Below, piece by piece: positions 1 through 64,000 of a stretch of DNA of 64,000 bases; within the stretch, counting starts at the first letter, position 1, and every line of letters begins with the position of its first letter. The stretch spans positions 1 through 64,000 of the IMG/VR virus record IMGVR_UViG_3300031993_000004. The stretch is one strand, 5' to 3'. The notes beneath the pieces are model-generated. The model searched no databases, was not told where the DNA came from, and worked only from the letters and a program-made list of their open reading frames with translations. This stretch comes from a virus. Its lineage: Duplodnaviria; Caudoviricetes. The position numbers and the translations under genes are program-made.

Positions 1-49
1 GATACTTATGGTATTTATAAAACCAATCATGGTAGTTCATAGTACTCAT
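1..49 (-). CDS. 5' end of a gene running off the window (MSTMNYHDWFYKYHKY...)
   Basis: ATG at 49 with GAAAGGAG RBS and a late-type promoter upstream. Confidence 0.6.
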   Translation of the reverse strand, partial: MSTMNYHDWFYKYHKY

Positions 50-75
50 ATGGAGCAGCTCCTTTCATTTAAAGT

Positions 76-87
76 TACAGAACCGTT
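76..87 (-). promoter_or_regulatory. putative nvRNAP (middle/late) promoter AACG-N6-TA
   Basis: AACGGTTCTGTAACTTTA, nearly identical to AACGGTTTTGTAACTTTA at 18397; resembles AR9 late consensus AACA-N6-TA. Confidence 0.55.
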
Positions 88-103
88 TGTCGTCAGTAAT
101 CAT

Positions 104-224
104 GATTTCTGTATATATATTATTATGAAGGAAGATAATATCAACCTTCAAAGAAAAATTGATTTAGGCGGTGCGAAGATCTGGCGCCGCCGCAACCTCG
201 TAAGAGGAGAAAGTGAGGACCATT
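104..224 (+). promoter_or_regulatory. early promoter (TATATATTATT) plus structured 5' leader, copy 1
   Basis: homologous to 55798-55920 (-); three hairpins then GAAAGTGAGG RBS. Confidence 0.75.
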
Positions 225-1043
225 ATGAAACGTTACACAGAAGAAGAGATTAACAATCTCTGGGTAAAATTTTCCAACGAGAAGTCTCTTAGCTGGAAAA
301 TGAGAATTCTTTCTACAGAGATCGGCGTGCCCGTGCTGATGACCAGCGAGAGCTGGTCGAGTCGGATGGAAATCCGACTCAATGAATCTGAATTTGCAAC
401 TTCAGATGTCTATGACCCCAAACACATCAGGCTTGCAATCCGTGACGAAGAAATGTTCAAACGGATATTGAGAACATTTGGAAGACTGCCACATGAAGTC
501 GTGAGGGCAGTCGATAGCGCATTCCTCGAGGAACGTGCTGATGGGATATTCGGAATCATGAAACCGATCTCGTCGGAAGAGACCGAGAAAATATTCCGTC
601 GCTGGGATCGGTACCTGAGATGGGTAGATAAGCACTACCCAAATCAGGACACAAATATCTTTTGGGAAACTGAGAAGCTCCCGAAGAACATGCTCTCGTG
701 GGGAGCAAGATATATTCTCGGTGGTATTAAACCATCGAGAATAGCGATCAAAGCAATCTCGAAAGGGATTGCTGAAATTGACCCCTCGGGTATTATTAAA
801 TACACCGAGGACAGCCACTTGTTCTCGGTGTATGATTTCACTTTGTCAGACGAAGGACGGGGACGCTATGAGTCCTTTGGCTGGTCCGCAGCAATGAGCT
901 TGTCCATCCATAAAGCCGTCGAAACGGCTTTTAGTGGCAAGGATAAGAAAGACGATGAAAACATCTTTGTTGTGAATAAAATCCCCGAGCAGTGGGAAAT
1001 TGATGCCGGTTACTATCGTGGCATCAAGAAGAAGCGTGACTAA
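225..1043 (+). CDS. hypothetical early protein
   Basis: ORF with GAAAGTGAGG RBS directly after the conserved leader. Confidence 0.8.
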   Translation: MKRYTEEEINNLWVKFSNEKSLSWKMRILSTEIGVPVLMTSESWSSRMEIRLNESEFATSDVYDPKHIRLAIRDEEMFKRILRTFGRLPHEVVRAVDSAFLEERADGIFGIMKPISSEETEKIFRRWDRYLRWVDKHYPNQDTNIFWETEKLPKNMLSWGARYILGGIKPSRIAIKAISKGIAEIDPSGIIKYTEDSHLFSVYDFTLSDEGRGRYESFGWSAAMSLSIHKAVETAFSGKDKKDDENIFVVNKIPEQWEIDAGYYRGIKKKRD

Positions 1044-1065
1044 TCTCACGCTGCTCGCAACATGA

Positions 1066-1140
1066 GTCCGGCACAGTAGCGCGTTCAGTGCGCACAGCGC
1101 CTGTGCCGGACGACACGGGGAGAAGGAGGTGTGTCCCGTG
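1066..1140 (+). ncRNA. structured 3' element / possible attenuator
   Basis: 11-bp stem GTCCGGCACAG/CTGTGCCGGAC, then CACGGG/CCCGTG stem with AAGGAGGTG in the loop. Confidence 0.4.
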
Positions 1141-1159
1141 ACAAAAAAGAAGAATGACA

Positions 1160-1198
1160 ACGGGCGGGGACACACCCCGCCCGTATCATTTTTTTTTT
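1160..1198 (+). terminator. intrinsic terminator, possibly bidirectional
   Basis: ACGGGCGGGG-ACACA-CCCCGCCCGT followed by a T-run, between convergent genes. Confidence 0.85.
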
Positions 1199-1200
1199 GA

Positions 1201-4200
1201 TTATCCGTTATATATATTATTTATCTGAGATTTGAGGTTAATCAAAACCTTGTTGGCAGCTGCAGTTAGAACAACTGACGGAATCATACGTTTCAGAATT
1301 GAACCAGCTGACACGAACATCGAGATTTCTTCATTCGGTGCGCTTTCAGCATATGGTTCCAAACCTTCCGGAACAACTTCTGAGATGACCTGCTTGGATG
1401 CTGCATACACAACACACTTATCTCCGATTGATACATCGTCACCATGTTCAATGTATATTTCAACAAGAACATCGCAACGAATACCTTTGATCGTTTGACC
1501 CGACAACGGACGCGTCGGTGCACCATACAGTGTTCCCATCTTATAGACAGAATCACTATTATCGTATCTATCCAACATTTTCCGTTTTGCGATATTCTCT
1601 TTGAAATGATTGTCAATGATCTCAAAGAGAGATGGTGACAAACGATCCAACGGGCGATTCGTGTAGATACGAATGTCTTTAACAACACCCGCATGTTTTG
1701 AACGAACAACACGTTTCGCTGTGTCCAGATTGCTACCGGCATCTCTGAATGCATTCAAGAAAGAGTCAACCGCTTTGTCACCAGTATCGCCCAATCCAAA
1801 TACAATCAACGGGTCGCCGATTTCAATTTCGTCGCCAACTTTAACGATGGATTCAATGTCGTCGGTTGCTTCCAGTTTGGATGCTTGACACATTGTAACA
1901 TGGGTTCCCAGACGTTTTGACATCTTGCTTGTCATAATGCCGGCGTCTTCATATGTCGCGTAAGTACCACAAAATGCAACCTTTGCAAGTGGACCAAGAT
2001 TCATACGAACCATCCCGGTCGAATCCTTCGAGAAGAACTTTGAATGATATGCAAGGATATCATTCTTGGAGAATTTGTCTCCCTTCTTGAAGTTTGGAAG
2101 CAGCTTGTTATCAACATAGAATCCAGAACCAGGATTGAATGAGTATCTGCTATTGACCGGAATTGCTTGACGCTTTTTGGAATCATACTGGACGACCATA
2201 TATCCGTCTGCAAGATCAATAACTTGACCATTCTCTTTTGCCATGACAGAAAATTCATCAGACAGATAAGCGGCCGCGATTTCATCCAGACCGTTTGAAA
2301 TCAAAACTGGTTGTGCGTCATCCACCGGAAGAATGTGACCAGTCTGCGACGTTGCGATTGCAGTACGAATTGCATCATCATGTGTCACAGTTCCAGGTGT
2401 CAATAACTCAGAGAACGATGCCAATTGTAAATCGTTATAATCGGCTTCAGTTGGATCATCTGCAATAGTATAGCCACGAACAGACGAAACCTTCGGATCG
2501 ATTGTCAATTGACGAACAATGCCAACATTTGCAGAGTTTGGTGTTGACATTGCCATCTTACCAGTCATAGAAGGATCAAACGAACGTTTTGCTTCTGAAT
2601 ACGCTTTCTCTTGGTTAACACCACCATATCCCTTCTTGGTGATGGTTTCCTCTTCATGCAGTTCAATCATTGGATTCAACGCAGAAGATGTAGAAACTGT
2701 TTCCGTTGCCATCAATTCATTCATGATTGCCATACGGTTGAACACGAGTTTGTTATCACGTGTTCTGGAGCCAACGCTGTTGTTATACTTCGAAATCGCA
2801 ACGGCCAAATGATAATGAATCATTGCCGGAATGATTTCAGAAGAACGGATGCGATACAATGATGAGTTGTTCTCAGATGTGAAGTTGTTATCGGCAAGCA
2901 TGTTCGCTGCATAAATCAGCATATCCGCGATGTTATTCGGAACATGATAATGCTGACAAACATCTTCTGTGATGGCATCAACGAAGAAGTGATAATATGT
3001 GATGAATGTTGTACGCTGTGAATATTGTTTGAAGAACAACTGATTGAAAATATCGACATACACGGAGTTATCATCCATAATGGTCGTTTCAAAATCAGTT
3101 GAATTGTATTGTCGTGTGTTGATGCGATAGAAACCATTGAAGATCAACTGATTCAGAACTGTGTTCTGGATTGCAAGTGTTCGATCTTTAAATGGTATCT
3201 TCAGATATCCAGGCACCTGTTCACGGGGTGCAACATATTTGTATTGTGCACCAGAACGTTTCAACAGAGAAGGAAGACCTTCCCATGCAGCGATTGCAAC
3301 GCCCAATGGAATCAGAACACCGATCTTGATGTCGGCATACATCGACAACTTGTTCGGTTTACCCTTTGCATACAACGCAGAAATATCAGACGGAAGGTTC
3401 TGTGCAATAATCTCCGTCAATGACCGACCTTTTCGGTCCAATCCGGTTTCAGTATTCAGAACGATCGGGACTTGGTTAATCATGCCACAGCAGAATTCAT
3501 TGTCATCGACGTTCACGAACCCATAGTCACGTTCACACTGGTCGCGGTTGAAGATTATCTTACAGACAAGATCCCTGTTTTCAAACATGTACCACGACTT
3601 TGCGTATTCATCATATTCAATCGTCGAGATGAATCGATTGTTCGTAACAACTGAGCTTCCGTATTGGACATATGGATTCTTACCCTTAGCGTCATTTCTC
3701 GATGCAACGGCTTTCAGCATCATCGTAATGTCGACAAGAGATTTCGTATCATAACGAGATACGGTAATCTTGTTATAATTCGATGTCAGAATGACCTTCT
3801 TCTTATTGATTTTCAGAATCGGAATCGGGAAATCCTGTTTGCCGATATTATACGTTGATCCATTATAAATGAATCTTCCGTTCTGCATGACAGGAACGAC
3901 GATGTCGATATGCGACGTTGTGCCAGAACGCTTATTCTTCAACTGCACACGCCAGTTATGCATCATAGAAATCGGAGTTGAGATATCCGTGACATCAATC
4001 TTCGTGACAACGAATCCTTCAGGAAGTTTCTGTAATGTCATGAATGTTGATACGATGTCCTGATCCATCATATTTTCCTCATATGCTTCTGCAATACGAG
4101 GGAATGATGAACCCTTTTGCGCACCTGGATTCAATGTTGTAATCCGAGATGGAATAGAAGGTGGTGGCATCGGAATGTCTGTTACTGACTTCACAGAATC

Positions 4201-5403
4201 AGTATTCAATTCCTTCAAACGAATTTGTCCAATATTGGAACGAAGTTTGTATTCACGTGCGGATGTTGTCGTTCGCATAATGGATGCTTCATTTGAAGGT
4301 GCGCGCATTGCTGCCAATGATTTTGATGTCTGATTGATGATCTGATTTTCAACCGGTTTGTCTCCACCGAGTTCCAAATCTGCAGCAATACGTTTGTAAT
4401 TTGCGAGCTTCGATTCATTTGGTGTGATCCGATGTAACAGCCGTGTATTGATATCAAGAGTCTTTGCACGATACATGTCACTCTTGTTGCTTGCTGTTGA
4501 CGATACGCCAAATTTATCTTTCAATGCCTGAATAGATGATGCCAAACCGGAACGACGTACACCGGATCCGCCTGTTGTCGCATCAGCATCACTACCGTTC
4601 TTCTCTTCTGATACATTGGCATTGATCGAATCGATCATCTCATCGACGGATTCATCATCGTCGTCTGTCGATGATGTCTTCGGTCCATTATATGGGCTGC
4701 CGATTGTTTTGCACATGGCTTTGATGGCATCCACATCAGCATTTGATGTAGATCTCAAATCCATTTTGTAGTCAGCTGTCGATGAACGGAAAATGACGGT
4801 GATATCCTGTGTAATCTTTCCGCCAGTTCCATACATATATGATCCCAACAGACCATTGATCAAATCTGCTTTGACGGGTTCATCCGTGTCATAAATCTTA
4901 TACCGGTCGGTATTGACAATCAGAATCTTCCGCTTTGCACTTGTGAACTGTTGCAACAATGTTGACAACATCTGTGGTGCATTACGGTTCATATATTCAA
5001 TCGACAACGGTCTGATGGATTGTGTCATCTGACGCATGACATCTGACAACGAGACATATACATCAGCATGTGACAATTTATTGATAGGAGGTTTGACAAC
5101 CTGAATCATTGGCGCGAGTTTCTGTTTCATCAGGTAATCAACTTTATTCCGATATTCGGACTGTGAAAGAGCATACTTTATATTCGTTGCTCCTATTTTA
5201 CTACCCAACGAATACGGAATGATAATTTTTGTGATCACCCGCGGCGGGGGTATCTTCTTGATCATTTCGACATCATATTCGAATGATCCAGAAAGCAAGA
5301 ATACCGCAACGTCTTCCGTATCTTTCGGAAGCGAGAATGGTGATGACATTGATTGCAGGTTACGACCTGTTGCAAGATCGGTTGCTTCCTGGTAAAACGG
5401 CAT
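1201..5403 (-). CDS. multisubunit RNA polymerase beta subunit, N-terminal/central part (virion RNAP, phiKZ gp178-like)
   Basis: STPNSANVGIVRQL (cf. TPEGPNIGLI), TYEDAGIM, IGDKCVVYAASKQVIS (two conserved Lys), ILKRMIP; lacks the C-terminal GGQRFGEME part; about 400-aa N-terminal extension. Confidence 0.9.
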   Translation of the reverse strand: MPFYQEATDLATGRNLQSMSSPFSLPKDTEDVAVFLLSGSFEYDVEMIKKIPPPRVITKIIIPYSLGSKIGATNIKYALSQSEYRNKVDYLMKQKLAPMIQVVKPPINKLSHADVYVSLSDVMRQMTQSIRPLSIEYMNRNAPQMLSTLLQQFTSAKRKILIVNTDRYKIYDTDEPVKADLINGLLGSYMYGTGGKITQDITVIFRSSTADYKMDLRSTSNADVDAIKAMCKTIGSPYNGPKTSSTDDDDESVDEMIDSINANVSEEKNGSDADATTGGSGVRRSGLASSIQALKDKFGVSSTASNKSDMYRAKTLDINTRLLHRITPNESKLANYKRIAADLELGGDKPVENQIINQTSKSLAAMRAPSNEASIMRTTTSAREYKLRSNIGQIRLKELNTDSVKSVTDIPMPPPSIPSRITTLNPGAQKGSSFPRIAEAYEENMMDQDIVSTFMTLQKLPEGFVVTKIDVTDISTPISMMHNWRVQLKNKRSGTTSHIDIVVPVMQNGRFIYNGSTYNIGKQDFPIPILKINKKKVILTSNYNKITVSRYDTKSLVDITMMLKAVASRNDAKGKNPYVQYGSSVVTNNRFISTIEYDEYAKSWYMFENRDLVCKIIFNRDQCERDYGFVNVDDNEFCCGMINQVPIVLNTETGLDRKGRSLTEIIAQNLPSDISALYAKGKPNKLSMYADIKIGVLIPLGVAIAAWEGLPSLLKRSGAQYKYVAPREQVPGYLKIPFKDRTLAIQNTVLNQLIFNGFYRINTRQYNSTDFETTIMDDNSVYVDIFNQLFFKQYSQRTTFITYYHFFVDAITEDVCQHYHVPNNIADMLIYAANMLADNNFTSENNSSLYRIRSSEIIPAMIHYHLAVAISKYNNSVGSRTRDNKLVFNRMAIMNELMATETVSTSSALNPMIELHEEETITKKGYGGVNQEKAYSEAKRSFDPSMTGKMAMSTPNSANVGIVRQLTIDPKVSSVRGYTIADDPTEADYNDLQLASFSELLTPGTVTHDDAIRTAIATSQTGHILPVDDAQPVLISNGLDEIAAAYLSDEFSVMAKENGQVIDLADGYMVVQYDSKKRQAIPVNSRYSFNPGSGFYVDNKLLPNFKKGDKFSKNDILAYHSKFFSKDSTGMVRMNLGPLAKVAFCGTYATYEDAGIMTSKMSKRLGTHVTMCQASKLEATDDIESIVKVGDEIEIGDPLIVFGLGDTGDKAVDSFLNAFRDAGSNLDTAKRVVRSKHAGVVKDIRIYTNRPLDRLSPSLFEIIDNHFKENIAKRKMLDRYDNSDSVYKMGTLYGAPTRPLSGQTIKGIRCDVLVEIYIEHGDDVSIGDKCVVYAASKQVISEVVPEGLEPYAESAPNEEISMFVSAGSILKRMIPSVVLTAAANKVLINLKSQINNIYNG

Positions 5404-5440
5404 ACTATCATCTCCTCATAGAAAGGTGGGATTAAGAGAA

Positions 5441-5632
5441 ATGTCTAAGCATCCATATTACCACACATGCCCGCTGTGTGGTGCAAATTTGGATCCGAAT
5501 GAAAAATGTGACTGTCAGGATGCTGAGGTTACAAAAAAGTCAGAAGAAAGTGGAGTGAATTATGAAAATGAACAAGATGACAAAAGATGTCAGATTCGTA
5601 ACGATGGAGGATATCACGGGATCACCTGGTGA
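5441..5632 (+). CDS. small Cys-rich zinc-ribbon protein
   Basis: CPLCGANLDPNEKCDC motif; GAAAGGTGG RBS. Confidence 0.65.
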   Translation: MSKHPYYHTCPLCGANLDPNEKCDCQDAEVTKKSEESGVNYENEQDDKRCQIRNDGGYHGITW

Positions 5633-5831
5633 ACAGAATCCGGTTGTTTATAACACCGCGCTTCCCGTTGAGCGTCGCAAGGCGTTATTCCAGAAGCATA
5701 TGTCTTCGAGATATCCGAATCACAAATTTACCGAAGAGGAACTTGACCAACTGATGTCATTTGATGAGCTTCATCTCGTCGAGTTTGTGAAACTCGTCAA
5801 ATTATTTATCACCGGAAAGGCGTATACTTAA
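5562..5831 (+). CDS. hypothetical protein
   Basis: ORF with GGAG RBS, followed by structured region and terminator. Confidence 0.65.
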   Translation: MKMNKMTKDVRFVTMEDITGSPGEQNPVVYNTALPVERRKALFQKHMSSRYPNHKFTEEELDQLMSFDELHLVEFVKLVKLFITGKAYT

Positions 5832-5973
5832 TGTGTAATTTCGGAATGATCGGCTGATTCATGGGTCAAACCTCCTTTCTGAAGTCTATGAGCTGAGCAT
5901 TCGCGCGTTCGGTCATCATCTTTGCTCGTGCGGGCACACGGGCAAAAAAAACGATCATTCTGAAATAAGATGT

Positions 5974-6010
5974 AGCGGCGGGGAAACCCGCCGCCGCATT
6001 CTTCTTTTTT
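5974..6010 (+). terminator. intrinsic terminator
   Basis: GCGGCGGG-GAAA-CCCGCCGC then TTCTTCTTTTTT. Confidence 0.8.
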
Positions 6011-6613
6011 TTAATCGTCATTGTCAATAAATTCAGCACACAGCATTGCGCCATTCATTGTTACGATTCTCTGAATCGTTGTAATCGATATCATCATCGC
6101 CGCACGTTCCTTCGGCGATGCTTTCCGATATTTGGATACAAGCTGTGAAACATTATTCACGATTGTCGGTTTCAAAGTCGTCGTCAGTTTCCGTCTGACA
6201 TCTGCGGGTGTCACTTTGTAGAACTCAAGAACTTCACCAAATGCGATTGCAAAATTGATGTCATCCTTATAGAACCACTCCAGCATTTGGGAATCGCTTG
6301 TGCATGGATTGAACATGTCCAGCCAGATATAGCAGTATACACCCGGTTGCTTTTCATGTATGATATCCAACACTTCTTTGAGTTTTGTCTGTGAAATGGT
6401 GTTCGTTTCCGAATTCAACAATTTCACAAGACGCTCATTCAATGACGTGAGTTTGATAGTTCCGTCAGCAACAGCTCGACATAATGCAGCCATGATGATA
6501 TCATTGTTGACCTTCTTAGAGAAGTCAATCGTTGGTTTCACATCGACAACATTATGCAAGTTTTCAACGGACTCTTTCGTCATTAAAGCTTTCGCTTCTT
6601 CAAGAGTCATCAT
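6011..6613 (-). CDS. hypothetical protein
   Basis: GGAGG RBS before ATG 6613 (MMTLEEAK). Confidence 0.75.
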   Translation of the reverse strand: MMTLEEAKALMTKESVENLHNVVDVKPTIDFSKKVNNDIIMAALCRAVADGTIKLTSLNERLVKLLNSETNTISQTKLKEVLDIIHEKQPGVYCYIWLDMFNPCTSDSQMLEWFYKDDINFAIAFGEVLEFYKVTPADVRRKLTTTLKPTIVNNVSQLVSKYRKASPKERAAMMISITTIQRIVTMNGAMLCAEFIDNDD

Positions 6614-6977
6614 TTGTTGTATCCTCCGTATCAACATAATGTGCTTTTGCCGATTCAATACGAATGTAGTCCGTCTTGTCATTTTCGTTTGTTTCCCAGC
6701 ATTTCCGGAATTCATCAATAAATTTTGTCAAACATTCCGGCGAGCAAACATCATGTACTTCGATTGATTCAATCGATTCCGCACCCCATGCGTCATGTCC
6801 TGTTGTAACACTGAGATATTTCTCGCGGTTTTTGATGCGTTTACCGCACGTGTCACATGTGATTCCTGTTACGATCTTTTTCTCCAATGCAGGTGTGTCT
6901 GGATGCGTCTTCTTCCAAATATCAAACTCGGCATGAGACATATACACCTGCTTGATTGTAATTTCCATCTGAGACAT
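6600..6977 (-). CDS. zinc-finger-containing hypothetical early protein
   Basis: CDTC...DVCSPEC; GAAAGGAGG RBS. Confidence 0.75.
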   Translation of the reverse strand: MSQMEITIKQVYMSHAEFDIWKKTHPDTPALEKKIVTGITCDTCGKRIKNREKYLSVTTGHDAWGAESIESIEVHDVCSPECLTKFIDEFRKCWETNENDKTDYIRIESAKAHYVDTEDTTNDDS

Positions 6978-6997
6978 AAACGTCCCTCCTTTCGCGG

Positions 6998-7020
6998 AAA
7001 TAATATAAATATATGAAATA
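6998..7020 (-). promoter_or_regulatory. putative early (virion RNAP) promoter
   Basis: ATATTTATATTATTT between a terminator and an RBS. Confidence 0.55.
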
Positions 7021-7023
7021 TAA

Positions 7024-7056
7024 AAAAATATCGTATGGGGGCCGAAGCCCCCATAC
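7024..7056 (-). terminator. intrinsic terminator
   Basis: TATGGGGGC-TTCG-GCCCCCATA followed by a T-run on the minus strand. Confidence 0.8.
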
Positions 7057-7066
7057 AACATCTTCA

Positions 7067-7846
7067 TCAATAGCGAGACATGTGCGTCGCAGCCGGATCC
7101 AGCTTGAGCAGATAATCCATCTCTGCAAGGCAGAATTCGACGATTGCACGTTCCATTCCCTCTTCCTGGGTAATGGGCTTGCCCGCATAATATGCTTCTG
7201 ATACGAAGTGTGCAGTTGCACGCAGAATGAAGGATTCATTCGTAGCTTCATCAGAGACCTCTTCAGGCTTGCTGGTCTTACGCTCTGCAAGCTTCTCGTC
7301 CAGATCACTGAATACCGGAGAATCGTTGGATTGCGAAATGACTTTCGCAACATCATTGACGACCTTCTTGGAAACAACTTCCTTGATTCTTTCCCGAAGC
7401 TCATCATAGTTCTCGATATTCTTCAGCTCTTCCTTCAGAGTTTCTGCATCAGCAGTGGTTGAATCATCCTGACGGTCAACCACTTTGGATTGTACCGTCA
7501 TAGTCTTCTCGTCGATTTCCTGGATGATATCGGAGAGGACAGGTGAATTCAGTTTACCATTTGCTTTGCAAAGGTAATCATAGCATGTGCAGTTGTAATC
7601 ATTGCGGACATGATCCATGATCGATTGATCGATCATGCCGTCAAGATCTTTGGTTTCGTCATGCATCATCGCACAAATGATGTCTTTGAGAACATACAGC
7701 GAAAGTTTTTCGCGGAATTTCCCGGCATCAAATGTTGAAGGCATTGCAGTTCCCGGATTCTGATGAATCGTTGAATTCACATTATTCGGGAATTTATTGT
7801 TGGCTCCATCGATAATGGAATCCAACATTGATTTGATATCAGGCAT
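7067..7846 (-). CDS. putative virion (head) structural protein
   Basis: translationally coupled to the large QE-motif protein; acidic linker followed by TNE|SF. Confidence 0.55.
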   Translation of the reverse strand: MPDIKSMLDSIIDGANNKFPNNVNSTIHQNPGTAMPSTFDAGKFREKLSLYVLKDIICAMMHDETKDLDGMIDQSIMDHVRNDYNCTCYDYLCKANGKLNSPVLSDIIQEIDEKTMTVQSKVVDRQDDSTTADAETLKEELKNIENYDELRERIKEVVSKKVVNDVAKVISQSNDSPVFSDLDEKLAERKTSKPEEVSDEATNESFILRATAHFVSEAYYAGKPITQEEGMERAIVEFCLAEMDYLLKLDPAATHMSRY

Positions 7847-10800
7847 TATGCTTTACTCCTTTCATCAGTTTGCGGGTTTTTGTCAAAGAAACCTTCTTGA
7901 ACAGATCCCTCTTCGTCAACATATCGTTGATACATTGATTTCACATACTCGTCAAAAGTTCCGTCGAAATGTTTATTACCGGTTGTATCATAAACATACA
8001 CTGAATTCTTATGATACAACAATGCGTCATCGTGCTGTATTATACCAAACACGATTTCACCGTCGGTATACATTTCATCATCATCAGACCTCGTGTATTG
8101 TGCCACCGTTTGAGCATCTGCGAAGTAGTATGATGTCTCATAACCGTCTTCATCTTTCAGATCAAATTCACCCGCTTTTGCAAGCGTTTGATATTCTTTT
8201 GATTTGAATACCGTGACGAATTCTGATGGAAGCTTTCGACCGAGCCATGCTTCAATGTAGTCGACATTATCCGATGCAGGTGTGGAAAGTTTTGCAGACA
8301 TCTCATCAAATGTCGTACCGAGTTGATGTCTGTCATTGGGCTTATTGCTGAACAGATATGCATTTGACGCGAAGTTGTAAAAGATATAACCATCATCAGA
8401 ACATTTAAACAGTGGAATGTTTGCAGACATGATGGTCATACCTTCCCCCATATCAACAGGGACACCGGACTTCAGTACCGATTTTGGTGTCACAACATGT
8501 GTTATGATAAATATCTTCCCATCAACAGAGAGGAACTTTCCACGCCATTTGTATCCATCGCGGTAACCCTTTGTGAGATATGCTCGCAAATCGGTAGGAA
8601 TAGATCCAGTCATTTTCTCAAGTTTCGAAACAGTTCGGCCGGCCATAGCATCTCCAATCTTGGAGAAGAAACCTTCTTGAACAGTCACGAATTGAGAACG
8701 GTTCTTTGATGTGTCATACCATTCTCCGAGATCATTCATGTCGAGTGTCAATATGTCAAATGAGTTGCTCTGATGTGGAGAAACCAGTCTGGCAGAGAAC
8801 TCGCCGCCGTCAATAGACACTTCGACTTTCAGTTGCACATAACCTGCCGGACGTTTTGTGTCCTTCAGATTCTTGATATGACTGCAGTCTGAATCAAACG
8901 TAATATACGCTTTTGTATCAGACACGATCTCACCAGATGCAGGCGGATACAAAAATTCCAGATAATATTCGTAATGCTCGAAGTTGTCTTGCAATTCAGC
9001 TTCGTCAGCATTGTCCGTCTTTTCTCCTGTCATGTACTCATAGAGTTTGTTGAGAGCATTCTGACGAAGGCCATTGTCCAAGCAATACGGATATACGATC
9101 TTTCTCAAAATCGAATCCTTTGCACCTGAACCAACGGCAGGACTGAATAATGCCTGAATTATCAGTACCTGATCGCGGGACATCTTATCCGGGCATTTGA
9201 TAGGAATATCATATCCTCTGGAATCCGATACAGGACCAACGCCAAACACGGTTTGTTCCTGAACCGGTTTTCCCATCTTCTGTTCAACAACCATAAGAAC
9301 GCCAGACGCTTCAGAGACGAACGCTTGGATCATTCTCTTGACTGTCATAATACTGCCTGGATCAATATCTGCCCGAAGCATTTTACTCAGATCGGACAGA
9401 CAGTGATTCAGTTTCAAGAGTTGTTTGCGTTCAGTCTCATTGAAAACATTCTTCATGGTTGATGCATGATGGACGACACGATTGAGTTTCCATCCTTCTT
9501 TTCTGAATTCAGAACAGATCTTCTCAATGTCCATATCGGAGCTATTTAATATGCCGAGCGCTTTTCTGAGGTGAATATCCAGCTCCTTGTTAATATTACC
9601 TCGCGTCAGAAAAAAAGCTTCTTGCTCCACACTCGGTGCCGCGCCATCTGCAGGCGGGACGTCAGAATCGATCGGTGGTTGGACATTTGTATCAGCATTC
9701 TGCAGGAATTCCTTCAGCTGATCCATTGGCATGCCCTTGATCTTCTCCTGTGCTTGCGCCAGAATCTCGTCCATTGACATATTGTCAAAGTCAAGATCCG
9801 ACGTTGCAGGAGGCTCATCCATAGGTGCCTCTTCGGAACCGGCATCACCGATTTCTGCATCCAGGTCAGCTTCAGTCGGTGCGGCTTCGTCGCCACCGAG
9901 ATCTGCGTCAACGCCATCGATGTTCACGTCATTTTCAGCGTTTGCATCATTCTGGGTTTCATCAGCAACCTTCTCTGCAATCTGGTCGGAAACGTTGTTT
10001 GTATCAACGATTTCCTTGTTTTCGGTTCCATCAGCAGGTGCTTCTGCAGTAGGATCACCTTCGATTGGAGGTGCTGCAGCATCAGGAGCGGCTCCATCGA
10101 CAGGTGGAGTAGCATTTGGATCGGCAGGTGCACCATCAGGAGGAGGTGCATCGAATGACACAGCCGGTGCATCAGGATTTGCAGCCGGAGCTTCGTCAGG
10201 ATTGCCGAAATCAATTGCTTCCTGAACGAATCTGCTCGGGCGACGGTATGGAGTCTTCTCCCGTGCTGCTTTCGCTCTGAGTGCATCACCTTTCTGCATG
10301 CAATCGAGACCGCGAACCGCAGAGATATCCATTTCGGAAACAACTGCGTCACCGCCTCTGCTGAGCTTAGACCATCCGACATATACAACATCGGAAGTTC
10401 CATCGATTTCACACTCGATTGTGACACAGAGATGGTCACCAGGATCGGTCGGAACGATCATCTTGGTCGGAGTAATGAAACTCCAGATGTCTTCTGCAGA
10501 AGTTGCGCCGACTTGTTTGCCGAACTTTTCGAAGACAGCTTCTTGAATGGTCTGTTGACCCTCTTCCTTGAAAGCAGTGACACTGTCAAGCTGCTTCTTC
10601 AGAATCTGATCGTTCTTATCGGTTTGGAATTCGATTCCGAGTTTTGCGGAAAGGCTGTTTCCGTTCAACTGACCGCATTCCATAATGAATCTGGAAGGGA
10701 CACGATCGTCTGTCATGTCAATATGGTCGAAGCCATAGAAACCTTCCTGAATGCAGTATTTTTTGTATGCTGCAAACTTCTCCTGAGCTATGCCACGGCA

Positions 10801-11196
10801 CCGCTCTGAGAATGCATCATCCGGTTCACGCATGAACTGTGTTGTCGTTGCAACGGCTTCCTGATAGAAGTCATCGACAGTCTTCATGGTGGTGTAATCA
10901 TCCATTTCCTGGACAGTAGCATCGCCGGGAACATTGGTGAGACGACCAGACATGAGATCGACTTCAACAGATGTGATCTCAACGTCATCCTCAAGCGGAA
11001 TGTCGATCTTCGTGAACGGGCGGTCACTGCCTGCTTCTGTGCCCGCCATGCTCAGGTCATCGAGCTCTTGGAACAGATGTGCACATTCCAACACAGCGTC
11101 GGTCATTTGTGCTTCTTCTTGAACAGCTTCGAATGCTTGTGCTGCTTTGGCTTCATTCGCACGAGATTCAAGCTGCTGTCTGATATATCCAAGCAT
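7846..11196 (-). CDS. large putative internal head polyprotein with two C-terminal SUKH (SMI1/KNR4)-like domains
   Basis: about ten hydrophobic-Q-E motifs; long D/E/P/A linker; LEKMTGSIPTDLRAYL...TTFDEM and IEAWLGRKLPSEFVTVF...GTFDEYV; AAAGGAG RBS before ATG 11196. Confidence 0.7.
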   Translation of the reverse strand: MLGYIRQQLESRANEAKAAQAFEAVQEEAQMTDAVLECAHLFQELDDLSMAGTEAGSDRPFTKIDIPLEDDVEITSVEVDLMSGRLTNVPGDATVQEMDDYTTMKTVDDFYQEAVATTTQFMREPDDAFSERCRGIAQEKFAAYKKYCIQEGFYGFDHIDMTDDRVPSRFIMECGQLNGNSLSAKLGIEFQTDKNDQILKKQLDSVTAFKEEGQQTIQEAVFEKFGKQVGATSAEDIWSFITPTKMIVPTDPGDHLCVTIECEIDGTSDVVYVGWSKLSRGGDAVVSEMDISAVRGLDCMQKGDALRAKAAREKTPYRRPSRFVQEAIDFGNPDEAPAANPDAPAVSFDAPPPDGAPADPNATPPVDGAAPDAAAPPIEGDPTAEAPADGTENKEIVDTNNVSDQIAEKVADETQNDANAENDVNIDGVDADLGGDEAAPTEADLDAEIGDAGSEEAPMDEPPATSDLDFDNMSMDEILAQAQEKIKGMPMDQLKEFLQNADTNVQPPIDSDVPPADGAAPSVEQEAFFLTRGNINKELDIHLRKALGILNSSDMDIEKICSEFRKEGWKLNRVVHHASTMKNVFNETERKQLLKLNHCLSDLSKMLRADIDPGSIMTVKRMIQAFVSEASGVLMVVEQKMGKPVQEQTVFGVGPVSDSRGYDIPIKCPDKMSRDQVLIIQALFSPAVGSGAKDSILRKIVYPYCLDNGLRQNALNKLYEYMTGEKTDNADEAELQDNFEHYEYYLEFLYPPASGEIVSDTKAYITFDSDCSHIKNLKDTKRPAGYVQLKVEVSIDGGEFSARLVSPHQSNSFDILTLDMNDLGEWYDTSKNRSQFVTVQEGFFSKIGDAMAGRTVSKLEKMTGSIPTDLRAYLTKGYRDGYKWRGKFLSVDGKIFIITHVVTPKSVLKSGVPVDMGEGMTIMSANIPLFKCSDDGYIFYNFASNAYLFSNKPNDRHQLGTTFDEMSAKLSTPASDNVDYIEAWLGRKLPSEFVTVFKSKEYQTLAKAGEFDLKDEDGYETSYYFADAQTVAQYTRSDDDEMYTDGEIVFGIIQHDDALLYHKNSVYVYDTTGNKHFDGTFDEYVKSMYQRYVDEEGSVQEGFFDKNPQTDERSKA
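7886..8684. repeat. 19-nt direct repeats AAGAAACCTTCTTGAACAG at 7886-7904 and 8666-8684
   Basis: identical sequence 780 nt apart, both encoding VQEGF on the minus strand. Confidence 0.9.
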
Positions 11197-11279
11197 AATG
11201 AAAATTCTCCTTTGCAAAAATTTTTTATAAATAGACACACATATCGTTTTTTGGCATACCGATGTGATGTCTCTATTTA

Positions 11280-11426
11280 TTATAATAGAACACCCATTGT
11301 TTCCTTAAAAATCTCTGAAACCATTTCGGGTGTTAACTCTGAAATACCGAGCTCTTCCAATTCGAGATCTCCCTCAATAGTGGTCCCGTTAATGGACGGC
11401 TTGTTCTCGAGTTCATTATAATCCAT
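11280..11426 (-). CDS. 48-aa microprotein MDYNELENKPSINGTTIEGD...
   Basis: GGAGGTG RBS; DYNxLxNKPSING motif of the kind seen in phage structural/fibre proteins. Confidence 0.65.
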   Translation of the reverse strand: MDYNELENKPSINGTTIEGDLELEELGISELTPEMVSEIFKETMGVLL

Positions 11427-11453
11427 AAGGCACCTCCAGAAAGGAATGATGAT

Positions 11454-13382
11454 ATGAATCCATATAAAGAGTATTTGGACAGAGTGTTCACAACGTATAT
11501 GACAATACATCCGGACCGAAATCCGGATAAGGTCAGACGCCATATACAAGAACTGACGGACAGACATTTCAAAGATATCCCATGCCAGTTGAATAACAAT
11601 ATCACACACGAGACGATTGATACGACAGTGTGTGCGACATTCGATTGGATTGAGCAACGTTCACCGATCATTACAGGAAATGGAACGTTCTTCAAACAGC
11701 ATGAAGAATATCTCGCACCGATCGTGGTCATGCTTGAAACACTTCAGGCTGAACGCAAAGGCGTAAAGAAAGAAATGTACAAGCACGACAAAAAATCGGT
11801 TGAATATGCTCTGCTGAATACAGAGCAAGGATCGATCAAGGTCATTATGAATGCTGACTACGGCGGGTCTGGAACGACGTTGTCACCATTCTATTCATGT
11901 TATATCCCGCCTGCAACGACGGGCTCTGCAAAGGTTATGACCACAACCTTAATCTGCTGTTTGGAGATGCTCTCTGGCAATCAGAACAAGTGGGCAAAGA
12001 TTCAAAATATCAATGGTTTGTATGATTTCATCCATATCGTTTTGACAGATAATGAAGAACGTCCAACAGCAATCAACGATACATTTACAATCGATGAGGT
12101 GTGCGAAGCATTGATTGGATTCGTGAATGACTACTCGTTGGAAGACATCAAATATTTGAAGGCATTTCTGTTTGCATTGACCCCTGCACAGCGCACAAAA
12201 CTGCGGTTGGCATTCCAGGTCAAGTTTGTACTGACCGAATATCTTCAGAATGAGATTGATGATGTGATGACATATCTGAAGGCGAATCGTCTGAATTGGT
12301 CAAACATCTCGAAAGAGACATTGGCAATCTCCGGTTTTGGCACAGACATTCCTGCGGAAATCAAATCACAAATGGATCATATCAGCAAGGTTGTGTTGGA
12401 CAATTGTTGCTATCCATTCATCCTGAATGATAATGAAGTTCGTGCGGCAGAAATGGAACGTGTCATTGTTTGCGTTACTGATACAGATTCACTGATGGTT
12501 CATTTCGCAAACTATCTTGATGAATTCCATGCGCGTGTTGAGAATTTCCGTGATAGCTGTATCATCGCATCTGCCCTTGGAATGAGGTTGTTCGTTGAAA
12601 ATATCATTCCGAGAATGGTCCGTTATCTGACAATTGGGTGTAATATTAAAGATGAATACTATCGTAAGAAGTTTGTCTTTAAGAATGAATTCGGATTCTT
12701 GGCACAAGCATTAATTGCAAAGAAGATGTATGCTTCTGCAATGTTTGTGCAAGAAGGTTCTCCGCGTGATATTCATGATATTGCGGTATCAGGTTTGTCA
12801 TTTAAGAAGCGCGACTCCGCAGAATTCCTTGAGGAGATCATGGTGCATCTTTATGATAAATACATTCTCACACCTGATCATGTATCTGTCGAAGGTATCA
12901 TGGATGAATATTATGCGTTGAGAGAACGTCTGAAAGGAGAACTCGATCACAATCCAAAATATTATCAGGTACTTGGATTGAAAGATGTATCTGCATATGA
13001 TGCAAACAAAATCCTTCCGGAGCAAATGCGTGGTGCTTTGGTATGGAATGAACTGTTCCCGGATGAGCAACTGCTTCCGATGGACCGTGTTATCGTTGTT
13101 CGGTTATCATTCGAAAAAATGCAACAACACGCATCTGAAGATCCAAAGATTGCAGAAGTGTTGAGAATGTCTTTGGTCAATAATGAGAAGATGAAAGATA
13201 CACCTTTCATCTGTCTGCCCGAACACTATCATGAGATCCCGGATTGGATCAGTCTGATCATTGATAAAGATGGTATGGTTGATAAACTCCTGACACCATT
13301 CAAACAACTGCTGAGTTTGTTTGATATCATGGTCGCTGATACAAAGGCTGGTTCGATTTCGTCTCGGATGATGTGTTTATAA
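11454..13382 (+). CDS. family B DNA polymerase, catalytic half of a split phiKZ-type polymerase
   Basis: motif B KVIMNADYG, motif C VTDTDS, KNEF...KKMY; no exonuclease domain or motif A visible. Confidence 0.85.
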   Translation: MNPYKEYLDRVFTTYMTIHPDRNPDKVRRHIQELTDRHFKDIPCQLNNNITHETIDTTVCATFDWIEQRSPIITGNGTFFKQHEEYLAPIVVMLETLQAERKGVKKEMYKHDKKSVEYALLNTEQGSIKVIMNADYGGSGTTLSPFYSCYIPPATTGSAKVMTTTLICCLEMLSGNQNKWAKIQNINGLYDFIHIVLTDNEERPTAINDTFTIDEVCEALIGFVNDYSLEDIKYLKAFLFALTPAQRTKLRLAFQVKFVLTEYLQNEIDDVMTYLKANRLNWSNISKETLAISGFGTDIPAEIKSQMDHISKVVLDNCCYPFILNDNEVRAAEMERVIVCVTDTDSLMVHFANYLDEFHARVENFRDSCIIASALGMRLFVENIIPRMVRYLTIGCNIKDEYYRKKFVFKNEFGFLAQALIAKKMYASAMFVQEGSPRDIHDIAVSGLSFKKRDSAEFLEEIMVHLYDKYILTPDHVSVEGIMDEYYALRERLKGELDHNPKYYQVLGLKDVSAYDANKILPEQMRGALVWNELFPDEQLLPMDRVIVVRLSFEKMQQHASEDPKIAEVLRMSLVNNEKMKDTPFICLPEHYHEIPDWISLIIDKDGMVDKLLTPFKQLLSLFDIMVADTKAGSISSRMMCL

Positions 13383-13400
13383 TGAAAGGAGTATAATCGA

Positions 13401-13964
13401 ATGCTTGATGAAATTTACGTATGGATGGAATCATACGCGGGCGTATCATTTGAATTTGAGGAAACGATTGCGGCGGTCTCTGGGACTACCGCGATCGTCG
13501 ACCCATATGGATGGTATTCGGCATTAACAGTCACATTGTGTCAACTTGACGATGCATGTGATATCATCGACATGTACCAATCCGCAATTCCTGATAATCT
13601 TCCCACTCGTAAGAAGATGAAACGTGCTATCACGGAGAATGTGCTCGGATTGATGGTCGAAAATATCCGCAGTGTCTGTTCTCAATTGAACATCGAACCG
13701 GTTGAGATTAAGACAACTGATATCTTGAAAGAGATCATCGAAACTATGTATGAGCTTCTGAACATGTTGAACACATACTCGATCGATGAAATCATCAAGA
13801 ATAATCTTTATGTGACCCATGAAGAGGAAAACGATGATTCGTTTGCAAATATGCTGAATATCATGAAGGAAGATATGGTACAGCTTGCGACGAATACAAA
13901 AGCAATCCGTGATCAATATTATGAGGCGCAGGATACTGCTGAAGAGCTGGGTGAAATTGACTAA
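13401..13964 (+). CDS. hypothetical acidic protein in replication operon
   Basis: GAAAGGAG RBS. Confidence 0.75.
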   Translation: MLDEIYVWMESYAGVSFEFEETIAAVSGTTAIVDPYGWYSALTVTLCQLDDACDIIDMYQSAIPDNLPTRKKMKRAITENVLGLMVENIRSVCSQLNIEPVEIKTTDILKEIIETMYELLNMLNTYSIDEIIKNNLYVTHEEENDDSFANMLNIMKEDMVQLATNTKAIRDQYYEAQDTAEELGEID

Positions 13965-13996
13965 ATTTGGACAATAATATTGTTCTAAATGGTGTC

Positions 13997-14008
13997 AACA
14001 TTAACATA
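13997..14008 (+). promoter_or_regulatory. putative nvRNAP promoter AACA-N6-TA
   Basis: AACATTAACATA upstream of RBS. Confidence 0.5.
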
Positions 14009-14035
14009 CATTATTTTGAAAGGAGAGTGGCTTCA

Positions 14036-14617
14036 ATGCCGTTCCAAAATTCAGGTTTCAATAACCAAAACTCATCCTCTGGTGAGAAGAAGAAGACCAA
14101 TTGGCCGGTTGGCAGACTGTTCTGTTCTGATGCTGTGATGAATCTTAGCATCTGGAATTCTGATTCCGCAGTCTACACCATATTCGCAATCAAGGAGGCG
14201 CGTGGTAAGGACCCGTCTACCGGTGCGAATATCTATGAGCAGAAAATGCCAAACGAACTCCCGCGCGTATTCATGAACCCTGAAGCGCTCCGTGGTTTTA
14301 TCGAAGGCGCTAAGGCACTCGACATCACAACAAACACAACGGTGCAGGTTCCGCAGAAGAATGGTTCCAAGATCACGATCACTACCAATGACTCTCAAGT
14401 CAAGATCACGCTTGAGACTCAGAAGCAGGGCTCTCGTACGGCAACCTTTGAGCCGGTCCCGTTCGGCGCAACAAAGGTCAACGCACAGTGGAAGAACATG
14501 CTGACGCTGCTTGATATTGCCATGAAGAAGGCGCTCTTTGCAAAGCTTGATCCGGAAGAGTTTGCGATGGCAATGGGTGGCAACAACGGCGACGGTGACG
14601 AAGAGGTCCCGATCTGA
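14036..14617 (+). CDS. putative single-stranded DNA-binding protein
   Basis: beta-rich body, acidic tail GDGDEEVPI (cf. SSB DDDIPF), near DNA polymerase. Confidence 0.55.
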   Translation: MPFQNSGFNNQNSSSGEKKKTNWPVGRLFCSDAVMNLSIWNSDSAVYTIFAIKEARGKDPSTGANIYEQKMPNELPRVFMNPEALRGFIEGAKALDITTNTTVQVPQKNGSKITITTNDSQVKITLETQKQGSRTATFEPVPFGATKVNAQWKNMLTLLDIAMKKALFAKLDPEEFAMAMGGNNGDGDEEVPI

Positions 14618-15231
14618 TGATTGATTTCTCCAACATTGGACAAGAAGCTTTCGTGATTCAGTACGAAGATCTCATATCGCTGATCGGATTAAACGTCGTC
14701 CGCTATATCAGATCGAAACAAGGTCTGCCTTCAACGGATGAATTGACCCTCGAATATTGTAATCGTACAGATTATGACATCGAGAAGTTTGTTCGAGAGC
14801 ATGATGTGATCGGCTGTGAGTTTCCTATAACGGAGATGTACAAATCTCCGATTGCGTGTCGCCCGAACTTGGCGTATGCGTTTAAGATAATGGAAGCGGC
14901 TGCGCGAAATGGAATTCGTCGGTTTGTGATTCATTCAAATGAATATTCACCTGCCATCGAGAAAATTGTCAATGCATTGGAGATCAAAGTAACGTATAAG
15001 CACGGGGATATCGTCCCCGTGCTGAATGCGTTACCCAACTGCACATATACAACATCTGATCCGAATAATATTCGGAAGTGTAAGGATGTTGATGCTCCAT
15101 TCGCATTGACGATTGTCGACGACTTCCAATATGTTGCACCATTCGTGTTGGATCAATCGTTCGTTGAAGAGCTCAGAAAGAGAGGAAAGTATGTCCAGTT
15201 CACCGGCGTGATATCCGCCGGAATTATCTGA
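14617..15231 (+). CDS. hypothetical protein, possibly degenerate HAD-like fold
   Basis: coupled ORF; alpha/beta pattern, LTIVDD. Confidence 0.5.
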   Translation: MIDFSNIGQEAFVIQYEDLISLIGLNVVRYIRSKQGLPSTDELTLEYCNRTDYDIEKFVREHDVIGCEFPITEMYKSPIACRPNLAYAFKIMEAAARNGIRRFVIHSNEYSPAIEKIVNALEIKVTYKHGDIVPVLNALPNCTYTTSDPNNIRKCKDVDAPFALTIVDDFQYVAPFVLDQSFVEELRKRGKYVQFTGVISAGII

Positions 15232-15265
15232 TATCACTTCATTCAGTCAGGAGGTTGAAGACACT

Positions 15266-16900
15266 ATGACCGAGCCGCCCAACAAAACCCTGTTGTACCT
15301 GTATGATCCTGATGAAACGTATGAGTACAATGCTGCCCACGGAACGGAATATCCGTATAATGGTTTCCCAACGGGTCAATATGGACGAAAGTACAAGAAG
15401 ACCCGATTCATAAATTGGGAACCTATTCCGGAAGACATTATTATCAGACATAATGGTTCGCAAATCTTTGTGAACTTCTCGGCATTATTCCCGAACAACG
15501 TAATCGATCCTGCCATCCAGCTGTTCCAAATGAGAACACGTCGTCTGGATTTACAGAATCTGATTTGTGAACAGATCAATTTCTTCACGGCATTATATGA
15601 CCCTGATAATGATCTGATTACAAGTATGCTTGTTGCGAAGTACCTGACAGATTCGCAAACATATACAATCGTGACATTTGAAGAATATCAGCAAAAGCTG
15701 TTCGACATTCTGTTCCCTGAATGGACCATTGCTAGAATTCGAAAGATGGTTGAAGAAAACGACGTTGGCGACGATGTCAAAGGTTTGTTCCCCGAAGATA
15801 TGCCGCGAGATATCTTTATCGTGTCCTTCATGATCAAAGTCATGCATATTTTCATCGAGCACTTCATCATTTCAACAGGTAATTCTCCGAAAGACCTGTA
15901 CGAGTTATTCGCAATGGCATTCACAAATATCATGAATCATATCAATCCGAACATCTATGTTCTGTTGTATGATTACGTGAATTCATCCGTTGTACAATCA
16001 TGCTCATCAAATGCGAACATTTATGACATGCAAGCAATTGATGGTGTGACGATTCCGACAACCACACTCTATGTGATGAGAAAGAGTTTGTTGTGTGACG
16101 GTTTAATCAAATTGACATTTGCTTCGGCATGGGACAAAGTCCAAAAGAGACCCACATTCTCTTGTGTCGGTTTGATCAAAGCAATCATTACGCAGGCATC
16201 GTTCGTCACAAGAAAGGTCCAGCTCAGATACTCGCTGGTCAATGTTGATGATATCTCCCAGCTGCTCCCGGACCAGATCTCGAACAATTCACCGATTTCA
16301 ATGATTCGGTCGTTCAACCCTGGAGAGTATTCGTGCGTATACATTGATCTGAAGGTTATCATCGGACAAGTCGCAAAAGAAATCGATCTGTCTCCTGTTG
16401 ACTTCTATCTTGAGAATCTTCCGCAGATGAATGACCTTTCCAAAGTGCTTGTCGAAGCCGTTTTGTACAATAAATTCCATTCCAGCATTTCGATCAATAT
16501 TCTGTCAATGAAGCAAAAGTATATTCTGCTTCTGTATGTTCGCCATCTGATCATGCAGATCTATTCTTTGACGGAGGAAGACACGAAATCGAACCCGCTG
16601 ATCAGTATGTTGATGGCAAAGACTGTCACGCATACGACGAAGACGTTGACCGCAAAGGATTTGAATTCTATCAAGAAATTCGTGAAGCTGAATAATCTCC
16701 GCGAATTCTTGTTGAGTGAAAAGAATGTGACGACGTTTATCGAGTCTATCGTCCATTCCGTTCTTTCATCATATACGATCGTGAATCACAATGATCCATC
16801 TCTGTTGAACACTCCGCTCCAGTATGATGCAAATAACATGACACTGGATTTGCTTGACATGTGTGTTTCATTGTTTGATTATATCACGAATCCTCAATAA
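15266..16900 (+). CDS. hypothetical 544-aa helical protein; candidate nvRNAP promoter-specificity (sigma-like) subunit
   Basis: AGGAGG RBS; size and position just before beta-prime; function is inference only. Confidence 0.4.
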   Translation: MTEPPNKTLLYLYDPDETYEYNAAHGTEYPYNGFPTGQYGRKYKKTRFINWEPIPEDIIIRHNGSQIFVNFSALFPNNVIDPAIQLFQMRTRRLDLQNLICEQINFFTALYDPDNDLITSMLVAKYLTDSQTYTIVTFEEYQQKLFDILFPEWTIARIRKMVEENDVGDDVKGLFPEDMPRDIFIVSFMIKVMHIFIEHFIISTGNSPKDLYELFAMAFTNIMNHINPNIYVLLYDYVNSSVVQSCSSNANIYDMQAIDGVTIPTTTLYVMRKSLLCDGLIKLTFASAWDKVQKRPTFSCVGLIKAIITQASFVTRKVQLRYSLVNVDDISQLLPDQISNNSPISMIRSFNPGEYSCVYIDLKVIIGQVAKEIDLSPVDFYLENLPQMNDLSKVLVEAVLYNKFHSSISINILSMKQKYILLLYVRHLIMQIYSLTEEDTKSNPLISMLMAKTVTHTTKTLTAKDLNSIKKFVKLNNLREFLLSEKNVTTFIESIVHSVLSSYTIVNHNDPSLLNTPLQYDANNMTLDLLDMCVSLFDYITNPQ

Positions 16901-16920
16901 AGAGAAAGGCGAGAATACAT

Positions 16921-18303
16921 ATGAATGCTCAGCGACTCAATCTTGAAATCGAATATCTGAAAGATATTGCGACTCATAATGGATTCTTGATCCAAGAAGA
17001 AGACCATTATTCTCCGACGAATGTGAACGCGCTCGTAGATTCTACAAAATTCACAGACTGTGAATACAGATGTGACTGCGGCGCGTTCATTGGACAAGAT
17101 CTGATCGGTCAAATCTGTCCAAGATGTAAATCAGAGATTACATTGCATTCTCTGAACTTTGCATATACTGGATGGATTGATCTCGGCGAACACAAAGTGA
17201 TTACTCCGGTATACTATATTATGTTGAAGCGTGTTCTCGGAACGAATATGCTTCGATACATCCTGGGTGATTACAAATCCAAACTTGACATCAAGTACAA
17301 CGAAAATGATCATGGCGAACCTGAGGAAAAGAAACAGAAGAAGGCAGGCCGTGTCTCTCAGGATGACATCCGTTATATCGAAAAGAAAATCCCGAAAACA
17401 AAATTGATGTATCGGGGAATCGGTCATGACGGATTCTATCAACGTTTTGAAGAAATCATGAACGCATGTGCTCCGAAAAACAATGAAGAACTGAAGATCC
17501 TGCTGGACAATAAGGAAGCTGTATTTACTTCGAAGATTCCGCTGTATTCCACGGCTTTCCGACCCGTCTCCAAAACCTCTGAAACAAAATTCTATCCCAA
17601 GATCAACAAATGGTTTGCACAAATGGTTTCTGTCGCATGCAGAATGAAGAACATGGTGCTCAACATGGAATACATGCAGGCACTCAACTACATTCAGAAA
17701 TGCTGGATGGAAGCTGTCGAGCACATCATTAAGAATGAAATGTCTAAGAAGGACGGCTACGTTCGTACAGAAATCATCGGCGGCTCATTCGCATTTTCTG
17801 CACGTGCGGTTATTACACTTGACATTTCTCTGAATGTTGATGAAGTGGACCTTCCGTACTCGATGGTGCTGACGGCATATCAGTATCGGCTGACATATAT
17901 GCTGGCGACGCGTTATAATATGACACTTGAGCAAGCATACCTTTTCATCAACACATATGAAAAGAATGAAATCATCATCGGCTTACTGGATGAGATCATT
18001 GCAGAAGGACAATGGGTTCTGTACTTACGTGAACCGACGAACAATCTTGCATCAATTGTTCTTGCAAAGATTCGTCGTTACAAAGTCGGAGATGATACAA
18101 TGTCTGTTCCGCTCGAACCGTTGAGCGGACTGAACGCGGACTTCGATGGTGATGCATTGGATATCTGGTTCCTTCTGGATAAACAGCTCGTACAGAAGTT
18201 CGATGCATTCCATTATTCATGCCTGACTGACCGCATCAATGAGAAGGTGTCTCTCGATATTCTTTCATGGGCAGATGTTGCTCTTGGAAGAATGACTGAA
18301 TGA
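16921..18303 (+). CDS. RNA polymerase beta-prime subunit, N-terminal half (non-virion RNAP)
   Basis: Zn finger CDCG...CPRC, GWIDL, FSARAVI, LREPT, catalytic LNADFDGD. Confidence 0.92.
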   Translation: MNAQRLNLEIEYLKDIATHNGFLIQEEDHYSPTNVNALVDSTKFTDCEYRCDCGAFIGQDLIGQICPRCKSEITLHSLNFAYTGWIDLGEHKVITPVYYIMLKRVLGTNMLRYILGDYKSKLDIKYNENDHGEPEEKKQKKAGRVSQDDIRYIEKKIPKTKLMYRGIGHDGFYQRFEEIMNACAPKNNEELKILLDNKEAVFTSKIPLYSTAFRPVSKTSETKFYPKINKWFAQMVSVACRMKNMVLNMEYMQALNYIQKCWMEAVEHIIKNEMSKKDGYVRTEIIGGSFAFSARAVITLDISLNVDEVDLPYSMVLTAYQYRLTYMLATRYNMTLEQAYLFINTYEKNEIIIGLLDEIIAEGQWVLYLREPTNNLASIVLAKIRRYKVGDDTMSVPLEPLSGLNADFDGDALDIWFLLDKQLVQKFDAFHYSCLTDRINEKVSLDILSWADVALGRMTE

Positions 18304-18313
18304 TATGAGATGT

Positions 18314-18349
18314 TGGAGGGGCCTGCGCGCCCCTCCATAAATCTTTTTT
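18314..18349 (+). terminator. intrinsic terminator
   Basis: TGGAGGGGC...GCCCCTCCA then T-run. Confidence 0.75.
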
Positions 18350-18356
18350 GTCGTGA

Positions 18357-18408
18357 AATATATATTGTTATTTTGAGCGGGTAAATGCATCCGAAAAACG
18401 GTTTTGTA
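18357..18408 (+). promoter_or_regulatory. tandem early-type (TATATATTGTT) and late-type (AACG-N6-TA) promoter motifs
   Basis: matches to both motif classes in one intergenic region. Confidence 0.5.
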
Positions 18409-18431
18409 ACTTTATTTAGGGAGGCGATCAA

Positions 18432-19109
18432 ATGAAGAAATTTGATCAAATTATACAAGAATATTCTCGAAAAAAGGAGGACCGAATCCAAGAGGAGATA
18501 AAAAACGCGGGCACACAGGATTCTTCTCCGATTTCGAATATGATCCGAGGTGCATTGAAGTCTGGACATAAGGTATACCTATGCACAGATTGGCATCTGT
18601 GGAAGTATGACAAGAAGACAAAAGAAATCAGTGAAAGATCTGATAAGCAGGCTATCATCAATGCATACAATAACAAAGTGACAGACGATGATGTCGTTAT
18701 TTATCTCGGCGATTTGATCGACGGAGAATGTGAGCCAAAGAAGAAAGAACTTGCAGCTTTGCTTGATTCTCTGAAGGGAAAACGGATTATGATCCGTGGA
18801 AACAACGACCTGTTTCCTGATGCGTTCTATCTGCAGCACGGGTTTAAGTATATCACGCCGAAATTTGTGTACAACGATATCTTGTTTACACATATGCCGG
18901 AAGATCATAAACACAGAATGAACATTCATGGCCACATCCATGGATACAAAACTTATTGGCTGCCATATCATGATATGATTGATGTGGCATTTCTTAACGG
19001 ACGGAAGGAACCAGTCGAGATGAATGCGGTGATTGATGCATTGCCAAAGTATCGAAAAGTCGCAAAGGAAGTACCTGCAAGATTCGAGCAGGAGTTTGCA
19101 TCATTGTAA
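18432..19109 (+). CDS. calcineurin-like metallophosphoesterase
   Basis: TDWH, YLGDL, RGNND, THMP, HGHIH. Confidence 0.88.
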   Translation: MKKFDQIIQEYSRKKEDRIQEEIKNAGTQDSSPISNMIRGALKSGHKVYLCTDWHLWKYDKKTKEISERSDKQAIINAYNNKVTDDDVVIYLGDLIDGECEPKKKELAALLDSLKGKRIMIRGNNDLFPDAFYLQHGFKYITPKFVYNDILFTHMPEDHKHRMNIHGHIHGYKTYWLPYHDMIDVAFLNGRKEPVEMNAVIDALPKYRKVAKEVPARFEQEFASL

Positions 19110-19134
19110 TAATGGGCGGGGAAACCCGCCCATT
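19110..19134 (+). terminator. terminator-like hairpin
   Basis: AATGGGCGGG-GAAA-CCCGCCCATT. Confidence 0.65.
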
Positions 19135-19163
19135 AAATATATTTTATGGAGAGTGAAGAATAA

Positions 19164-19517
19164 ATGGATGACGTGGATCTCCAATATGAAGTGCTTCATG
19201 AGCCGTTTAATGTCGACGTGCATAAGAAGACCTTCATAAACTATCTCGAGGTGATCATCAAATCAGATGGAACGATTGAATACGCAGTTCCGTCTCATAT
19301 GATGAAACTAACCGAGATATACGGTAAATCATCAACAGAAATGTTCGATGATTACTATATGACGGACATGAAGATAGATCCAGTGACATGGATCTGCAGA
19401 CAAACTGGGTGTATATCCGTCTGGAATGATGGTTATACAGGGACTGCAAATGCTGCCCAAAAGAGAGCATTACTCATGCTCAAAAACAACGGAGTATACG
19501 GAGGTAGAATCGGATGA
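19164..19517 (+). CDS. hypothetical protein
   Basis: GGAG RBS; YLEVII...YAVPSH. Confidence 0.75.
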   Translation: MDDVDLQYEVLHEPFNVDVHKKTFINYLEVIIKSDGTIEYAVPSHMMKLTEIYGKSSTEMFDDYYMTDMKIDPVTWICRQTGCISVWNDGYTGTANAAQKRALLMLKNNGVYGGRIG

Positions 19518-19933
19518 AATGGTTCATTTCACAACCTATGGCGGGGATGACAGACGAACAGATTCTCGCCAGACGCAATGAGATTATCGATTTGATCAAA
19601 AGCATGCGTCACAACGAAGAAGTCGAGATAATCGACTCATTCACCAAAAGTGAGGAGATTGTTGGTAAAGGACGTATCGCGATGCTGGGCGATTCCATCA
19701 TGCTTATGAAAGATGCAGATGTTGTATTCTTTGCCAATGGATGGGAGAAATCTGCCGGGTGCAATGTTGAACATGAGGTGTGTGTTCAGTACCACCTCAG
19801 GCGGATTTATGAGTCAGCATTGAATACGCATTATAACCCAGCCGAGGTGTGTACGAACTATACTGAGAAACGCACGCCGTTTTCCCCATCCCCGTTTTCT
19901 CAAAATCCAGATACGGTAACTTTTTGGAGGTAA
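19514..19933 (+). CDS. DUF4406 / nucleoside 2-deoxyribosyltransferase-like protein
   Basis: FISQPMAG...ADVVFFANGWEKSAGCNVE. Confidence 0.75.
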   Translation: MKWFISQPMAGMTDEQILARRNEIIDLIKSMRHNEEVEIIDSFTKSEEIVGKGRIAMLGDSIMLMKDADVVFFANGWEKSAGCNVEHEVCVQYHLRRIYESALNTHYNPAEVCTNYTEKRTPFSPSPFSQNPDTVTFWR

Positions 19934-19935
19934 AT

Positions 19936-20274
19936 ATGCGTAAGATTAAAATGAAACCCGAATATTGGCCACCGCTAATCAAACAGCTGGAATCGGTCAA
20001 TGCACACAGACATGTCGGCACGATCATATCCGGCATTTTCATGATTCATACTCTGCTTAAGGAGTACATCTACACGGTTCATATTTATAATGCGGACAAG
20101 GATATCTTCGAGACAATCGGCAAGTACAAGTTTGTCGGAGAAGACGCATTGTCATATCAATTCGAAGAAGTTGAATCCGCGTTGTCAAATGTCGAGATCA
20201 AGACGATTACATTGCCAAAAATCTGCTGTGATCGTTACTTCTTCCAAGCGGAAAAGTTCGGCGATGTTGTCTAA
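19936..20274 (+). CDS. hypothetical protein
   Basis: GGAGG RBS. Confidence 0.7.
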   Translation: MRKIKMKPEYWPPLIKQLESVNAHRHVGTIISGIFMIHTLLKEYIYTVHIYNADKDIFETIGKYKFVGEDALSYQFEEVESALSNVEIKTITLPKICCDRYFFQAEKFGDVV

Positions 20275-20332
20275 ATTATCATAATATGCGGACAGCTATG
20301 TACTCGAAATTTGAAACAAAGGGGATGCATCT

Positions 20333-21394
20333 ATGTTCGCATTCATTGGAGACACCCACCTCGGCGTAAAATTGCCACAAGCCGATTTCATGAATTCGCT
20401 GTCGACATTTCTGGAACATATTCGGGATGCTGAAGAAGAATGTCATGCAATTTTTGTATGCGGCGACCTGTTTGAACATCGGCTATCGATCGATGATGCT
20501 AAGTTTGCCGCTAAGTTCATTGCGGCGTTGGTCTATAACCATTCCAAGAAAGATCATACGAATATTCCGATATATTTCGTGCATGGAACATATTCACATG
20601 ATCAAGAGCAATACCCGATCTTTTTATCAATGCTTGATGAGATTGCGAAAGCGAATGTTTTCTATATCCCGAAAGCATGTGTATATCCGGTCGTGTTTGG
20701 AGATAAGAAAGTATTGTTCCTTCCACAGGAATATGACAACGTTGATTATTCGAAGTTATTCGACGACGAGTATGACATAATCGTTGGCCATGGTCCGATT
20801 GCGTCACAAACCAAGAATCCGTGCAAATCTAAGAATTATGAAATCATACATTCAGCAGAGTTGCTCGGAAAGATTTCGAAGTTATGTGTGTTTGGGCATT
20901 ATCATGGATACACCGACTTCGGGAATCATGTATACTACACCGGACCGTGGTTACAATGGAAATATGGAGAAGACGAACCTCGAGTATTCTTCTTCTGTAA
21001 TGACAATTTGGAAGTATTTACAAAACCGAATCCATATGCAATGAAATTCGAGACAATCGAGATTCACAATCCAGAAGAACTGCGTGAGAAACTCGCGCAA
21101 GACATTAACACCCCGCATCGGTTTATCATCAACTCGCCGTCATGTGATATGGAAACATATCGTGGTATTATCAACTCAAACAAATCGTCGATGGCAAAAT
21201 TCCAATTGGAAGAAATTGTCGATGAAGATGATTTGCAGTTGACTGTTGATGAGACAATCGACGCACAGATGGAAGCTGCTCAGCCAATTCCTGTATTGGG
21301 CGCTTTCATAAAGGACAAATACAATCTTGATGCAGATGAACAACTGCATGAATATGAAGCCCAAATTTCAAAGGAGGAAAGTCGAAATGGATGA
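20333..21394 (+). CDS. SbcD/Mre11-like DNA repair nuclease subunit
   Basis: IGDTHLG, CGDLFE, HGTYSHD, VGHG, FGHYH, YYTG. Confidence 0.85.
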   Translation: MFAFIGDTHLGVKLPQADFMNSLSTFLEHIRDAEEECHAIFVCGDLFEHRLSIDDAKFAAKFIAALVYNHSKKDHTNIPIYFVHGTYSHDQEQYPIFLSMLDEIAKANVFYIPKACVYPVVFGDKKVLFLPQEYDNVDYSKLFDDEYDIIVGHGPIASQTKNPCKSKNYEIIHSAELLGKISKLCVFGHYHGYTDFGNHVYYTGPWLQWKYGEDEPRVFFFCNDNLEVFTKPNPYAMKFETIEIHNPEELREKLAQDINTPHRFIINSPSCDMETYRGIINSNKSSMAKFQLEEIVDEDDLQLTVDETIDAQMEAAQPIPVLGAFIKDKYNLDADEQLHEYEAQISKEESRNG

Positions 21395-21608
21395 GCGCGA
21401 CGATTTCCCATGGATGCCTGATAGAGTTGATCCTGAGAAAGCAGCTGTCAAAGAACGCATTGAGCGTGAAGCTGCTGAAGAACGGGAACGTGAAAAGAAA
21501 CGTTCTCGGGTTAAGTTCTGGATTTTAATCGTTTCAATCATCGCATTTGCATGCCTTGTGTCTGGTTGGGCAACGATTGAAATTATTCGCAAAATCGCAA
21601 ACGGTTAA
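21387..21608 (+). CDS. small single-TM protein
   Basis: AAGGAGG RBS; hydrophobic C-terminal helix. Confidence 0.7.
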   Translation: MDERDDFPWMPDRVDPEKAAVKERIEREAAEEREREKKRSRVKFWILIVSIIAFACLVSGWATIEIIRKIANG

Positions 21609-21621
21609 GGAGGAAACAACC

Positions 21622-21984
21622 ATGAAACAGAAAGGTCTTACAGCCATCGAATGGATCGTGATTATCGCGATCATTCTTGTAATCGGTGTTATTTTGCTGC
21701 CGGGCTTCCTGAAAGTAAGCAACCAGCAAGAAGTCATTGTCACGGTGACAGACAAGGGTATCAAGGGAAAAGATTCCAATGACAAGTATCTGATTTACAC
21801 CGACATCACTACTTATGAGATCACGGATGCACTGTTCAAGTGGCGGTGGGATTCGTCGGATCTATACGGCGCAATCCAGGTCGGTAAGACATATAAGATC
21901 GAAACAGGTGGATACCGTATCGGCATCTTATCAACATACCCGAATATTTATAAAGCAACGGAGGTTGAACAAACCGATGGATGA
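21622..21984 (+). CDS. membrane-anchored protein with type IV prepilin-like (class III) signal peptide
   Basis: MKQKG|LTAIEWIVIIAIILVIGVILLP with G-1, E+5, P+22. Confidence 0.7.
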   Translation: MKQKGLTAIEWIVIIAIILVIGVILLPGFLKVSNQQEVIVTVTDKGIKGKDSNDKYLIYTDITTYEITDALFKWRWDSSDLYGAIQVGKTYKIETGGYRIGILSTYPNIYKATEVEQTDG

Positions 21985-22207
21985 ATATTATTCCGACGGA
22001 ATATTGGCACTGATCGGTGCTATCATCTTGATCGCCGTTTTGGTGTTTCTCATATACATTGTAATCAAGAAATTCACTGCGTTTATTAAGAAACGGCAGA
22101 AAGCATTTGATGACGCCGAGAATGCCATATTGAGTCAGACAAGGAATCTTAATGAGATTCTCGATAGACCATATGATGACAAGGAGGATATGAATGAAGA
22201 AAGTTGA
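21977..22207 (+). CDS. small single-TM protein
   Basis: GGAGG RBS; long hydrophobic helix. Confidence 0.7.
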   Translation: MDEYYSDGILALIGAIILIAVLVFLIYIVIKKFTAFIKKRQKAFDDAENAILSQTRNLNEILDRPYDDKEDMNEES

Positions 22208-22976
22208 TGAATCCATGAACCAGGAAGGACGTATCTGTTTCTTCCGCGGAAAATATGATTTCCTGTCGAACTTCAAAGAGTGCCGGATCATCGATTTCGA
22301 GGGTAATGAGTTTACATCGGCAGAAGCGATGTTCCAGTCGTACAAGACTCTTGATCCTGAAGAACGGAAGAAGTTCACTAAGATGGATCCAAAGCAGGCA
22401 AAAGCCGCTGGTAAAAAGGTTCAGCTTCGTGAAGACTGGGAAGACATCAAGTTTGACATCATGTGGTATGTCGTATATCAGAAGTTTACACAGAATGACG
22501 ACCTTTGTAAGTTACTGATCAAAACCGGTAATGCCACCCTGATCGAGGGAAACAATTGGCATGATTCCTTTTGGGGAATGTGCTTCAAAAAGGTTCCCTG
22601 CAAAGATGGGGACTATGAGATCCTCCAGGGTGAAAACCGCCTTGGACTCATTTTGAGACAGATTCGGGATGTCATGCTTGACAAGAATATTCCGACTTAC
22701 TGGCATTCGGAATATGATGACGGTGATGATGCTCACGAAGGATATTACCATATGAGACGGAGACGTGACAGACGAGACTCTGCGCCGGCAATCACGTATA
22801 CGATCGAAAATCGTCCGTGCTATGAATTTCTGTCAATCAAAAATGAATTGATCGAGCTGATACAGAAACGGCAGAAGCTCGAGTTTGATTCGGCTGATTT
22901 GAGATTGGCTATTGTTCATGCAGAGCAACTCACGAGAGAAAAAGCTGCTAATATGGCAGATAAGATTCAATTCTGA
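22194..22976 (+). CDS. NADAR (YbiA-like) family hydrolase with C-terminal extension
   Basis: FLSNF, SAEAMFQ, LREDW, QKFTQN, LIEGNNWHDSFWG, GENRLG. Confidence 0.9.
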   Translation: MKKVDESMNQEGRICFFRGKYDFLSNFKECRIIDFEGNEFTSAEAMFQSYKTLDPEERKKFTKMDPKQAKAAGKKVQLREDWEDIKFDIMWYVVYQKFTQNDDLCKLLIKTGNATLIEGNNWHDSFWGMCFKKVPCKDGDYEILQGENRLGLILRQIRDVMLDKNIPTYWHSEYDDGDDAHEGYYHMRRRRDRRDSAPAITYTIENRPCYEFLSIKNELIELIQKRQKLEFDSADLRLAIVHAEQLTREKAANMADKIQF

Positions 22977-22979
22977 TGA

Positions 22980-23005
22980 GAGGGCGGGCTTCGGCCCGCC
23001 TTTTT
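22980..23005 (+). terminator. intrinsic terminator
   Basis: AGGGCGGGC-TTCG-GCCCGCCTTTTT. Confidence 0.8.
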
Positions 23006-23026
23006 CATTTCGTTTGAGGAGGAAGC

Positions 23027-23584
23027 ATGAAAGTAAAACGTGGATATGCAAATTCTCGCGAACTTGCTGATGATATCTATATCACACTTGTCAATAGAAC
23101 AGCAGATGTGATCGCACAAACAGGTGATGAATATGGATTTCTGAAAGTCTTACACATGGCAGATGAGGTCCAACCGAAACATTCTGATGGATGGTACACG
23201 GATAAACTGTGCACGTTATCAATTATTAAAAACGAATCGGGTTATCATGAGTATCATGTTATGAACATCACAATGCGACATATCGAAGAAGAACGCAGCG
23301 ACATGTATCATGTTGGGTGTCGATACGAAAATATGTATGCAATCGTTCGTATTAGACCACATGAGTGCAATACTGAAGATACGCGTTTCAATGAACTCCA
23401 AGTGTTCTTAAAGGTTGATGGTGTACAGGTAAAGCCTGTTGAATTCATGAAAATCCCGAAGACAGATCCAAAACGAGAAATCATGGGAATTTTATTGGAT
23501 ATCATGGAGCGTTATCTGGATGACGGTCACGTCGGCATTCGCATGGATCTTGATGACATTTTATATGATGATGAGGAGGATTGA
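23027..23584 (+). CDS. hypothetical protein
   Basis: GAGGAGG RBS. Confidence 0.75.
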   Translation: MKVKRGYANSRELADDIYITLVNRTADVIAQTGDEYGFLKVLHMADEVQPKHSDGWYTDKLCTLSIIKNESGYHEYHVMNITMRHIEEERSDMYHVGCRYENMYAIVRIRPHECNTEDTRFNELQVFLKVDGVQVKPVEFMKIPKTDPKREIMGILLDIMERYLDDGHVGIRMDLDDILYDDEED

Positions 23585-24090
23585 TTGTGAAAATTCATAA
23601 TTTAAAATATATTCGGACAGAATCGACAGAAAGCGTTCATGATTTGGCAACAAGATTATTACCGTCATATTCAAAATGTCCGAAATGCAATATTCCTAGA
23701 GTAAACAGACGTGCTCGGCGCCGATATAAAAGATATATCGCCGGATTGTTTTCTGTTGATATCATTGGCGCACGGATGACATGTGATAAGTGTTCATCTG
23801 AATGGTGGGAAGAAAGCTCAATCGAAAATACATTCAAGTTCAACCCACTTACGGGTATGCTCTGGTTATGGTTCTTCCTGATCTTCAATACTGCAATCGC
23901 GATTGCAAAGCTGATAAAATTAATGAATATGATCGAGATTCCGGTGGAAGCCCGCAATGCAGAATTCAGCCATGAGTTCAACCGCAACCTCGGACTTGAA
24001 TGCCTCGCTATTTTCATCATATGCGCCGCCTCCTTTTCGATATATGTTATCACATCGAATAAGAACAAACATGAGGATGGAAGGAAATGA
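23581..24090 (+). CDS. zinc-ribbon plus two-TM protein (similar architecture to 35767)
   Basis: CPKC...CDKCSSEW then two hydrophobic helices. Confidence 0.7.
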   Translation: MIVKIHNLKYIRTESTESVHDLATRLLPSYSKCPKCNIPRVNRRARRRYKRYIAGLFSVDIIGARMTCDKCSSEWWEESSIENTFKFNPLTGMLWLWFFLIFNTAIAIAKLIKLMNMIEIPVEARNAEFSHEFNRNLGLECLAIFIICAASFSIYVITSNKNKHEDGRK

Positions 24091-24644
24091 AACGAAAATA
24101 CGTGTTCTTTAATCCAGCACAGGTTGCGCGGTTGGCTTTTTATGAAATCTCAACGGCGTTGTTCAATGCGATTACAGCATATGACGGTAGCGAACGTGTT
24201 GCCTATGTATATTACGGAAACGACAAGTTCCATGAGAAATACACGGGATTGAATATGGATAAATATACCGTTGTTGATCATATCATGATCGAGAGCTTTG
24301 AACATATTCCCGAAGATCGGCTGTATCGATCACATGAAATGATTTCATTCACGTTGGCCGTTAGCAATGATAAATGCCCAACATGTTCAAGTGACAAATG
24401 GACGTTTTGGGTAATCGATGTCTTGTTACCGCATCAACATTTCGGTTTAACTATCACATTTCTGGCCGATAAGAAATGGAAAACCACGGAATATTCAACG
24501 ATACCTATGACTGCCAAAGAATATGCTGATGATGAACTTGCGCAATTCGTAAAGAAACAAGTGTCATCATGCATCAGTCAGTTGTATCTGCATATGATTT
24601 TTCCGAAAACCCAATCATACGAGGAGGATTATTATGAAGCATGA
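24087..24644 (+). CDS. hypothetical protein, paralog of 25916
   Basis: VFFNPAQVARLAFYEISTAL vs VFFSLDQYARFMFQHLSTAL. Confidence 0.75.
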   Translation: MKRKYVFFNPAQVARLAFYEISTALFNAITAYDGSERVAYVYYGNDKFHEKYTGLNMDKYTVVDHIMIESFEHIPEDRLYRSHEMISFTLAVSNDKCPTCSSDKWTFWVIDVLLPHQHFGLTITFLADKKWKTTEYSTIPMTAKEYADDELAQFVKKQVSSCISQLYLHMIFPKTQSYEEDYYEA

Positions 24645-25407
24645 AAGACGACAACTCAGTTTCGCTGAGTCGGCGCAACGCAGAATAAAAGACCTGAACT
24701 CCGAATGGCTGGATACGATACTCACACACGGTGATGATATTCCCACAGTGCTGCCGGGTTTCGATTGGAAAACTTTACCGGCATATAGAGAGCTGGAAAA
24801 GGAACAGAACCATCTGAGGGAAAAACTTGATGTCGAACAGGCATCAATGAAGAAGTATGAAAAGCTCGATGAGCTGTTGAATCGAATCCTCGAAAAGGTT
24901 GACCTGATTCCGCTTGGCTATGGATACGAACTCGAGGAATGTGAATGTCCTACAGCTGGTATGGGAACTGAAAATCAACTCGACTATTATAAGTACTGGC
25001 TCGGACAGGATAAACCATTGCTGAAATATGGATTGTATTTCATCGCATCACGTGGAGGATACGGTTTGTGTGCAATCGTATTCGACGCGAGCGTTATGAG
25101 AAAGACGAATTTGCTTGATGAGTATCGTGGTGCAGAGCTCGGCCTGAGCTTCAATACACATGCACTTCCAAGTGCATTGAAATCGGAAGAGCATGACAGT
25201 TATGATCATGATACATTTCGTGATTGTCATAGACAGTTCGCACATTTCTCAGGACGGAACCCTGGTGGCGCAGTATATCCAGCTGCAGCCGATAAGCTGA
25301 AATATTTTCATCAGTGTGTTGTTCAGGCAATCTGCAGTATCCTGAGCGAAATCGGCGGCGAGTATAAGGAAATCTTTATGGAAGATAAAAAGGAGGAAAA
25401 TGAATAA
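24634..25407 (+). CDS. hypothetical protein, paralog of 40484
   Basis: LDELLNRILEKVDLIPLGYGY vs LDEVLEKLLQRVQLKPLDYGY. Confidence 0.75.
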   Translation: MKHERRQLSFAESAQRRIKDLNSEWLDTILTHGDDIPTVLPGFDWKTLPAYRELEKEQNHLREKLDVEQASMKKYEKLDELLNRILEKVDLIPLGYGYELEECECPTAGMGTENQLDYYKYWLGQDKPLLKYGLYFIASRGGYGLCAIVFDASVMRKTNLLDEYRGAELGLSFNTHALPSALKSEEHDSYDHDTFRDCHRQFAHFSGRNPGGAVYPAAADKLKYFHQCVVQAICSILSEIGGEYKEIFMEDKKEENE

Positions 25408-25913
25408 TGCTATATTTCACTAGTATTTCTGCGGCAAATGCTGCGCTCTTTGAGCAGTTTACACGGGTCTGCAAAGACCTTTTGATGAAAAGCGGTGTCG
25501 ATCCTGAGACGATCGACTATTATTATCAGGATGGCGTGGCAGACGGCAAAAATGGATCATACTGCGGACCGTATATGAGCTGCCTCATCTCATCCAGACA
25601 GCCTGGATCTTCGGAACCTCATTACCATTTCGCAATCTATAATCTGATCGGGACTCCGAATCTCAGAGTGATATTCTATGATGTCATGACGAAAAATGGT
25701 GAAGCGACAGTGGAGTATATCACGCGTCAGGACGAACTCAAACAACTGACGTTTGAGTTTGCTCCGATTGTGCAACCTGGTGATGATGAACCGACACTCG
25801 TTATGCCATTCGGCTATCTGTCTGGAATCTTTGCAGGGTTTCTGCAAGCAACATCCGATCTCACAAAAAATCCGGACTATGATCCGGATGGAACAATGAA
25901 TCAGGAGGGTTAA
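25407..25913 (+). CDS. hypothetical protein
   Basis: coupled ORF with RBS. Confidence 0.7.
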   Translation: MLYFTSISAANAALFEQFTRVCKDLLMKSGVDPETIDYYYQDGVADGKNGSYCGPYMSCLISSRQPGSSEPHYHFAIYNLIGTPNLRVIFYDVMTKNGEATVEYITRQDELKQLTFEFAPIVQPGDDEPTLVMPFGYLSGIFAGFLQATSDLTKNPDYDPDGTMNQEG

Positions 25914-25915
25914 CT

Positions 25916-26503
25916 ATGAGAACAGATCTCGTATTCTTCAGTCTGGATCAGTACGCACGTTTCATGTTTCAGCATCTTTCAACAGCATTGCTTGATTCAT
26001 TCAGAAATTATGACGAACATGTCAAGAATGTATCACTGCTGTTTTGCACACCCGATGCCGTCAAAGGAATTGACGGCATCGTTGCAAAAGGACAGGAACT
26101 GATTGACTATGCACAGCTTGCATATTTTACGAAGAATGAAGATTCTGCCGAAGGCGCACAATCGACCGGTTTCGTATGGATTGGCCTGCTGAGAGATGAG
26201 GATACTGAAGACTATATTATCCAAATCATTCTGCCGACAGTTGAAGTTTCGTTCCACGTTGACATCAAAGCCGAATACAGAGAGAATAACAGAAAGCTTT
26301 TCACGGCAAATCTATGTGCAGTGAAAAGCCATGAACGTGACGGAAATGTTATCACTGAATTCGTCAAAGACGATGCTGACGATATTGCCGTCATTGTTCG
26401 CCATTTCATGAAGATTTTGACAAATGAACTTAAAAAGATCTGCACAAATGCATATTTCGGGACACTTCTGAATGACGTCGGAGATTACACGTATGACGGA
26501 TAA
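25916..26503 (+). CDS. hypothetical protein, paralog of 24087
   Basis: AGGAGG RBS; shared N-terminus. Confidence 0.75.
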   Translation: MRTDLVFFSLDQYARFMFQHLSTALLDSFRNYDEHVKNVSLLFCTPDAVKGIDGIVAKGQELIDYAQLAYFTKNEDSAEGAQSTGFVWIGLLRDEDTEDYIIQIILPTVEVSFHVDIKAEYRENNRKLFTANLCAVKSHERDGNVITEFVKDDADDIAVIVRHFMKILTNELKKICTNAYFGTLLNDVGDYTYDG

Positions 26504-26714
26504 ACCTGAAATAAAACGGATTATCTCTGTGAATGAAGAGAAACCTACCAAATTTCCGCATGCCATAACATGTTTGGAAAAACTGACGGAAGAAATTAAT
26601 CATGCGATTCTGGAATATTCACGAACCGATTATGATTCAGCTGACATGCTGAAACTCTCTTCAATAAAAACAGAATTGACGCAAGCAATTCTGTTATTGC
26701 AGAAAGGTGGTTAA
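26493..26714 (+). CDS. hypothetical protein
   Basis: GGAG RBS. Confidence 0.6.
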   Translation: MTDKPEIKRIISVNEEKPTKFPHAITCLEKLTEEINHAILEYSRTDYDSADMLKLSSIKTELTQAILLLQKGG

Positions 26715-26719
26715 TAATT

Positions 26720-27163
26720 ATGGCAGGCGCACCGAATTTTCATACTGAAGCCGAGTGGAATGCATTGCTTAGAAGACTTGACAGAGTCGAAAGAGCGATC
26801 CAATCCATACCGTATATCACAGATGATGATGCTTCCGAATTGAAAAAATTAATTGATCGGAATAAAACTCATTCCGATGAACTCCCACTCCCGGCATTAC
26901 ATGGGGGCTTCTTATGTGCAAATACCAAAGATCTTCCCCCGATTAATTGGGGTGACGTACATCCTGAAAATCTTCCCCCTATTAATTGGGACGCCGCACA
27001 TCCTGAACTGTTACCGACTGTCACAGACAACGGACCGCAAATGAGTGATTCAATCGCTGATAGACTGTCTAAAGTGGAACACGCTGTGGATAATCTCAAA
27101 CAAGACACCGAATGTCTTTGGGATGTTATCAAGTTATGTTTGAAGACCGTTAATCTGCGTTAA
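26720..27163 (+). CDS. hypothetical protein with 13-aa tandem repeat
   Basis: DLPPINWGDVHPE/NLPPINWDAAHPE; 39-nt DNA period at 26931-27007. Confidence 0.7.
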   Translation: MAGAPNFHTEAEWNALLRRLDRVERAIQSIPYITDDDASELKKLIDRNKTHSDELPLPALHGGFLCANTKDLPPINWGDVHPENLPPINWDAAHPELLPTVTDNGPQMSDSIADRLSKVEHAVDNLKQDTECLWDVIKLCLKTVNLR

Positions 27164-27185
27164 TCTGTAAGGAGGAATCGAAAAT

Positions 27186-27548
27186 ATGCCTCAATTAACA
27201 AGCATTCCCGCATTTGATCAGGATCATTTTCCGATCGGAACTGCGATTCTGATTGAATCAAAAGGTGATGAATTTTCCGGTAAACTTGACCCGGAAGTGG
27301 GTATTATTATCGGATATCTTGAAAGCCACACTTTGATGAAAGTGCTCACAAGGCGTACCGCAAAATATGGTGGACAGTGCATCTCGGCAAGATCAATCGG
27401 TCATACGGTCGTTCTTACAAGATTGATTCCCGAGCCCGATACTGTGGAAGATATGGACTATAAGGCCGCGGTTGATGAAATCAACGGTTGTTGTTTTATC
27501 CCACCTGATAATGAGGTTTTCGAACCGGGAGGAGACAACTATGAATGA
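27186..27548 (+). CDS. hypothetical small beta-barrel family protein
   Basis: PAFDQDHFPIGTAILI motif shared with 50537 and 51135. Confidence 0.7.
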   Translation: MPQLTSIPAFDQDHFPIGTAILIESKGDEFSGKLDPEVGIIIGYLESHTLMKVLTRRTAKYGGQCISARSIGHTVVLTRLIPEPDTVEDMDYKAAVDEINGCCFIPPDNEVFEPGGDNYE

Positions 27549-28227
27549 TCAGCAACATCCATACGATTTAACGGAAGCAAAATTGAATGCTACTGCCCAT
27601 AACATCAGAGATATGTCATCAGAATTGGCATCGATGCCGGATGGTGTATTCCATGATCAGATGAGAGCATTCATCGAATTGCAGAAAACGAAATCACGCA
27701 ATCGATCACTAAAGAAATCTGGAAGCTGCCGTTTCAAGGAGATTTTCGATAATGGAAACGAGCTTAAATTGCAACCTTTTCGTATCAAGCCGCCTGAATT
27801 CAAAGAATACCCAGAAATTAAAAAGATTGCATCAGGAGTAACGGCGGATGATCTTATTGACATTGCAAAAGATTTTTCAGCGATGGAAGGCTCATTGTAC
27901 ATGCGGATGGTATATGACATTATGAGAACAAGCGACAAGGCGTGTTTTGACTGCTTTAGGGAATACCTCGGATGTAAAACTGCTGATGACGTATTCAAGA
28001 TTATGACAACCGAGTCAATGTATCATCTATACAATGAAATCGTCCCGTTGATCAATCAACGAATCGGGGAATATCTTAATTTGACAGGAATCGGTTTTCT
28101 CGGATTTTGCGAAACGGACAAACCTGCTGATGATTCCAAAGAATCTCTTGATCGGCTTCGTGCCAGATGGGAAGAAATTTATAATGAGAATGCAGCAACT
28201 GCAGAAAGTGAGGAGGGTAAAGCATGA
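27541..28227 (+). CDS. hypothetical protein
   Basis: GGAGGAG RBS. Confidence 0.75.
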   Translation: MNDQQHPYDLTEAKLNATAHNIRDMSSELASMPDGVFHDQMRAFIELQKTKSRNRSLKKSGSCRFKEIFDNGNELKLQPFRIKPPEFKEYPEIKKIASGVTADDLIDIAKDFSAMEGSLYMRMVYDIMRTSDKACFDCFREYLGCKTADDVFKIMTTESMYHLYNEIVPLINQRIGEYLNLTGIGFLGFCETDKPADDSKESLDRLRARWEEIYNENAATAESEEGKA

Positions 28228-28859
28228 CACCAGCAGAAATTGAAAAATATGATAAGACCATTCTCAGCAGAGATTGGTCAGATCCATTCATCATAGAAAT
28301 GTGGCAGCTCGCACATGGAATCGACCCGACTTCGAACAAAATTCCCATGAGTGGTACTTATGGTGGGGAGGATACAGAATTCTCAAACGAGTTCGTTGAG
28401 AAAATGAAAAAAGCCATCCTTCTTTCTCATGAAAAATATGGGTGGATGGCTGACACATATCCGACACTTGCAAAGGCAATTGATTGTGCGGCAGATAGGA
28501 TCGAAGCATATATGAAATATCATAACAAGGATTACCTTGTGGATGTTGCGAATTTCGCAATGATTGAGTATATGCGTCCATCTTTCACAACAATCAAGTT
28601 CGGTGAAATTGCGAAGATCGATGATTCCGATAACATCAGATGCATGATTGATAGAATCAAAATGTATCGTCAGGATACCAATTGGAATTATATGGCGGAT
28701 CTTGCAGTATACGCAATGAAAGAGTATATGCGTCCGAGTTATGATGATGCACATTATACACCGACAGATTCTGATAAGTCGGTCGGTCTGGCTGGTGGAA
28801 TCAGTTACAAACAACTGAAGGAACAGATGGACGCCGAAAAATCGAGAGGAGAATATTAA
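28224..28859 (+). CDS. hypothetical protein with duplicated helical module (possibly all-alpha NTP-PPase-like)
   Basis: YLVDVANFAMIEYMRPS and YMADLAVYAMKEYMRPS. Confidence 0.6.
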   Translation: MTPAEIEKYDKTILSRDWSDPFIIEMWQLAHGIDPTSNKIPMSGTYGGEDTEFSNEFVEKMKKAILLSHEKYGWMADTYPTLAKAIDCAADRIEAYMKYHNKDYLVDVANFAMIEYMRPSFTTIKFGEIAKIDDSDNIRCMIDRIKMYRQDTNWNYMADLAVYAMKEYMRPSYDDAHYTPTDSDKSVGLAGGISYKQLKEQMDAEKSRGEY

Positions 28860-28860
28860 T

Positions 28861-29316
28861 ATGCGAGTTTCAAATATAACAATGAAGGTTGAACCGATTG
28901 GTGGTTCAAAGATCACCCACGATGGCCGGAAGAAGGACTTGTTCCAATCAACGATTATGTTTACAACGCCCAGCAAAGTCGATCTGGATGAGCTTACGGC
29001 ATATCTCGAGGAGTTCGAACCAACGAATACAGACGATCTTGCGAAGAAGGCTGAAGAACTTCGGCTTGCACATGAATATTTTGGCCATAAGAGCGTGGAT
29101 GAGATCAAAGCTGAACTGGATATGATTTATATCACGAACAAAGGTTCGAATACCGATGGTTTGTCAAACGACAAAGTCTTGATCAAAGTATGTCCGGTAC
29201 GGTATTCAGTTGGAATTGAAATCCTTCGCAATGTATTCGGCGTATACTATACACCGCCCACGGAAACGACACTTGATTCGGCGGTTTGTGTCACGGAACA
29301 GTCTGATGAACAGTGA
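28861..29316 (+). CDS. hypothetical protein
   Basis: GAGGAG RBS. Confidence 0.7.
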   Translation: MRVSNITMKVEPIGGSKITHDGRKKDLFQSTIMFTTPSKVDLDELTAYLEEFEPTNTDDLAKKAEELRLAHEYFGHKSVDEIKAELDMIYITNKGSNTDGLSNDKVLIKVCPVRYSVGIEILRNVFGVYYTPPTETTLDSAVCVTEQSDEQ

Positions 29317-29324
29317 ATATATGA

Positions 29325-29360
29325 ATGGTGGGCTTCGGCCCACCATCGTATACATTTTTT
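29325..29360 (+). terminator. terminator-like hairpin
   Basis: ATGGTGGGC-TTCG-GCCCACCAT. Confidence 0.7.
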
Positions 29361-29372
29361 GAGGAGGTTCAT

Positions 29373-29777
29373 ATGAAAGATCCTGAAAAAGACCCGTACG
29401 TTATCATCTCATCATTCAACTGGCGTGAAGTCTTTAAACCAGCTTTCATTGGTAGATTCCAGAGCAGACTTGCAGCCATCTTCAAAGTCAGAGACAAAAA
29501 TAAATATAACAACATGAAATTCAAGTTGATCATGATTCCCGCTGATGAACAACCTGTTGAGAAGACTCCTGCGCGGGCCCTTGCCGAATATTGGGAGGCA
29601 GCCTTATCGCAAGAAAAGCTTGCTGATATGGCTGAACGTATGAAAGCAATTCCACCTGAACAGATGAAAGAAATGTTCAAAGAATGGTGGGTTGTTTCAG
29701 CGAGGCAGTATCTCGCTGACAATGAATTGGAGGAACTCAGCAATGAAAGTTCAAGTTCGGAAACTGACAAAAGCTGA
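29373..29777 (+). CDS. hypothetical protein
   Basis: GAGGAGG RBS. Confidence 0.7.
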   Translation: MKDPEKDPYVIISSFNWREVFKPAFIGRFQSRLAAIFKVRDKNKYNNMKFKLIMIPADEQPVEKTPARALAEYWEAALSQEKLADMAERMKAIPPEQMKEMFKEWWVVSARQYLADNELEELSNESSSSETDKS

Positions 29778-29913
29778 GAGAATACATCTGTCGGCTGAAT
29801 TAATAGCTCGGGGTGCAGTAATTGCGATCAAGAGCAAAGACATGCCAATGAATGATCGCGCATTGCTCTTGAGATTGGCCGGATTCGAGGATCCTTGGGG
29901 ATATCTGGAGTGA
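29743..29913 (+). CDS. small hypothetical protein
   Basis: GGAGG RBS before MKVQVRK. Confidence 0.55.
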   Translation: MKVQVRKLTKAERIHLSAELIARGAVIAIKSKDMPMNDRALLLRLAGFEDPWGYLE

Positions 29914-29934
29914 AGAAAAAGGAGGTTGACGAAC

Positions 29935-30216
29935 ATGACAGTGAGTCAATTGAAAGCGATTCTTGAAGAACTTGAGAAAGCAAACTGTGGTGACCATCAG
30001 ATCAAGTTTCAATGCGAATCTAGACGTGAAACGAATTTCGATGGGACTGGCGCCGTTGTGCTTCCTTCGCGTACATTCGATTTCTATGACTTAAAATACG
30101 AATTCGCGTTTGACAGCTATATTACAAACGATGGATATCCGTGCAAAGTCACCAACTGCACGGACAATATCGTTGTTAATTCAGATGAAAAAACGGTGAC
30201 TTTCCATCAATTCTGA
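29935..30216 (+). CDS. hypothetical protein, paralog of 34988
   Basis: GDHQIKFQC...SRTFDF vs GDYHIEFVC...SRTFDF. Confidence 0.75.
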   Translation: MTVSQLKAILEELEKANCGDHQIKFQCESRRETNFDGTGAVVLPSRTFDFYDLKYEFAFDSYITNDGYPCKVTNCTDNIVVNSDEKTVTFHQF

Positions 30217-30238
30217 AAGGAGAAGGAGGTTAACACTA

Positions 30239-30694
30239 ATGAGCTTTTTATTACAGCACGCCCTGGAAGCACCAATGTTTGTCCAGAATGATGATTTGTT
30301 TGACAAGCTTCGAGCATATATCAACACGAAGCAGTTTGTCGAGAAAACAGATATGAACGATAAAAATTTTGGTATCTGCCACGCAATTCCAGTGTTGTTG
30401 AGACCGGATGGATCAAGTAAGAGATATTGTGACACGCAGCTGTATATCCCTGACGACGAATCGAAATGGTTTGGCAGGGTCTCTCACATCGCAGTTTCTC
30501 ATTCGGTAGAACGCCGGTTTGATGTTATGGTCGCAGTAACGAATCCGGAATACCAAAACGATGTGCTGGTTGACAGTTTGAATCAGCATGTCAAAGCATA
30601 TCCGTGGATTGCAATAAATCCATGGACAGACGACAATTCTGTTGTTCTTCTGTCTGTCATTTTGGAATTGATGGGAAGGGGTCCATCATTATGA
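30239..30694 (+). CDS. hypothetical protein
   Basis: AAGGAGG RBS. Confidence 0.75.
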   Translation: MSFLLQHALEAPMFVQNDDLFDKLRAYINTKQFVEKTDMNDKNFGICHAIPVLLRPDGSSKRYCDTQLYIPDDESKWFGRVSHIAVSHSVERRFDVMVAVTNPEYQNDVLVDSLNQHVKAYPWIAINPWTDDNSVVLLSVILELMGRGPSL

Positions 30695-30768
30695 ACTGGA
30701 AGAAACGAAAGAAACTTCGGAAGATCGCGAAGCATTACAACCGGGATCACTTAGCATTATCGAGGTGA
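30691..30768 (+). CDS. 25-aa stand-alone basic tag peptide MNWKKRKKLRKIAKHYNRDHLALSR
   Basis: ATGA overlap with upstream stop; first 38 nt nearly identical to the start of 32402. Confidence 0.6.
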   Translation: MNWKKRKKLRKIAKHYNRDHLALSR

Positions 30769-30773
30769 TAAAG

Positions 30774-31361
30774 ATGGAGAAACGAAAACCTGAATTTCAT
30801 TTGTGGTTGGTTCGACCGATTCACGGTGATGAATATTTTCTGAAAACGGTTCTCGAGATCGAAGCAGCCATCAAACTGAAAAAGGATATCGATACATACC
30901 AGGTATGTATGCTATCGACGAATCTGTTTAACGAGGGCTATCGCATCTTTGTGCATGATGATGTACATGATAAATTTGAAATAACCCTCGGATCATGTGA
31001 TCGAACTGATCGTGAACTCAGGATGGGTCATAATCTAGAAAAGATGCTTTTGAGTGGGGCATTCTATTTGAAGTGTGGACTAGAACCAGTTCTGGATCCA
31101 CCTGATAGACTCCAGAAATACATTCCTGAAGACAAGATCGGAGATCTTATTGCACGCGCATGCAATATAATCACATCAGACAATCATATTGATATGACTG
31201 ATTTAAACCATACACCCATATTGCTTGGTGATACCGAACATATTGACTATCCACAGTATAAACCGATATGGACCGATGAAGGTTTACATGAAGGCGGTGA
31301 TCAAAATGGATTATCAGAAACTGTGGAAACGACTGAAGAAGTTTCTAAAGGGGATGGGTGA
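30774..31361 (+). CDS. hypothetical protein
   Basis: GAGGTG RBS. Confidence 0.75.
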   Translation: MEKRKPEFHLWLVRPIHGDEYFLKTVLEIEAAIKLKKDIDTYQVCMLSTNLFNEGYRIFVHDDVHDKFEITLGSCDRTDRELRMGHNLEKMLLSGAFYLKCGLEPVLDPPDRLQKYIPEDKIGDLIARACNIITSDNHIDMTDLNHTPILLGDTEHIDYPQYKPIWTDEGLHEGGDQNGLSETVETTEEVSKGDG

Positions 31362-31464
31362 CGCATATGCTCCTGCAAACGTCATCCTGCGAGAGATGAA
31401 ATCACTTGAGAAAGGGGATAACGACAATGAACTGGAGGAAAAGAAAGAAACGATCAAGCCGTAA
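31306..31464 (+). CDS. small hypothetical protein
   Basis: GGCGGTG RBS before MDYQKLW. Confidence 0.55.
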   Translation: MDYQKLWKRLKKFLKGMGDAYAPANVILREMKSLEKGDNDNELEEKKETIKP

Positions 31465-31762
31465 TGGATTTCCGACATTTCGAGCGTATAAAGACCGACT
31501 CAAACTGGTCAACAATATCATCCGATCATTGCCATACGACAAAATTTGTTACTTCATACTCGATTATGGAACCGATAAATTGCGTGTTGACCGTGATTGG
31601 GTAATCGAGACGATGTTGATGCATCCCGCTATCGTGTCGATTGCGTACAGCAACATCGAACATGATGAATATCATATCAAATGTATCGGACGAGATTCGG
31701 CTACCAATTTTACGATACTCGTCGGATCAATCGAAAGTTATTGGAGGGAGGGACTTGAATGA
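31427..31762 (+). CDS. MxWKKR-tag family protein
   Basis: MNWRKRKKRSSRNGFPTFRAYK. Confidence 0.7.
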   Translation: MNWRKRKKRSSRNGFPTFRAYKDRLKLVNNIIRSLPYDKICYFILDYGTDKLRVDRDWVIETMLMHPAIVSIAYSNIEHDEYHIKCIGRDSATNFTILVGSIESYWREGLE

Positions 31763-32388
31763 GTAGGAAGAAGAAATACGATATCACAGATCTTTTATGC
31801 AGATTCTTCGCTCTTGTCTTTGACAAAAATGAGAGGCATAAGATGATCGCAGAGGGAGACAAATATATGGGACCGTCATTTGGAACCGGTGGTCCAAGCG
31901 TGCAAGAGTTGTTCAACGCCAGATTCGACACGAAGAACAACAAAGAACCCGCGTTCATTGAAATGTATATTGAATACATGTGTGATTACTGCTATCACGA
32001 GGTGCTTGGTCTCGGCGGAACTGGAATTCCTGACATGATGAAATGGTATTTGTGTCAGGTCTTTGATCTGTTCTCTGAAGAAGTAGATAGTACCTCGGGA
32101 TATCCGAAATCTCCGGCTGAAGCAAAAGGACTGGCTCCAGCGTATTATCTTGATTCCAGCAAAATCGAGAAAGTCTTCGGTATTGACGAGAAGTCGATGT
32201 ATTCTCATGATGTCAAAAAATCGGGACCGTTTCTGTCGTTGCTGTATATTATCTATACTTTTGATGAGAAGCATGTGACCGATTATGGCTTCTCGATATT
32301 TGCATCCCATTTGACAGGAAAAGGAAAGACGATGATGGAAATCTTCAAGAAGTGGCTTGAATTCAATCCACCAGAAGATGATACATGA
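31759..32388 (+). CDS. hypothetical protein
   Basis: coupled ORF, GGAGGG RBS. Confidence 0.75.
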   Translation: MSRKKKYDITDLLCRFFALVFDKNERHKMIAEGDKYMGPSFGTGGPSVQELFNARFDTKNNKEPAFIEMYIEYMCDYCYHEVLGLGGTGIPDMMKWYLCQVFDLFSEEVDSTSGYPKSPAEAKGLAPAYYLDSSKIEKVFGIDEKSMYSHDVKKSGPFLSLLYIIYTFDEKHVTDYGFSIFASHLTGKGKTMMEIFKKWLEFNPPEDDT

Positions 32389-32401
32389 TCGGAGGTAAAC
32401 G

Positions 32402-33343
32402 ATGAACTGGAAGAAACGAAAGAAGCTTCGTAAGATCGCACATGCACATGGGAAATCCCATTATTATGAATGGAGAAGTGTAATTAAAGCACTATGCCAT
32501 CTCGATTTATATATGACATATTGCAGAGAGAAACAAAGTGAATCTTGGCGAGTATTGGTCAGTAAAAAGATTGAATCGGCACATGGTGAATGGGATCATC
32601 CTGTGAATGACATGGTTCAATGTGATGTTGTCATTCAGGACTATACGTCACCAAATCGGCTCAAACGTGTCTATACTCCAGAACAAATCTCTGGCATGGT
32701 GGAGTCGTTCGATAAGAAGCTGAAACATGAAGAGATTACATTGGGACCATTGAAGGATGAACCGATGATTTCCGGATACATCACAGGAACTCGTGTTGAA
32801 GTCGACAAGGATGGCCATGAACGAATTATCGCTATGGGGATAATTCGATGCGATGAAAAAGATGAACCGTTTGAAGCGTTGATGCATTCGGCCACGATTA
32901 ACGAAAAAGATATTAATGGATTCAAACCGGGAGAACTTGCGCAATTCCCTCAGAAATTGGATTCAGCATGTCATAAATCGTGGATGGATATCAGATTCCC
33001 TCGTCCAGTAGTAATTCCAGAAGTTGCTGAGAAATTGAAATCCGAGAAGAATGAACTTATGTTGATTGCCGACGACTTGAAAAAGTTGGCAACTTACGAG
33101 ATGTCAATTCTCGGTATTACAAATCCGGCATCATGGAATACTGCTGTGTCGTCGCCTGTTGAAAAGAAAGAGGGGAAAGATATTGATGTGCTGACCATTA
33201 AGGAAGGTGCATCGACGGTTGTTCCTAAAGTTGATGGCGATATTAATTCATTGCTAAAATATCATGGCATTGTCGCTGGTTCTGACATGAAAGATGCCAT
33301 CAGATATGCTGGAAATTCGTGTGAAGCATCCGCATATGATTGA
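32402..33343 (+). CDS. MxWKKR-tag family protein
   Basis: MNWKKRKKLRKIAHAHGKSHYYEW. Confidence 0.8.
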   Translation: MNWKKRKKLRKIAHAHGKSHYYEWRSVIKALCHLDLYMTYCREKQSESWRVLVSKKIESAHGEWDHPVNDMVQCDVVIQDYTSPNRLKRVYTPEQISGMVESFDKKLKHEEITLGPLKDEPMISGYITGTRVEVDKDGHERIIAMGIIRCDEKDEPFEALMHSATINEKDINGFKPGELAQFPQKLDSACHKSWMDIRFPRPVVIPEVAEKLKSEKNELMLIADDLKKLATYEMSILGITNPASWNTAVSSPVEKKEGKDIDVLTIKEGASTVVPKVDGDINSLLKYHGIVAGSDMKDAIRYAGNSCEASAYD

Positions 33344-33356
33344 AGGGAGAATTCTG

Positions 33357-33589
33357 ATGGCTGAGAATAAACGACCTAAATGTGTTGACTGTAATGGTAT
33401 TCAGAAGAAGGTGGTCCGTATGGTTCGTGTGAAAACACAGGTTATCGATTTGAACTAGAAGACTTCTGCAGGGTTCCTGGAAATCCGATGATGATCAAAG
33501 GTCCGAAAACTTGGGTTCCAACATGGTGCCATAAATTCTGGAAAAGGGAGAAGGATTCAAATGATCGAAGAGATTGTAAAGAAGGCTGA
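33357..33589 (+). pseudogene. frameshifted small Cys4 protein (1-nt deletion near 33394, or assembly error)
   Basis: adding one base joins KCVDC to (K)WYSEEGGPYGSC...FC...PTWC giving a 77-aa ORF. Confidence 0.6.
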
Positions 33590-33953
33590 CCTGAGTAAGG
33601 TTGCGTTTAAACCATTTTACTATCCGCTCGTGGCAATGATCCATCTGCTGTATGAACTTCCCGAGTGTGGATGTGCAGGATTGGGTCATGTTGTTATTGA
33701 TGATAACAATATCGATACCGGTTCGATCCAGCACACGCTTCATTGGACAACAGAGGGAGAAGATGCTAAACGCGTCGAAGCCCCTCTTGTCAGATGCATC
33801 ATGGAATACATGCTCCAAATGACAGAAGATGAACGAGCAGTGTTGTTCTATCTCATGGAAAACACAAACTGGGATGCAGAATCATTCGAGGATCCTGCTA
33901 TGTTTGATTATGCGAAAGAATATATCATTCCAAGAGAGGGTGAACAATCATAA
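33561..33953 (+). CDS. hypothetical phage protein
   Basis: GLGHVVIDDNNI motif; RBS. Confidence 0.75.
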   Translation: MIEEIVKKADLSKVAFKPFYYPLVAMIHLLYELPECGCAGLGHVVIDDNNIDTGSIQHTLHWTTEGEDAKRVEAPLVRCIMEYMLQMTEDERAVLFYLMENTNWDAESFEDPAMFDYAKEYIIPREGEQS

Positions 33954-34270
33954 TGCATTGGAAGAAAAGACATAAGTTCCGGAAGCTTCTGCACAGTAAG
34001 CTACGGAAAAAACGTTGGTGGATGTGGATACCCGAAGATTTCAAATCATATGCTGATTACAAACGATACATTCGTTCCTATTGTAGACGAAATGTACCAT
34101 GTCCACCAATGGATCCAGAAGTGAGAAAAGTCATAATTCAAGCCGAATGGAATGGAATGCCAATACGAAAATGGAATGAGCAATTTGAGGATCGGATAAT
34201 CCAAGGGATTGTCGATGCCGAAATAGATCGCAATGTATTGGGAAGCGATAAAAAGCACATCAAAAAATGA
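33953..34270 (+). CDS. MxWKKR-tag family protein
   Basis: MHWKKRHKFRKLL. Confidence 0.75.
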   Translation: MHWKKRHKFRKLLHSKLRKKRWWMWIPEDFKSYADYKRYIRSYCRRNVPCPPMDPEVRKVIIQAEWNGMPIRKWNEQFEDRIIQGIVDAEIDRNVLGSDKKHIKK

Positions 34271-34289
34271 GTGAAAGGAGTGATCGTGG

Positions 34290-34556
34290 ATGGCAGAACC
34301 ACTTCCAAAAGATCCGATGGACGCAGTGACTGAAATTGTGATGACCGCATCACCAGAAGAACTCGTTCAGCGTATTCAAAATGCTGCTGCAATTGCATGG
34401 AGATTTGCTGGCTATGACGGCCAACATCATAAAGACTGGGTGATCGATAAGATGCTGCTGTACGTTCTCGGAGAAGAAGCATATCAAAAATTCGTCGAGA
34501 TGTACAATCATGGTGCTGATCCGTTGTCACGGTGGAAAACCGGTATCACACCTTAA
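34290..34556 (+). CDS. hypothetical phage protein
   Basis: DGQHHKDWVIDKM...WKTGITP; AAAGGAG RBS. Confidence 0.8.
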   Translation: MAEPLPKDPMDAVTEIVMTASPEELVQRIQNAAAIAWRFAGYDGQHHKDWVIDKMLLYVLGEEAYQKFVEMYNHGADPLSRWKTGITP

Positions 34557-34566
34557 GGAGGTCATA

Positions 34567-35001
34567 ATGAAAAAGCGAACAAAAATTAATCGCGCGCGAA
34601 GATATGGATTCGGAACCTGGAGTCAATATAAAGCCTGGAAACGGATTCTTGATTTCGGTGTGAAGCATGGCGGACAATGGTTCTATGAATGGTTTGTCGA
34701 ATGTAAACATCGTTCCGAAGCACATAAGGCCGGAACTGGGGTTGACATGTTGCTTATCACAACCAGTAAATCTGGAAAAGCTATCAAGCACATGCAGATT
34801 GCACAGGGGTGTTATCCGTCAGCAATGACATCATCAAATGACACACCAGACATCACGTTGCGTTTCACAGCGGACTTTCACAATGGTAAATGTACAACCG
34901 ATGTATTCCAGGAAGTGTATAACAGATATCAGGAATGGCTTGGAGGCATTCAAAGTCGGCCATATGATGACGAGAAAGGTGATTCAGATGAAACTGAATG
35001 A
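34567..35001 (+). CDS. basic-tag family protein (divergent)
   Basis: MKKRTKINRARRYGFGTWSQYK. Confidence 0.75.
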   Translation: MKKRTKINRARRYGFGTWSQYKAWKRILDFGVKHGGQWFYEWFVECKHRSEAHKAGTGVDMLLITTSKSGKAIKHMQIAQGCYPSAMTSSNDTPDITLRFTADFHNGKCTTDVFQEVYNRYQEWLGGIQSRPYDDEKGDSDETE

Positions 35002-35206
35002 TGTGATTTCTAAGCTACAAGCTCTTGCGGATGAGGGTTATGGGGACTATCACATCGAATTCGTATGTGATGCCACTCAGACATATTTCAATGACTCTGA
35101 ACATACATACGGCACTGACAGTCGAACATTCGATTTCGATGATCCGCATTGTAATCGTGAAGTCTATGACCAGCAAAGAATTATCCAGCTGCATTCAAAA
35201 TGGTAA
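34988..35206 (+). CDS. hypothetical protein, paralog of 29935
   Basis: AAAGGTG RBS; shared motifs. Confidence 0.7.
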   Translation: MKLNDVISKLQALADEGYGDYHIEFVCDATQTYFNDSEHTYGTDSRTFDFDDPHCNREVYDQQRIIQLHSKW

Positions 35207-35236
35207 TTACCATAATGAGGGGGTGAGTTATAAGCC

Positions 35237-35692
35237 ATGCACTGGAAGAAACGGAATCGGCGACGTAAGATCGCGCGGTCACATGGTTACACACACTGGA
35301 GGATCTGGAATAACCGTGTGAAAGCAAGCGTCCACATTGAACGGTATCAACATCTGCTGGAAAGTTGGTGTTCTCGTGACATCAAACATATTCTTTATGA
35401 ATTGAATACGACGGTTACGTTACTTGGACATCCTGAATACTGTATGACAGAAGAACAGTTCTGGGCACAATATAATGATCAACTCAATGAAATGATTTCC
35501 GCACAGGAAGCGTACGAAGATGAATGTATTATGCGATTCCTGGATAAAGAGTTCGATAAAAAAGAACAAAACGAATTTGATGGGGACACGATCGATGTCA
35601 TTCCCATCAAACATCAAACTCATGTTCCGACGAACGATAATGAGCCATTCTATAAGTCGGTCTTATACAGATCTGCATATGGATATAAATGA
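35237..35692 (+). CDS. MxWKKR-tag family protein
   Basis: MHWKKRNRRRKIARSHGYTHWRIW. Confidence 0.8.
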   Translation: MHWKKRNRRRKIARSHGYTHWRIWNNRVKASVHIERYQHLLESWCSRDIKHILYELNTTVTLLGHPEYCMTEEQFWAQYNDQLNEMISAQEAYEDECIMRFLDKEFDKKEQNEFDGDTIDVIPIKHQTHVPTNDNEPFYKSVLYRSAYGYK

Positions 35693-35724
35693 AAAATGGG
35701 GGCGAAAGCCCCCATTTTTTTTTT
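35692..35724 (+). terminator. intrinsic terminator
   Basis: AAAAATGGGGGC-GAAA-GCCCCCATTTTTTTTT. Confidence 0.88.
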
Positions 35725-35731
35725 ACATCTT

Positions 35732-35747
35732 AAATGTATATTATTAT
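35732..35747 (+). promoter_or_regulatory. putative early promoter
   Basis: ATGTATATTATTAT directly before GAAAGGAGG. Confidence 0.6.
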
Positions 35748-35766
35748 CTCGAAAGGAGGCTCGCTT

Positions 35767-36327
35767 ATGAGTAAACTGAAATTGATGGAACGTCCCGAAG
35801 CCCGCCCGCAAGATGATGACAATCCAGCACATATCGTCTCAATGCTGTGCTACAACACGGAGGTGTGTCCACATTGCGGAAATGGTGGAAAGTTCATCGA
35901 AACAATTGAGGCGTCTCGTAAGGTAAAAACATATGGTTGCATTGTCCATGTTGATCAAGCATTCTTTAAAGGGAGATGCACGATGTGTGGACAAGTATGG
36001 ATCGAGACAGCTTACATCCCTGGCACACTGCGATTGAGTCTGACAACATTGAAGTTCATATGTAATAAGATAACATCTGTGGTTTGGTCTGCTATTAAAG
36101 TTGGATTTAATTTCTTCGTAAACCATATTCTCGCAAAAGTCATATACGGTATTGTACTATGGCTTGTCGTGAAGGGTGTTCGCGCATACGAATACTCGGA
36201 AGGAGAAAGTAATTTTAAAGAGATGCTAGCGGTATTTGGAATATTCTTAGTTCTTTTTCAAGCAGGATGGTATATTGCGCAAATAATATCGTTTTGCAAT
36301 AAAGTGAGGAGGAAGTTCTTTGAGTAA
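35767..36327 (+). CDS. zinc-ribbon plus TM protein
   Basis: CPHC...CTMCGQVW then hydrophobic helices. Confidence 0.75.
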   Translation: MSKLKLMERPEARPQDDDNPAHIVSMLCYNTEVCPHCGNGGKFIETIEASRKVKTYGCIVHVDQAFFKGRCTMCGQVWIETAYIPGTLRLSLTTLKFICNKITSVVWSAIKVGFNFFVNHILAKVIYGIVLWLVVKGVRAYEYSEGESNFKEMLAVFGIFLVLFQAGWYIAQIISFCNKVRRKFFE

Positions 36328-36730
36328 CACGAAAGATTTTATTGATGGCGTTGCCGATAAATTATCCGTGCAGTTATCAAAAGCCGGCAACTTTGATAAG
36401 TTTTCACGGTGGACTGATCTCGAAAATGAGATTGAAACACTCATCTCTATCGTGCAATGCGATAACGGGTTGCCTGCAGTCGAGAGATTCCATGGTTCGT
36501 ACTGGATGTCTCGTATCAAATCTGCCATGATAGATTTGTCCGTGGATGCAACAGGTCAGGAAGGATTTGAAGTTGCGTGGGATAATCTCAAAAACGTATT
36601 AAAGGACGAATACGAGATCGCTAAGACAGGAAAAGGAATGTCAGCAGTGCGAGCAGCATGGGGTCTTCATTATATTCAGAAAGTCCAGGATATAATGAAG
36701 AGCCTTGAAAAAATATATGAGGAGGCATAA
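36320..36730 (+). CDS. hypothetical protein
   Basis: GAGGAGG RBS, TTG start. Confidence 0.7.
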   Translation: MSNTKDFIDGVADKLSVQLSKAGNFDKFSRWTDLENEIETLISIVQCDNGLPAVERFHGSYWMSRIKSAMIDLSVDATGQEGFEVAWDNLKNVLKDEYEIAKTGKGMSAVRAAWGLHYIQKVQDIMKSLEKIYEEA

Positions 36731-36732
36731 AT

Positions 36733-37680
36733 ATGACTTTTACGCAATTCAACCGCGCGATCTTTTGTACCCTGTACAACTATTTTGTGAAGGAAAAGAA
36801 GTACGATGCAGTGTATCCGGTGAGCGAACCGCCGGAGAATTATTACGATACAGACGCCATTATTCGGTTTTCCCATATAGAGTTCGGTGAACTCTATGTG
36901 TGGTTCTCACCGACTGGAGTGGTAATTGTTGATCCGAAGACAACAGAGATCATACGGTTTACTGCAACAACAGGCATCTTCAAGTATAGATATTCTAAAT
37001 GTTATCCAACTGCGCTGAATGGAACTTGGGAATCGGATCCTCTCAGATGGGATTCCCAACAGTTTTGGAATCTGTATAATCATGACAGACCTTTTCAGAA
37101 AATCTATGATATGCTTGCTGAACTAGAGATTATGCCGACTGATAGCACAAATAAACTTTGGGAAGATGCAATCGCACGTTATGGTGAATCCGAAATTAAG
37201 ATTGCACGAACCAGGACTGATATAATCAGATCGTGTAAAAATACTCGCTACATTTTTGCATCTGGTTTGACGAAGATCATCGGATTTATGACAATTCCGC
37301 TTGATAAGCTGTATATCGATACTGTCAACACAGGGTGTAATCATACCCGTGAATGCAATGGACACTTCAAGAATGGATATGACTCGTTGTGGATAAAGCA
37401 TTATGACTATTCGAGTACATACATGAATACACTTATCGGTGTATCATGCAACGAGAAAGGTGTTACCCGAGTTATCTGCGGCCGGTTCCGCAATGATAAT
37501 CCTTTGGTAATTCTCCAACTGGATGAACGGTTCTTCTTGATGATGCCGTATCCAGAAATTATCGGAAATGATAAAGCTTCGGAGCTCATATCCAATAGAT
37601 GGTGTGATTTGGTCATTTCAACAACATCAGAGTTTTGCACAACTGCAAACTATAATGTCAACAAGGAGGAATCACAATGA
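36733..37680 (+). CDS. hypothetical protein
   Basis: GAGGAGG RBS. Confidence 0.75.
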   Translation: MTFTQFNRAIFCTLYNYFVKEKKYDAVYPVSEPPENYYDTDAIIRFSHIEFGELYVWFSPTGVVIVDPKTTEIIRFTATTGIFKYRYSKCYPTALNGTWESDPLRWDSQQFWNLYNHDRPFQKIYDMLAELEIMPTDSTNKLWEDAIARYGESEIKIARTRTDIIRSCKNTRYIFASGLTKIIGFMTIPLDKLYIDTVNTGCNHTRECNGHFKNGYDSLWIKHYDYSSTYMNTLIGVSCNEKGVTRVICGRFRNDNPLVILQLDERFFLMMPYPEIIGNDKASELISNRWCDLVISTTSEFCTTANYNVNKEESQ

Positions 37681-38438
37681 GTCAACTTGAACGAACAGAA
37701 GGGATCAAAGCCGAATATGCTGTAACCATAAAACGGCACAGATGTGCCGCATGCGGCATTGAGGTCCCATATGACAATAAACCTGAATGGTGGCCGGATA
37801 ATGAAATCCATCTGTTTGCACGACTCCCGCTGTGCTGGAATTGTGTGATGGAAATCTTTCATGACATCGAACTTCATGAATTGCAGATTCCGCCGTCCAT
37901 AGTTACAAGCACCAGAGCTGAGGCAGAGAGACTGTTCGATGATCAGGAAGACAGATTCGCGGAAATCTGTGTCAGATGCCGTCATATGAAAGTCATTGAC
38001 ACAGATGCTATGGAGGTTAAACCAAAGACATACATTGTTGACCTGTATACGAAAAATCGAGAAGGTATCAAAAAATACTTCGAAAGCGATGCTTATGAAA
38101 GGATGTATAAGGAAGGATACCGCGTCCCGGTTGTGTATCCAATGCCGTCACAAAGTTCGTATGAAAATAATCCGTTGAATTATTTCACTTCACCAACGAA
38201 CTTTGCTGCGGTCGTTGATGAAATCTTATGGGATCATGACCCGGTGTGTCAACATGACAGGGTGAGGATTCGCCAGTACAATACTGCAATTGGTAAACAT
38301 CTTGATGCTACTATTGCAACGAATAAGACAGTGAAGCTGTGTCCAGTCTTCTCGGGTTCTATGAATCCGAACAGTGCCGAGTTTGATATATACCGCGTAA
38401 TTGCGTTCACATTGGAGGTGCCTAATGAGACAAATTAA
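37677..38438 (+). CDS. Cys-rich hypothetical protein
   Basis: CAAC, CWNC, CVRC. Confidence 0.75.
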   Translation: MSQLERTEGIKAEYAVTIKRHRCAACGIEVPYDNKPEWWPDNEIHLFARLPLCWNCVMEIFHDIELHELQIPPSIVTSTRAEAERLFDDQEDRFAEICVRCRHMKVIDTDAMEVKPKTYIVDLYTKNREGIKKYFESDAYERMYKEGYRVPVVYPMPSQSSYENNPLNYFTSPTNFAAVVDEILWDHDPVCQHDRVRIRQYNTAIGKHLDATIATNKTVKLCPVFSGSMNPNSAEFDIYRVIAFTLEVPNETN

Positions 38439-39258
38439 TGCAGATGATTTCAAGTTTGTCACGATGATCCAGATTCGGTTTTATACCATGCCGATTCCGA
38501 AAGGTTTGTATGTATGCCCCGGTAAGACATATGATGCTCTTGTGACGAATGTAAATGAATCAGCGATCTCTATCCTGTTCACAGATGATAGCGGAGCTGT
38601 TATATCTAAGATGATTCCGTATGCAGCGATGAACACGGATGGTGTTAAGGTTATTCCTGTAATGACACACGTGCAAATCAGAAAAACCATGTATTCTCGC
38701 ATCCGTGATGCACAACGTTTTGCATCAGCTGTAAAGTTTGATTATACTGTGTACGAGCTTCTGAGATATGCTGGTTCATACTGTGATGAAAATGCGCTTC
38801 AGTATGCTAAGAAACTTAAACCGAAATCCGGAAAACTTGTACAGATTATTGATGAAGGTTTCATCACAGCTGTGCTGGGTGAGTTTGGATTATATGACTC
38901 GTCAAGTGATCTGCTTAGCATCGATCGGATTCCGTTTGCTATTGCTGATAATAAATCACACACTTATCGAGTGTTGCTCACAAAACATGAATACGGGCAA
39001 TATACATTCAATATTTCTGTCGGTGATAGATTCAACAAAGATTTTCACGGAAATGGTTTCCCGCCGGAAATGATGGAAGATAAGGGTACCTCAAATGGAT
39101 TTGGAACGCATTTCCAAGGGTTTGGTGAATTGGTCAAACTCAGTGCAGCGCACCCTGATTATCGTGCTGACGATACTCTTTCCAGCAATATTCAATCAAT
39201 ATTGATGCGGAAAATGGATCTGTCTGCTGCTGATGAAGAGAGGTCTGATCTGATATGA
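38425..39258 (+). CDS. hypothetical protein
   Basis: GGAGGTG RBS. Confidence 0.75.
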   Translation: MRQINADDFKFVTMIQIRFYTMPIPKGLYVCPGKTYDALVTNVNESAISILFTDDSGAVISKMIPYAAMNTDGVKVIPVMTHVQIRKTMYSRIRDAQRFASAVKFDYTVYELLRYAGSYCDENALQYAKKLKPKSGKLVQIIDEGFITAVLGEFGLYDSSSDLLSIDRIPFAIADNKSHTYRVLLTKHEYGQYTFNISVGDRFNKDFHGNGFPPEMMEDKGTSNGFGTHFQGFGELVKLSAAHPDYRADDTLSSNIQSILMRKMDLSAADEERSDLI

Positions 39259-39683
39259 CAAAACGCCAGAAGAAAAAGTTGGCAAAACGGATGGGTTTGT
39301 TCCATTATCGAGATTACAAGTTTATCTGTAAGGCTCGAAAATGCATGGCGGACGTTGATAGTGCTATTGCGTTATGGAATGAGAAACACCGTGGGTGGAT
39401 CAACAGCATGCAGAAAGATTTTGAAGCAAAGATCGTAGCATTGTATCGCACAATGCTACGATCTGAATCGTCACTCGATGACATCAAAGATATGCTTCAA
39501 ATTTGTGAGAGCAGAAGGGCTGAAATAATACCCGATGATTATTTGGATCAATTGTCGCTGAGCGTATATAAAGCGAACAAAAGAATTCCTATCCCGTTGG
39601 ATATTATCTATACCCCTTCTCAAATCGATGAATTTGAAACAATGCTCAAAGCCGAAATGGAGAAAGAAGGTCTCGACAAATGA
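39255..39683 (+). CDS. basic-tag family protein (divergent)
   Basis: MTKRQKKKLAKRMGLFHYRDYK. Confidence 0.7.
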   Translation: MTKRQKKKLAKRMGLFHYRDYKFICKARKCMADVDSAIALWNEKHRGWINSMQKDFEAKIVALYRTMLRSESSLDDIKDMLQICESRRAEIIPDDYLDQLSLSVYKANKRIPIPLDIIYTPSQIDEFETMLKAEMEKEGLDK

Positions 39684-39758
39684 ATGATCCTGGTAAAGGA
39701 AACAGTATTCTCGATCATCATGACATATTATTCGGAGAAAAATCGATAATTAAAGGAG

Positions 39759-40469
39759 ATGAACATGATGACATTCATGATCACGACACATCGGTTACCG
39801 GGTGCCCGGGAGTATCTTCCAGACGATCTGGTGAAAACAATTCCATGGGATGCGTTTTACGTGAAGAGCATAATGGACATTGCTCGTCTGGAGGCGGCAT
39901 GTAAACCTACACCGATTCCGGAATGGACAGAATTTTGCAGAATATATCATGGACAATATAAATTCGGACATAGATTTATGGTCAATACACGACGTGTGTT
40001 CACATTCGAGTGTCCCGAATGTCATGCAAGTAGGGAGCTTCCGTATAATCTCATCCAAATGTATATCAAAAATGCTATTGCGGCTGACCGTCTCAGGTCT
40101 GGATATGCTCGTGTGTTCGGCGGTGGATTCACATGTGTGAATTGCAATTTGTATGTTGGATATCCATTCTGGGCAGGATGCGTTTCCGTGAAGCGTGTCA
40201 CATCATCAACAGTCGAACGTGCATCCAGTATAGGTGCTGACAACCTGAAAGATGAATTCAGTCAGTTTGATGATGAATACTGCTGGAATATATCAGATGA
40301 AATCGTACGGGAAATGCTGATATATGGCGACGCATTTTTTCGGAAGCCGTATTCCCATCATAAGTATTCCCATCATAAGTATCTCAGAGATCTCCATGTT
40401 CGCGGATATCATTCGAACAAAGGATTTCTTGAGAATAAGAAACCGTCCAAAAGGAAGCATCATCATTAA
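39759..40469 (+). CDS. zinc-binding hypothetical protein
   Basis: FECPEC...FTCVNC; AAAGGAG RBS. Confidence 0.7.
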   Translation: MNMMTFMITTHRLPGAREYLPDDLVKTIPWDAFYVKSIMDIARLEAACKPTPIPEWTEFCRIYHGQYKFGHRFMVNTRRVFTFECPECHASRELPYNLIQMYIKNAIAADRLRSGYARVFGGGFTCVNCNLYVGYPFWAGCVSVKRVTSSTVERASSIGADNLKDEFSQFDDEYCWNISDEIVREMLIYGDAFFRKPYSHHKYSHHKYLRDLHVRGYHSNKGFLENKKPSKRKHHH

Positions 40470-40483
40470 TAAAGGAGGATATT

Positions 40484-41254
40484 ATGGATGAACCGAAAGT
40501 TTTGACGTTTTCCGAAGCGTCAAAAATCGACATCATGGAGGATGAAACCGAACGTAAACGATTGTTGCGAGAGGCGAGACTGCTCAAAGAAGCATTTCCC
40601 GATAATTACATGAACATGGTGGGATATGAGAGATGTCAGTCTATGATCGAACGTTTAACCCGAAATATCGATTTAACCATGCAACACGCATCTCACTTCG
40701 CCAGACTTGATGAGGTGCTCGAAAAGCTCTTGCAACGTGTACAACTGAAACCGCTCGACTACGGTTACTGGTTGATGCGACAATCGAAAGCATATGAAAG
40801 GCCGTGCATGCAAAAGATTGCCGCCTGGGATTGTAAAAATCTGGCGATCGATTTGGATAATCATAAGCATACCAGCGAACTCAGCGTATTTAAGCCGGCA
40901 GCGTTGTATTTTGAATTTCCAGGATACAGTGGAACAATTCTATATATGCGCGCGTTTGCAGAAGGAAAACCAGGTTCGATTATCTTGGAAGTCGGTATTC
41001 AGGTTGTGGACAACCTCGAAGCATACGGTGTATATCACGAAGATCGCAAAGAATACGCGACAATTGAAACATGTAATTTCCAGCCGTATTACAAAAACAA
41101 ATGTTTCTCGTTTGCATTCGAAGACATCAATGAACGAGATGAACTTACATGTTTAAATATAGGCTACGTTGAAGGTGTCTGGCAAATTCTGACCGGAATT
41201 ATTAAGGATGGATACATGGATCTGTTCGGTTTTGAGGAAGGGGAAAACAAATGA
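40484..41254 (+). CDS. hypothetical protein, paralog of 24634
   Basis: AAAGGAGG RBS; shared motif. Confidence 0.75.
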   Translation: MDEPKVLTFSEASKIDIMEDETERKRLLREARLLKEAFPDNYMNMVGYERCQSMIERLTRNIDLTMQHASHFARLDEVLEKLLQRVQLKPLDYGYWLMRQSKAYERPCMQKIAAWDCKNLAIDLDNHKHTSELSVFKPAALYFEFPGYSGTILYMRAFAEGKPGSIILEVGIQVVDNLEAYGVYHEDRKEYATIETCNFQPYYKNKCFSFAFEDINERDELTCLNIGYVEGVWQILTGIIKDGYMDLFGFEEGENK

Positions 41255-42096
41255 AACTGATTGTATATGATCGGAGAGATGCCATCACATATATGGCTCC
41301 GATTATCACAAATGCATGCAGAGATTTCGCCAGCAAGGTAGCGCCACAGGGTGGTGGTGTCTATTCGCAGGTGACAGTCGATTTCAATTTGACATCGTTC
41401 GGATACACAATTAACAAAGTTAATCCGAAAACACTGATCACGGTCATGGTTGATTACAGTTATCATTGTCCAATGATCATCGTCGGTGTTCCATTTCTCA
41501 GAGACGATCTCTTCTTCAAAATTACATTCGTAAATACGAATGAAGATGTTGAAGATTATCCAGAAGAATGGGCATTCAAACTGGAATACTGCAGCGATCG
41601 GTGGGGTCACAATGTGATTGAAAGGAGAGCTATAGCGCTCTCAGTGTCACATTTAAGCGCGAAGTTCATCGAACTGGTCGAACTCATGGAACGGCTTGTG
41701 AACTTCGGAACCAGTAACACATTCATGACAATCTCAATGCAAGACAGATGTGATGCTGAAGAGGATGTGGGCGAAGAAGCTGACGAGGAGATTCCCGTCG
41801 AAGAATCGGATGAAACACCGGAAGAACAACCAGTTCACAAAATGCGAAGATTCGCCGGCATGATGCCCGTGAATGAAATCGAACGGACAGAGACATTCAA
41901 AGACAAATATGGGCATGAGGTTCGTATTGACGCAGGTCCGAACGGCTGGACAGTTAGATACGCAGATATGAGTTCCAATTACAAAGACGAGTCCATCGGC
42001 ACTGATGCAAACTTCAAGAATGCATATGACACTGCTGCGACTCGTGTTGGACCTCTCACACCTGTGAAAACGAAACAAAAAGAGGAGGAAGAGTGA
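41251..42096 (+). CDS. two-domain hypothetical protein joined by an acidic linker
   Basis: C-terminal module MRRFAGMMP...IDAGPNGWTVRYAD. Confidence 0.7.
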   Translation: MKLIVYDRRDAITYMAPIITNACRDFASKVAPQGGGVYSQVTVDFNLTSFGYTINKVNPKTLITVMVDYSYHCPMIIVGVPFLRDDLFFKITFVNTNEDVEDYPEEWAFKLEYCSDRWGHNVIERRAIALSVSHLSAKFIELVELMERLVNFGTSNTFMTISMQDRCDAEEDVGEEADEEIPVEESDETPEEQPVHKMRRFAGMMPVNEIERTETFKDKYGHEVRIDAGPNGWTVRYADMSSNYKDESIGTDANFKNAYDTAATRVGPLTPVKTKQKEEEE

Positions 42097-42097
42097 T

Positions 42098-43120
42098 ATG
42101 ATAATCATTCCCCAAGCCGCGATGTATCTTGATCTGACTGGTCTTACCCAGTATCAGATCATCGAACGAGCGGCACGGACTTGTTATAAGTCCGAAGACA
42201 AAATCACCGACGATTCTGCAGCAAAGATTGTTACGAGACTGGTGAAATCCGGTCATCTTGCGATGATCGAATTTGGCTATGTCTACATGAAGATTACCGG
42301 GATCGATTTCCTGGAATTCTTCCATGATAACAGACCACATTTCATTCACATGGCCGGCGAATATGCGGTCGGAAACTTCCGCGCATTCTATGACTGGTTT
42401 ACGATGATCCTGAATGGCAAATACAGTGCGGACCTCAGCTTCTATCTTGATGAAATGCTGGACCTCATCTGGGCTCTGAGTAAGAAGTATCCAGAGATCT
42501 ACAAAGATCTCTACGACAAACTTCATGCGAAGTTTGAACCGGACTACAAATTTCACGGCGTGATCAGTGATCCGGATGACATCACATATCCGTTCAGGTT
42601 CCTCAGTCGGGAAGACTTCATCAAAGATTTCAAGGAAGATAACAGCATGCCTTCTGCATGTCTGAGCCATCTGATTCCACATGTCATGATGTTCACTACA
42701 AACCGTGGTGTCACTCACGAGCTTGTCAGACATCGTGAGGAAGAAACCTATGCGATGGAGAGCACCCGATACTGCAAATATGACATCGAAAAGTTCGGTG
42801 GTGAGCTCACGATCATCGAACCGATGAAGGAGATCCGTGACAATCCGGAAGCTTATGAAAGATGGCTGAAGGATACCAGAGCTGATGAGGAATCATATAT
42901 GTGGTTTGTCAAGAATGGCATCTCTGCACAGGCCGCTCGTGGAAGACTTCCGCATGACATCAAGGCTGACATCTGGAACTGCTGTTTCGAGGAGCAGTGG
43001 CAGCATAAGACGGATCTTCGGTATCATGAGACTACTGGTCCCGCACATCCGCAGTTCAAAGAGCTGATGGCACTTGCTCTGCCGGATCTCAATAAATTCT
43101 CTGAAGGGAGAATCACGTAA
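42098..43120 (+). CDS. thyX: FAD-dependent thymidylate synthase
   Basis: IERAARTCYKS, GHLAMIEF, RGVTHELVRHR-x7-STRY, QAARGRLP, AHPQ. Confidence 0.93.
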   Translation: MIIIPQAAMYLDLTGLTQYQIIERAARTCYKSEDKITDDSAAKIVTRLVKSGHLAMIEFGYVYMKITGIDFLEFFHDNRPHFIHMAGEYAVGNFRAFYDWFTMILNGKYSADLSFYLDEMLDLIWALSKKYPEIYKDLYDKLHAKFEPDYKFHGVISDPDDITYPFRFLSREDFIKDFKEDNSMPSACLSHLIPHVMMFTTNRGVTHELVRHREEETYAMESTRYCKYDIEKFGGELTIIEPMKEIRDNPEAYERWLKDTRADEESYMWFVKNGISAQAARGRLPHDIKADIWNCCFEEQWQHKTDLRYHETTGPAHPQFKELMALALPDLNKFSEGRIT

Positions 43121-43680
43121 TGCCTATTCAGATCAAGCCGAGCGACTCTGCGGAAACTCCCGAGTACGGCAAGAAACTCGGTCAGGACATCCCGCCCCAA
43201 ACAGGCATCCGCTATTACGAAGGGGAACTGAGTGAATTTACTTCTGCGTCATTTGCCCCTCTGCCACGTCTTCCGAAAGGACGTACGTTTTGCTGTCATT
43301 GTTTGGCATTTTTAATCGATGTCCCGACAGAAATTTGCACCGTTCATGAAGTCTTTGAACAGTTGCCTGAATATATCCTATGCCATCTGTATAATGTGAT
43401 GGACAGAACTCCTCAACAAATTGAGTTCCAGATGAGAATGCTTGACCGGGATATCGACGATTTCGGAACAAAAGGAAAACTTCCCGGATGCAATGTTCCA
43501 GTGATCACAACTTCTCTCATCAATGAACTTGAAGGAGAAAAAGAACGGCTGAGCAATGATCTTGATTTCTGCAAATGGTGGCAAGGCGTTAAAGATACTC
43601 CACTCGGTGAAGCCGTCAAAACCGAACTCGTTAAACTCGTGAGACAGAAACGGGCTGGTGAAGAAACTATTTGGCTGTGA
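43120..43680 (+). CDS. hypothetical protein
   Basis: coupled to thyX. Confidence 0.7.
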   Translation: MPIQIKPSDSAETPEYGKKLGQDIPPQTGIRYYEGELSEFTSASFAPLPRLPKGRTFCCHCLAFLIDVPTEICTVHEVFEQLPEYILCHLYNVMDRTPQQIEFQMRMLDRDIDDFGTKGKLPGCNVPVITTSLINELEGEKERLSNDLDFCKWWQGVKDTPLGEAVKTELVKLVRQKRAGEETIWL

Positions 43681-43692
43681 GGTGAAAGATAA

Positions 43693-44037
43693 ATGATACA
43701 TGGAGGAACAGTCGTTCCGGAAGCACGACACCGTATGCATATTGATAGACATCATGAAAATGACTTATGGAAGATTGAGATTGCGGGTCATACTGCACTC
43801 ATATGTCCAACGGATTCCAATATCAAATATGTATATTATCGGGGATACTGGTTTCATCTCATCGTTGATGAATTCGTGTGTTTCCGGGATGACACGCAAG
43901 AAACATTGCGCAAACGTTTCGATGACACCATCGCCAGCGAGCTCCTGAAATATATCGAGGAGCATCATATCCACTTTGACGAGGAGGGATCTGATGGTAA
44001 CGTACACAGTACAAAAACAGACTCTGAAACTGATTGA
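43693..44037 (+). CDS. hypothetical protein
   Basis: GAGGTG RBS. Confidence 0.65.
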   Translation: MIHGGTVVPEARHRMHIDRHHENDLWKIEIAGHTALICPTDSNIKYVYYRGYWFHLIVDEFVCFRDDTQETLRKRFDDTIASELLKYIEEHHIHFDEEGSDGNVHSTKTDSETD

Positions 44038-44221
44038 CACATATACGACCCAAGAGCAAAAAGAAGTCTTGGGTCGGCCTATGGAGATCACTACTCGGGT
44101 CAAGAAATATATCGGTTCTGTAGATCGTCAGAATGAAGAACCGTTGACACCAAGTGACATGCAACGAATCGAACCCGCGATCGTTTTGGTGCCGGAAATC
44201 ATCAGTGTCAAATATTTGTGA
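43994..44221 (+). CDS. small hypothetical protein
   Basis: GAGGAGG RBS. Confidence 0.6.
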   Translation: MVTYTVQKQTLKLIDTYTTQEQKEVLGRPMEITTRVKKYIGSVDRQNEEPLTPSDMQRIEPAIVLVPEIISVKYL

Positions 44222-44225
44222 TATT

Positions 44226-44265
44226 TAATGGGGTGGCGAAAGCCACCCCATTATACTTTATTTTT
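44226..44265 (+). terminator. terminator-like hairpin
   Basis: TAATGGGGTGGC-GAAA-GCCACCCCATTA. Confidence 0.75.
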
Positions 44266-44281
44266 GGAGGATGATATAGAA

Positions 44282-45037
44282 ATGAAGAATGTCAGATGTT
44301 ATCCATTCCAACAGTTCACGTATGAACCGTACACGCAAAGACAAAAGACTCCGACATATTACAATGATATCGTGACGCATTACACAGTGACTTATGGTAT
44401 CGAAGACAAATTCTTTCAAGATGATGTCATTGTTGGTGTTCAATTCGAGCCGAGTGATAATGAGCATGACATCATCAATTTCATGAACATTGTCATGGGA
44501 AATCCGCATGTACGTGCGATTGTAGTAGATGATACGGCTATCGACAAAAACATGAGGGACTATGCAGTTCGATCAAATATCGACTACAAATATCCGAAGT
44601 CAGACTTTGTGTATATGAAAGAAAACGCTTATCACAATAGAACATGCTATGTTCGGCCGCCCGAGTTATGCAAATTATATGATGATATGAAAGAGCGTAT
44701 CTGGAAGGCTTTCGAGAAACGTATATCATGGAACATCAGCGAACTTCTCGTCATCAAAGACGAATCTCATTTGTATTCACAGGAAGCATCGATTGATGTA
44801 AAGTTTTCTGATGAAAATCGTTCGTGTCATGTCTGTTTCAAAAATCCGGATAGATTATTCGATGAGCGTTGTATCAAAATCCAGATTAATGGACGAAGTT
44901 CTTTGGACATAAATGATACTGAAAATCGGGTAAATCCAAAACGTGGGATCGAATACAGTGACGATTCATGGTTGACAAAAGTTCAGCGATTCTTTATTGA
45001 TGATCTGAATAAGTTCATCCGGCATTATGTGGATTGA
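44282..45037 (+). CDS. hypothetical protein
   Basis: GGAGG RBS. Confidence 0.75.
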   Translation: MKNVRCYPFQQFTYEPYTQRQKTPTYYNDIVTHYTVTYGIEDKFFQDDVIVGVQFEPSDNEHDIINFMNIVMGNPHVRAIVVDDTAIDKNMRDYAVRSNIDYKYPKSDFVYMKENAYHNRTCYVRPPELCKLYDDMKERIWKAFEKRISWNISELLVIKDESHLYSQEASIDVKFSDENRSCHVCFKNPDRLFDERCIKIQINGRSSLDINDTENRVNPKRGIEYSDDSWLTKVQRFFIDDLNKFIRHYVD

Positions 45038-45056
45038 TATCAAGGAGGATATAAAA

Positions 45057-46730
45057 ATGCCTGCAGAGAAACACAATTTCAAATTTCGTCCTGAAGATTA
45101 CTTCAAAACCGGAAGACCCTATGAGATGACAATGGCGACCAACACGCACATCTTCAAAGAACTGACAGAAGGTCGCAGTTTTGTAAATGAATGTGGAGAT
45201 GACGCATGCGGACATTTCAGAACGACCGTAATTTGTGATGGTTTCACTGGAGACAACACAGAAGTGAGCTTCATTTATTACGACGAAGAAATGCATATGA
45301 CAAATCATTTTCTGTTGTCCGCTGATGTTTTGGCCAAGTCTATTGGCCTTCAGCCCAATGGCAAATTGATCGACAGCAATCGTGACGATTATGTCTGTCT
45401 TACAAGAATCCCCGCGGAATCATGGAAAGGCGGACCTACCGAAGATTGTTTTGGCAGTATTTCCGGTAATGTTCCATCATTCATGCTCGAGTACGTTATT
45501 CAGAAAAATGATGATGATATTACTGGAGATGAATATGAAATCGGAAAAGCCTACTATATTAAGGCCGGCAGGGTAATTCCTGGCTATTCTATCCAGGACA
45601 GATCTGTGATTTGTGGATGCGTTGGCATATTTATCGGATATGATGAAAATAAATTTGCCAGATTCTTTGTCGCATACGGCAATGATTTCGCTCAAGCCAT
45701 TGAAATGAAATTCGAATTCTCGAGAGACTACATCAGACAGTGGGAACTCAGCATTACTGAAATGCCGATGATTAATCATGTAGAAACCATCGAAAATCCA
45801 ACTGAGAATAATCATGAATATGTTATATGCAACAACGGAAACGTTGTAAATCTTCCTATAAAGAAATACACGTTCAGACATGATAAAGATGACGAACCAT
45901 ATTTCGTCCCGGGTATGCCGTATGTCTTGGCATGTATTCAGGATGGTGAATTCTATCAACGAATCAAAACACAAGCAATTGCGAGATGTGAGCTCGGCGA
46001 AACCGATGCTGTCGACAACATGCTTACAGAACTGCGCGAGTTTACGCAGAATCCGGATGGGTCATATGAGAGAGTCCCGGGTTGGTGCACACTGACAATT
46101 GCTACGTTTAAAGAATTCACCGATGACTATACTCGTGCATGGTTCTATGTCAGCATGTATGGAAAAATGTGCACATTTTATATTACCGCAGATGAAGTGA
46201 TGCGGAATATTGACGAAAATGCATGGACTTTTCATCATGACGATAAAAAGAAAATGGGTGAGTTGTTCTGGTTGATAAAACTGGATCGTCTGCCGGCTTT
46301 GTATAATATGACATTCATCAATACGCTTGGTTCATCCGGTATATATGATTCTATCGTATGCCCTTCACATGTCATCAAAACACACTGTGCGAAATTCGAT
46401 ACGAATTTGTTTAAGTTCGGTCATGCATATTGGATTCAGAGTGATTATTATAAAGAAATGCAGTGTGATGTAAAAGATACTATTGCATTGGCTGTTGGCT
46501 CTGGTGTCATTGCATTGTTTATCGGATATGATGAACACGACACATACGCACGATTCATATTTGTACTGAACGGAGCGGGAGAAGACAGCGAGGTTCCGGC
46601 GATGACATGTACCGCCAATTATACTCTGGAAAAACTCAAGAAAGACAAAATCAACATTACGCATATATCTCCGGATAATGCAAAACACTTGATTGATTTC
46701 TGCAAATCACGTATCGAAGAGGTGAAATAA
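45057..46730 (+). CDS. protein with four tandem small beta-barrel-like repeats
   Basis: YFKTGRPY, YEIGKAYY, FVPGMPYV, FKFGHAYW; FIGYDE..ARF twice. Confidence 0.75.
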   Translation: MPAEKHNFKFRPEDYFKTGRPYEMTMATNTHIFKELTEGRSFVNECGDDACGHFRTTVICDGFTGDNTEVSFIYYDEEMHMTNHFLLSADVLAKSIGLQPNGKLIDSNRDDYVCLTRIPAESWKGGPTEDCFGSISGNVPSFMLEYVIQKNDDDITGDEYEIGKAYYIKAGRVIPGYSIQDRSVICGCVGIFIGYDENKFARFFVAYGNDFAQAIEMKFEFSRDYIRQWELSITEMPMINHVETIENPTENNHEYVICNNGNVVNLPIKKYTFRHDKDDEPYFVPGMPYVLACIQDGEFYQRIKTQAIARCELGETDAVDNMLTELREFTQNPDGSYERVPGWCTLTIATFKEFTDDYTRAWFYVSMYGKMCTFYITADEVMRNIDENAWTFHHDDKKKMGELFWLIKLDRLPALYNMTFINTLGSSGIYDSIVCPSHVIKTHCAKFDTNLFKFGHAYWIQSDYYKEMQCDVKDTIALAVGSGVIALFIGYDEHDTYARFIFVLNGAGEDSEVPAMTCTANYTLEKLKKDKINITHISPDNAKHLIDFCKSRIEEVK

Positions 46731-47357
46731 ATGAGCACATGGACATTTCCGGTTGATGAAAATGGAAAGCTTGACATGACGGCTGCGTCGCTGGAGGACC
46801 TTGAAGCTGCATTCCGGATAAGACGCAGAGCGGAAGGTGAGCTGACTAGGTTGGAAGATCCTGAAGGAGATATCGAGCAAATTGAGACTGACATTGGTCT
46901 CAACGAACGCGAGTGGGCAAACATAAAGTCATATTACGAAACTCGCATCAAACAAATGAACGATAAAATGCAGAATCCGCGTTGTAATTCCAACAAAAGT
47001 GTTCTTGCGATTGTACACCATATTGAAGTTCTAAACGCAAATCTTGAGGCGCACGAAAAAGAATATCGTGAAAAACAAGAAGCCTTGCAGAAAGAACTCA
47101 ATAAGCTTCAAGATACAAAGAAAGCATGCAAAGCCGTTTTACCGTTTGATTTGGCTCAGATCCGAGTGTACGCGGCAAACAAGTATCACTGTGATGTCTC
47201 AAAAGGTTATCCCCATCCAGGTGCATTTGCGGATCCCCTTTGTCATGATCATGTAAATCGATATGTGTCGGATTGTGCGAAGCTGCAATGGCATGAAGGG
47301 TGGGAAAACGGCACATCTGTGTACCCGGAGAATCCACCGGATGGGAGGATCGTATAA
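46731..47357 (+). CDS. coiled-coil hypothetical protein
   Basis: GAGGTG RBS; heptad pattern. Confidence 0.7.
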   Translation: MSTWTFPVDENGKLDMTAASLEDLEAAFRIRRRAEGELTRLEDPEGDIEQIETDIGLNEREWANIKSYYETRIKQMNDKMQNPRCNSNKSVLAIVHHIEVLNANLEAHEKEYREKQEALQKELNKLQDTKKACKAVLPFDLAQIRVYAANKYHCDVSKGYPHPGAFADPLCHDHVNRYVSDCAKLQWHEGWENGTSVYPENPPDGRIV

Positions 47358-47977
47358 TGGGATATTACAACGGACGTTATTATGACTACGACGATGAGAA
47401 ACGCATGTTGATCGGAGCATGCACAATCATTGCGATTATCATCGCTATCATTCTCTTCTTCTGTTTCCGTTCTCATGATTACGCAATCGATGTCAAGAGT
47501 GTCCAGTGGGTGTGGACAGTTAACATTGAGGAGCTGAAAGTTGTGCATAAAACCGGCGAATCATACGCTCCATCCAATGCATACAATGTGAGACCATACA
47601 CAGATACTGTGACAAAGCATCATAAAGATTCAAATGGTCATGAATGGACGACTACCGAGCTGGTAACGAAATACGATTATGACATCAATAAATGGATCAA
47701 GACGCGTGAGGTAATGAATGCGGGAACTGACAAGAATCCCGCATTCAAAGAATTCACTCTGAAAGAATCAACACGGAGTGACAATCTCGGTGCAGAGCGA
47801 GAAGCAAATCGTGAGAAGCATTACTATGCGCACGGACCGCAACATCGGTCTGATAACACGACTTGGCATCACATCGAAATCTCTGCAGATATCTGGGGTT
47901 CTCTTCGGGTCGGTGACGAGTTGATGTACTCGAAACGAAATGTCGGGAAACCGTATGACATCCGTATTGCGCAGTGA
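47357..47977 (+). CDS. single-TM membrane protein with extracellular beta domain
   Basis: GGAGG RBS; IGACTIIAIIIAIILFF. Confidence 0.75.
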   Translation: MGYYNGRYYDYDDEKRMLIGACTIIAIIIAIILFFCFRSHDYAIDVKSVQWVWTVNIEELKVVHKTGESYAPSNAYNVRPYTDTVTKHHKDSNGHEWTTTELVTKYDYDINKWIKTREVMNAGTDKNPAFKEFTLKESTRSDNLGAEREANREKHYYAHGPQHRSDNTTWHHIEISADIWGSLRVGDELMYSKRNVGKPYDIRIAQ

Positions 47978-47986
47978 GGTAACAGC

Positions 47987-48088
47987 ATGAACGATGACTA
48001 TTATAAGACAATAAAATTTTTCTGTTTTGCAATCATATGGTCAATCACATGGTTGATTATCGGGGTGCTGGTATGGGCGTTCGTCTAA
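47987..48088 (+). CDS. 33-aa TM microprotein
   Basis: GAGG RBS; MNDDYYKTIKFFCFAIIWSITWLIIGVLVWAFV. Confidence 0.6.
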   Translation: MNDDYYKTIKFFCFAIIWSITWLIIGVLVWAFV

Positions 48089-48106
48089 TAAGTGAGGAGG
48101 TATGGC

Positions 48107-48451
48107 ATGAGCGAAAAGTTTGGATGGCGGACATCGGTTACTGCGGAAGAGGTTCCTAGTCCTACGGAACGGGTTGGCATGATAATCAGTATAATCTGTA
48201 TTCTTGCAATATTGGGTTTGACTGGGTATATCTGGTATGCCGATAAATATGGAAATCATAAGTTGGCTCCGAAGGAAAGTGCACTCATTACAGAGATATC
48301 TACGTATGATTACATCGTCATTGACGGTATCGAATACGCAACGAAAGATATCTGTGAAATCGATTCCGATTGGCCGTATATGACAATGACACTGGATGAC
48401 AAGCAGACCGTTGTCAGGTTCAACGCACATGAGTTTACGTTGCACAATTGA
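48107..48451 (+). CDS. single-TM protein, tandem paralog of 48463
   Basis: YDYIVIDGIEYATKDICEID. Confidence 0.75.
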   Translation: MSEKFGWRTSVTAEEVPSPTERVGMIISIICILAILGLTGYIWYADKYGNHKLAPKESALITEISTYDYIVIDGIEYATKDICEIDSDWPYMTMTLDDKQTVVRFNAHEFTLHN

Positions 48452-48462
48452 GGAGGTTGCAT

Positions 48463-48927
48463 ATGGTTTACAGATCACCTGACGATGATGGCTTTGATAT
48501 GTCGAAGCTTCAAGCAGAATCGGCCAAGAATCCTCCACTGAGCTGCCCTGCGGATATAGAGCTCCCACCACCAATTTTTGAACCATCGGGCGATCCTCCT
48601 GACACTGGTTTCGGGTGGGCAATTGTAATTATCCTATCACTGTTGCTGTTGTCTGGCGTACTGTTTTGGCCGAAAAATCATAAATCCGGACAAGGTGGTG
48701 AATCGAAGCTCACGACAGAAGAAGCGCTTCTCGTGGAGATTTGTGAATATGATTACATTGTGATCAATGGCGTCTCATATCCGACCAAAGACATTAGTGA
48801 GATTGACACAAAGGACTATCCAAATTTGACAATGAAGCTGAACGACTTTCAGTATGTTGTGAAGTTTGATGCTCACAATTTCATATTACGGAACGAGGGT
48901 GTTTCATATGAAGAAGTGGAGAATTGA
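48463..48927 (+). CDS. single-TM protein, tandem paralog of 48107
   Basis: YDYIVINGVSYPTKDISEID. Confidence 0.75.
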   Translation: MVYRSPDDDGFDMSKLQAESAKNPPLSCPADIELPPPIFEPSGDPPDTGFGWAIVIILSLLLLSGVLFWPKNHKSGQGGESKLTTEEALLVEICEYDYIVINGVSYPTKDISEIDTKDYPNLTMKLNDFQYVVKFDAHNFILRNEGVSYEEVEN

Positions 48928-49054
48928 TCTCGGTGACATTCTGGAAGCAATTCTATGGATTGTCTTCTGGGCTCACATGACCGTGTGTTCTGCAATCATC
49001 ATCTATACGTTGTGGGTCACATGGTCGGATATGTTTAGGAGGAATCTCGGATGA
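48908..49054 (+). CDS. TM microprotein
   Basis: GAGGGTG RBS; hydrophobic. Confidence 0.55.
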   Translation: MKKWRIDLGDILEAILWIVFWAHMTVCSAIIIYTLWVTWSDMFRRNLG

Positions 49055-49587
49055 AAGTCTACATCAAAAACCTTTCCATTATTCAGGATATCATCCAACG
49101 CTGGTATTCTGTATATAAAGAACGATACATTCACAATTACGAGATGACGTCATTTATCAACCCCAATGATTCACCAATCTGGTTATTCAAAACACTGCAT
49201 CTCTATCCGCAGATTGTGTTGATCAGTCTCGATCATGATAGAGGATATGCGATCTGTATATTTGACATGGAACGATATAATGACAAGCTTGTGAAAAATA
49301 ATGACGGTTCCATTGATTATGCCGCGAGTCGGAAAGCGCTCCTCAAGGATTGGTCGATTCTGATTCTAAAGGACTCCATTATGTTCCGGTATAAAACAGA
49401 CGAGTATCCGTCGAAGCAATGGGATGAGTCATGGCAAGGTACCATGTTATCAATGTATCAGGATATCGTGCGTGCAAATGATATCTTCGCAAAGGAAGAA
49501 TATCTCGATCCAACTGTGAAAAAGGAGGATTCGGATGGAAGTACTGCAGAACAGGAAGATGAAGAACCCGTTTCTGATCAAGGGTAA
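49051..49587 (+). CDS. hypothetical protein
   Basis: AGGAGG RBS. Confidence 0.7.
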   Translation: MKVYIKNLSIIQDIIQRWYSVYKERYIHNYEMTSFINPNDSPIWLFKTLHLYPQIVLISLDHDRGYAICIFDMERYNDKLVKNNDGSIDYAASRKALLKDWSILILKDSIMFRYKTDEYPSKQWDESWQGTMLSMYQDIVRANDIFAKEEYLDPTVKKEDSDGSTAEQEDEEPVSDQG

Positions 49588-49807
49588 ACCATGTATCGTC
49601 GTACCAGCATCACCTCATGTAATCCGGATCTTTTACGATGAACATGTGTATGACGTATTATTTGATGACATCGAACTTCATAAATGGGTGACATCATCTG
49701 GGACAGAATGGAGACGACAGTACATCAAAGACATGTTGGAGACAAAATTGATTCCGACAGAATCCGTAATTCGAAATGCATCCATTGAGGATGGATATCT
49801 CGCATAA
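49535..49807 (+). CDS. hypothetical protein
   Basis: AAAGGAGG RBS. Confidence 0.65.
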   Translation: MEVLQNRKMKNPFLIKGKPCIVVPASPHVIRIFYDEHVYDVLFDDIELHKWVTSSGTEWRRQYIKDMLETKLIPTESVIRNASIEDGYLA

Positions 49808-49819
49808 GGAGGAACTTGA

Positions 49820-50152
49820 ATGGACATTGACGTTGATGCCGTGACCAAAATCATGGCCGAATGTGTGGCCCAAGAACATGAGATCGATGATATGATCGCA
49901 TATCTCGATGCTGTTTCATTATTCATGCCGTCTGCTGCTGATGAGCTGACCAATGAACAGGTGGTCGCTCTCGAGGTGATTACCAAGTACCATCAAAAGC
50001 AGAAACGTCGACTCGTCGTTTCGAAAGAAAAGGTACACGAGCGGTTCACCCATGCACGGGCTGATTATATGGAGCTTATCAATCAGGCTAAAGCGAAGCA
50101 GAAAACCGAAGGAGGATCTGATGACAATTGTACGGACGATCACGGTCGGTGA
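49820..50152 (+). CDS. hypothetical protein
   Basis: AAGGAGG RBS. Confidence 0.7.
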   Translation: MDIDVDAVTKIMAECVAQEHEIDDMIAYLDAVSLFMPSAADELTNEQVVALEVITKYHQKQKRRLVVSKEKVHERFTHARADYMELINQAKAKQKTEGGSDDNCTDDHGR

Positions 50153-50528
50153 CTTCAAATTCAAAAAGGGTGAGGTTTACGCAATCCAGCTGTTTGTGCG
50201 GGAGCTTCTTGAGAAAGAAATGTGTAATCCATATCCACTGTTGAATGATGCTGCTAAGGAACTTCTGAAACCGAGTCCTGATGATACGCCTGTCGGTTCC
50301 GAAGATATCACGCGACAAATGGTCGCTCGGTCTTTGATGGACGGTGTTGTGTACGGTGTATTTGAACGGTATACTGCAAAAGGTTGTGAGTTCAGTATCA
50401 GATACAACAACTCTACAGTATTTCTGTTCATCCCGGATGATTGGTTTGTGCTGGATGAATTCCACCAGCATATGGGCATCGGTAAAGTTCTTAGTGTCAG
50501 ACCGATGATTCATCATGAAAAGGAGTGA
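50121..50528 (+). CDS. small beta-barrel family protein
   Basis: FKFKKGEVYAIQ; AAGGAGG RBS. Confidence 0.7.
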   Translation: MTIVRTITVGDFKFKKGEVYAIQLFVRELLEKEMCNPYPLLNDAAKELLKPSPDDTPVGSEDITRQMVARSLMDGVVYGVFERYTAKGCEFSIRYNNSTVFLFIPDDWFVLDEFHQHMGIGKVLSVRPMIHHEKE

Positions 50529-50536
50529 ATGTAATC

Positions 50537-50908
50537 ATGACTAATGAAACGAAAATCCCGTATGGTGTAATCACTACACCGCAGTTTGACACGAGCGTGT
50601 TGATCCCGGGTTCAGTGCTTATTATTACACGTTGTAAAGAAGACAAGGCATGTCTCAAATTCTGGACCAGAGAGGGAATTTTGCGCGATACGTCAATGAT
50701 TGTTGAGATGAAGAAGGGGGATGAAATTGTCTGCATGATCGAGTCTGTAAGTGCACACTACTTACATGTATTTGGGCGTGTAAGTGAAGGAATCACCGGT
50801 ATCATGGAATTCAATATTGAAAGTATCGTTGATGATGGATGGCGTATCTCACCAACCAACATATATTCCATAGGAGATGGGACACAAGGTGTCGGAGATG
50901 ATGAATGA
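50537..50908 (+). CDS. small beta-barrel family protein
   Basis: TTPQFDTSVLIPGSVLII. Confidence 0.7.
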   Translation: MTNETKIPYGVITTPQFDTSVLIPGSVLIITRCKEDKACLKFWTREGILRDTSMIVEMKKGDEIVCMIESVSAHYLHVFGRVSEGITGIMEFNIESIVDDGWRISPTNIYSIGDGTQGVGDDE

Positions 50909-51150
50909 AACACGAAAGTTTTGAAGAATTCATCAACCGTGTATCTGATGAACAACATCAGGACATTGATGATTATGATGGATTTATGACGCATTTACGG
51001 CGCTATTCAGCATGCAAAGAAATGCAAGAAATAAAGAAAGCTAAAAGACTTGCGATCATATCAATGATTCTTTGCGGAATTGTTGTCATCAGCGTAGTGA
51101 TCCGTGTTATGATGAGATTGAAAGGAGTGATAGCATGCCTGACGTTGTGA
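50905..51150 (+). CDS. small C-terminal TM protein
   Basis: coupled ORF; hydrophobic helix. Confidence 0.6.
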   Translation: MKHESFEEFINRVSDEQHQDIDDYDGFMTHLRRYSACKEMQEIKKAKRLAIISMILCGIVVISVVIRVMMRLKGVIACLTL

Positions 51151-52556
51151 AGAAAATCCGGTTGTCAGATGATGAGTTGGTGATTGCGATCATAAAAGCC
51201 ATTACGGAGTCATTTGCGAGACCGGAACTGCACCAACTGTACAACTCCCTTATGATTGCTGATTGTCCATTGGAGTATGATCCGACGTATGTATCGTATC
51301 ATGTTAATGTATCTGATAAGCGAAATGATCGGTTTGAAAACCCATGTTTTATTACGGTATATTATAAGGGTGCTGCGATATATACCGTATACTGGGGATA
51401 CGTTAATGAACGCTGTCGTCGTATCATGATAAGTGTTTATGGCATCGGCTTTGATGATAACAAAGAGACTGTTTTGCAGGAAGAAATAACGGCTTCAGAG
51501 TTCGTGATTTTTGAATACAGGTCGACAACGTTGTATGATCGGATTGCTATCAAACCAATTGTCAATCTGATTCGTAATGCGACGCTCGCAGTTCTGGCGC
51601 TCAATAACAATCAGATGCTTGTTGATTCCGCGCAGAAGGTCGTCAATGAATTCTCTGAGCCGATTGAAACTTCATCGAAGGCCGTCGAACCGGCGCCTGT
51701 TGTAATCAACAAAGTTTCGTCTCCTGACATACCGAAACGAGAACTCACTGCTGCAGCAATGTACGAGAGACTGAACCGAGGCTTGTCAAAATACTGCGAA
51801 AATGCGAATTCCAGAGCATCTATTACTGGAAACTTTGTCGCGATGGCACTTGGTATTCGGGACGGGTCTTATGCAGGTAAACTCGGATTGTCAACATATT
51901 ATAGCAGCAATGAGTTCGGGCTTACGATTGTTGACACTGGTGATATTCCGGGGCAAGGTACGAAAGTCTGTTCAGTCATTGTGCATGCTCTATCCAAAAA
52001 TACGGATATTGATCATGCTGACATCGCTGAAATGGTACTTCGGACATATACGCACGGCAACACGTCGGTCGCGAATGAACATCACATTTGCCGTATATTC
52101 AAAGACGGATCTATCAGATGGATAGGCGATAACGATTGCAGAGGAAACGCAAACATTTTCCTGTACTACTTCGCAATCGGGCTGTACAATCTGCTGGTTG
52201 GATATGACGCTGAATATACGTCTCCGGACCCGAAGAACATGATTGTTCCTACCGGCGTTACAACCCGTCCGGTGTTTGATGCAAAGGCGATTCCTCCAGG
52301 ATCCGTAATCTTGATGCATATTTTGAAGCATCATCCAGATTGGCCGATGGGTTTATGGGAAGTCGGACACAATTACAACTGCTACATTCGGAAATATCGT
52401 GATAATGATTGCATTACCGAAATTTCATGTGTTGATCATCGGTATGGCGACATCATTGAGCGAAGACTCACTGTTGCAGAAGTTACTGACGGTTATGTTG
52501 AGATCACGGTTGTTCGACCCGAACGTCCGGATCCGGACGAAACCGAACAATATTAA
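51135..52556 (+). CDS. multidomain hypothetical protein ending in the beta-barrel family domain
   Basis: TTRPVFDAKAIPPGSVILM; AAAGGAG RBS. Confidence 0.75.
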   Translation: MPDVVKKIRLSDDELVIAIIKAITESFARPELHQLYNSLMIADCPLEYDPTYVSYHVNVSDKRNDRFENPCFITVYYKGAAIYTVYWGYVNERCRRIMISVYGIGFDDNKETVLQEEITASEFVIFEYRSTTLYDRIAIKPIVNLIRNATLAVLALNNNQMLVDSAQKVVNEFSEPIETSSKAVEPAPVVINKVSSPDIPKRELTAAAMYERLNRGLSKYCENANSRASITGNFVAMALGIRDGSYAGKLGLSTYYSSNEFGLTIVDTGDIPGQGTKVCSVIVHALSKNTDIDHADIAEMVLRTYTHGNTSVANEHHICRIFKDGSIRWIGDNDCRGNANIFLYYFAIGLYNLLVGYDAEYTSPDPKNMIVPTGVTTRPVFDAKAIPPGSVILMHILKHHPDWPMGLWEVGHNYNCYIRKYRDNDCITEISCVDHRYGDIIERRLTVAEVTDGYVEITVVRPERPDPDETEQY

Positions 52557-52588
52557 ACCTCCAATTTCGTGAGGTCTATTCACAAACA

Positions 52589-52616
52589 ATAGGGCGGGGA
52601 AACCCGCCCTATATTT
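52589..52616 (+). terminator. terminator-like hairpin
   Basis: ATAGGGCGGG-GAAA-CCCGCCCTAT. Confidence 0.7.
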
Positions 52617-52630
52617 CACAACCTTTAAAG

Positions 52631-52642
52631 AACATCTTCATA
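52631..52642 (+). promoter_or_regulatory. putative nvRNAP promoter AACA-N6-TA
   Basis: AACATCTTCATA between terminator and RBS. Confidence 0.55.
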
Positions 52643-52670
52643 CCATATTTCTTTGAAGGGAGAAAATAGC

Positions 52671-54041
52671 ATGGCGACCAAGAAAAAGCAGACTCTACTG
52701 GACGAGGATCTGGCATCAACGCTAGATTTTATGACAATCATCTCAAATGGTGGTACGTCCAGAGTGTTCTCCAAGAATACGCTGATCGATTACTCGTATT
52801 CAACTGGCATTCCGATCATCGATTATGCACTCGGATATGAAGTAAACGTATATGATGGGGATCGTTTCGTAAAGAAACGCACATGTCTGGGTCTTCAGGC
52901 CGGCTCTTTTAATGTTGTCACTGGACGCACACAAGCGTACAAGACAACCATCTGTATCAAGATCATCGCAGAAATCGCGTACAAGTATGGTGGAAACATT
53001 GTACACTATGATGCGGAACAGAGACTTGTTCTGCAACGTGCAAAGAATCTCTCGAAGCTTCCTGGTGACTGGTTCACTGGGGATTATCCAAGATATTCTC
53101 TGCGATCTGGCGCAATCGGATTCGATACACTTCAGAATGATATTGCAGAGATCTATTCTGCAAAGATGCAGAATAAACAATATCTGCTCCAGGATACAGG
53201 AGAGGTTGACGATCAGAATCGTCCCATCAAGCTGATGCCACCGACTGTTGTGTTCTTGGACTCTTTGCAGGATGTCATTGAGAAAGAATACAATGTTGAC
53301 GACAAGAAGTGGGTCGAGGATTCCAAGGAACTTCGTGGCAATATGTACGGCGCACAGTCCGCGAAGACCATCCGAGGTTTGCTGACTGACATTCTTCCGA
53401 TGCTGAAAGAAGCGAACATCATTCTGATCGCAATTGCGCACAAGACATCCAATATGTCTCTCAATCCGTTTGCTGGTGTCAAAAAGCAATTCCAGTATGG
53501 TTCTAATGATGAGAGAATCTCTGGTGGTTCCGCAGTTGAGTTCAACGCATCTTCTGTTATGAACTTCTCTGGTCTGGTATCTGAAGATTCTCGTTATCAT
53601 GAATCGACAGATGGATTTGAGGGTAACACCGTTCTGTTTGAACCGACAAAGTGTTCGACGAATGAATCAGGTAATGTCAAGACAGGTCTTGGCTTCAACA
53701 TCATTATTGATAAACGCAGAGAAGGTGTTGACAATATTCGGACACTGATCGAGTATCTCAAACAGAAAGGACGTCTGAAAGGAAACAAAGCCGGCTATCG
53801 TGTCACCGACACAAATGGTGAACCGATTTCCGATAAGTTTACATGGAAGACATGTCACGATGATTTCAAGGCAGACCCGCATATGTACAGAACATTCATG
53901 TTGACTGCTCGTGAAGAGCTTGAGAAACTGATCGCAAAGGCTCCTGTTGATGTTATGGGAACAATTAAACCGTTCTCAATGGATGACATCATCGATGATC
54001 TGGCTGTTTCTGTTGATGCGGAAATGGCATCGGCAAAATGA
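52671..54041 (+). CDS. RecA/UvsX-like recombinase of jumbo phages
   Basis: STGIPIIDYALG, Walker A GRTQAYKTT, YDAE, Walker B VVFLDSL, ISGGSAVEF. Confidence 0.88.
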   Translation: MATKKKQTLLDEDLASTLDFMTIISNGGTSRVFSKNTLIDYSYSTGIPIIDYALGYEVNVYDGDRFVKKRTCLGLQAGSFNVVTGRTQAYKTTICIKIIAEIAYKYGGNIVHYDAEQRLVLQRAKNLSKLPGDWFTGDYPRYSLRSGAIGFDTLQNDIAEIYSAKMQNKQYLLQDTGEVDDQNRPIKLMPPTVVFLDSLQDVIEKEYNVDDKKWVEDSKELRGNMYGAQSAKTIRGLLTDILPMLKEANIILIAIAHKTSNMSLNPFAGVKKQFQYGSNDERISGGSAVEFNASSVMNFSGLVSEDSRYHESTDGFEGNTVLFEPTKCSTNESGNVKTGLGFNIIIDKRREGVDNIRTLIEYLKQKGRLKGNKAGYRVTDTNGEPISDKFTWKTCHDDFKADPHMYRTFMLTAREELEKLIAKAPVDVMGTIKPFSMDDIIDDLAVSVDAEMASAK

Positions 54042-54085
54042 GTTTTGCTTTTGTTGCATACAAAAAATGCATGATTTTGAGGATA

Positions 54086-54122
54086 AATTGGGGCGCATTT
54101 GCGCCCCAATTTGTTCTTTTTT
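54086..54122 (+). terminator. intrinsic terminator
   Basis: AAATTGGGGCGC-ATTT-GCGCCCCAATTT then T-run. Confidence 0.8.
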
Positions 54123-54124
54123 AC

Positions 54125-54255
54125 AAAAAAAAGAGAGATCGATGTTTGGGATGGATGCGGGTGGGAACCCGCGAACATCAATCTCTCTTCAGTGAAACAA
54201 TATGCAGCTCAGTAGATCTATCTACGGTGCTCTAATCATTCTTACACCTCCTTTC
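54125..54255 (-). ncRNA. candidate structured small RNA with MIRAP minigene
   Basis: GAAAGGAGGTG SD, ATG ATT AGA GCA CCG TAG, 16-bp closing stem plus inner GCGGGT-TCCC-ACCCGC hairpin and U-tail. Confidence 0.45.
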
Positions 54256-54275
54256 ACACGTAACGATTGCGGGGT

Positions 54276-54608
54276 TTAATCCACAATCGTTATGTAGTTT
54301 TCCTCTAGACGGTTAACACCTAACTCATCGACCTCGGTATGATAGCCGAGGTCGGCCAACTTTATTGTTTTTATGTCAGGATGCTCTGTAATGTATTCTT
54401 TGATCAGCTCGGAGAGCTGTCTTTTGATTTTCCTCTCTCTCCTTTTCTGGAGATAGATCAGAATTTTTGTCGGTTCGATCGGCCGACGACGACCATTGTT
54501 GCGCTTGTTAAGCGCTGTAGAAATGATATGAATCACGGCCACAATTGTGGCGCCAATAATGGCGCCAATCATAAATCTTTGAATGATTGTTGTATCAAAC
54601 ATGTTCAT
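54276..54608 (-). CDS. N-terminal TM protein
   Basis: GGGAGG RBS; IGAIIGATIVAVIHII. Confidence 0.7.
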   Translation of the reverse strand: MNMFDTTIIQRFMIGAIIGATIVAVIHIISTALNKRNNGRRRPIEPTKILIYLQKRRERKIKRQLSELIKEYITEHPDIKTIKLADLGYHTEVDELGVNRLEENYITIVD

Positions 54609-54616
54609 TGCCTCCC

Positions 54617-54733
54617 TTAATTTCTCGGCAGTATCCTGTCAAGGATACTTACACAAACGGATACCAGCATGGCCATGATCATGGCCGTGCCGGCGAGTTT
54701 ATAGTCTTTTATTTTTGCTTTAGGTCTTTTCAT
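54617..54733 (-). CDS. 38-aa basic/hydrophobic microprotein
   Basis: GAAAGTGAGG RBS; MKRPKAKIKDYKLAGTAMIMAMLVSVCVSILDRILPRN. Confidence 0.6.
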   Translation of the reverse strand: MKRPKAKIKDYKLAGTAMIMAMLVSVCVSILDRILPRN

Positions 54734-54775
54734 AGATTGTTTCCTCACTTTCCGACCATTACAGGTCTATATTTC

Positions 54776-54795
54776 ATTATAAATATATACATACG
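54776..54795 (-). promoter_or_regulatory. putative early promoter
   Basis: GTATGTATATATTTATAAT after a terminator. Confidence 0.5.
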
Positions 54796-54814
54796 AAAAT
54801 GCGGAATCTTATCA

Positions 54815-54845
54815 GAAAAAACGGGCGATTGTTCGCCCGTTTTTT
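54815..54845 (-). terminator. intrinsic terminator
   Basis: AAAACGGGCGA...TCGCCCGTTTT. Confidence 0.8.
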
Positions 54846-55264
54846 CACTCTTCTTCGACCGACGCTGTATCTGCCGGAATGATACCGCAACAGTCCGCCG
54901 CGAATCGTATTGCTTCGATAATCCTACCGCAGCATACCATTCCACAAATAATCATTTGTCCACCTGTCTCCATATCCGGGTTCACCGACTCATAATTGTC
55001 GGCGACTGCCAGAGACTCGATTGCTGTGGCCGTATCAATCAGCTCGACGCAGCCAAGAAGCTCGTTGATAATGGCCTCAGCGGGATCTGGCGCTGCCAGC
55101 AGATACTCGGCCTTTTGCACACCAAATACATAGTATGCAAGTTTGACAGCAGCTTCCTTCGTCTCACGATTAGTGCTGTCTGCAGAAGCCAGAATGCAGA
55201 TAGTCATCGCAGCATTCTCGAAGTCATTCGAGAATACCTTTCGTCCATTGATCAATCTTTTCAT
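54845..55264 (-). CDS. hypothetical early protein
   Basis: GAAAGCGAGG RBS. Confidence 0.75.
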   Translation of the reverse strand: MKRLINGRKVFSNDFENAAMTICILASADSTNRETKEAAVKLAYYVFGVQKAEYLLAAPDPAEAIINELLGCVELIDTATAIESLAVADNYESVNPDMETGGQMIICGMVCCGRIIEAIRFAADCCGIIPADTASVEEE

Positions 55265-55291
55265 AGATTTCCTCGCTTTCCGGAGTCGGGT

Positions 55292-55492
55292 TTAGTCCCC
55301 CGTGTAATTCCACAGAGAACCATAAAACTTTCTGATGTACTCATACTCTGCTTGAGTAATGAGTCCATCTGACAGCGCGTGCCCAAAGGCATCGCAACGG
55401 GACATCTGCACAGGAACGCTATTGTATTTCCTTTCGAAGGTGATATACATCCTGTGGATGTCATATTCTGTTGGCATGGAAAGTTCATTCAT
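55292..55492 (-). CDS. small hypothetical early protein
   Basis: ATGA overlap; ends YGSLWNYTGD. Confidence 0.7.
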   Translation of the reverse strand: MNELSMPTEYDIHRMYITFERKYNSVPVQMSRCDAFGHALSDGLITQAEYEYIRKFYGSLWNYTGD

Positions 55493-55797
55493 TTGAAATC
55501 ACGCTCCCATCCTCCAACATAACTGAGGAGATGCTCCAAGTCCTTGAGCTTCTTCTCATGCTCATTGAGCATTGACACAAGGTCGAAATAATTTTCGGTA
55601 CAATCTGTCAATTCGTAGACTGCCTTTCGGCAGGCCATATCCGCTTTATCAACGGATGCGAACCTCCCGAGTACAGCTTTCGCTGTGTCAATAAATTCCC
55701 GCTCAATGCTCATCGCCATGTTGAGTTTTCCGGCAAGATTACGGGCATCGTGCCGGATGGACTCTTCGAGTCCTCTGATTTCATTTATGCTTGCCAT
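55489..55797 (-). CDS. hypothetical early coiled-coil protein
   Basis: ATG 55797 after the conserved leader RBS. Confidence 0.75.
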   Translation of the reverse strand: MASINEIRGLEESIRHDARNLAGKLNMAMSIEREFIDTAKAVLGRFASVDKADMACRKAVYELTDCTENYFDLVSMLNEHEKKLKDLEHLLSYVGGWERDFK

Positions 55798-55920
55798 AGT
55801 GGTCCTCACTTTCTGCTCCGATAGGAGCTCGCGACGGCGTTTGATCATTACGCCGTCTATGTTTGTATTCTGAAGGTTGATATTATCTTCCTTCATAATA
55901 ATAATATATATACAGAAATC
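55798..55920 (-). promoter_or_regulatory. early promoter plus structured 5' leader, copy 2
   Basis: homologous to 104-224. Confidence 0.75.
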
Positions 55921-55931
55921 GTGTTTCTAAG

Positions 55932-55965
55932 AAAAAACGAATTGGGTGGGGCTTGCCCCACCCAT
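55932..55965 (-). terminator. terminator-like hairpin after ligase
   Basis: TGGGTGGGG-CAAG-CCCCACCCA then T-run. Confidence 0.75.
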
Positions 55966-55971
55966 ATTCAT

Positions 55972-57909
55972 TCAAAACGGTTGAAACAGAAAGTACGGAA
56001 CCATATCCCGTGTATAAATCGGAATATTCAGTTCTTTTGCTTTCATTACTTTTTCGGACATGTAATCATTATCAGGAACAATAAGACCTTGAATAGTCTT
56101 TGCGAACCCACCGATTTCCCAGCCGTTTTCTTCAAGCTGTGATTCGAGTTGTTTATCACGGAATCCTGTGAAGCACAACCTTCCCTTTTTCGTGATAAAC
56201 TTCGGAAGCGGCGGTTTCAGTTTATCCGGTACCCATTCCATGAGATATTGGATTTCGTCCTTGTTTCGCAGATAACCTGACACAATACGTTGGATTTTAC
56301 CCTCACCAACATTCGGAATATATCCATGCATCATGATAAAATAATCGAGTGTCCCATCTTTCAGAACTTTGATGATGTTATCATATCCACAGGCATCGAT
56401 GATTTGTTTCCAGGTCTTCTCATCCGTGTCATTAAATGGCAATGCTCCAAGGAAACGTTCCAGAGTTGCTTCAGACAATGCTTTGTCAACGCTAGCAACC
56501 ATATTGTCATATGATGTATATCCGAATCCAGGTGTTTGTGCAATGCAGTCATCCCATTTCCGTAGATCATACAAATCTGAGATGCATGTCACAAATTCGT
56601 TGTCATACAGCTTCGTGATGACTCCTTCGCCGAGACCAACCATTCGCATCTTTTCAGCATGACGGATGATAGAACCCAGCTTCAGACCTTTACAATTTGG
56701 ATTCTGACAACGAACGATCGTCGAACTCAAATAATCCAACGGTGCACCGCAAATCGGACATTTATCGGGTAACGGGATAGGATAATCACCATCATGATAT
56801 GAGTCAATGAAATATGGCACGATGTTGTACATAATCCGCACAGTATCATTATGTCGGAGATTCATTTCTTGCACACGCTTCAGTGTAGACAATGTCACAT
56901 GATCTACTGACACATTTCCGAATTTCACGGGTGGATTCAGAATCGCCACAGGTGTGATACGTCCTTGTTTACCAAACTGAAATTGAATGGTTTCAAGTTT
57001 TGCTTCTTGAATATCTTTCAGAATCTTGATTGCAATTTCCAGATTCGGATTTACATATAACGGCATTGTGACATTCCGATCACCAATAACACCATCCGCG
57101 AGAACCGATACAACAACACCATCAACAGAATATGTTCCATCCAATCCGAAATTGTCCATATAATGCGTCGCCCCATGTGTCAGCAACTCATCAATGGTTG
57201 TCTGTATGGAACCATATTGAAGTGCTCCGGTCCAACCAGAACGGATCCGTCCAACATAACTTGGAAGAGCATTCGGAAGATACTGTTTTCCGTTCATATA
57301 TCCGCGTAATGGAATCAGCGAAATCAGTTTTGAAATATTCGGATCACGCAGTTTGAAGTTTGCCGTAACAGCATCTCTTGGACGTGTATAACGTTGATTC
57401 AATCCGGACATAATGAATTTCTCGTGTGACATGATCGCTTCGAATTTGATTGAATCGGATTTGTCATAATATCCCCATAAGACTTCATTCAAAACCCAAT
57501 CCACTCTGTCTTCAAAGATTTCGGTTACGTCCATCGAAGTGCCGTCATCAACGTCACCACGCGTAAAAAATCTTTTTGTCTTGACATCAAATGCCACAGA
57601 ACAACCATCGAACTTCGGTTGAACTGCAACCGTGTGATTATCTGTCAGATGATTCTTTTCCGTCCATGCTTTATATGTCAACAAACCATCGCGCCACGGT
57701 TCAATGACACCGTATGCTTTTGGTAACGTACCCACGATATCATTTACAGATGAAGATTGTTTTTGTCTCATGAACGGACGATTCTTTTCTCCATGCTCTT
57801 TCAAATATTCTTCGAGAAGCATGTCATACTCTTCATCTGATATCAAAGGTTGGCCGTTTTGATATGCTCGAATATATTCATCAAGCTGTTCTTTTGTGAT
57901 TGCCATCAT
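55972..57909 (-). CDS. ligA: NAD-dependent DNA ligase
   Basis: ISDEEYD, QPKFDGCS, FTRGD, DGVVV, GRITPVA, CPICG...CQNPNC, HhH and BRCT-like end. Confidence 0.93.
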   Translation of the reverse strand: MMAITKEQLDEYIRAYQNGQPLISDEEYDMLLEEYLKEHGEKNRPFMRQKQSSSVNDIVGTLPKAYGVIEPWRDGLLTYKAWTEKNHLTDNHTVAVQPKFDGCSVAFDVKTKRFFTRGDVDDGTSMDVTEIFEDRVDWVLNEVLWGYYDKSDSIKFEAIMSHEKFIMSGLNQRYTRPRDAVTANFKLRDPNISKLISLIPLRGYMNGKQYLPNALPSYVGRIRSGWTGALQYGSIQTTIDELLTHGATHYMDNFGLDGTYSVDGVVVSVLADGVIGDRNVTMPLYVNPNLEIAIKILKDIQEAKLETIQFQFGKQGRITPVAILNPPVKFGNVSVDHVTLSTLKRVQEMNLRHNDTVRIMYNIVPYFIDSYHDGDYPIPLPDKCPICGAPLDYLSSTIVRCQNPNCKGLKLGSIIRHAEKMRMVGLGEGVITKLYDNEFVTCISDLYDLRKWDDCIAQTPGFGYTSYDNMVASVDKALSEATLERFLGALPFNDTDEKTWKQIIDACGYDNIIKVLKDGTLDYFIMMHGYIPNVGEGKIQRIVSGYLRNKDEIQYLMEWVPDKLKPPLPKFITKKGRLCFTGFRDKQLESQLEENGWEIGGFAKTIQGLIVPDNDYMSEKVMKAKELNIPIYTRDMVPYFLFQPF

Positions 57910-58184
57910 TTGTCTCCTTTTTTAGGTTTCGGGTCACGCAATGTAGTTCCCCATTTCGCAAATTTTCGAATGTTTTTTCTTGTGGGTTTTAACCAATCAA
58001 TGCCACACTCGTGCGATGAGAAGAATATCCAGCAGATTTCGAGATGGCGTGCCGAACATGTGATTTCACCATGCTTTGCCAACCATACTGCAATCTTCCA
58101 CAAATCATGCGGATGATTTGAAAATTCCATAAGATTCGGAATCAGAAATTCTTCCGGCAGCGTAAACTTTCTACCCCATAACAT
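57906..58184 (-). CDS. hypothetical protein, paralog of the C-terminus of 58188
   Basis: WLAKHGEI...W...W.KP....FAKW. Confidence 0.7.
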   Translation of the reverse strand: MLWGRKFTLPEEFLIPNLMEFSNHPHDLWKIAVWLAKHGEITCSARHLEICWIFFSSHECGIDWLKPTRKNIRKFAKWGTTLRDPKPKKGDK

Positions 58185-58187
58185 TTC

Positions 58188-58676
58188 TCACAACTCCTTT
58201 TCTGAGAGCCATTCCGCGAAATCTTGCATATCGCTTTTGTCAGGGTCTCTCCATTCATAAATACCGCGATCACACAGATAATCATCCCAGTATCGGGCCA
58301 ATCTCGCCGGACCAATATTCAATTCGCCATATTCTCGAAGCCATTTCATCATCTTGTCACACGCTTTCACGGCGAATGCATATCGTGTTCCACAGAGTTC
58401 GTGATACGATTCAGGGAACAGTGTGAATGCGGTCTTTGGCTTTTTATTAGCCTTTTCCGTTTTGATCTGTTCAACATCTTTTCGCACAGGTTGAATCATA
58501 TCATCAATGCAATTCAGACCTGTCAATATCAGATGACAATATCGATTGATATTTTCCTTCGAAATATTGAGTGCTTTGATTTCACGAATTTTTTCCATAA
58601 CAAGATTCGTGTATTCATCTTGATTGTCACAGTCATCATTGCGTGCACCCATTGGGCCACCATATACACTTGACAT
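58188..58676 (-). CDS. hypothetical protein
   Basis: GAAAGGAG RBS; WLREYGEL...W...WRDP....FAEW. Confidence 0.75.
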   Translation of the reverse strand: MSSVYGGPMGARNDDCDNQDEYTNLVMEKIREIKALNISKENINRYCHLILTGLNCIDDMIQPVRKDVEQIKTEKANKKPKTAFTLFPESYHELCGTRYAFAVKACDKMMKWLREYGELNIGPARLARYWDDYLCDRGIYEWRDPDKSDMQDFAEWLSEKEL

Positions 58677-58695
58677 TTACATTCTCCTTTCAAAA

Positions 58696-58734
58696 TAAAA
58701 AGTTATGAGGAAGTGGGGGCTTTCGCCCCCACTT
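58696..58734 (-). terminator. terminator-like hairpin
   Basis: AAGTGGGGGC-GAAA-GCCCCCACTT. Confidence 0.75.
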
Positions 58735-58739
58735 ATAAC

Positions 58740-59015
58740 TCATAAACCAAACGCTTTCGGTCCGATAATCTCGTTTGCTTTTGGCTCTGTGGTATTTGCT
58801 GTACAGAACTGAGAGAACGGAGACATCGGATCAACCTGGGGACCTTCTTCATCCTGGAATATGACCGGGAATGGTTGCCCAGTCCCGACCGGAAGTAAAC
58901 CTTTTTCCATATCTCGCAAGATTGATGCGAAATCGGAAGTTCCTTTGTATGCATGATACGGGGTCATCTCATGACCTCGACTTGCATCCCTGGCTGATAC
59001 AAGTATATTTGACAT
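58740..59015 (-). CDS. hypothetical protein behind an early-like promoter
   Basis: GAAAGGAGG RBS; CATATATGATT upstream. Confidence 0.65.
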   Translation of the reverse strand: MSNILVSARDASRGHEMTPYHAYKGTSDFASILRDMEKGLLPVGTGQPFPVIFQDEEGPQVDPMSPFSQFCTANTTEPKANEIIGPKAFGL

Positions 59016-59072
59016 GTATCATCCCTCCTTTCGTACCAATCATATATGTCTGCAAGAAAGAAAAATCTGGGT

Positions 59073-62000
59073 TTATACGCTGAATCTAGAAGGTCTCTGT
59101 TGCGGGGTCGATTCAGGCGTGCTGTAGAACTTGTTATACGTCTCGTTCTTAGTCTTTGCAGTCTGATCGTTCTCGATACGAGCGGCATCAGACTCCTCAG
59201 TCTTCTTCAGCAGTTCCTGATTCATACCCATGATCTGGTTGATATCATATTGCATTGCGGAAATCCACGCTTTGCAGGTCTTCACAACCGTAGTCAGAAT
59301 CTTAACACCCTTGTCATAGCGCTTCTGATCCGTGTAGTAGATAGAATCAGATTGTTGCGTCATTGCATCCATGCCAATCAGAACACTGTTGACATATTGC
59401 ATGAAGCGAGACCATCTGTCGCATCTGATACGGATTTCGTTCAGAGTGTTATTGCTCTTTCCAGCTTGGTTTGTCGTGTCTGAATAACCGAACAACGCCT
59501 GTGATACACGTTGTTCAGTATCAGAGTCTTGCGGCACAACGAATGCAGACTTGACGAGATGAGCACCTGCCAGAAGTTCTGCACCACGCTCCATATTTCC
59601 GCGAATATCCAGCTTCGGATCTCTCGGAAGAGACGTGACATCTGCAGGAATATTGTCGTTGTTCAGTTTGATGTGCAGGTATTGTGCACAAGCCTCGACG
59701 GTATCATACGCAAGTGCGAGTAACGTATCGAGATGTTCATCAACATAGGAAGACTCCGGGAAGTTCAGATTGATGAAATAGAAGAAATACTTCTGCTCGA
59801 AGATTCCCTGCATGCCGTACTGCTGAATGAAACGCTTGATTGACCGAGAATGATTTCTGATTCTGTTACAGAATTCGACAAACTTTCGAATGAGTGTCAT
59901 TAGTGTTTTGATGACAAATCCGATTGCGGAACGGAGCAGCTGAATGGGTCCACGTCTGTTTGCTTTTGACAACGGATGCTTCTCTGATTTCGCCGCCGTA
60001 GAATCATACACGGCTTCCTGCATCAAACAGCTCTCGACAAATACATCAACGGCTTTGTCAACGTCTTCTGGTGATGAGTTGCCGGATTCCAGAATGATTT
60101 CTGTACTCTGATACATTGCGTCAAACATCATAAGTGCAGATTCCAGCGTCTGGACGTCTTCCTTGAGAGAAGCAATCTCTTCACCATCATCACTGATGGA
60201 AATGGAACCGCGGATATGGCACTTATCGATTGCAGTTTGCATAGCGGTCTCTTCGTCCATACCCATTTCAAGGAGTTCCTGATATTCGGATTTGACATCC
60301 GGATCCTTCGGTTCGTACTTTTCACCGGTGAGTTCGCACTTTGCATACAGAAGTTGCTCCATATGGAAACGTTCTTCATTTGCAATGTCTGCATACAGCC
60401 GGCGGAGAACATCGACGTTGGTTTCCTTAGCTCCGTCCATGTATTCGTTCATTGCATCGGCTTCGGAAGCCATCAGCTTCATCAGAATGGTGACTTCTTT
60501 CTGATCGTAATCGTTCTGCATGTCGGATGTATCCTTGCCGAATTGACCGAGGTCAACATTGTCGGCATCGAGATTCTCATCCGGTTGTTCGACAGCAGCT
60601 TTATCTGCAGCGGACATCCGATCCTTCAGATAACCTGGAATCTCTTCCAACTCAGGCGGGGTCTTTTCAGTGTCCCATCTGCTCGGCATCGAAGTTGATG
60701 GAGTTTCATTATCATCCCCGGCATCGTCATCTTTTGGCTCGTTGTCCTCAGACTCATCATCCCACTCAACATCGTCGAGCGGTGTCTCTTCGACGGAGAT
60801 GGATTCTTCTGTTTCGTCACCGTTCTCTTCGTCATCGAGGTCCAGATCACCGATTGTGATATCTTCCATATCTTCGGTTTCGGACAGGTTCTCTGCTTTC
60901 TTGGACTCGGTAATCATCAGATCTTCTGTCTGATCCATTCGATATCCCTCCTTGGTTAACATTGTTTTCTTGGCCTCACCATCATAGACCATTTTGCATT
61001 TGGTCATAATCCATTTGCAGAAGTCATCTGCTGGTGTACCATAATCGATTTTGGCATCCGTGTAATCCCACACTCCGTAATTGAGATCCTGGTTGTCATA
61101 CTCTGCAGAAACTTCTGCGACGTATTTGAAGATCTCTTCCAGAGAATCAAAAGTCTTTTGACGCTCGTAACCCCATTCATCAACAACACGTTTGAATGCT
61201 TGTTCGAGATAAATGAATTTACCATTTAATGGAACGACACATATTGTATGGGTGTTTATAATGGTTTTTCCGTCAGTTTTGGTAAAGTTCATGAAGTATT
61301 TTTTGTATGGTACCCCGAATGCTTCGAGATATCCAGCTTCATATTCAACCATATCCCAACAGTTACCGCCACCGGCTTCATCAACTTCTTGACTTGAATG
61401 GAATACCCAATGCTTCTGATAATCCGCTTCGGATACATTACCTGTTTGCAACCTGCCATCTTTGATCAAACCGTACTTGAACTTCTTCATGTCGATGCAG
61501 AGATCAGAGATAACACGTTCTGGTGAATAATCAAACTTTGTACCCTTCTCAAGTACTTTCGGTTTGACAACCCAATGCCATTTATATGTGAAATAATTAC
61601 GGTCATCTTTTTGACCTTTAGCCGTTGGAACGACAGCTTTTCGTTTCACATTGGATACTTGGTCAACTTTAATTACACCGTACAGTTTCAGCCGCACGGG
61701 TTCCATGATCCATACTTCGCGTGTAACATTTGCATCATAGACGAGTTTCTCGTTAACGAGTTCTTTTGTCGTTTTATGCTTGTATTCCTTCCATGGTTTT
61801 TCAGGAATATAAACATACATCTTGTCGAATTGGTCTGGATTCTGTCTCGGAAGATTCACAGTGATGCCATTCAACGCACCTTCGATAGACGTCGAGAAAC
61901 AAACGCGTGGAGTTGTGTTATCTTCAAATCCGGTTTCTTCGGGATTATATGGATCCAAATAGTCTGGAACACGCGGTTTCCATACTTGACCATCGTTATG

Positions 62001-63998
62001 CTTCTCATGCGACACATGAAATACCATCTTATCAGAGAATGGATTCACACCGTTCTTGATATCCTGGATAGCTCCCTCTTGAACCGGTTTTGATTTATCA
62101 AATCGCATGACCAATCCACCATGATCATTTTCCATGTCAACAATGAAACCGAGAGACTTATACAGTTTCTGTGCACGTTTGTTAGACTTCATTACCTGGA
62201 GCAGGATTTTGTCATGAGTCTTGATGTCCTTCTTGATGATATCCGAACCAATTCCAAGATTCCGATATTCCGGTTTGATGTAAATATGTGCGAGATACCA
62301 CCAATCACGTTTTCCTTCACGAAGTCCATAGTAGTTGGTTTCATATGCCTGATAAACACCGACGTCTTTCCCATCAACTACAATGATTTTGGTGTGACCG
62401 ATACTATCCTTAACATCCTGCTTAATATACCGCTGAACTTTTGGATCGTCTTTGTTTTCACCGACAGTCTCCAATTCAGACTGATATACCAAATCCAAAT
62501 CGGATTCTTTTGCTTTTCTCATCACATATTTTGAGGGTGTGGCATATTCATCCATGAAGGATTCTTTCACAACTTTCGGCATGGGGTTTGCATTGATTGT
62601 AACAATATCGGATTTAAGATAAGTTTTTGAAAAGTTCTTTTCGTAGAATATTCGTTCCATTGTTTCGAGATACATATCCCACAACATCTGATATGATATA
62701 GCTGGTATACCATTGGACTTTATCTCGTCCTCAGGTATGATATAGCCAATATAAACATACAATGGACGTCCGACTTTGTCCTCCATATACTGTTTGGCAT
62801 TGGGATGTCTTCCATCCGGATCATATGTCTCAGGTTGATAACCAACCTTATTTGCAAGATCAGCCAGGAATATGTATAACAGCGCTGTATAGAATCCATT
62901 TGCATATGTCACATTAACATGCATTTCTCTATCATAATACTTATCAAAGCATCTGATATTCTTGCCGATCAGTGTCTTATATGCCATTTCGCTATTGATA
63001 ATAGCTGTTGGTATCAATGCACCTCGAGAATGGAAATCGTTATAAAACGTTCGTCCATAGAAATACGGATACACTTGGATAGTATTTGAGCCAGACTGGT
63101 TATTTGCAGTGAGGGCGTTTTCCAAAGCGTGAATAATGTTTTTGTCACCGTTTTGGGAGTCTTCGATATCCTTCATCAAAGACATATATTCCGTGAGTAG
63201 GTTCTTTAGTGCGGTGACCGTCTTTTCTGGCAAATTTTCTCTACCAAGGATTGAATTAATTTCATTCGTTTTTGTTTTGATATCATTCAAAACTTGCTTT
63301 GGATTTTCGATGATCTGTTCATTATTACTTCTGATGTCATCGAGTTCATATTGGAGTTCACGTACATTGATTTCATCCGCATCATCGGAATTAATTTGAT
63401 CAATAACGCGACCAGCAATATTATTCAACCCATCAACATCAGTTTTCGTTTTCGCCGGGGAATCCCAACCGAAGAACGCTTTGATTTTATCAATTAGCCA
63501 TCTGACAGCACCACGGCACCATTCGATTATTCTTGCGATCAAGCTTCTCCGTTGAATCACTTCGGCTTCAAAAACCAACATTGATGACAACGCTTGACCA
63601 TAGTCGATGTAGGATTCACACCATTCTTTTACAGCCGTTGGATTATACTTGTCAACAAGTTCGTTTGCGAAGTCAGCAACGACATGAGACGCTTGCATCA
63701 GTGCAATACCTTTGCGTTTGTGTAGTATATCCGGGATTCCCTTGTAAACCGGAGTAACTTCGACGTTGGGTCCGACGATGTTTACTTCAATCGCAACGTC
63801 CGGCTTCATCCGAGATTTAATAGTAAACTTCGGAATCAGCGAACCGCCAATGAATTCAAAGTCATTCCCCAACAGATTCATCAGTTGGTTTTTGACATTT
63901 AACAGTGACGCCGTACATGCCGCTTCTTGAACAGGAAGATCTCCCATATTCATCGCCAATTGATAATCTTCATCACTCAGCAGGCCGTGCTCTTTCAT
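59073..63998 (-). CDS. very large putative virion polyprotein (possibly 5'-truncated by the window): internal-head-like helices, GNAT, ART-like, papain/transglutaminase-like and half-ferritin domains
   Basis: YIKPEYRNLGIG...NKRAQKLYKSLGF; FHVS...PRVCFSTSIEGAL...REVW; GGNCWD...HTI...E; EADAMNEY...EERFH; x-Q-E/x-K-E junctions. Confidence 0.8.
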   Translation of the reverse strand: MKEHGLLSDEDYQLAMNMGDLPVQEAACTASLLNVKNQLMNLLGNDFEFIGGSLIPKFTIKSRMKPDVAIEVNIVGPNVEVTPVYKGIPDILHKRKGIALMQASHVVADFANELVDKYNPTAVKEWCESYIDYGQALSSMLVFEAEVIQRRSLIARIIEWCRGAVRWLIDKIKAFFGWDSPAKTKTDVDGLNNIAGRVIDQINSDDADEINVRELQYELDDIRSNNEQIIENPKQVLNDIKTKTNEINSILGRENLPEKTVTALKNLLTEYMSLMKDIEDSQNGDKNIIHALENALTANNQSGSNTIQVYPYFYGRTFYNDFHSRGALIPTAIINSEMAYKTLIGKNIRCFDKYYDREMHVNVTYANGFYTALLYIFLADLANKVGYQPETYDPDGRHPNAKQYMEDKVGRPLYVYIGYIIPEDEIKSNGIPAISYQMLWDMYLETMERIFYEKNFSKTYLKSDIVTINANPMPKVVKESFMDEYATPSKYVMRKAKESDLDLVYQSELETVGENKDDPKVQRYIKQDVKDSIGHTKIIVVDGKDVGVYQAYETNYYGLREGKRDWWYLAHIYIKPEYRNLGIGSDIIKKDIKTHDKILLQVMKSNKRAQKLYKSLGFIVDMENDHGGLVMRFDKSKPVQEGAIQDIKNGVNPFSDKMVFHVSHEKHNDGQVWKPRVPDYLDPYNPEETGFEDNTTPRVCFSTSIEGALNGITVNLPRQNPDQFDKMYVYIPEKPWKEYKHKTTKELVNEKLVYDANVTREVWIMEPVRLKLYGVIKVDQVSNVKRKAVVPTAKGQKDDRNYFTYKWHWVVKPKVLEKGTKFDYSPERVISDLCIDMKKFKYGLIKDGRLQTGNVSEADYQKHWVFHSSQEVDEAGGGNCWDMVEYEAGYLEAFGVPYKKYFMNFTKTDGKTIINTHTICVVPLNGKFIYLEQAFKRVVDEWGYERQKTFDSLEEIFKYVAEVSAEYDNQDLNYGVWDYTDAKIDYGTPADDFCKWIMTKCKMVYDGEAKKTMLTKEGYRMDQTEDLMITESKKAENLSETEDMEDITIGDLDLDDEENGDETEESISVEETPLDDVEWDDESEDNEPKDDDAGDDNETPSTSMPSRWDTEKTPPELEEIPGYLKDRMSAADKAAVEQPDENLDADNVDLGQFGKDTSDMQNDYDQKEVTILMKLMASEADAMNEYMDGAKETNVDVLRRLYADIANEERFHMEQLLYAKCELTGEKYEPKDPDVKSEYQELLEMGMDEETAMQTAIDKCHIRGSISISDDGEEIASLKEDVQTLESALMMFDAMYQSTEIILESGNSSPEDVDKAVDVFVESCLMQEAVYDSTAAKSEKHPLSKANRRGPIQLLRSAIGFVIKTLMTLIRKFVEFCNRIRNHSRSIKRFIQQYGMQGIFEQKYFFYFINLNFPESSYVDEHLDTLLALAYDTVEACAQYLHIKLNNDNIPADVTSLPRDPKLDIRGNMERGAELLAGAHLVKSAFVVPQDSDTEQRVSQALFGYSDTTNQAGKSNNTLNEIRIRCDRWSRFMQYVNSVLIGMDAMTQQSDSIYYTDQKRYDKGVKILTTVVKTCKAWISAMQYDINQIMGMNQELLKKTEESDAARIENDQTAKTKNETYNKFYSTPESTPQQRPSRFSV

Positions 63999-64000
63999 AT

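Follow-up and report, generated by a model that had tools for sequence, protein, structure and literature searches.

The mRNA of phage T7 gene 10, which is made from a phage-polymerase promoter, carries a 5' stem-loop; the retroviral DIS and the dimerisation loop of oskar mRNA are kissing-loop hairpins; and in phage N4 the promoter hairpins are found upstream of +1 and are used by a single-subunit polymerase. Stem-loops at the very 5' end are well-known mRNA stabilisers in E. coli and B. subtilis, and RppH purified from B. subtilis requires two or more unpaired 5' bases (PMC3997798). The ompA and papA leaders of E. coli and the aprE leader of B. subtilis begin with a stem, placed directly at the 5' end or no more than 1-2 bases from it, and lead into a strong ribosome-binding site, a geometry known to block 5'-end-dependent decay (PMC3997798). 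For Bacillus phage AR9, 41 early promoters used by the virion polymerase have been mapped by dRNA-seq and primer extension (PMC5312081), with the consensus AAATATATATTAT-N6-G+1 (Lavysh et al. 2017, PMC5312081). Small RNAs derived from leaders have been reported in phiKZ and 201phi2-1 (PMC10914365, PMC11512511).

Here we describe a leader with likenesses to several of these systems in an uncultured jumbo phage represented by a virus record of 277,583 bp (43.5% G+C); the window that we analysed is the first 64 kb of that record. The window has exactly two instances of the 22-mer GATTTCTGTATATATATTATTA, one at 104-125 (+) and the other at 55920-55899 (-), versus none in shuffled sequence, and a 25-nt hairpin, TGAAGG..CCTTCA, lies at 126-150 (+) and 55895-55871 (-). 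A sequence-only reading of the window had pointed out the shared 22-mer, the identical hairpin, an A-rich spacer and AGAAAGTGAGGACCAYTATG, together with two further hairpins, 2 and 3, whose stems differ between the copies; we read all of these as it described them, hairpins 2 and 3 in both window copies (Table 1). We propose that each copy would be a self-contained early expression cassette of a phage with phiKZ/AR9-type multisubunit RNA polymerases. On balance, we think it fairly probable that this duplicated cassette uses a 5'-terminal hairpin to shield its mRNA from 5'-end-dependent decay, where the start site, the early timing and the stabilising function are all predictions; the motifs, folds, covariation, hairpin register, copy number and mosaicism are established from the sequences.

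Table 1. Features of the two window copies and of neighbouring elements, in window positions; promoters, start sites and functions are predicted.
Feature	Position	Strand	Remarks
Copy 1 early promoter	98..125	+	upstream element AATC..GATTTC; core TATATATTAT at 114-123; matrix score 31.6 bits
Copy 1 hairpin 1 (GAAGG-AA-GAU-aau-AUC-AA-CCUUC)	127..149	+	G127 = predicted +1
Copy 1 A/U-rich single-stranded spacer	150..166	+	unpaired in minimum-free-energy and centroid folds
Copy 1 hairpin 2	167..191	+	8-bp G+C-rich stem; 9-nt loop GA-AGATCT-G; palindrome 177-182
Copy 1 hairpin 3 (CCUC-GUAA-GAGG)	196..207	+	ends 1 nt ahead of ribosome-binding block
Copy 1 AGAAAGTGAGGA extended Shine-Dalgarno block (208-219) and ATG (225-227)	208..227	+	
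Gene behind copy 1: 272-aa protein, family not assigned	225-1043	+	no PHROG or Pfam match
Intrinsic terminator of NAD-dependent DNA ligase gene	55943..55964	-	just upstream of copy 2; T-run to ~55932
Copy 2 early promoter	55899..55926	-	core TATATATTAT at 55910-55901
Copy 2 hairpin 1	55872..55894	-	G55894 = predicted +1 (core, N6, G)
Copy 2 hairpin 2 (GACGGCGU / ACGCCGUC)	55833..55857	-	loop AA-UGAUCA-A; palindrome 55847-55842
Copy 2 hairpin 3 (GCUCC-UAUC-GGAGC)	55815..55828	-	
Copy 2 AGAAAGTGAGGA block (55814-55803) and ATG (55797-55795)	55795..55814	-	
Gene behind copy 2: 102-aa protein, family not assigned	55797-55489	-	
Further early promoter (54807-54780), predicted +1 G54775	54731..54807	-	short leader; hairpin GACC-UGUAAU-GGUC ends 1 nt before GAAAGTGAGGA, then ATG
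RNA polymerase beta subunit gene, phiKZ/AR9-type	1201-5403	-	1400-aa beta-like protein; phrog_3148 match, E 4e-139

Outside the window, a third full copy lies at genome 240633-240517 (-), and a partial copy with a C-C mismatch in hairpin 2 and without hairpin 3 lies at genome 66196-66307 (+). One further copy of the cassette is found in the closest relative phage, bringing the total to five, four here and one in the relative. A match at 277465, near the genome end, was rejected as a new copy because it is copy 1 again: the record closes with 244 bases (genome 277340-277583) that repeat window 1-244 except for one extra TTA, so that its two ends overlap. This TTA falls in the run between the promoter core and +1 of copy 1, and the difference between the record ends could come from a slip in assembly, from variation in the population or from terminal repeats that truly differ. 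A search of GenBank phages with window 1-3000 for near-identical DNA gave no match.

The conserved AT-rich block

The conserved first block had been read as part of the fold, and this did not hold up: the shared 22-mer is probably not RNA but an early promoter of the AR9 type, recognised by the virion-packaged RNA polymerase. The block reads cATATATATATTAT-TATTAT-G, and comparison with AR9 Table S2 reveals the same layout as in the AR9 early promoter, with the AT-rich core, the six-base spacer and the G at the start all shared. A genome scan with a weight matrix derived from the block gives 21 strong sites versus 0-2 in shuffles, and these sites lie mostly in intergenic gaps, often right after terminators. 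The base after N6 is a G in 22 of 23 sites, at a position that was left out of the matrix scoring. There is no conserved -35 hexamer; upstream of the core we find instead the element ATTC..ATTTC, a conserved addition that distinguishes this phage from AR9 and PBS1. Dozens of promoter copies per genome before early operons, and the related multisubunit polymerases that are encoded, are further points of likeness to those phages.

By tblastn, the nearest relatives of the RNA polymerase beta protein are found in Staphylococcus, Listeria and Bacillus PBS1/AR9-type jumbo phages at only about 30% identity, and the phiKZ/AR9-type assignment of the polymerase is that of the beta subunit. The same promoter is present in two IMG/VR relatives, UViG_3300033463_000004 and _000005, whose beta proteins are 84% and 62% identical to that of this phage. 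By homology with AR9, whose early transcription resists rifampicin and needs no newly made protein, transcription would start at the G after N6, and the transcripts would be made early in infection. The type of ribosome site, together with the phage relatives, suggests that the host may be a Firmicute.

Judged by motif matches, this type of promoter reaches far beyond the cultured AR9/PBS1 group. It was seen on many uncultured phage contigs (IMG/VR loci L055-L134); jumbo contigs of 160-295 kb with 2-5 exact matches to the promoter include 3300045988_139370, 3300047567_000025 and 3300031993_000012.

The late-type motif of this phage, AACG-N6-TA, is also similar to that of AR9 (AACA-N6-TA/G), and one such promoter lies at window 76-87 (-), oriented away from copy 1. 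Genome-wide, the true late-type sites have the form AAACG-N5-GTA-ac-ttt; a short open leader and GAAAGGAGG come after it, and there is no hairpin at the 5' end. At two early-type promoters, 35719-35770 (+) and 6975-7025 (-), the transcripts would begin with GAAAGGAGG, placing the Shine-Dalgarno sequence at +2 with no hairpin; here ribosome binding may be a second way of shielding the 5' end. Another early promoter, at genome 85693-85830 (+), lies directly 3' of a tRNA gene. The 5' arm of its transcript is the same as that of hairpin 1 (GAAGGAAGAUAA), and the transcript folds differently, as AAGGAAGAU-aac-AUCUUCCUU, before entering a G+C-rich stretch with no obvious ribosome site; this transcript may be a non-coding RNA. 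Finally, a promoter-like site at genome 114935-115010 (+) is followed immediately by a strong G+C hairpin with a T-run, GATTAGGCGGTGATG, and a GTG start, an arrangement that is kept in a relative (G001) at ~10958-11040 (+) and that looks like a promoter-proximal terminator or attenuator.

A stem-loop at the predicted transcription start

In copy 2, the start predicted from the AR9 spacing is the first paired base of GAAGG..CCUUC. In copy 1, the TTA run is 3 nt shorter, so that strict N6 spacing would put +1 at G130 rather than G127, three bases into the stem, and destroy hairpin 1; the terminal duplicate of copy 1 at genome 277.4 kb has the full core-to-G spacing. Hairpin 1 had been treated as special to this leader, and it turns out to be one case of a general rule for the early transcripts of the group. 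In this genome, 14 of the 21 predicted early transcripts have a stem-loop at +1 or +2, versus 8.5% of random GAA sites (p 7e-11). Across 65 promoters from this phage and the two relatives, stems sit exactly at the predicted +1 in 48%, compared to 28% at +2 and 3-15% at most other offsets. On other IMG/VR contigs, a +1 hairpin is found at 16 of 23 sites with promoter context versus 7 of 42 sites without it (Fisher p 3e-5), the latter being chance-like matches that lack the upstream context of the promoter. About one third of early promoters have no clear +1 hairpin, and the exact combination of promoter and hairpin 1 was searched for in IMG/VR and not found. In the parts of the jumbo-phage transcriptome literature available to us, AT-rich early promoters and leader-derived small RNAs are reported, and a rule of this kind is not described.

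The stem sequences of the +1 hairpins vary between sites; the conserved sequence GAA(U/G)A, with which the transcripts would begin, makes up the 5' arm. Many of the hairpins are built in two tiers: an outer stem of GAAUA/UAUUC or GAAGR/YCUUC leads through a 2x2 A-rich internal loop to an inner stem. The G-U pairs in these hairpins favour the sense strand (24 versus 11), which argues for a fold at the RNA level; the sense fold is also the more stable in 25 cases versus 11 (p 0.027).

In contrast to this phage, where most early leaders begin with a +1 hairpin, the early leaders of AR9 are short and unstructured, and its 39 mapped early starts show no enrichment of 5' hairpins (5% versus 12% in controls). 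The late-type promoters of this phage (AAACG-N5-GTA) likewise have no +1 hairpin, and their leaders are short and open. Given that AR9 starts are not enriched in such hairpins, the hairpin is not required by the polymerase family and is an early-transcript trait of this clade; any benefit must then be clade- or host-specific.

If the transcript starts at the G of TGAAGG, hairpin 1 would be a 5'-terminal stem-loop with zero unpaired 5' bases. Such a structure most likely protects the long early leader from 5'-end-dependent decay, blocking RppH-type pyrophosphate removal and then entry by RNase J1 or RNase E/Y. Among the roles suggested by the sequence-only reading, a stabiliser of the 5' end, a protein-binding switch or a translation enhancer, the first fits best, since the predicted +1 is the first base of the hairpin, and the start would not fall downstream of the hairpins. 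Early leaders are long, at 50-120 nt, where late ones have 15-25 nt. Together with the sharp +1 register and the strong ribosome site, this length would fit protection of early mRNA at a time when the host decay enzymes are fully active. The geometry is that of the ompA, papA and aprE leaders. Unlike in those cases, the stem-loop here is near-systematic for one temporal promoter class across a phage clade, the two-tier stem is frequent and the stabilising function is a prediction. A search of the three phages for a Nudix/RppH-like gene found none, so phage-driven 5'-end decay is unsupported by that search.

Could hairpin 1 serve transcription instead, as a nascent hairpin that aids promoter clearance or release of the RNA-DNA hybrid, or as a DNA promoter element like those of N4? 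Its tie to the early virion-polymerase promoter and absence from late-type promoters would be explained by such a role, as would the coincidence of its 5' edge with the predicted +1 and the match between its 5' arm and the conserved initial sequence. We consider it unlikely, however, because AR9 has the same promoter type and mapped starts but lacks such hairpins, because the stem sequences vary by promoter, and, for a DNA element, because the sense-strand G-U pairs favour a fold in RNA. N4 hairpins, moreover, are upstream of +1 and work with a single-subunit enzyme. The hairpin here differs in lying downstream of the conserved block, from the predicted +1 onwards, in being variable in sequence and in going with a multisubunit polymerase, when set against the N4 promoter hairpin (PMC4496689).

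Hairpins 2 and 3 and the ribosome site

After hairpin 1 in the proposed cassette come the A/U-rich spacer, the G+C-rich hairpin 2 and then hairpin 3, one base ahead of the ribosome site. From the predicted start to the ATG, RNAfold predicts these three hairpins and no others in either copy, and against dinucleotide shuffles the folds reach z-scores of -3.8 and -5.2. Between copies 1 and 2, hairpin 2 shows two double changes and one U-G to C-G change, and hairpin 3 shows one flipped pair. The earlier claim of full compensatory covariation was too strong for two copies; some paired changes are there, but hairpin 1 is identical in both.

The additional copies do covary. When a covariance model that spans hairpins 2 and 3 and the ribosome site is run over the full genome, it recovers copies 1 and 2, the full copy at 240.6 kb and the partial copy at 66.2 kb and nothing else; in the closest relative it recovers one copy. 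In a structure-aware alignment of the five copies, which was fitted to the covariance model and leans towards structure, 96.4% of cells are paired and 6 of the 12 stem pairs change on both sides. This level of double changes is reached by 0 of 500 shuffles, and slid controls have 27-64% of cells paired and at most one double-changed pair. A plain MAFFT alignment of four copies has 95.5% paired, with four double changes. Three G-U pairs lie within hairpin 2 stems. These results agree with the earlier reading of a cis-acting 5' leader of early genes whose structure is conserved with covariation.

Across the three phages, the stem of hairpin 3 comes in four versions (CCUC/GAGG, GCUCC/GGAGC, CCCGC/GCGGG and GGUCUC/GAGACC), and the hairpin always ends one base before GAAAG(U)GAGGA. 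The AGAAAGTGAGGA block that follows is not confined to the leader and is present at 11 sites in the genome, some of them inside operons. It is complementary, with one bulged U, to the 3' tail of Bacillus-type 16S rRNA, 3'-UCUUUCCUCC-5', and because of this complementarity we read the AGAAAG(U)GAGGA block as an extended Shine-Dalgarno sequence. Hairpin 3 probably keeps the ribosome site exposed and provides a second barrier. We rejected hairpin 3 as an anti-Shine-Dalgarno switch, since complementarity of the 5' arm to the ribosome site is limited to copies 1 and 3 and is missing in copy 2 and the relative. An upstream open reading frame that would use the ATG within TTATGAAGG was rejected too, since the G of this codon is itself the predicted +1 and the frames are not the same in the different copies.

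Nine more jumbo contigs that share the promoter gave nothing convincing with the covariance model (best E 0.003), and the pattern from the 3' arm of hairpin 2 to the ribosome site, when searched in IMG/VR and a metagenome collection, returned only the one copy in the relative. The leader had been proposed to be undescribed, and a comparison of the window and 17 relative loci with Rfam gave no match at or above a family's gathering score. The best sub-threshold match of both copies is RF02948 (cow-rumen-4), at 75-138 (+) and 55881-55930 (-), which we rejected at 18.4 and 20.1 bits versus a gathering score of 48.5. This family resembles our locus in having an AT-rich conserved stretch and then a hairpin, but the match spans the promoter block rather than the three hairpins, and no relative locus is at threshold. 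The RF02948 motif might itself be the promoter-plus-leader of related rumen phages.

In the loop of hairpin 2, GATC had been put forward as the invariant; across the five copies, what is constant is a 6-nt palindrome at loop positions 3-8. All five loops are 9 nt long, with two purines, the palindrome and one purine (GA-AGATCT-G, AA-AGATCT-G, AA-TGATCA-A, AG-AAGCTT-A and AA-AAGCTT-A). The 15 of 15 palindrome cells that are complementary, and the three position pairs that all covary, represent only three independent variants, AGATCT, TGATCA and AAGCTT. None of 500 shuffles reaches the loop covariation score, and slid controls stand at 7-50%. Neighbouring bases of a loop are unable to pair with each other in the same hairpin, so the self-complementarity would have to be intermolecular or a feature of the DNA. 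A DNA feature is a weak reading because no single palindrome is shared, the centre of each lies half a base away from the axis of the stem, and the hexamers are neither avoided nor enriched; restriction-site avoidance was discarded as the cause of the palindromes on the same ground, that these hexamers are not avoided. Genome-wide, other hairpins with a stem and a 9-nt loop carrying a palindrome at positions 3-8 are at chance level (33 versus 32 expected), and the few genome hairpins with identical loops lie in coding DNA.

The retroviral DIS has the same design: a stem of some 8 bp closes a 9-nt loop in which two purines precede and one purine follows a 6-nt self-complementary core, and this core varies yet stays self-complementary. 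The differences are that the hairpin here is in a phage mRNA leader, that its cores are A/U-richer (two G-C pairs of six), that there are five copies and that dimerisation is a prediction. We raise as a tentative and rather doubtful possibility that hairpin 2 is a DIS-like kissing loop through which early mRNAs pair via the palindrome. By nearest-neighbour estimate, the 6-bp loop-loop duplex would be modest in strength, at -6.3 to -7.2 kcal/mol. Its partners would be molecules of the same mRNA or leaders with the same palindrome, such as copy 1 with the 66-kb copy. If this is true, RNA dimers could alter stability or translation, or could form a long coaxial helix for a double-strand RNase.

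The conservation of structure before unrelated genes could also mean that the leader is an RNA in its own right, either a three-hairpin segment of ~95 nt that is cleaved off or a decoy or sponge acting in trans, with hairpin 2 as its binding or pairing module. The A/U-rich spacer would suit endonuclease entry, and phiKZ and 201phi2-1 offer a precedent in their leader-derived small RNAs (PMC10914365, PMC11512511). We regard this as very unlikely, however, given that there is no terminator between the leader and the gene, that the ribosome site comes directly after hairpin 3, and that a search of the three genomes found no trans RNA complementary to the AGAAAGTGAGGA block. Least credible, and in our view dismissible, is a host-polymerase promoter with operators, in which the block is a sigma-A/sigma-70 -10 and the inverted repeats bind dimeric regulators: the TATTAT-like hexamers in the block, a weak 9/12 sigma-70-type match at copy 2 and the 6-bp palindromes of hairpin 2 are what it could claim, but there is no conserved -35, the ATTC..ATTTC element lies upstream, copy 1 has no sigma-70 match on the + strand, the inverted repeats differ per promoter with three palindromes that one regulator cannot all read, the palindrome axis is offset from the stem axis by half a base, and the three G-U pairs of hairpin 2 are mismatches in DNA.

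Portability of the cassette and its meaning for the clade

The proteins behind the two window copies are unrelated by BLASTP. More broadly, the four genes behind the copies are mutually unrelated, with no homologue in either relative and no Pfam or PHROG family, and the 272-aa protein downstream of copy 1 had no match in IMG/VR. The copies themselves are mosaic. Copy 1 equals copy 2 over the promoter and hairpin 1 and the copy at 240.6 kb over the stretch that opens with the spacer and closes with the ATG; the copy in the relative combines the stem of copy 2 with the loop of the 240.6-kb copy. This mosaic pattern before unrelated genes suggests recombination between cassettes, which agrees with the earlier idea of a recombination module, and the cassette would have been copied and recombined before unrelated, fast-evolving early genes.

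With these results, the range of the AR9-type early promoter comes to include a distant clade of uncultured jumbo phages, in which early genes would be predictable from sequence alone. The cassette is a compact and portable module of promoter, leader and ribosome site that could be tried as an expression part. Unlike those of AR9, most early transcripts of the clade seem built to start inside a hairpin, making them a natural test case for 5'-end structure protecting phage mRNA in the first minutes of infection. If the palindromic loop of hairpin 2 truly mediates RNA-RNA pairing, it would be an unusual mechanism for bacterial or phage mRNAs and, together with the +1 hairpin, would mean that this clade marks and organises the transcripts of its virion polymerase by RNA structure.

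Follow-up and report, generated by a model that had tools for sequence, protein, structure and literature searches.

T4 Alt and the T4 internal proteins are packaged in the phage head, cut by gp21 at L/I-x-E, and injected. RNA viruses encode polyproteins whose units are split by 3C-like proteases at short consensus sites that have Gln or Glu in P1 followed by Gly, Ser, or Ala in P1'. The concept of polyvalent proteins that are delivered together with phage DNA has already been published by Iyer, Burroughs, Anand, de Souza, and Aravind in 2017 (PMC5512222). For S80-family head proteases the established cleavage motif is A/S/G-x-E, with A, S, or G at P3, and the known substrates in SPN3US shed N-terminal propeptides (PMC10052503).

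Here we describe a protein that is a polyvalent protein in the sense of Iyer et al. (2017) combined with predicted phiKZ-type head processing. It is encoded by an uncultivated jumbo phage of 277 kb, known only from metagenomes, that carries multisubunit RNA polymerase genes. The original prediction, made from the window (the 64,000-nucleotide stretch analyzed), described a 1641-aa open reading frame as a string of unrelated modules separated by prohead protease sites. That frame is real, and its modules and motifs exist at the positions predicted, but its length reflected the window edge, which cuts the gene. The reading frame stays open to 64958, and codon-usage-scored gene calling gave ATG 64904, with GAAAGGAG upstream of the ATG, as the best start, yielding a protein of 1943 aa. 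Residues are numbered below on this protein (the earlier number plus 302). The added N-terminal part holds a DUF6582 and a papain-fold Gln-deamidase domain, which precede the modules that had been described. The features are as follows, with an arrow marking the predicted cut:

59073..64904, (-): polyvalent protein gene, whole, 1943 aa
59073..64000, (-): part of this gene in the window; the first 302 residues lie beyond the window end
Residues 12-67, beyond the window end: DUF6582
Residues 147-244, beyond the window end: Gln_amidase papain-fold domain (PF15644)
63924..63935, (-): junction PVQE↓A, residues 324-327; 12 aa past the breakpoint at which the relative L003 lacks residues 312-791
62562..63923, (-): variable insert, residues 328-781, absent from L003
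62562..62573, (-): variant junction VVKE↓S, residues 778-781; breakpoint at 786 (n = 72)
62076..62561, (-): GNAT acetyltransferase module, residues 782-943 (Pfam)
62076..62087, (-): junction PVQE↓G, residues 940-943; breakpoint at 941 (n = 134), the strongest in the protein
61527..62075, (-): ART-like domain, residues 944-1126; model pLDDT 92
60972..61526, (-): transglutaminase-like/papain-like cysteine protease domain, residues 1127-1311; triad C1182, H1219, E1234
60948..60956, (-): TKE↓G, a possible variant site, residues 1317-1319; a conserved [VIT]-K-E↓G just past the folded domain, where pLDDT falls to 58
60504..60947, (-): acidic low-complexity linker, residues 1320-1467, from the sequence; pLDDT below 50 at the model start
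60327..60503, (-): predicted two-helix half-ferritin, residues 1468-1526
60015..60026, (-): junction LMQE↓A, residues 1627-1630; at a helix end, with a low-confidence loop directly after it
59076..60014, (-): C-terminal helical domain, residues 1631-1943
224922..225809, (-): S80 (phiKZ gp175-family) head maturation protease (PF20034 Peptidase_S80; phrog_3014)

The modules thus run in the order DUF6582, Gln-deamidase-like domain, insert, GNAT, ART fold, transglutaminase-like domain, acidic linker, half-ferritin, and gp86-like C terminus, and most of them are parted by [V/I/F/M/L]-Q-E↓[A/G/S], once by V-K-E↓S. The original prediction had used a loose hydrophobic-X-E motif, which proved too permissive; the pattern that lies above chance is the narrower [VILMFYT]-Q-E↓[AGS], with 39 copies observed genome-wide vs. 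13.0 ± 3.7 in shuffled sequences, and none of 500 shuffles reached 39. We collected 245 related proteins, which show dozens of architectures with a mosaic module order. Of 363 h-Q-E↓[AGS] sites (h, hydrophobic) in 120 homologues, 62% are no more than 5 residues from a breakpoint of module shuffling, compared to 9% of random positions, so that the motif sits at module junctions as had been anticipated. The same joining motif connects different strings of modules in the relatives, again in keeping with the prediction. Its density in the family is 1.89 per 1000 aa, and the segments between sites have a median length of 171 aa and form 111 clusters. Relatives also carry a site between the ART-like and transglutaminase-like domains, where the protein studied here has none.

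The residue at P2 separated the proposed sites from one another. VFE↓A and ITE↓S, both put forward earlier as sites, found no family support, since h-F-E and h-T-E occur at breakpoints at background frequency (5.6% and 10.7%, respectively). The case for VVKE↓S and TKE↓G held in part: h-K-E↓[AGS] is at breakpoints in 29% of cases, and VVKE↓S aligns with PVQE↓SFMDEY, LTE↓SFMDEY, and IKQE↓SFMD in relatives. Other P2 residues tested gave 0 to 29%, and the classical [ASG]-x-E(-[AGS]) motif gave 5.5%, no more than chance. Among the Gln-containing junctions, PVQE↓A is not near the N terminus, because the gene starts at 64904, and xPVQE↓x is retained before at least four different downstream modules. 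Before the ART module, h-Q-E↓[GS] is kept behind unrelated upstream sequence in nearly all of the contexts listed (115 aligned homologues). At the LMQE↓A position h-x-E is kept in homologues, and this position is not a shuffling breakpoint. The protein contains four other QE dipeptides, all with Leu or Val at P1'. Two of these, SSQE↓V and EYQE↓L, are covered by the predicted structure models, which comprise residues past 943, and lie inside helices; IFQE↓L is found just beyond the Pfam Gln_amidase match.

Enrichment of the motif in virion proteins had also been predicted, and the motif is indeed concentrated in the virion gene block. The structural block, the gene cluster of the polyvalent protein, and one other polyprotein together account for 30 of the 39 copies while making up 25% of the proteome, and in the remaining proteome the motif is at chance level (0.142 per 1000 aa vs. 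a shuffle expectation of 0.153). The major capsid protein (phrog_20655) carries FMVQE↓S at residue 118, a propeptide-like position, and the S80 protease carries VHQE↓S just past its catalytic domain, a placement that parallels the C-terminal self-cleavage of SPN3US gp245 (PMC10052503). Besides these two, about 15 further structural-block proteins contain the motif, and genes neighboring the polyvalent protein gene encode propeptide-like N-terminal stretches of ∼55 aa that end in IFQE↓[GA]. The protease itself matches PF20034 barely at the cutoff (23.6 bits vs. 23.4; E = 3.4e-5) and the head maturation protease family phrog_3014 with an E value of 5e-8. A search of the genome for a T4 gp21-type protease (PF03420) found none, and a candidate portal protein (742 aa, MIQE↓S at residue 271) had no confirming Pfam or PHROG match.

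This arrangement shares several properties with phiKZ, 201phi2-1, and SPN3US. The phage is a jumbo phage that has genes for a multisubunit RNA polymerase and for a protease of the S80 family (gp175/gp245); the predicted cut follows Glu, the P1' residue being small and P4 often hydrophobic; head proteins have propeptide-like N termini, the protease carries a site in its C-terminal part, and there is a gp86-like helical C-terminal domain. Unlike the A/S/G-x-E substrates of S80 proteases, the sites here have V, I, or F at P3 and Gln at P2, and the junctions show the classical motif at no more than background frequency. Judged from these sequences, the S80 protease of this phage would be one with a changed specificity. 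In contrast to SPN3US substrates, the sites here would free whole enzyme domains. As with T4 Alt and the internal proteins, the head would take up an ART-type enzyme, which would be trimmed after a Glu that has a hydrophobic residue at P3 and then be injected (PMC5512222). Alt, however, consists of one enzyme and a short targeting peptide, whereas about seven modules are joined per precursor here, and no S77 (gp21) protease is present. The protein resembles RNA-virus polyproteins in being one translation product whose units are parted by a short consensus, but it belongs to a double-stranded DNA phage, cutting is predicted to be the work of an assemblin-like serine protease in the capsid, and the units are accessory effectors rather than replication proteins.

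Like the polyvalent proteins of Iyer et al., this one combines unrelated enzymatic domains in one giant, highly mosaic phage polypeptide, with a GNAT adjoining an ART, peptidase domains, and predicted delivery with DNA (PMC5512222). It departs from them in that a short, defined motif, which the capsid protein and the head protease also carry, marks off its modules; its ART is not of the H-Y-D "polyvalent" family; we found neither a zincin MPTase nor a MuF-type head domain; and its conserved C terminus consists of a half-ferritin and a gp86-like unit. One homologue carries the label Paludibacteraceae, so the host is probably a member of the Bacteroidota. A DNA search for the gene among cultured phages gave no match, tblastn with the whole protein returned one weak match, to Klebsiella phage Centimanus in the ART-like region only, and HMMER with the whole protein against PDB sequences returned only GNAT matches and nonsignificant ferritin matches.

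The string of modules that had been proposed was confirmed for the GNAT, the ART-like and Cys-His folds, the acidic linker, the half-ferritin, and the helical C terminus. In the N-terminal part, a literature search on DUF6582 found nothing, and the Gln_amidase domain matches PF15644 (Papain fold toxin 1/Gln_amidase) with 30.2 bits as a 320-aa segment and 26.7 bits in the whole protein (cutoff, 24.1); its residues C149, H225, and D240 are conserved in 126 to 128 homologues. The variable insert contains a ∼100-aa module (residues 328 to 427) that is present in 27 homologues, an amphipathic helix with a coiled coil, and a ∼170-aa domain, and had no match in Pfam, PHROG, or the ESM Atlas (the last queried with residues 600 to 781). 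We considered whether the two "amphipathic-helix domains" (residues 447 to 791 and 1631 to 1943) are homologous and detected no homology. The GNAT module is well matched by both PF13508 (39.6 bits; cutoff, 27; E = 7e-10) and PF00583 (38.3 bits; cutoff, 20.7; E = 2e-9).

ARTs carry a catalytic triad of either H-Y-E or R-S-E, on strands 1, 2, and 5. In the ART-like domain, H963, S965, R1000, S1004, S1006, Y1030, Y1032, and E1063 are near-invariant, and H963, S1004/S1006, Y1030/Y1032, and E1063 are candidates for this triad. Its model matched cholera toxin A, LT, and pertussis toxin in Foldseek (probability up to 0.99, E = 4e-3) and, with modest scores, pertussis S1 (Z = 5.8), Arr (5.4), TreX (5.4), PltA (5.1), and Scabin (5.0); the structural matches confined to model residues 3 to 183 are all ARTs. 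From the predicted model, residues 944 to 1126 have an ADP-ribosyltransferase fold. Residues 1127 to 1311 are likewise predicted to have a transglutaminase-like Cys-His-Glu protease fold, with matches to CPR-C4 (Z = 12.8 over 164 aa, rmsd 3.5), vasohibin (Z = 10.6), and LapG (Z = 9.0). C1182, H1219, and E/D1234 are conserved in about 150 homologues, and homologues of this domain match PF04473/PF01841.

The half-ferritin and the C-terminal domain together form a unit of ∼500 aa that occurs in 163 of the 245 related proteins. For 60 of these 163 it is all that they have in common with our protein, and they range from ∼550 aa with little else to longer proteins with other N-terminal modules. The C-terminal model matches the phiKZ inner minor capsid protein gp86 (8y6v_G) with a Z score of 10.4 (227 of the 297 residues aligned; second among 48,161 chains), a resemblance that falls below a cautious Z threshold of 13 and is a helical-fold match; the unit also resembles virion structural proteins of 201phi2-1, PhiPA3, and AR9. 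An hhalign comparison of the C-terminal profile to gp86 gave no sequence signal (probability, 0.8%), Foldseek of the model against the PDB gave no match with E ≤ 0.001, and we discounted weak similarities to alpha-pore-forming toxins and TolC as being of the generic kind that long helices give. Scanning the protein and 45 C-terminal-unit homologues against PHROGs returned no virion-labeled family. In the relative L005 and about 70 family members the effector string stops before the C-terminal unit, so this unit cannot be the sole packaging signal.

Because the junction motif is also present in the capsid protein and the head protease, cutting into separate enzymes inside the capsid is the most likely fate of the protein. 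The reading that we consider probable is that of a polyvalent protein in the head of a phiKZ-like jumbo phage, cut there by the S80 protease, with its modules injected. Of the effector polyprotein reading first proposed, the motif at the junctions stands, and the S80 protease and the capsid-protein site give it further support, while the VFE↓A and ITE↓S sites and a phiKZ-type S/A/G-X-E specificity do not stand. We infer cleavage, capsid location, ejection, and targets as follows: a late precursor polypeptide would be incorporated into the prohead, where the S80 protease would cleave after Glu at the junctions; the released enzyme modules would remain in the head and enter the host alongside the DNA, and once delivered they may modify host proteins or disarm defenses.

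The same motif could instead be a conserved linker or joint, either a structural cap or a recombination seam, in a protein that works as one uncut polypeptide, in the manner of the N4 virion RNA polymerase. Delivery in one piece is the case for some polyvalent proteins (PMC5512222), and LMQE↓A belongs to a conserved unit and does not coincide with a point of shuffling; the retention of a four-residue motif amid unrelated flanks in those 115 homologues, its propeptide-like N-terminal positions in single-domain head proteins and the capsid protein, and a P1 Glu and small P1' that fit known head protease chemistry (PMC10052503) nevertheless make this unlikely. The protein might also process itself, with its own Cys peptidase domains (papain-fold and/or transglutaminase-like) cutting the junctions without any part being played by the prohead protease, either in the producing cell or once delivered. 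It does contain two conserved Cys-His domains, the best structural matches (vasohibin, LapG, and CPR-C4) are true proteases, and autoproteolysis has been proposed for peptidase domains of polyvalent proteins (PMC5512222). We regard self-processing as quite improbable, given that the motif occurs in the capsid protein, the S80 protease, and many structural-block proteins with no detected cysteine peptidase domain, that family members with only the ferritin/C-terminal unit still have sites, and that the nonvirion proteome is at chance level.

The genome setting bears on a further explanation, in which this is a cytoplasmic early or middle host-takeover protein outside the virion, expressed along with the replication genes next to it, and host enzymes or a cytoplasmic pool of the protease would be responsible for any cutting. 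The gene adjoins that of an NAD-dependent DNA ligase and lies 125 kb from the capsid/protease block, and no part of the protein bears a PHROG "virion" label. Against this, the motif is common to head proteins, structure comparison points to phiKZ gp86 and to proteins of the virion or the head interior in phiKZ-like phages, and neighboring genes have propeptide-like N termini; a cytoplasmic role is accordingly very doubtful.

Should cutting of the junctions take place in the head, as we propose, a double-stranded DNA phage would load and release many independent effectors from a single gene, and S80 proteases would be able to switch specificity. The h-Q-E↓A/G/S rule would then predict every protein that these uncultivated phages process in the head, delimit more than 100 candidate injected modules for anti-defense and host-takeover screening, and be reusable for bringing foreign cargo into jumbo phage capsids. 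A broader reading, to which we give slightly less than an even chance, is that a large clade of uncultivated jumbo phages carries cargo cassettes: more than 100 kinds of module bounded by h-Q-E↓[AGS], cut in the capsid by a respecified S80 protease, and including a packaged ferritin. Modules such as enzymes, SUKH-type immunity domains, zinc ribbons, and half-ferritins would be swapped freely among several head polyproteins, and any module between two sites would therefore automatically be a packaged, released, and injected effector.

Given cutting of the junctions in the head, the conserved half-ferritin would also draw a direct parallel in function from phage capsids to encapsulins. Like EncFtn and EncB/EncC, it is a predicted two-helix half-ferritin with conserved Glu, Tyr, and Glu-x-x-His putative ligands that would sit inside an HK97-fold shell; the encapsulin ferritins are small cargo proteins that bear a C-terminal targeting peptide, whereas this one is part of a phage protein of 1943 aa. 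Sequence matches were nonsignificant in HMMER (EncFtn, E = 0.12 to 0.2; bacterioferritin, E = 0.13; Pfam Rubrerythrin, E = 0.07), and a profile of 45 C-terminal-unit sequences found no significant ferritin match among PDB sequences. The half-ferritin part of the model matched EncFtn 5n5e with a probability of 1.00, EncB with a Z score of 8.0 (rmsd 2.0, 64/64 aligned, 22% identity), and rubrerythrin with a Z score of 7.5 (rmsd 1.2), and we assign it on this structural basis as a predicted EncFtn-like half-ferritin with putative metal ligands. E1481, Y1488, E1510/E1511, H1514, and E1516 are near-invariant in about 165 homologues.

The ORF that the original prediction placed at 59073..63998 (1641 aa) exists, but the ATG at which it seems to begin results from the window being cut there. 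The window covers bases 1 to 64000 of a 277,583-bp IMG/VR record, in which the reading frame stays open as far as 64958, and a start at ATG 64904, preceded by GAAAGGAG, was also picked independently by a codon-usage-scored gene call. From this start the polyvalent protein (P0002) is 1943 aa long, and residue numbers used here equal those of the prediction plus 302. The added N-terminal part carries DUF6582 (residues 12 to 67, E 5e-7) and an above-cut-off match to PF15644 (Gln_amidase, "papain fold toxin 1"; residues 147 to 244).

Comparing relatives, we derived a strict cut-site pattern, [VILMFYT]-Q-E|[AGS], or h-Q-E|small (h, hydrophobic; |, predicted cut bond). The family of P0002 comprises 175 near-length matches, its C-terminal half has 667 matches among 50% representatives, and family contigs reach 295 kb. 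Across 120 homologues the motif has a density of 1.89 per 1000 aa, and 62% of its occurrences are found no more than 5 aa away from a homology-breakpoint cluster, compared to 8.6% of random positions, which bears out the proposal that such motifs mark module boundaries. Among the P2 residues tested, this association was found with Gln only (Lys and Asn, 29%; most others, 0 to 20%). The classical motif of S80 proteases (the phiKZ gp175 family), [ASG]-x-E, reached 5.5% at breakpoints, whereas most junctions of P0002 are h-Q-E|small. Upstream of the ART-like module, h-Q-E|[GS] stands in nearly all contexts listed for 115 aligned homologues, with unrelated preceding sequences. The predicted VVKE|S junction lies opposite PVQE|SFMDEY in the relatives' alignment; family-wide support was absent for VFE|A and ITE|S.

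The segments between sites (median, 171 aa) form 111 clusters, including GNATs, a Cys-rich module, internal DUF6582 copies, and a stand-alone ART-like module, and a Pfam census added DUF6985 and SUKH immunity-type domains (SUKH/SMI1-KNR4 in 4 of 38 sampled members). As anticipated, architectures differ among relatives while the same motif stands between modules. One related phage (L003) is without residues 312 to 791, and another, of 249 kb (L005), has different modules and a divided homologue:

L005:9914-16326, plus strand, three overlapping ORFs of 1146, 405, and 617 aa

Either L005 encodes the effector string and the ferritin/C-terminal unit in separate genes, or the contig contains frameshifts. 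The Cys-rich mini-module (CxC...CxxC, ∼63 aa) sits between cut-site motifs in 31 homologues (e.g., P0053 residues 589 to 651).

P0002 itself has strict sites at 327, 943, and 1630. Site 943 coincides with the strongest breakpoint (941, n = 134), site 327 lies 12 aa from a breakpoint at 315 (n = 120), and site 1630, with no breakpoint, is modelled at a helix end ahead of a low-confidence loop. The four further QE dipeptides are followed by Leu or Val in the P1' position. Two of them, SSQE|V and EYQE|L, fall within modelled helices, IFQE|L lies just beyond the Gln_amidase match, and the location of MNQE|L is not confidently assignable.

Pfam confirmed the GNAT, and searches with residues 328 to 781 gave no domain assignment. 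For residues 944 to 1320 we built an AlphaFold2 model from a 50-sequence alignment (mean pLDDT, 92.4). Its first half matched ADP-ribosyltransferases only, at modest scores, both in Foldseek (cholera toxin A, LT, and pertussis toxin; probability up to 0.99, E about 4e-3) and in VIA-align (pertussis S1, Z 5.8; Arr, 5.4; TreX, 5.4; Scabin, 5.0), and H963, S1004/S1006, Y1030/Y1032, and E1063 are nearly invariant among homologues. The second half, predicted to be a Cys-His domain, matched transglutaminase-like cysteine proteases (CPR-C4, Z 12.8; vasohibins, 10.6; LapG, 9.0); C1182, H1219, and E/D1234 are conserved across ∼150 homologues, some of which contain PF04473 or PF01841.

A model of residues 1434 to 1943 (pLDDT, 76.5) opens with two long helices that align structurally with the cargo ferritins of encapsulins and with rubrerythrin (EncB, Z 8.0, rmsd 2.0, 64/64 residues, 22% identity; Foldseek to EncFtn 5n5e, probability 1.00), consistent with the predicted half-ferritin. 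E1481, Y1488, E1510/1511, H1514, and E1516 vary little or not at all, and HMMER alone did not reach significance for this segment. The last domain (model 217 to 489, residues 1650 to 1922) aligned over 227 residues with chain G of the phiKZ capsid structure 8Y6V (Z 10.4; rank 2 of 48,161 chains), which we identified as gp86, an inner-surface minor capsid protein itself processed by gp175 (PMC11297242). Among viral predicted structures, most named matches were structural proteins of the virion or internal head proteins (E 5e-4 to 5e-2) of 201phi2-1, PhiPA3, SL2, Psa21, AR9, and Erwinia jumbo phages. An hhalign comparison with gp86 was negative, and for a helical protein the modelled likeness is suggestive only. 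About 70 family members, as well as L005, stop short of the ferritin/C-terminal unit.

The window also codes for a DNA polymerase and a UvsX-like recombinase, and its RNA polymerase and ligase genes assign the phage to the jumbo phages that encode an RNAP; no close cultured relative of the genome was found.

window 1201-5403 (minus), 16921-18303 (plus), and 55972-57909 (minus), multisubunit RNA polymerase beta-type subunits (phrog_3148, phrog_2987) and NAD-dependent DNA ligase
genome 218667..220928, minus strand, major capsid protein (phrog_20655, E 2e-9)

Four kilobases from the capsid gene, a 295-aa protein matches Peptidase_S80 (23.6 bits against a cut-off of 23.4) and phrog_3014, "head maturation protease" (E 5e-8); no T4-type S77 protease was found in the genome.

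The strict motif occurs 39 times in a 236-gene call, compared to 13.0±3.7 when residues are shuffled within each protein (none of 500 shuffles reached 39) and 12 to 18 for control patterns (reversed, Asp). Thirty of these sites fall in three places making up 25% of the proteome, of which the first was set by annotation and the other two were chosen after the data had been seen:

188-237 kb, structural block, 17 sites (p = 3e-4)
59-73 kb, gene cluster of P0002, 7 sites
window 7846-11196, minus strand, 1116-aa protein, six h-Q-E|[AG] sites (residues 113, 151, 219, 326, 841, 1101)

The remaining 75% has 0.142 sites per 1000 aa, near the shuffle expectation of 0.153. The expected enrichment in virion genes was found for the structural block. 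In the capsid protein the motif is FMVQE|S, at residue 118. In the S80 protease it stands close to the N-terminus (YVQE|A) and right behind the catalytic domain (VHQE|S), the latter placement resembling the C-terminal self-cleavage of SPN3US gp245 (PMC10052503). That enzyme favours Val in the P4 and Ser in the P1' position (PMC10052503); Val is also frequent here, at P3 (15 of 31 sites), with P4 often hydrophobic.

On the simplest reading, h-Q-E|small is what this clade's S80 protease recognises, and P0002 is among its substrates and would yield some seven pieces within the prohead; cleavage, capsid location, and injection are what we infer. P0002 might instead process itself through its own cysteine peptidases, stay an uncut multidomain protein, or be cytoplasmic, but the motif's genome-wide distribution fits each of these less well than it fits S80 processing. 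Because the active sites are conserved, we argue from the sequences that the predicted pieces would be working enzymes rather than throwaway propeptides. Earlier work describes polyvalent proteins that are delivered together with phage DNA and have GNAT beside ART (PMC5512222, PMC7824862) and, for phiKZ-like phages, head and ejection proteins that S80 proteases process extensively (PMC10052503, PMC11297242). The combination of the two seems to be new, with a defined rule for predicted cut sites bounding freely shuffled effector modules, a putative protease specificity unlike A/S/G-x-E, and EncFtn-like and gp86-like domains as a conserved C-terminal unit.

The 1116-aa protein, which matches no PHROG family and Pfam models only below threshold, is probably a second head polyprotein punctuated by predicted cut sites. 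Three of its six sites are followed by GFF/GFY, and residues 628 to 874 share 37 to 42% identity with modules of the P0002 family. In all, two multi-site proteins of this genome besides P0002 have modules in common with the family. Further motif-bearing proteins lie beyond the window (stretches L002 and L008):

genome 67096..68127 and 68143..69144, minus strand (L002:9096-11144), neighbouring 343- and 333-aa proteins just outside the window, SEF.IFQE|[GA] at residue 57
genome 69220-69483, minus strand (L002:11220-11483), 87-aa ORF, GSMVQE|SYNAS
genome 71621-72766, 381-aa protein, VIQE|A at residue 52
genome 229945-232173, minus strand (L008:3945-6173), 742-aa head-block protein, AMIQE|S at residue 271
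genome 232191-235265, minus strand (L008:6191-9265), 1024-aa head-block protein, VVTQE|S at residue 255

By analogy, the ∼57-aa N-termini of the 343- and 333-aa proteins look like propeptides of phiKZ-type internal head proteins. The 742-aa protein, with no portal match in Pfam or PHROGs, has a site recalling the 254-residue propeptide of the SPN3US portal. In the 1024-aa protein the site directly precedes a module with a weak ClpP/crotonase-like PHROG match, also present in family members P0159, P0023, and P0028 (31 to 35% identity). The site context of the 87-aa ORF is nearly identical to that of the capsid protein, SFMVQE|SYNVA.
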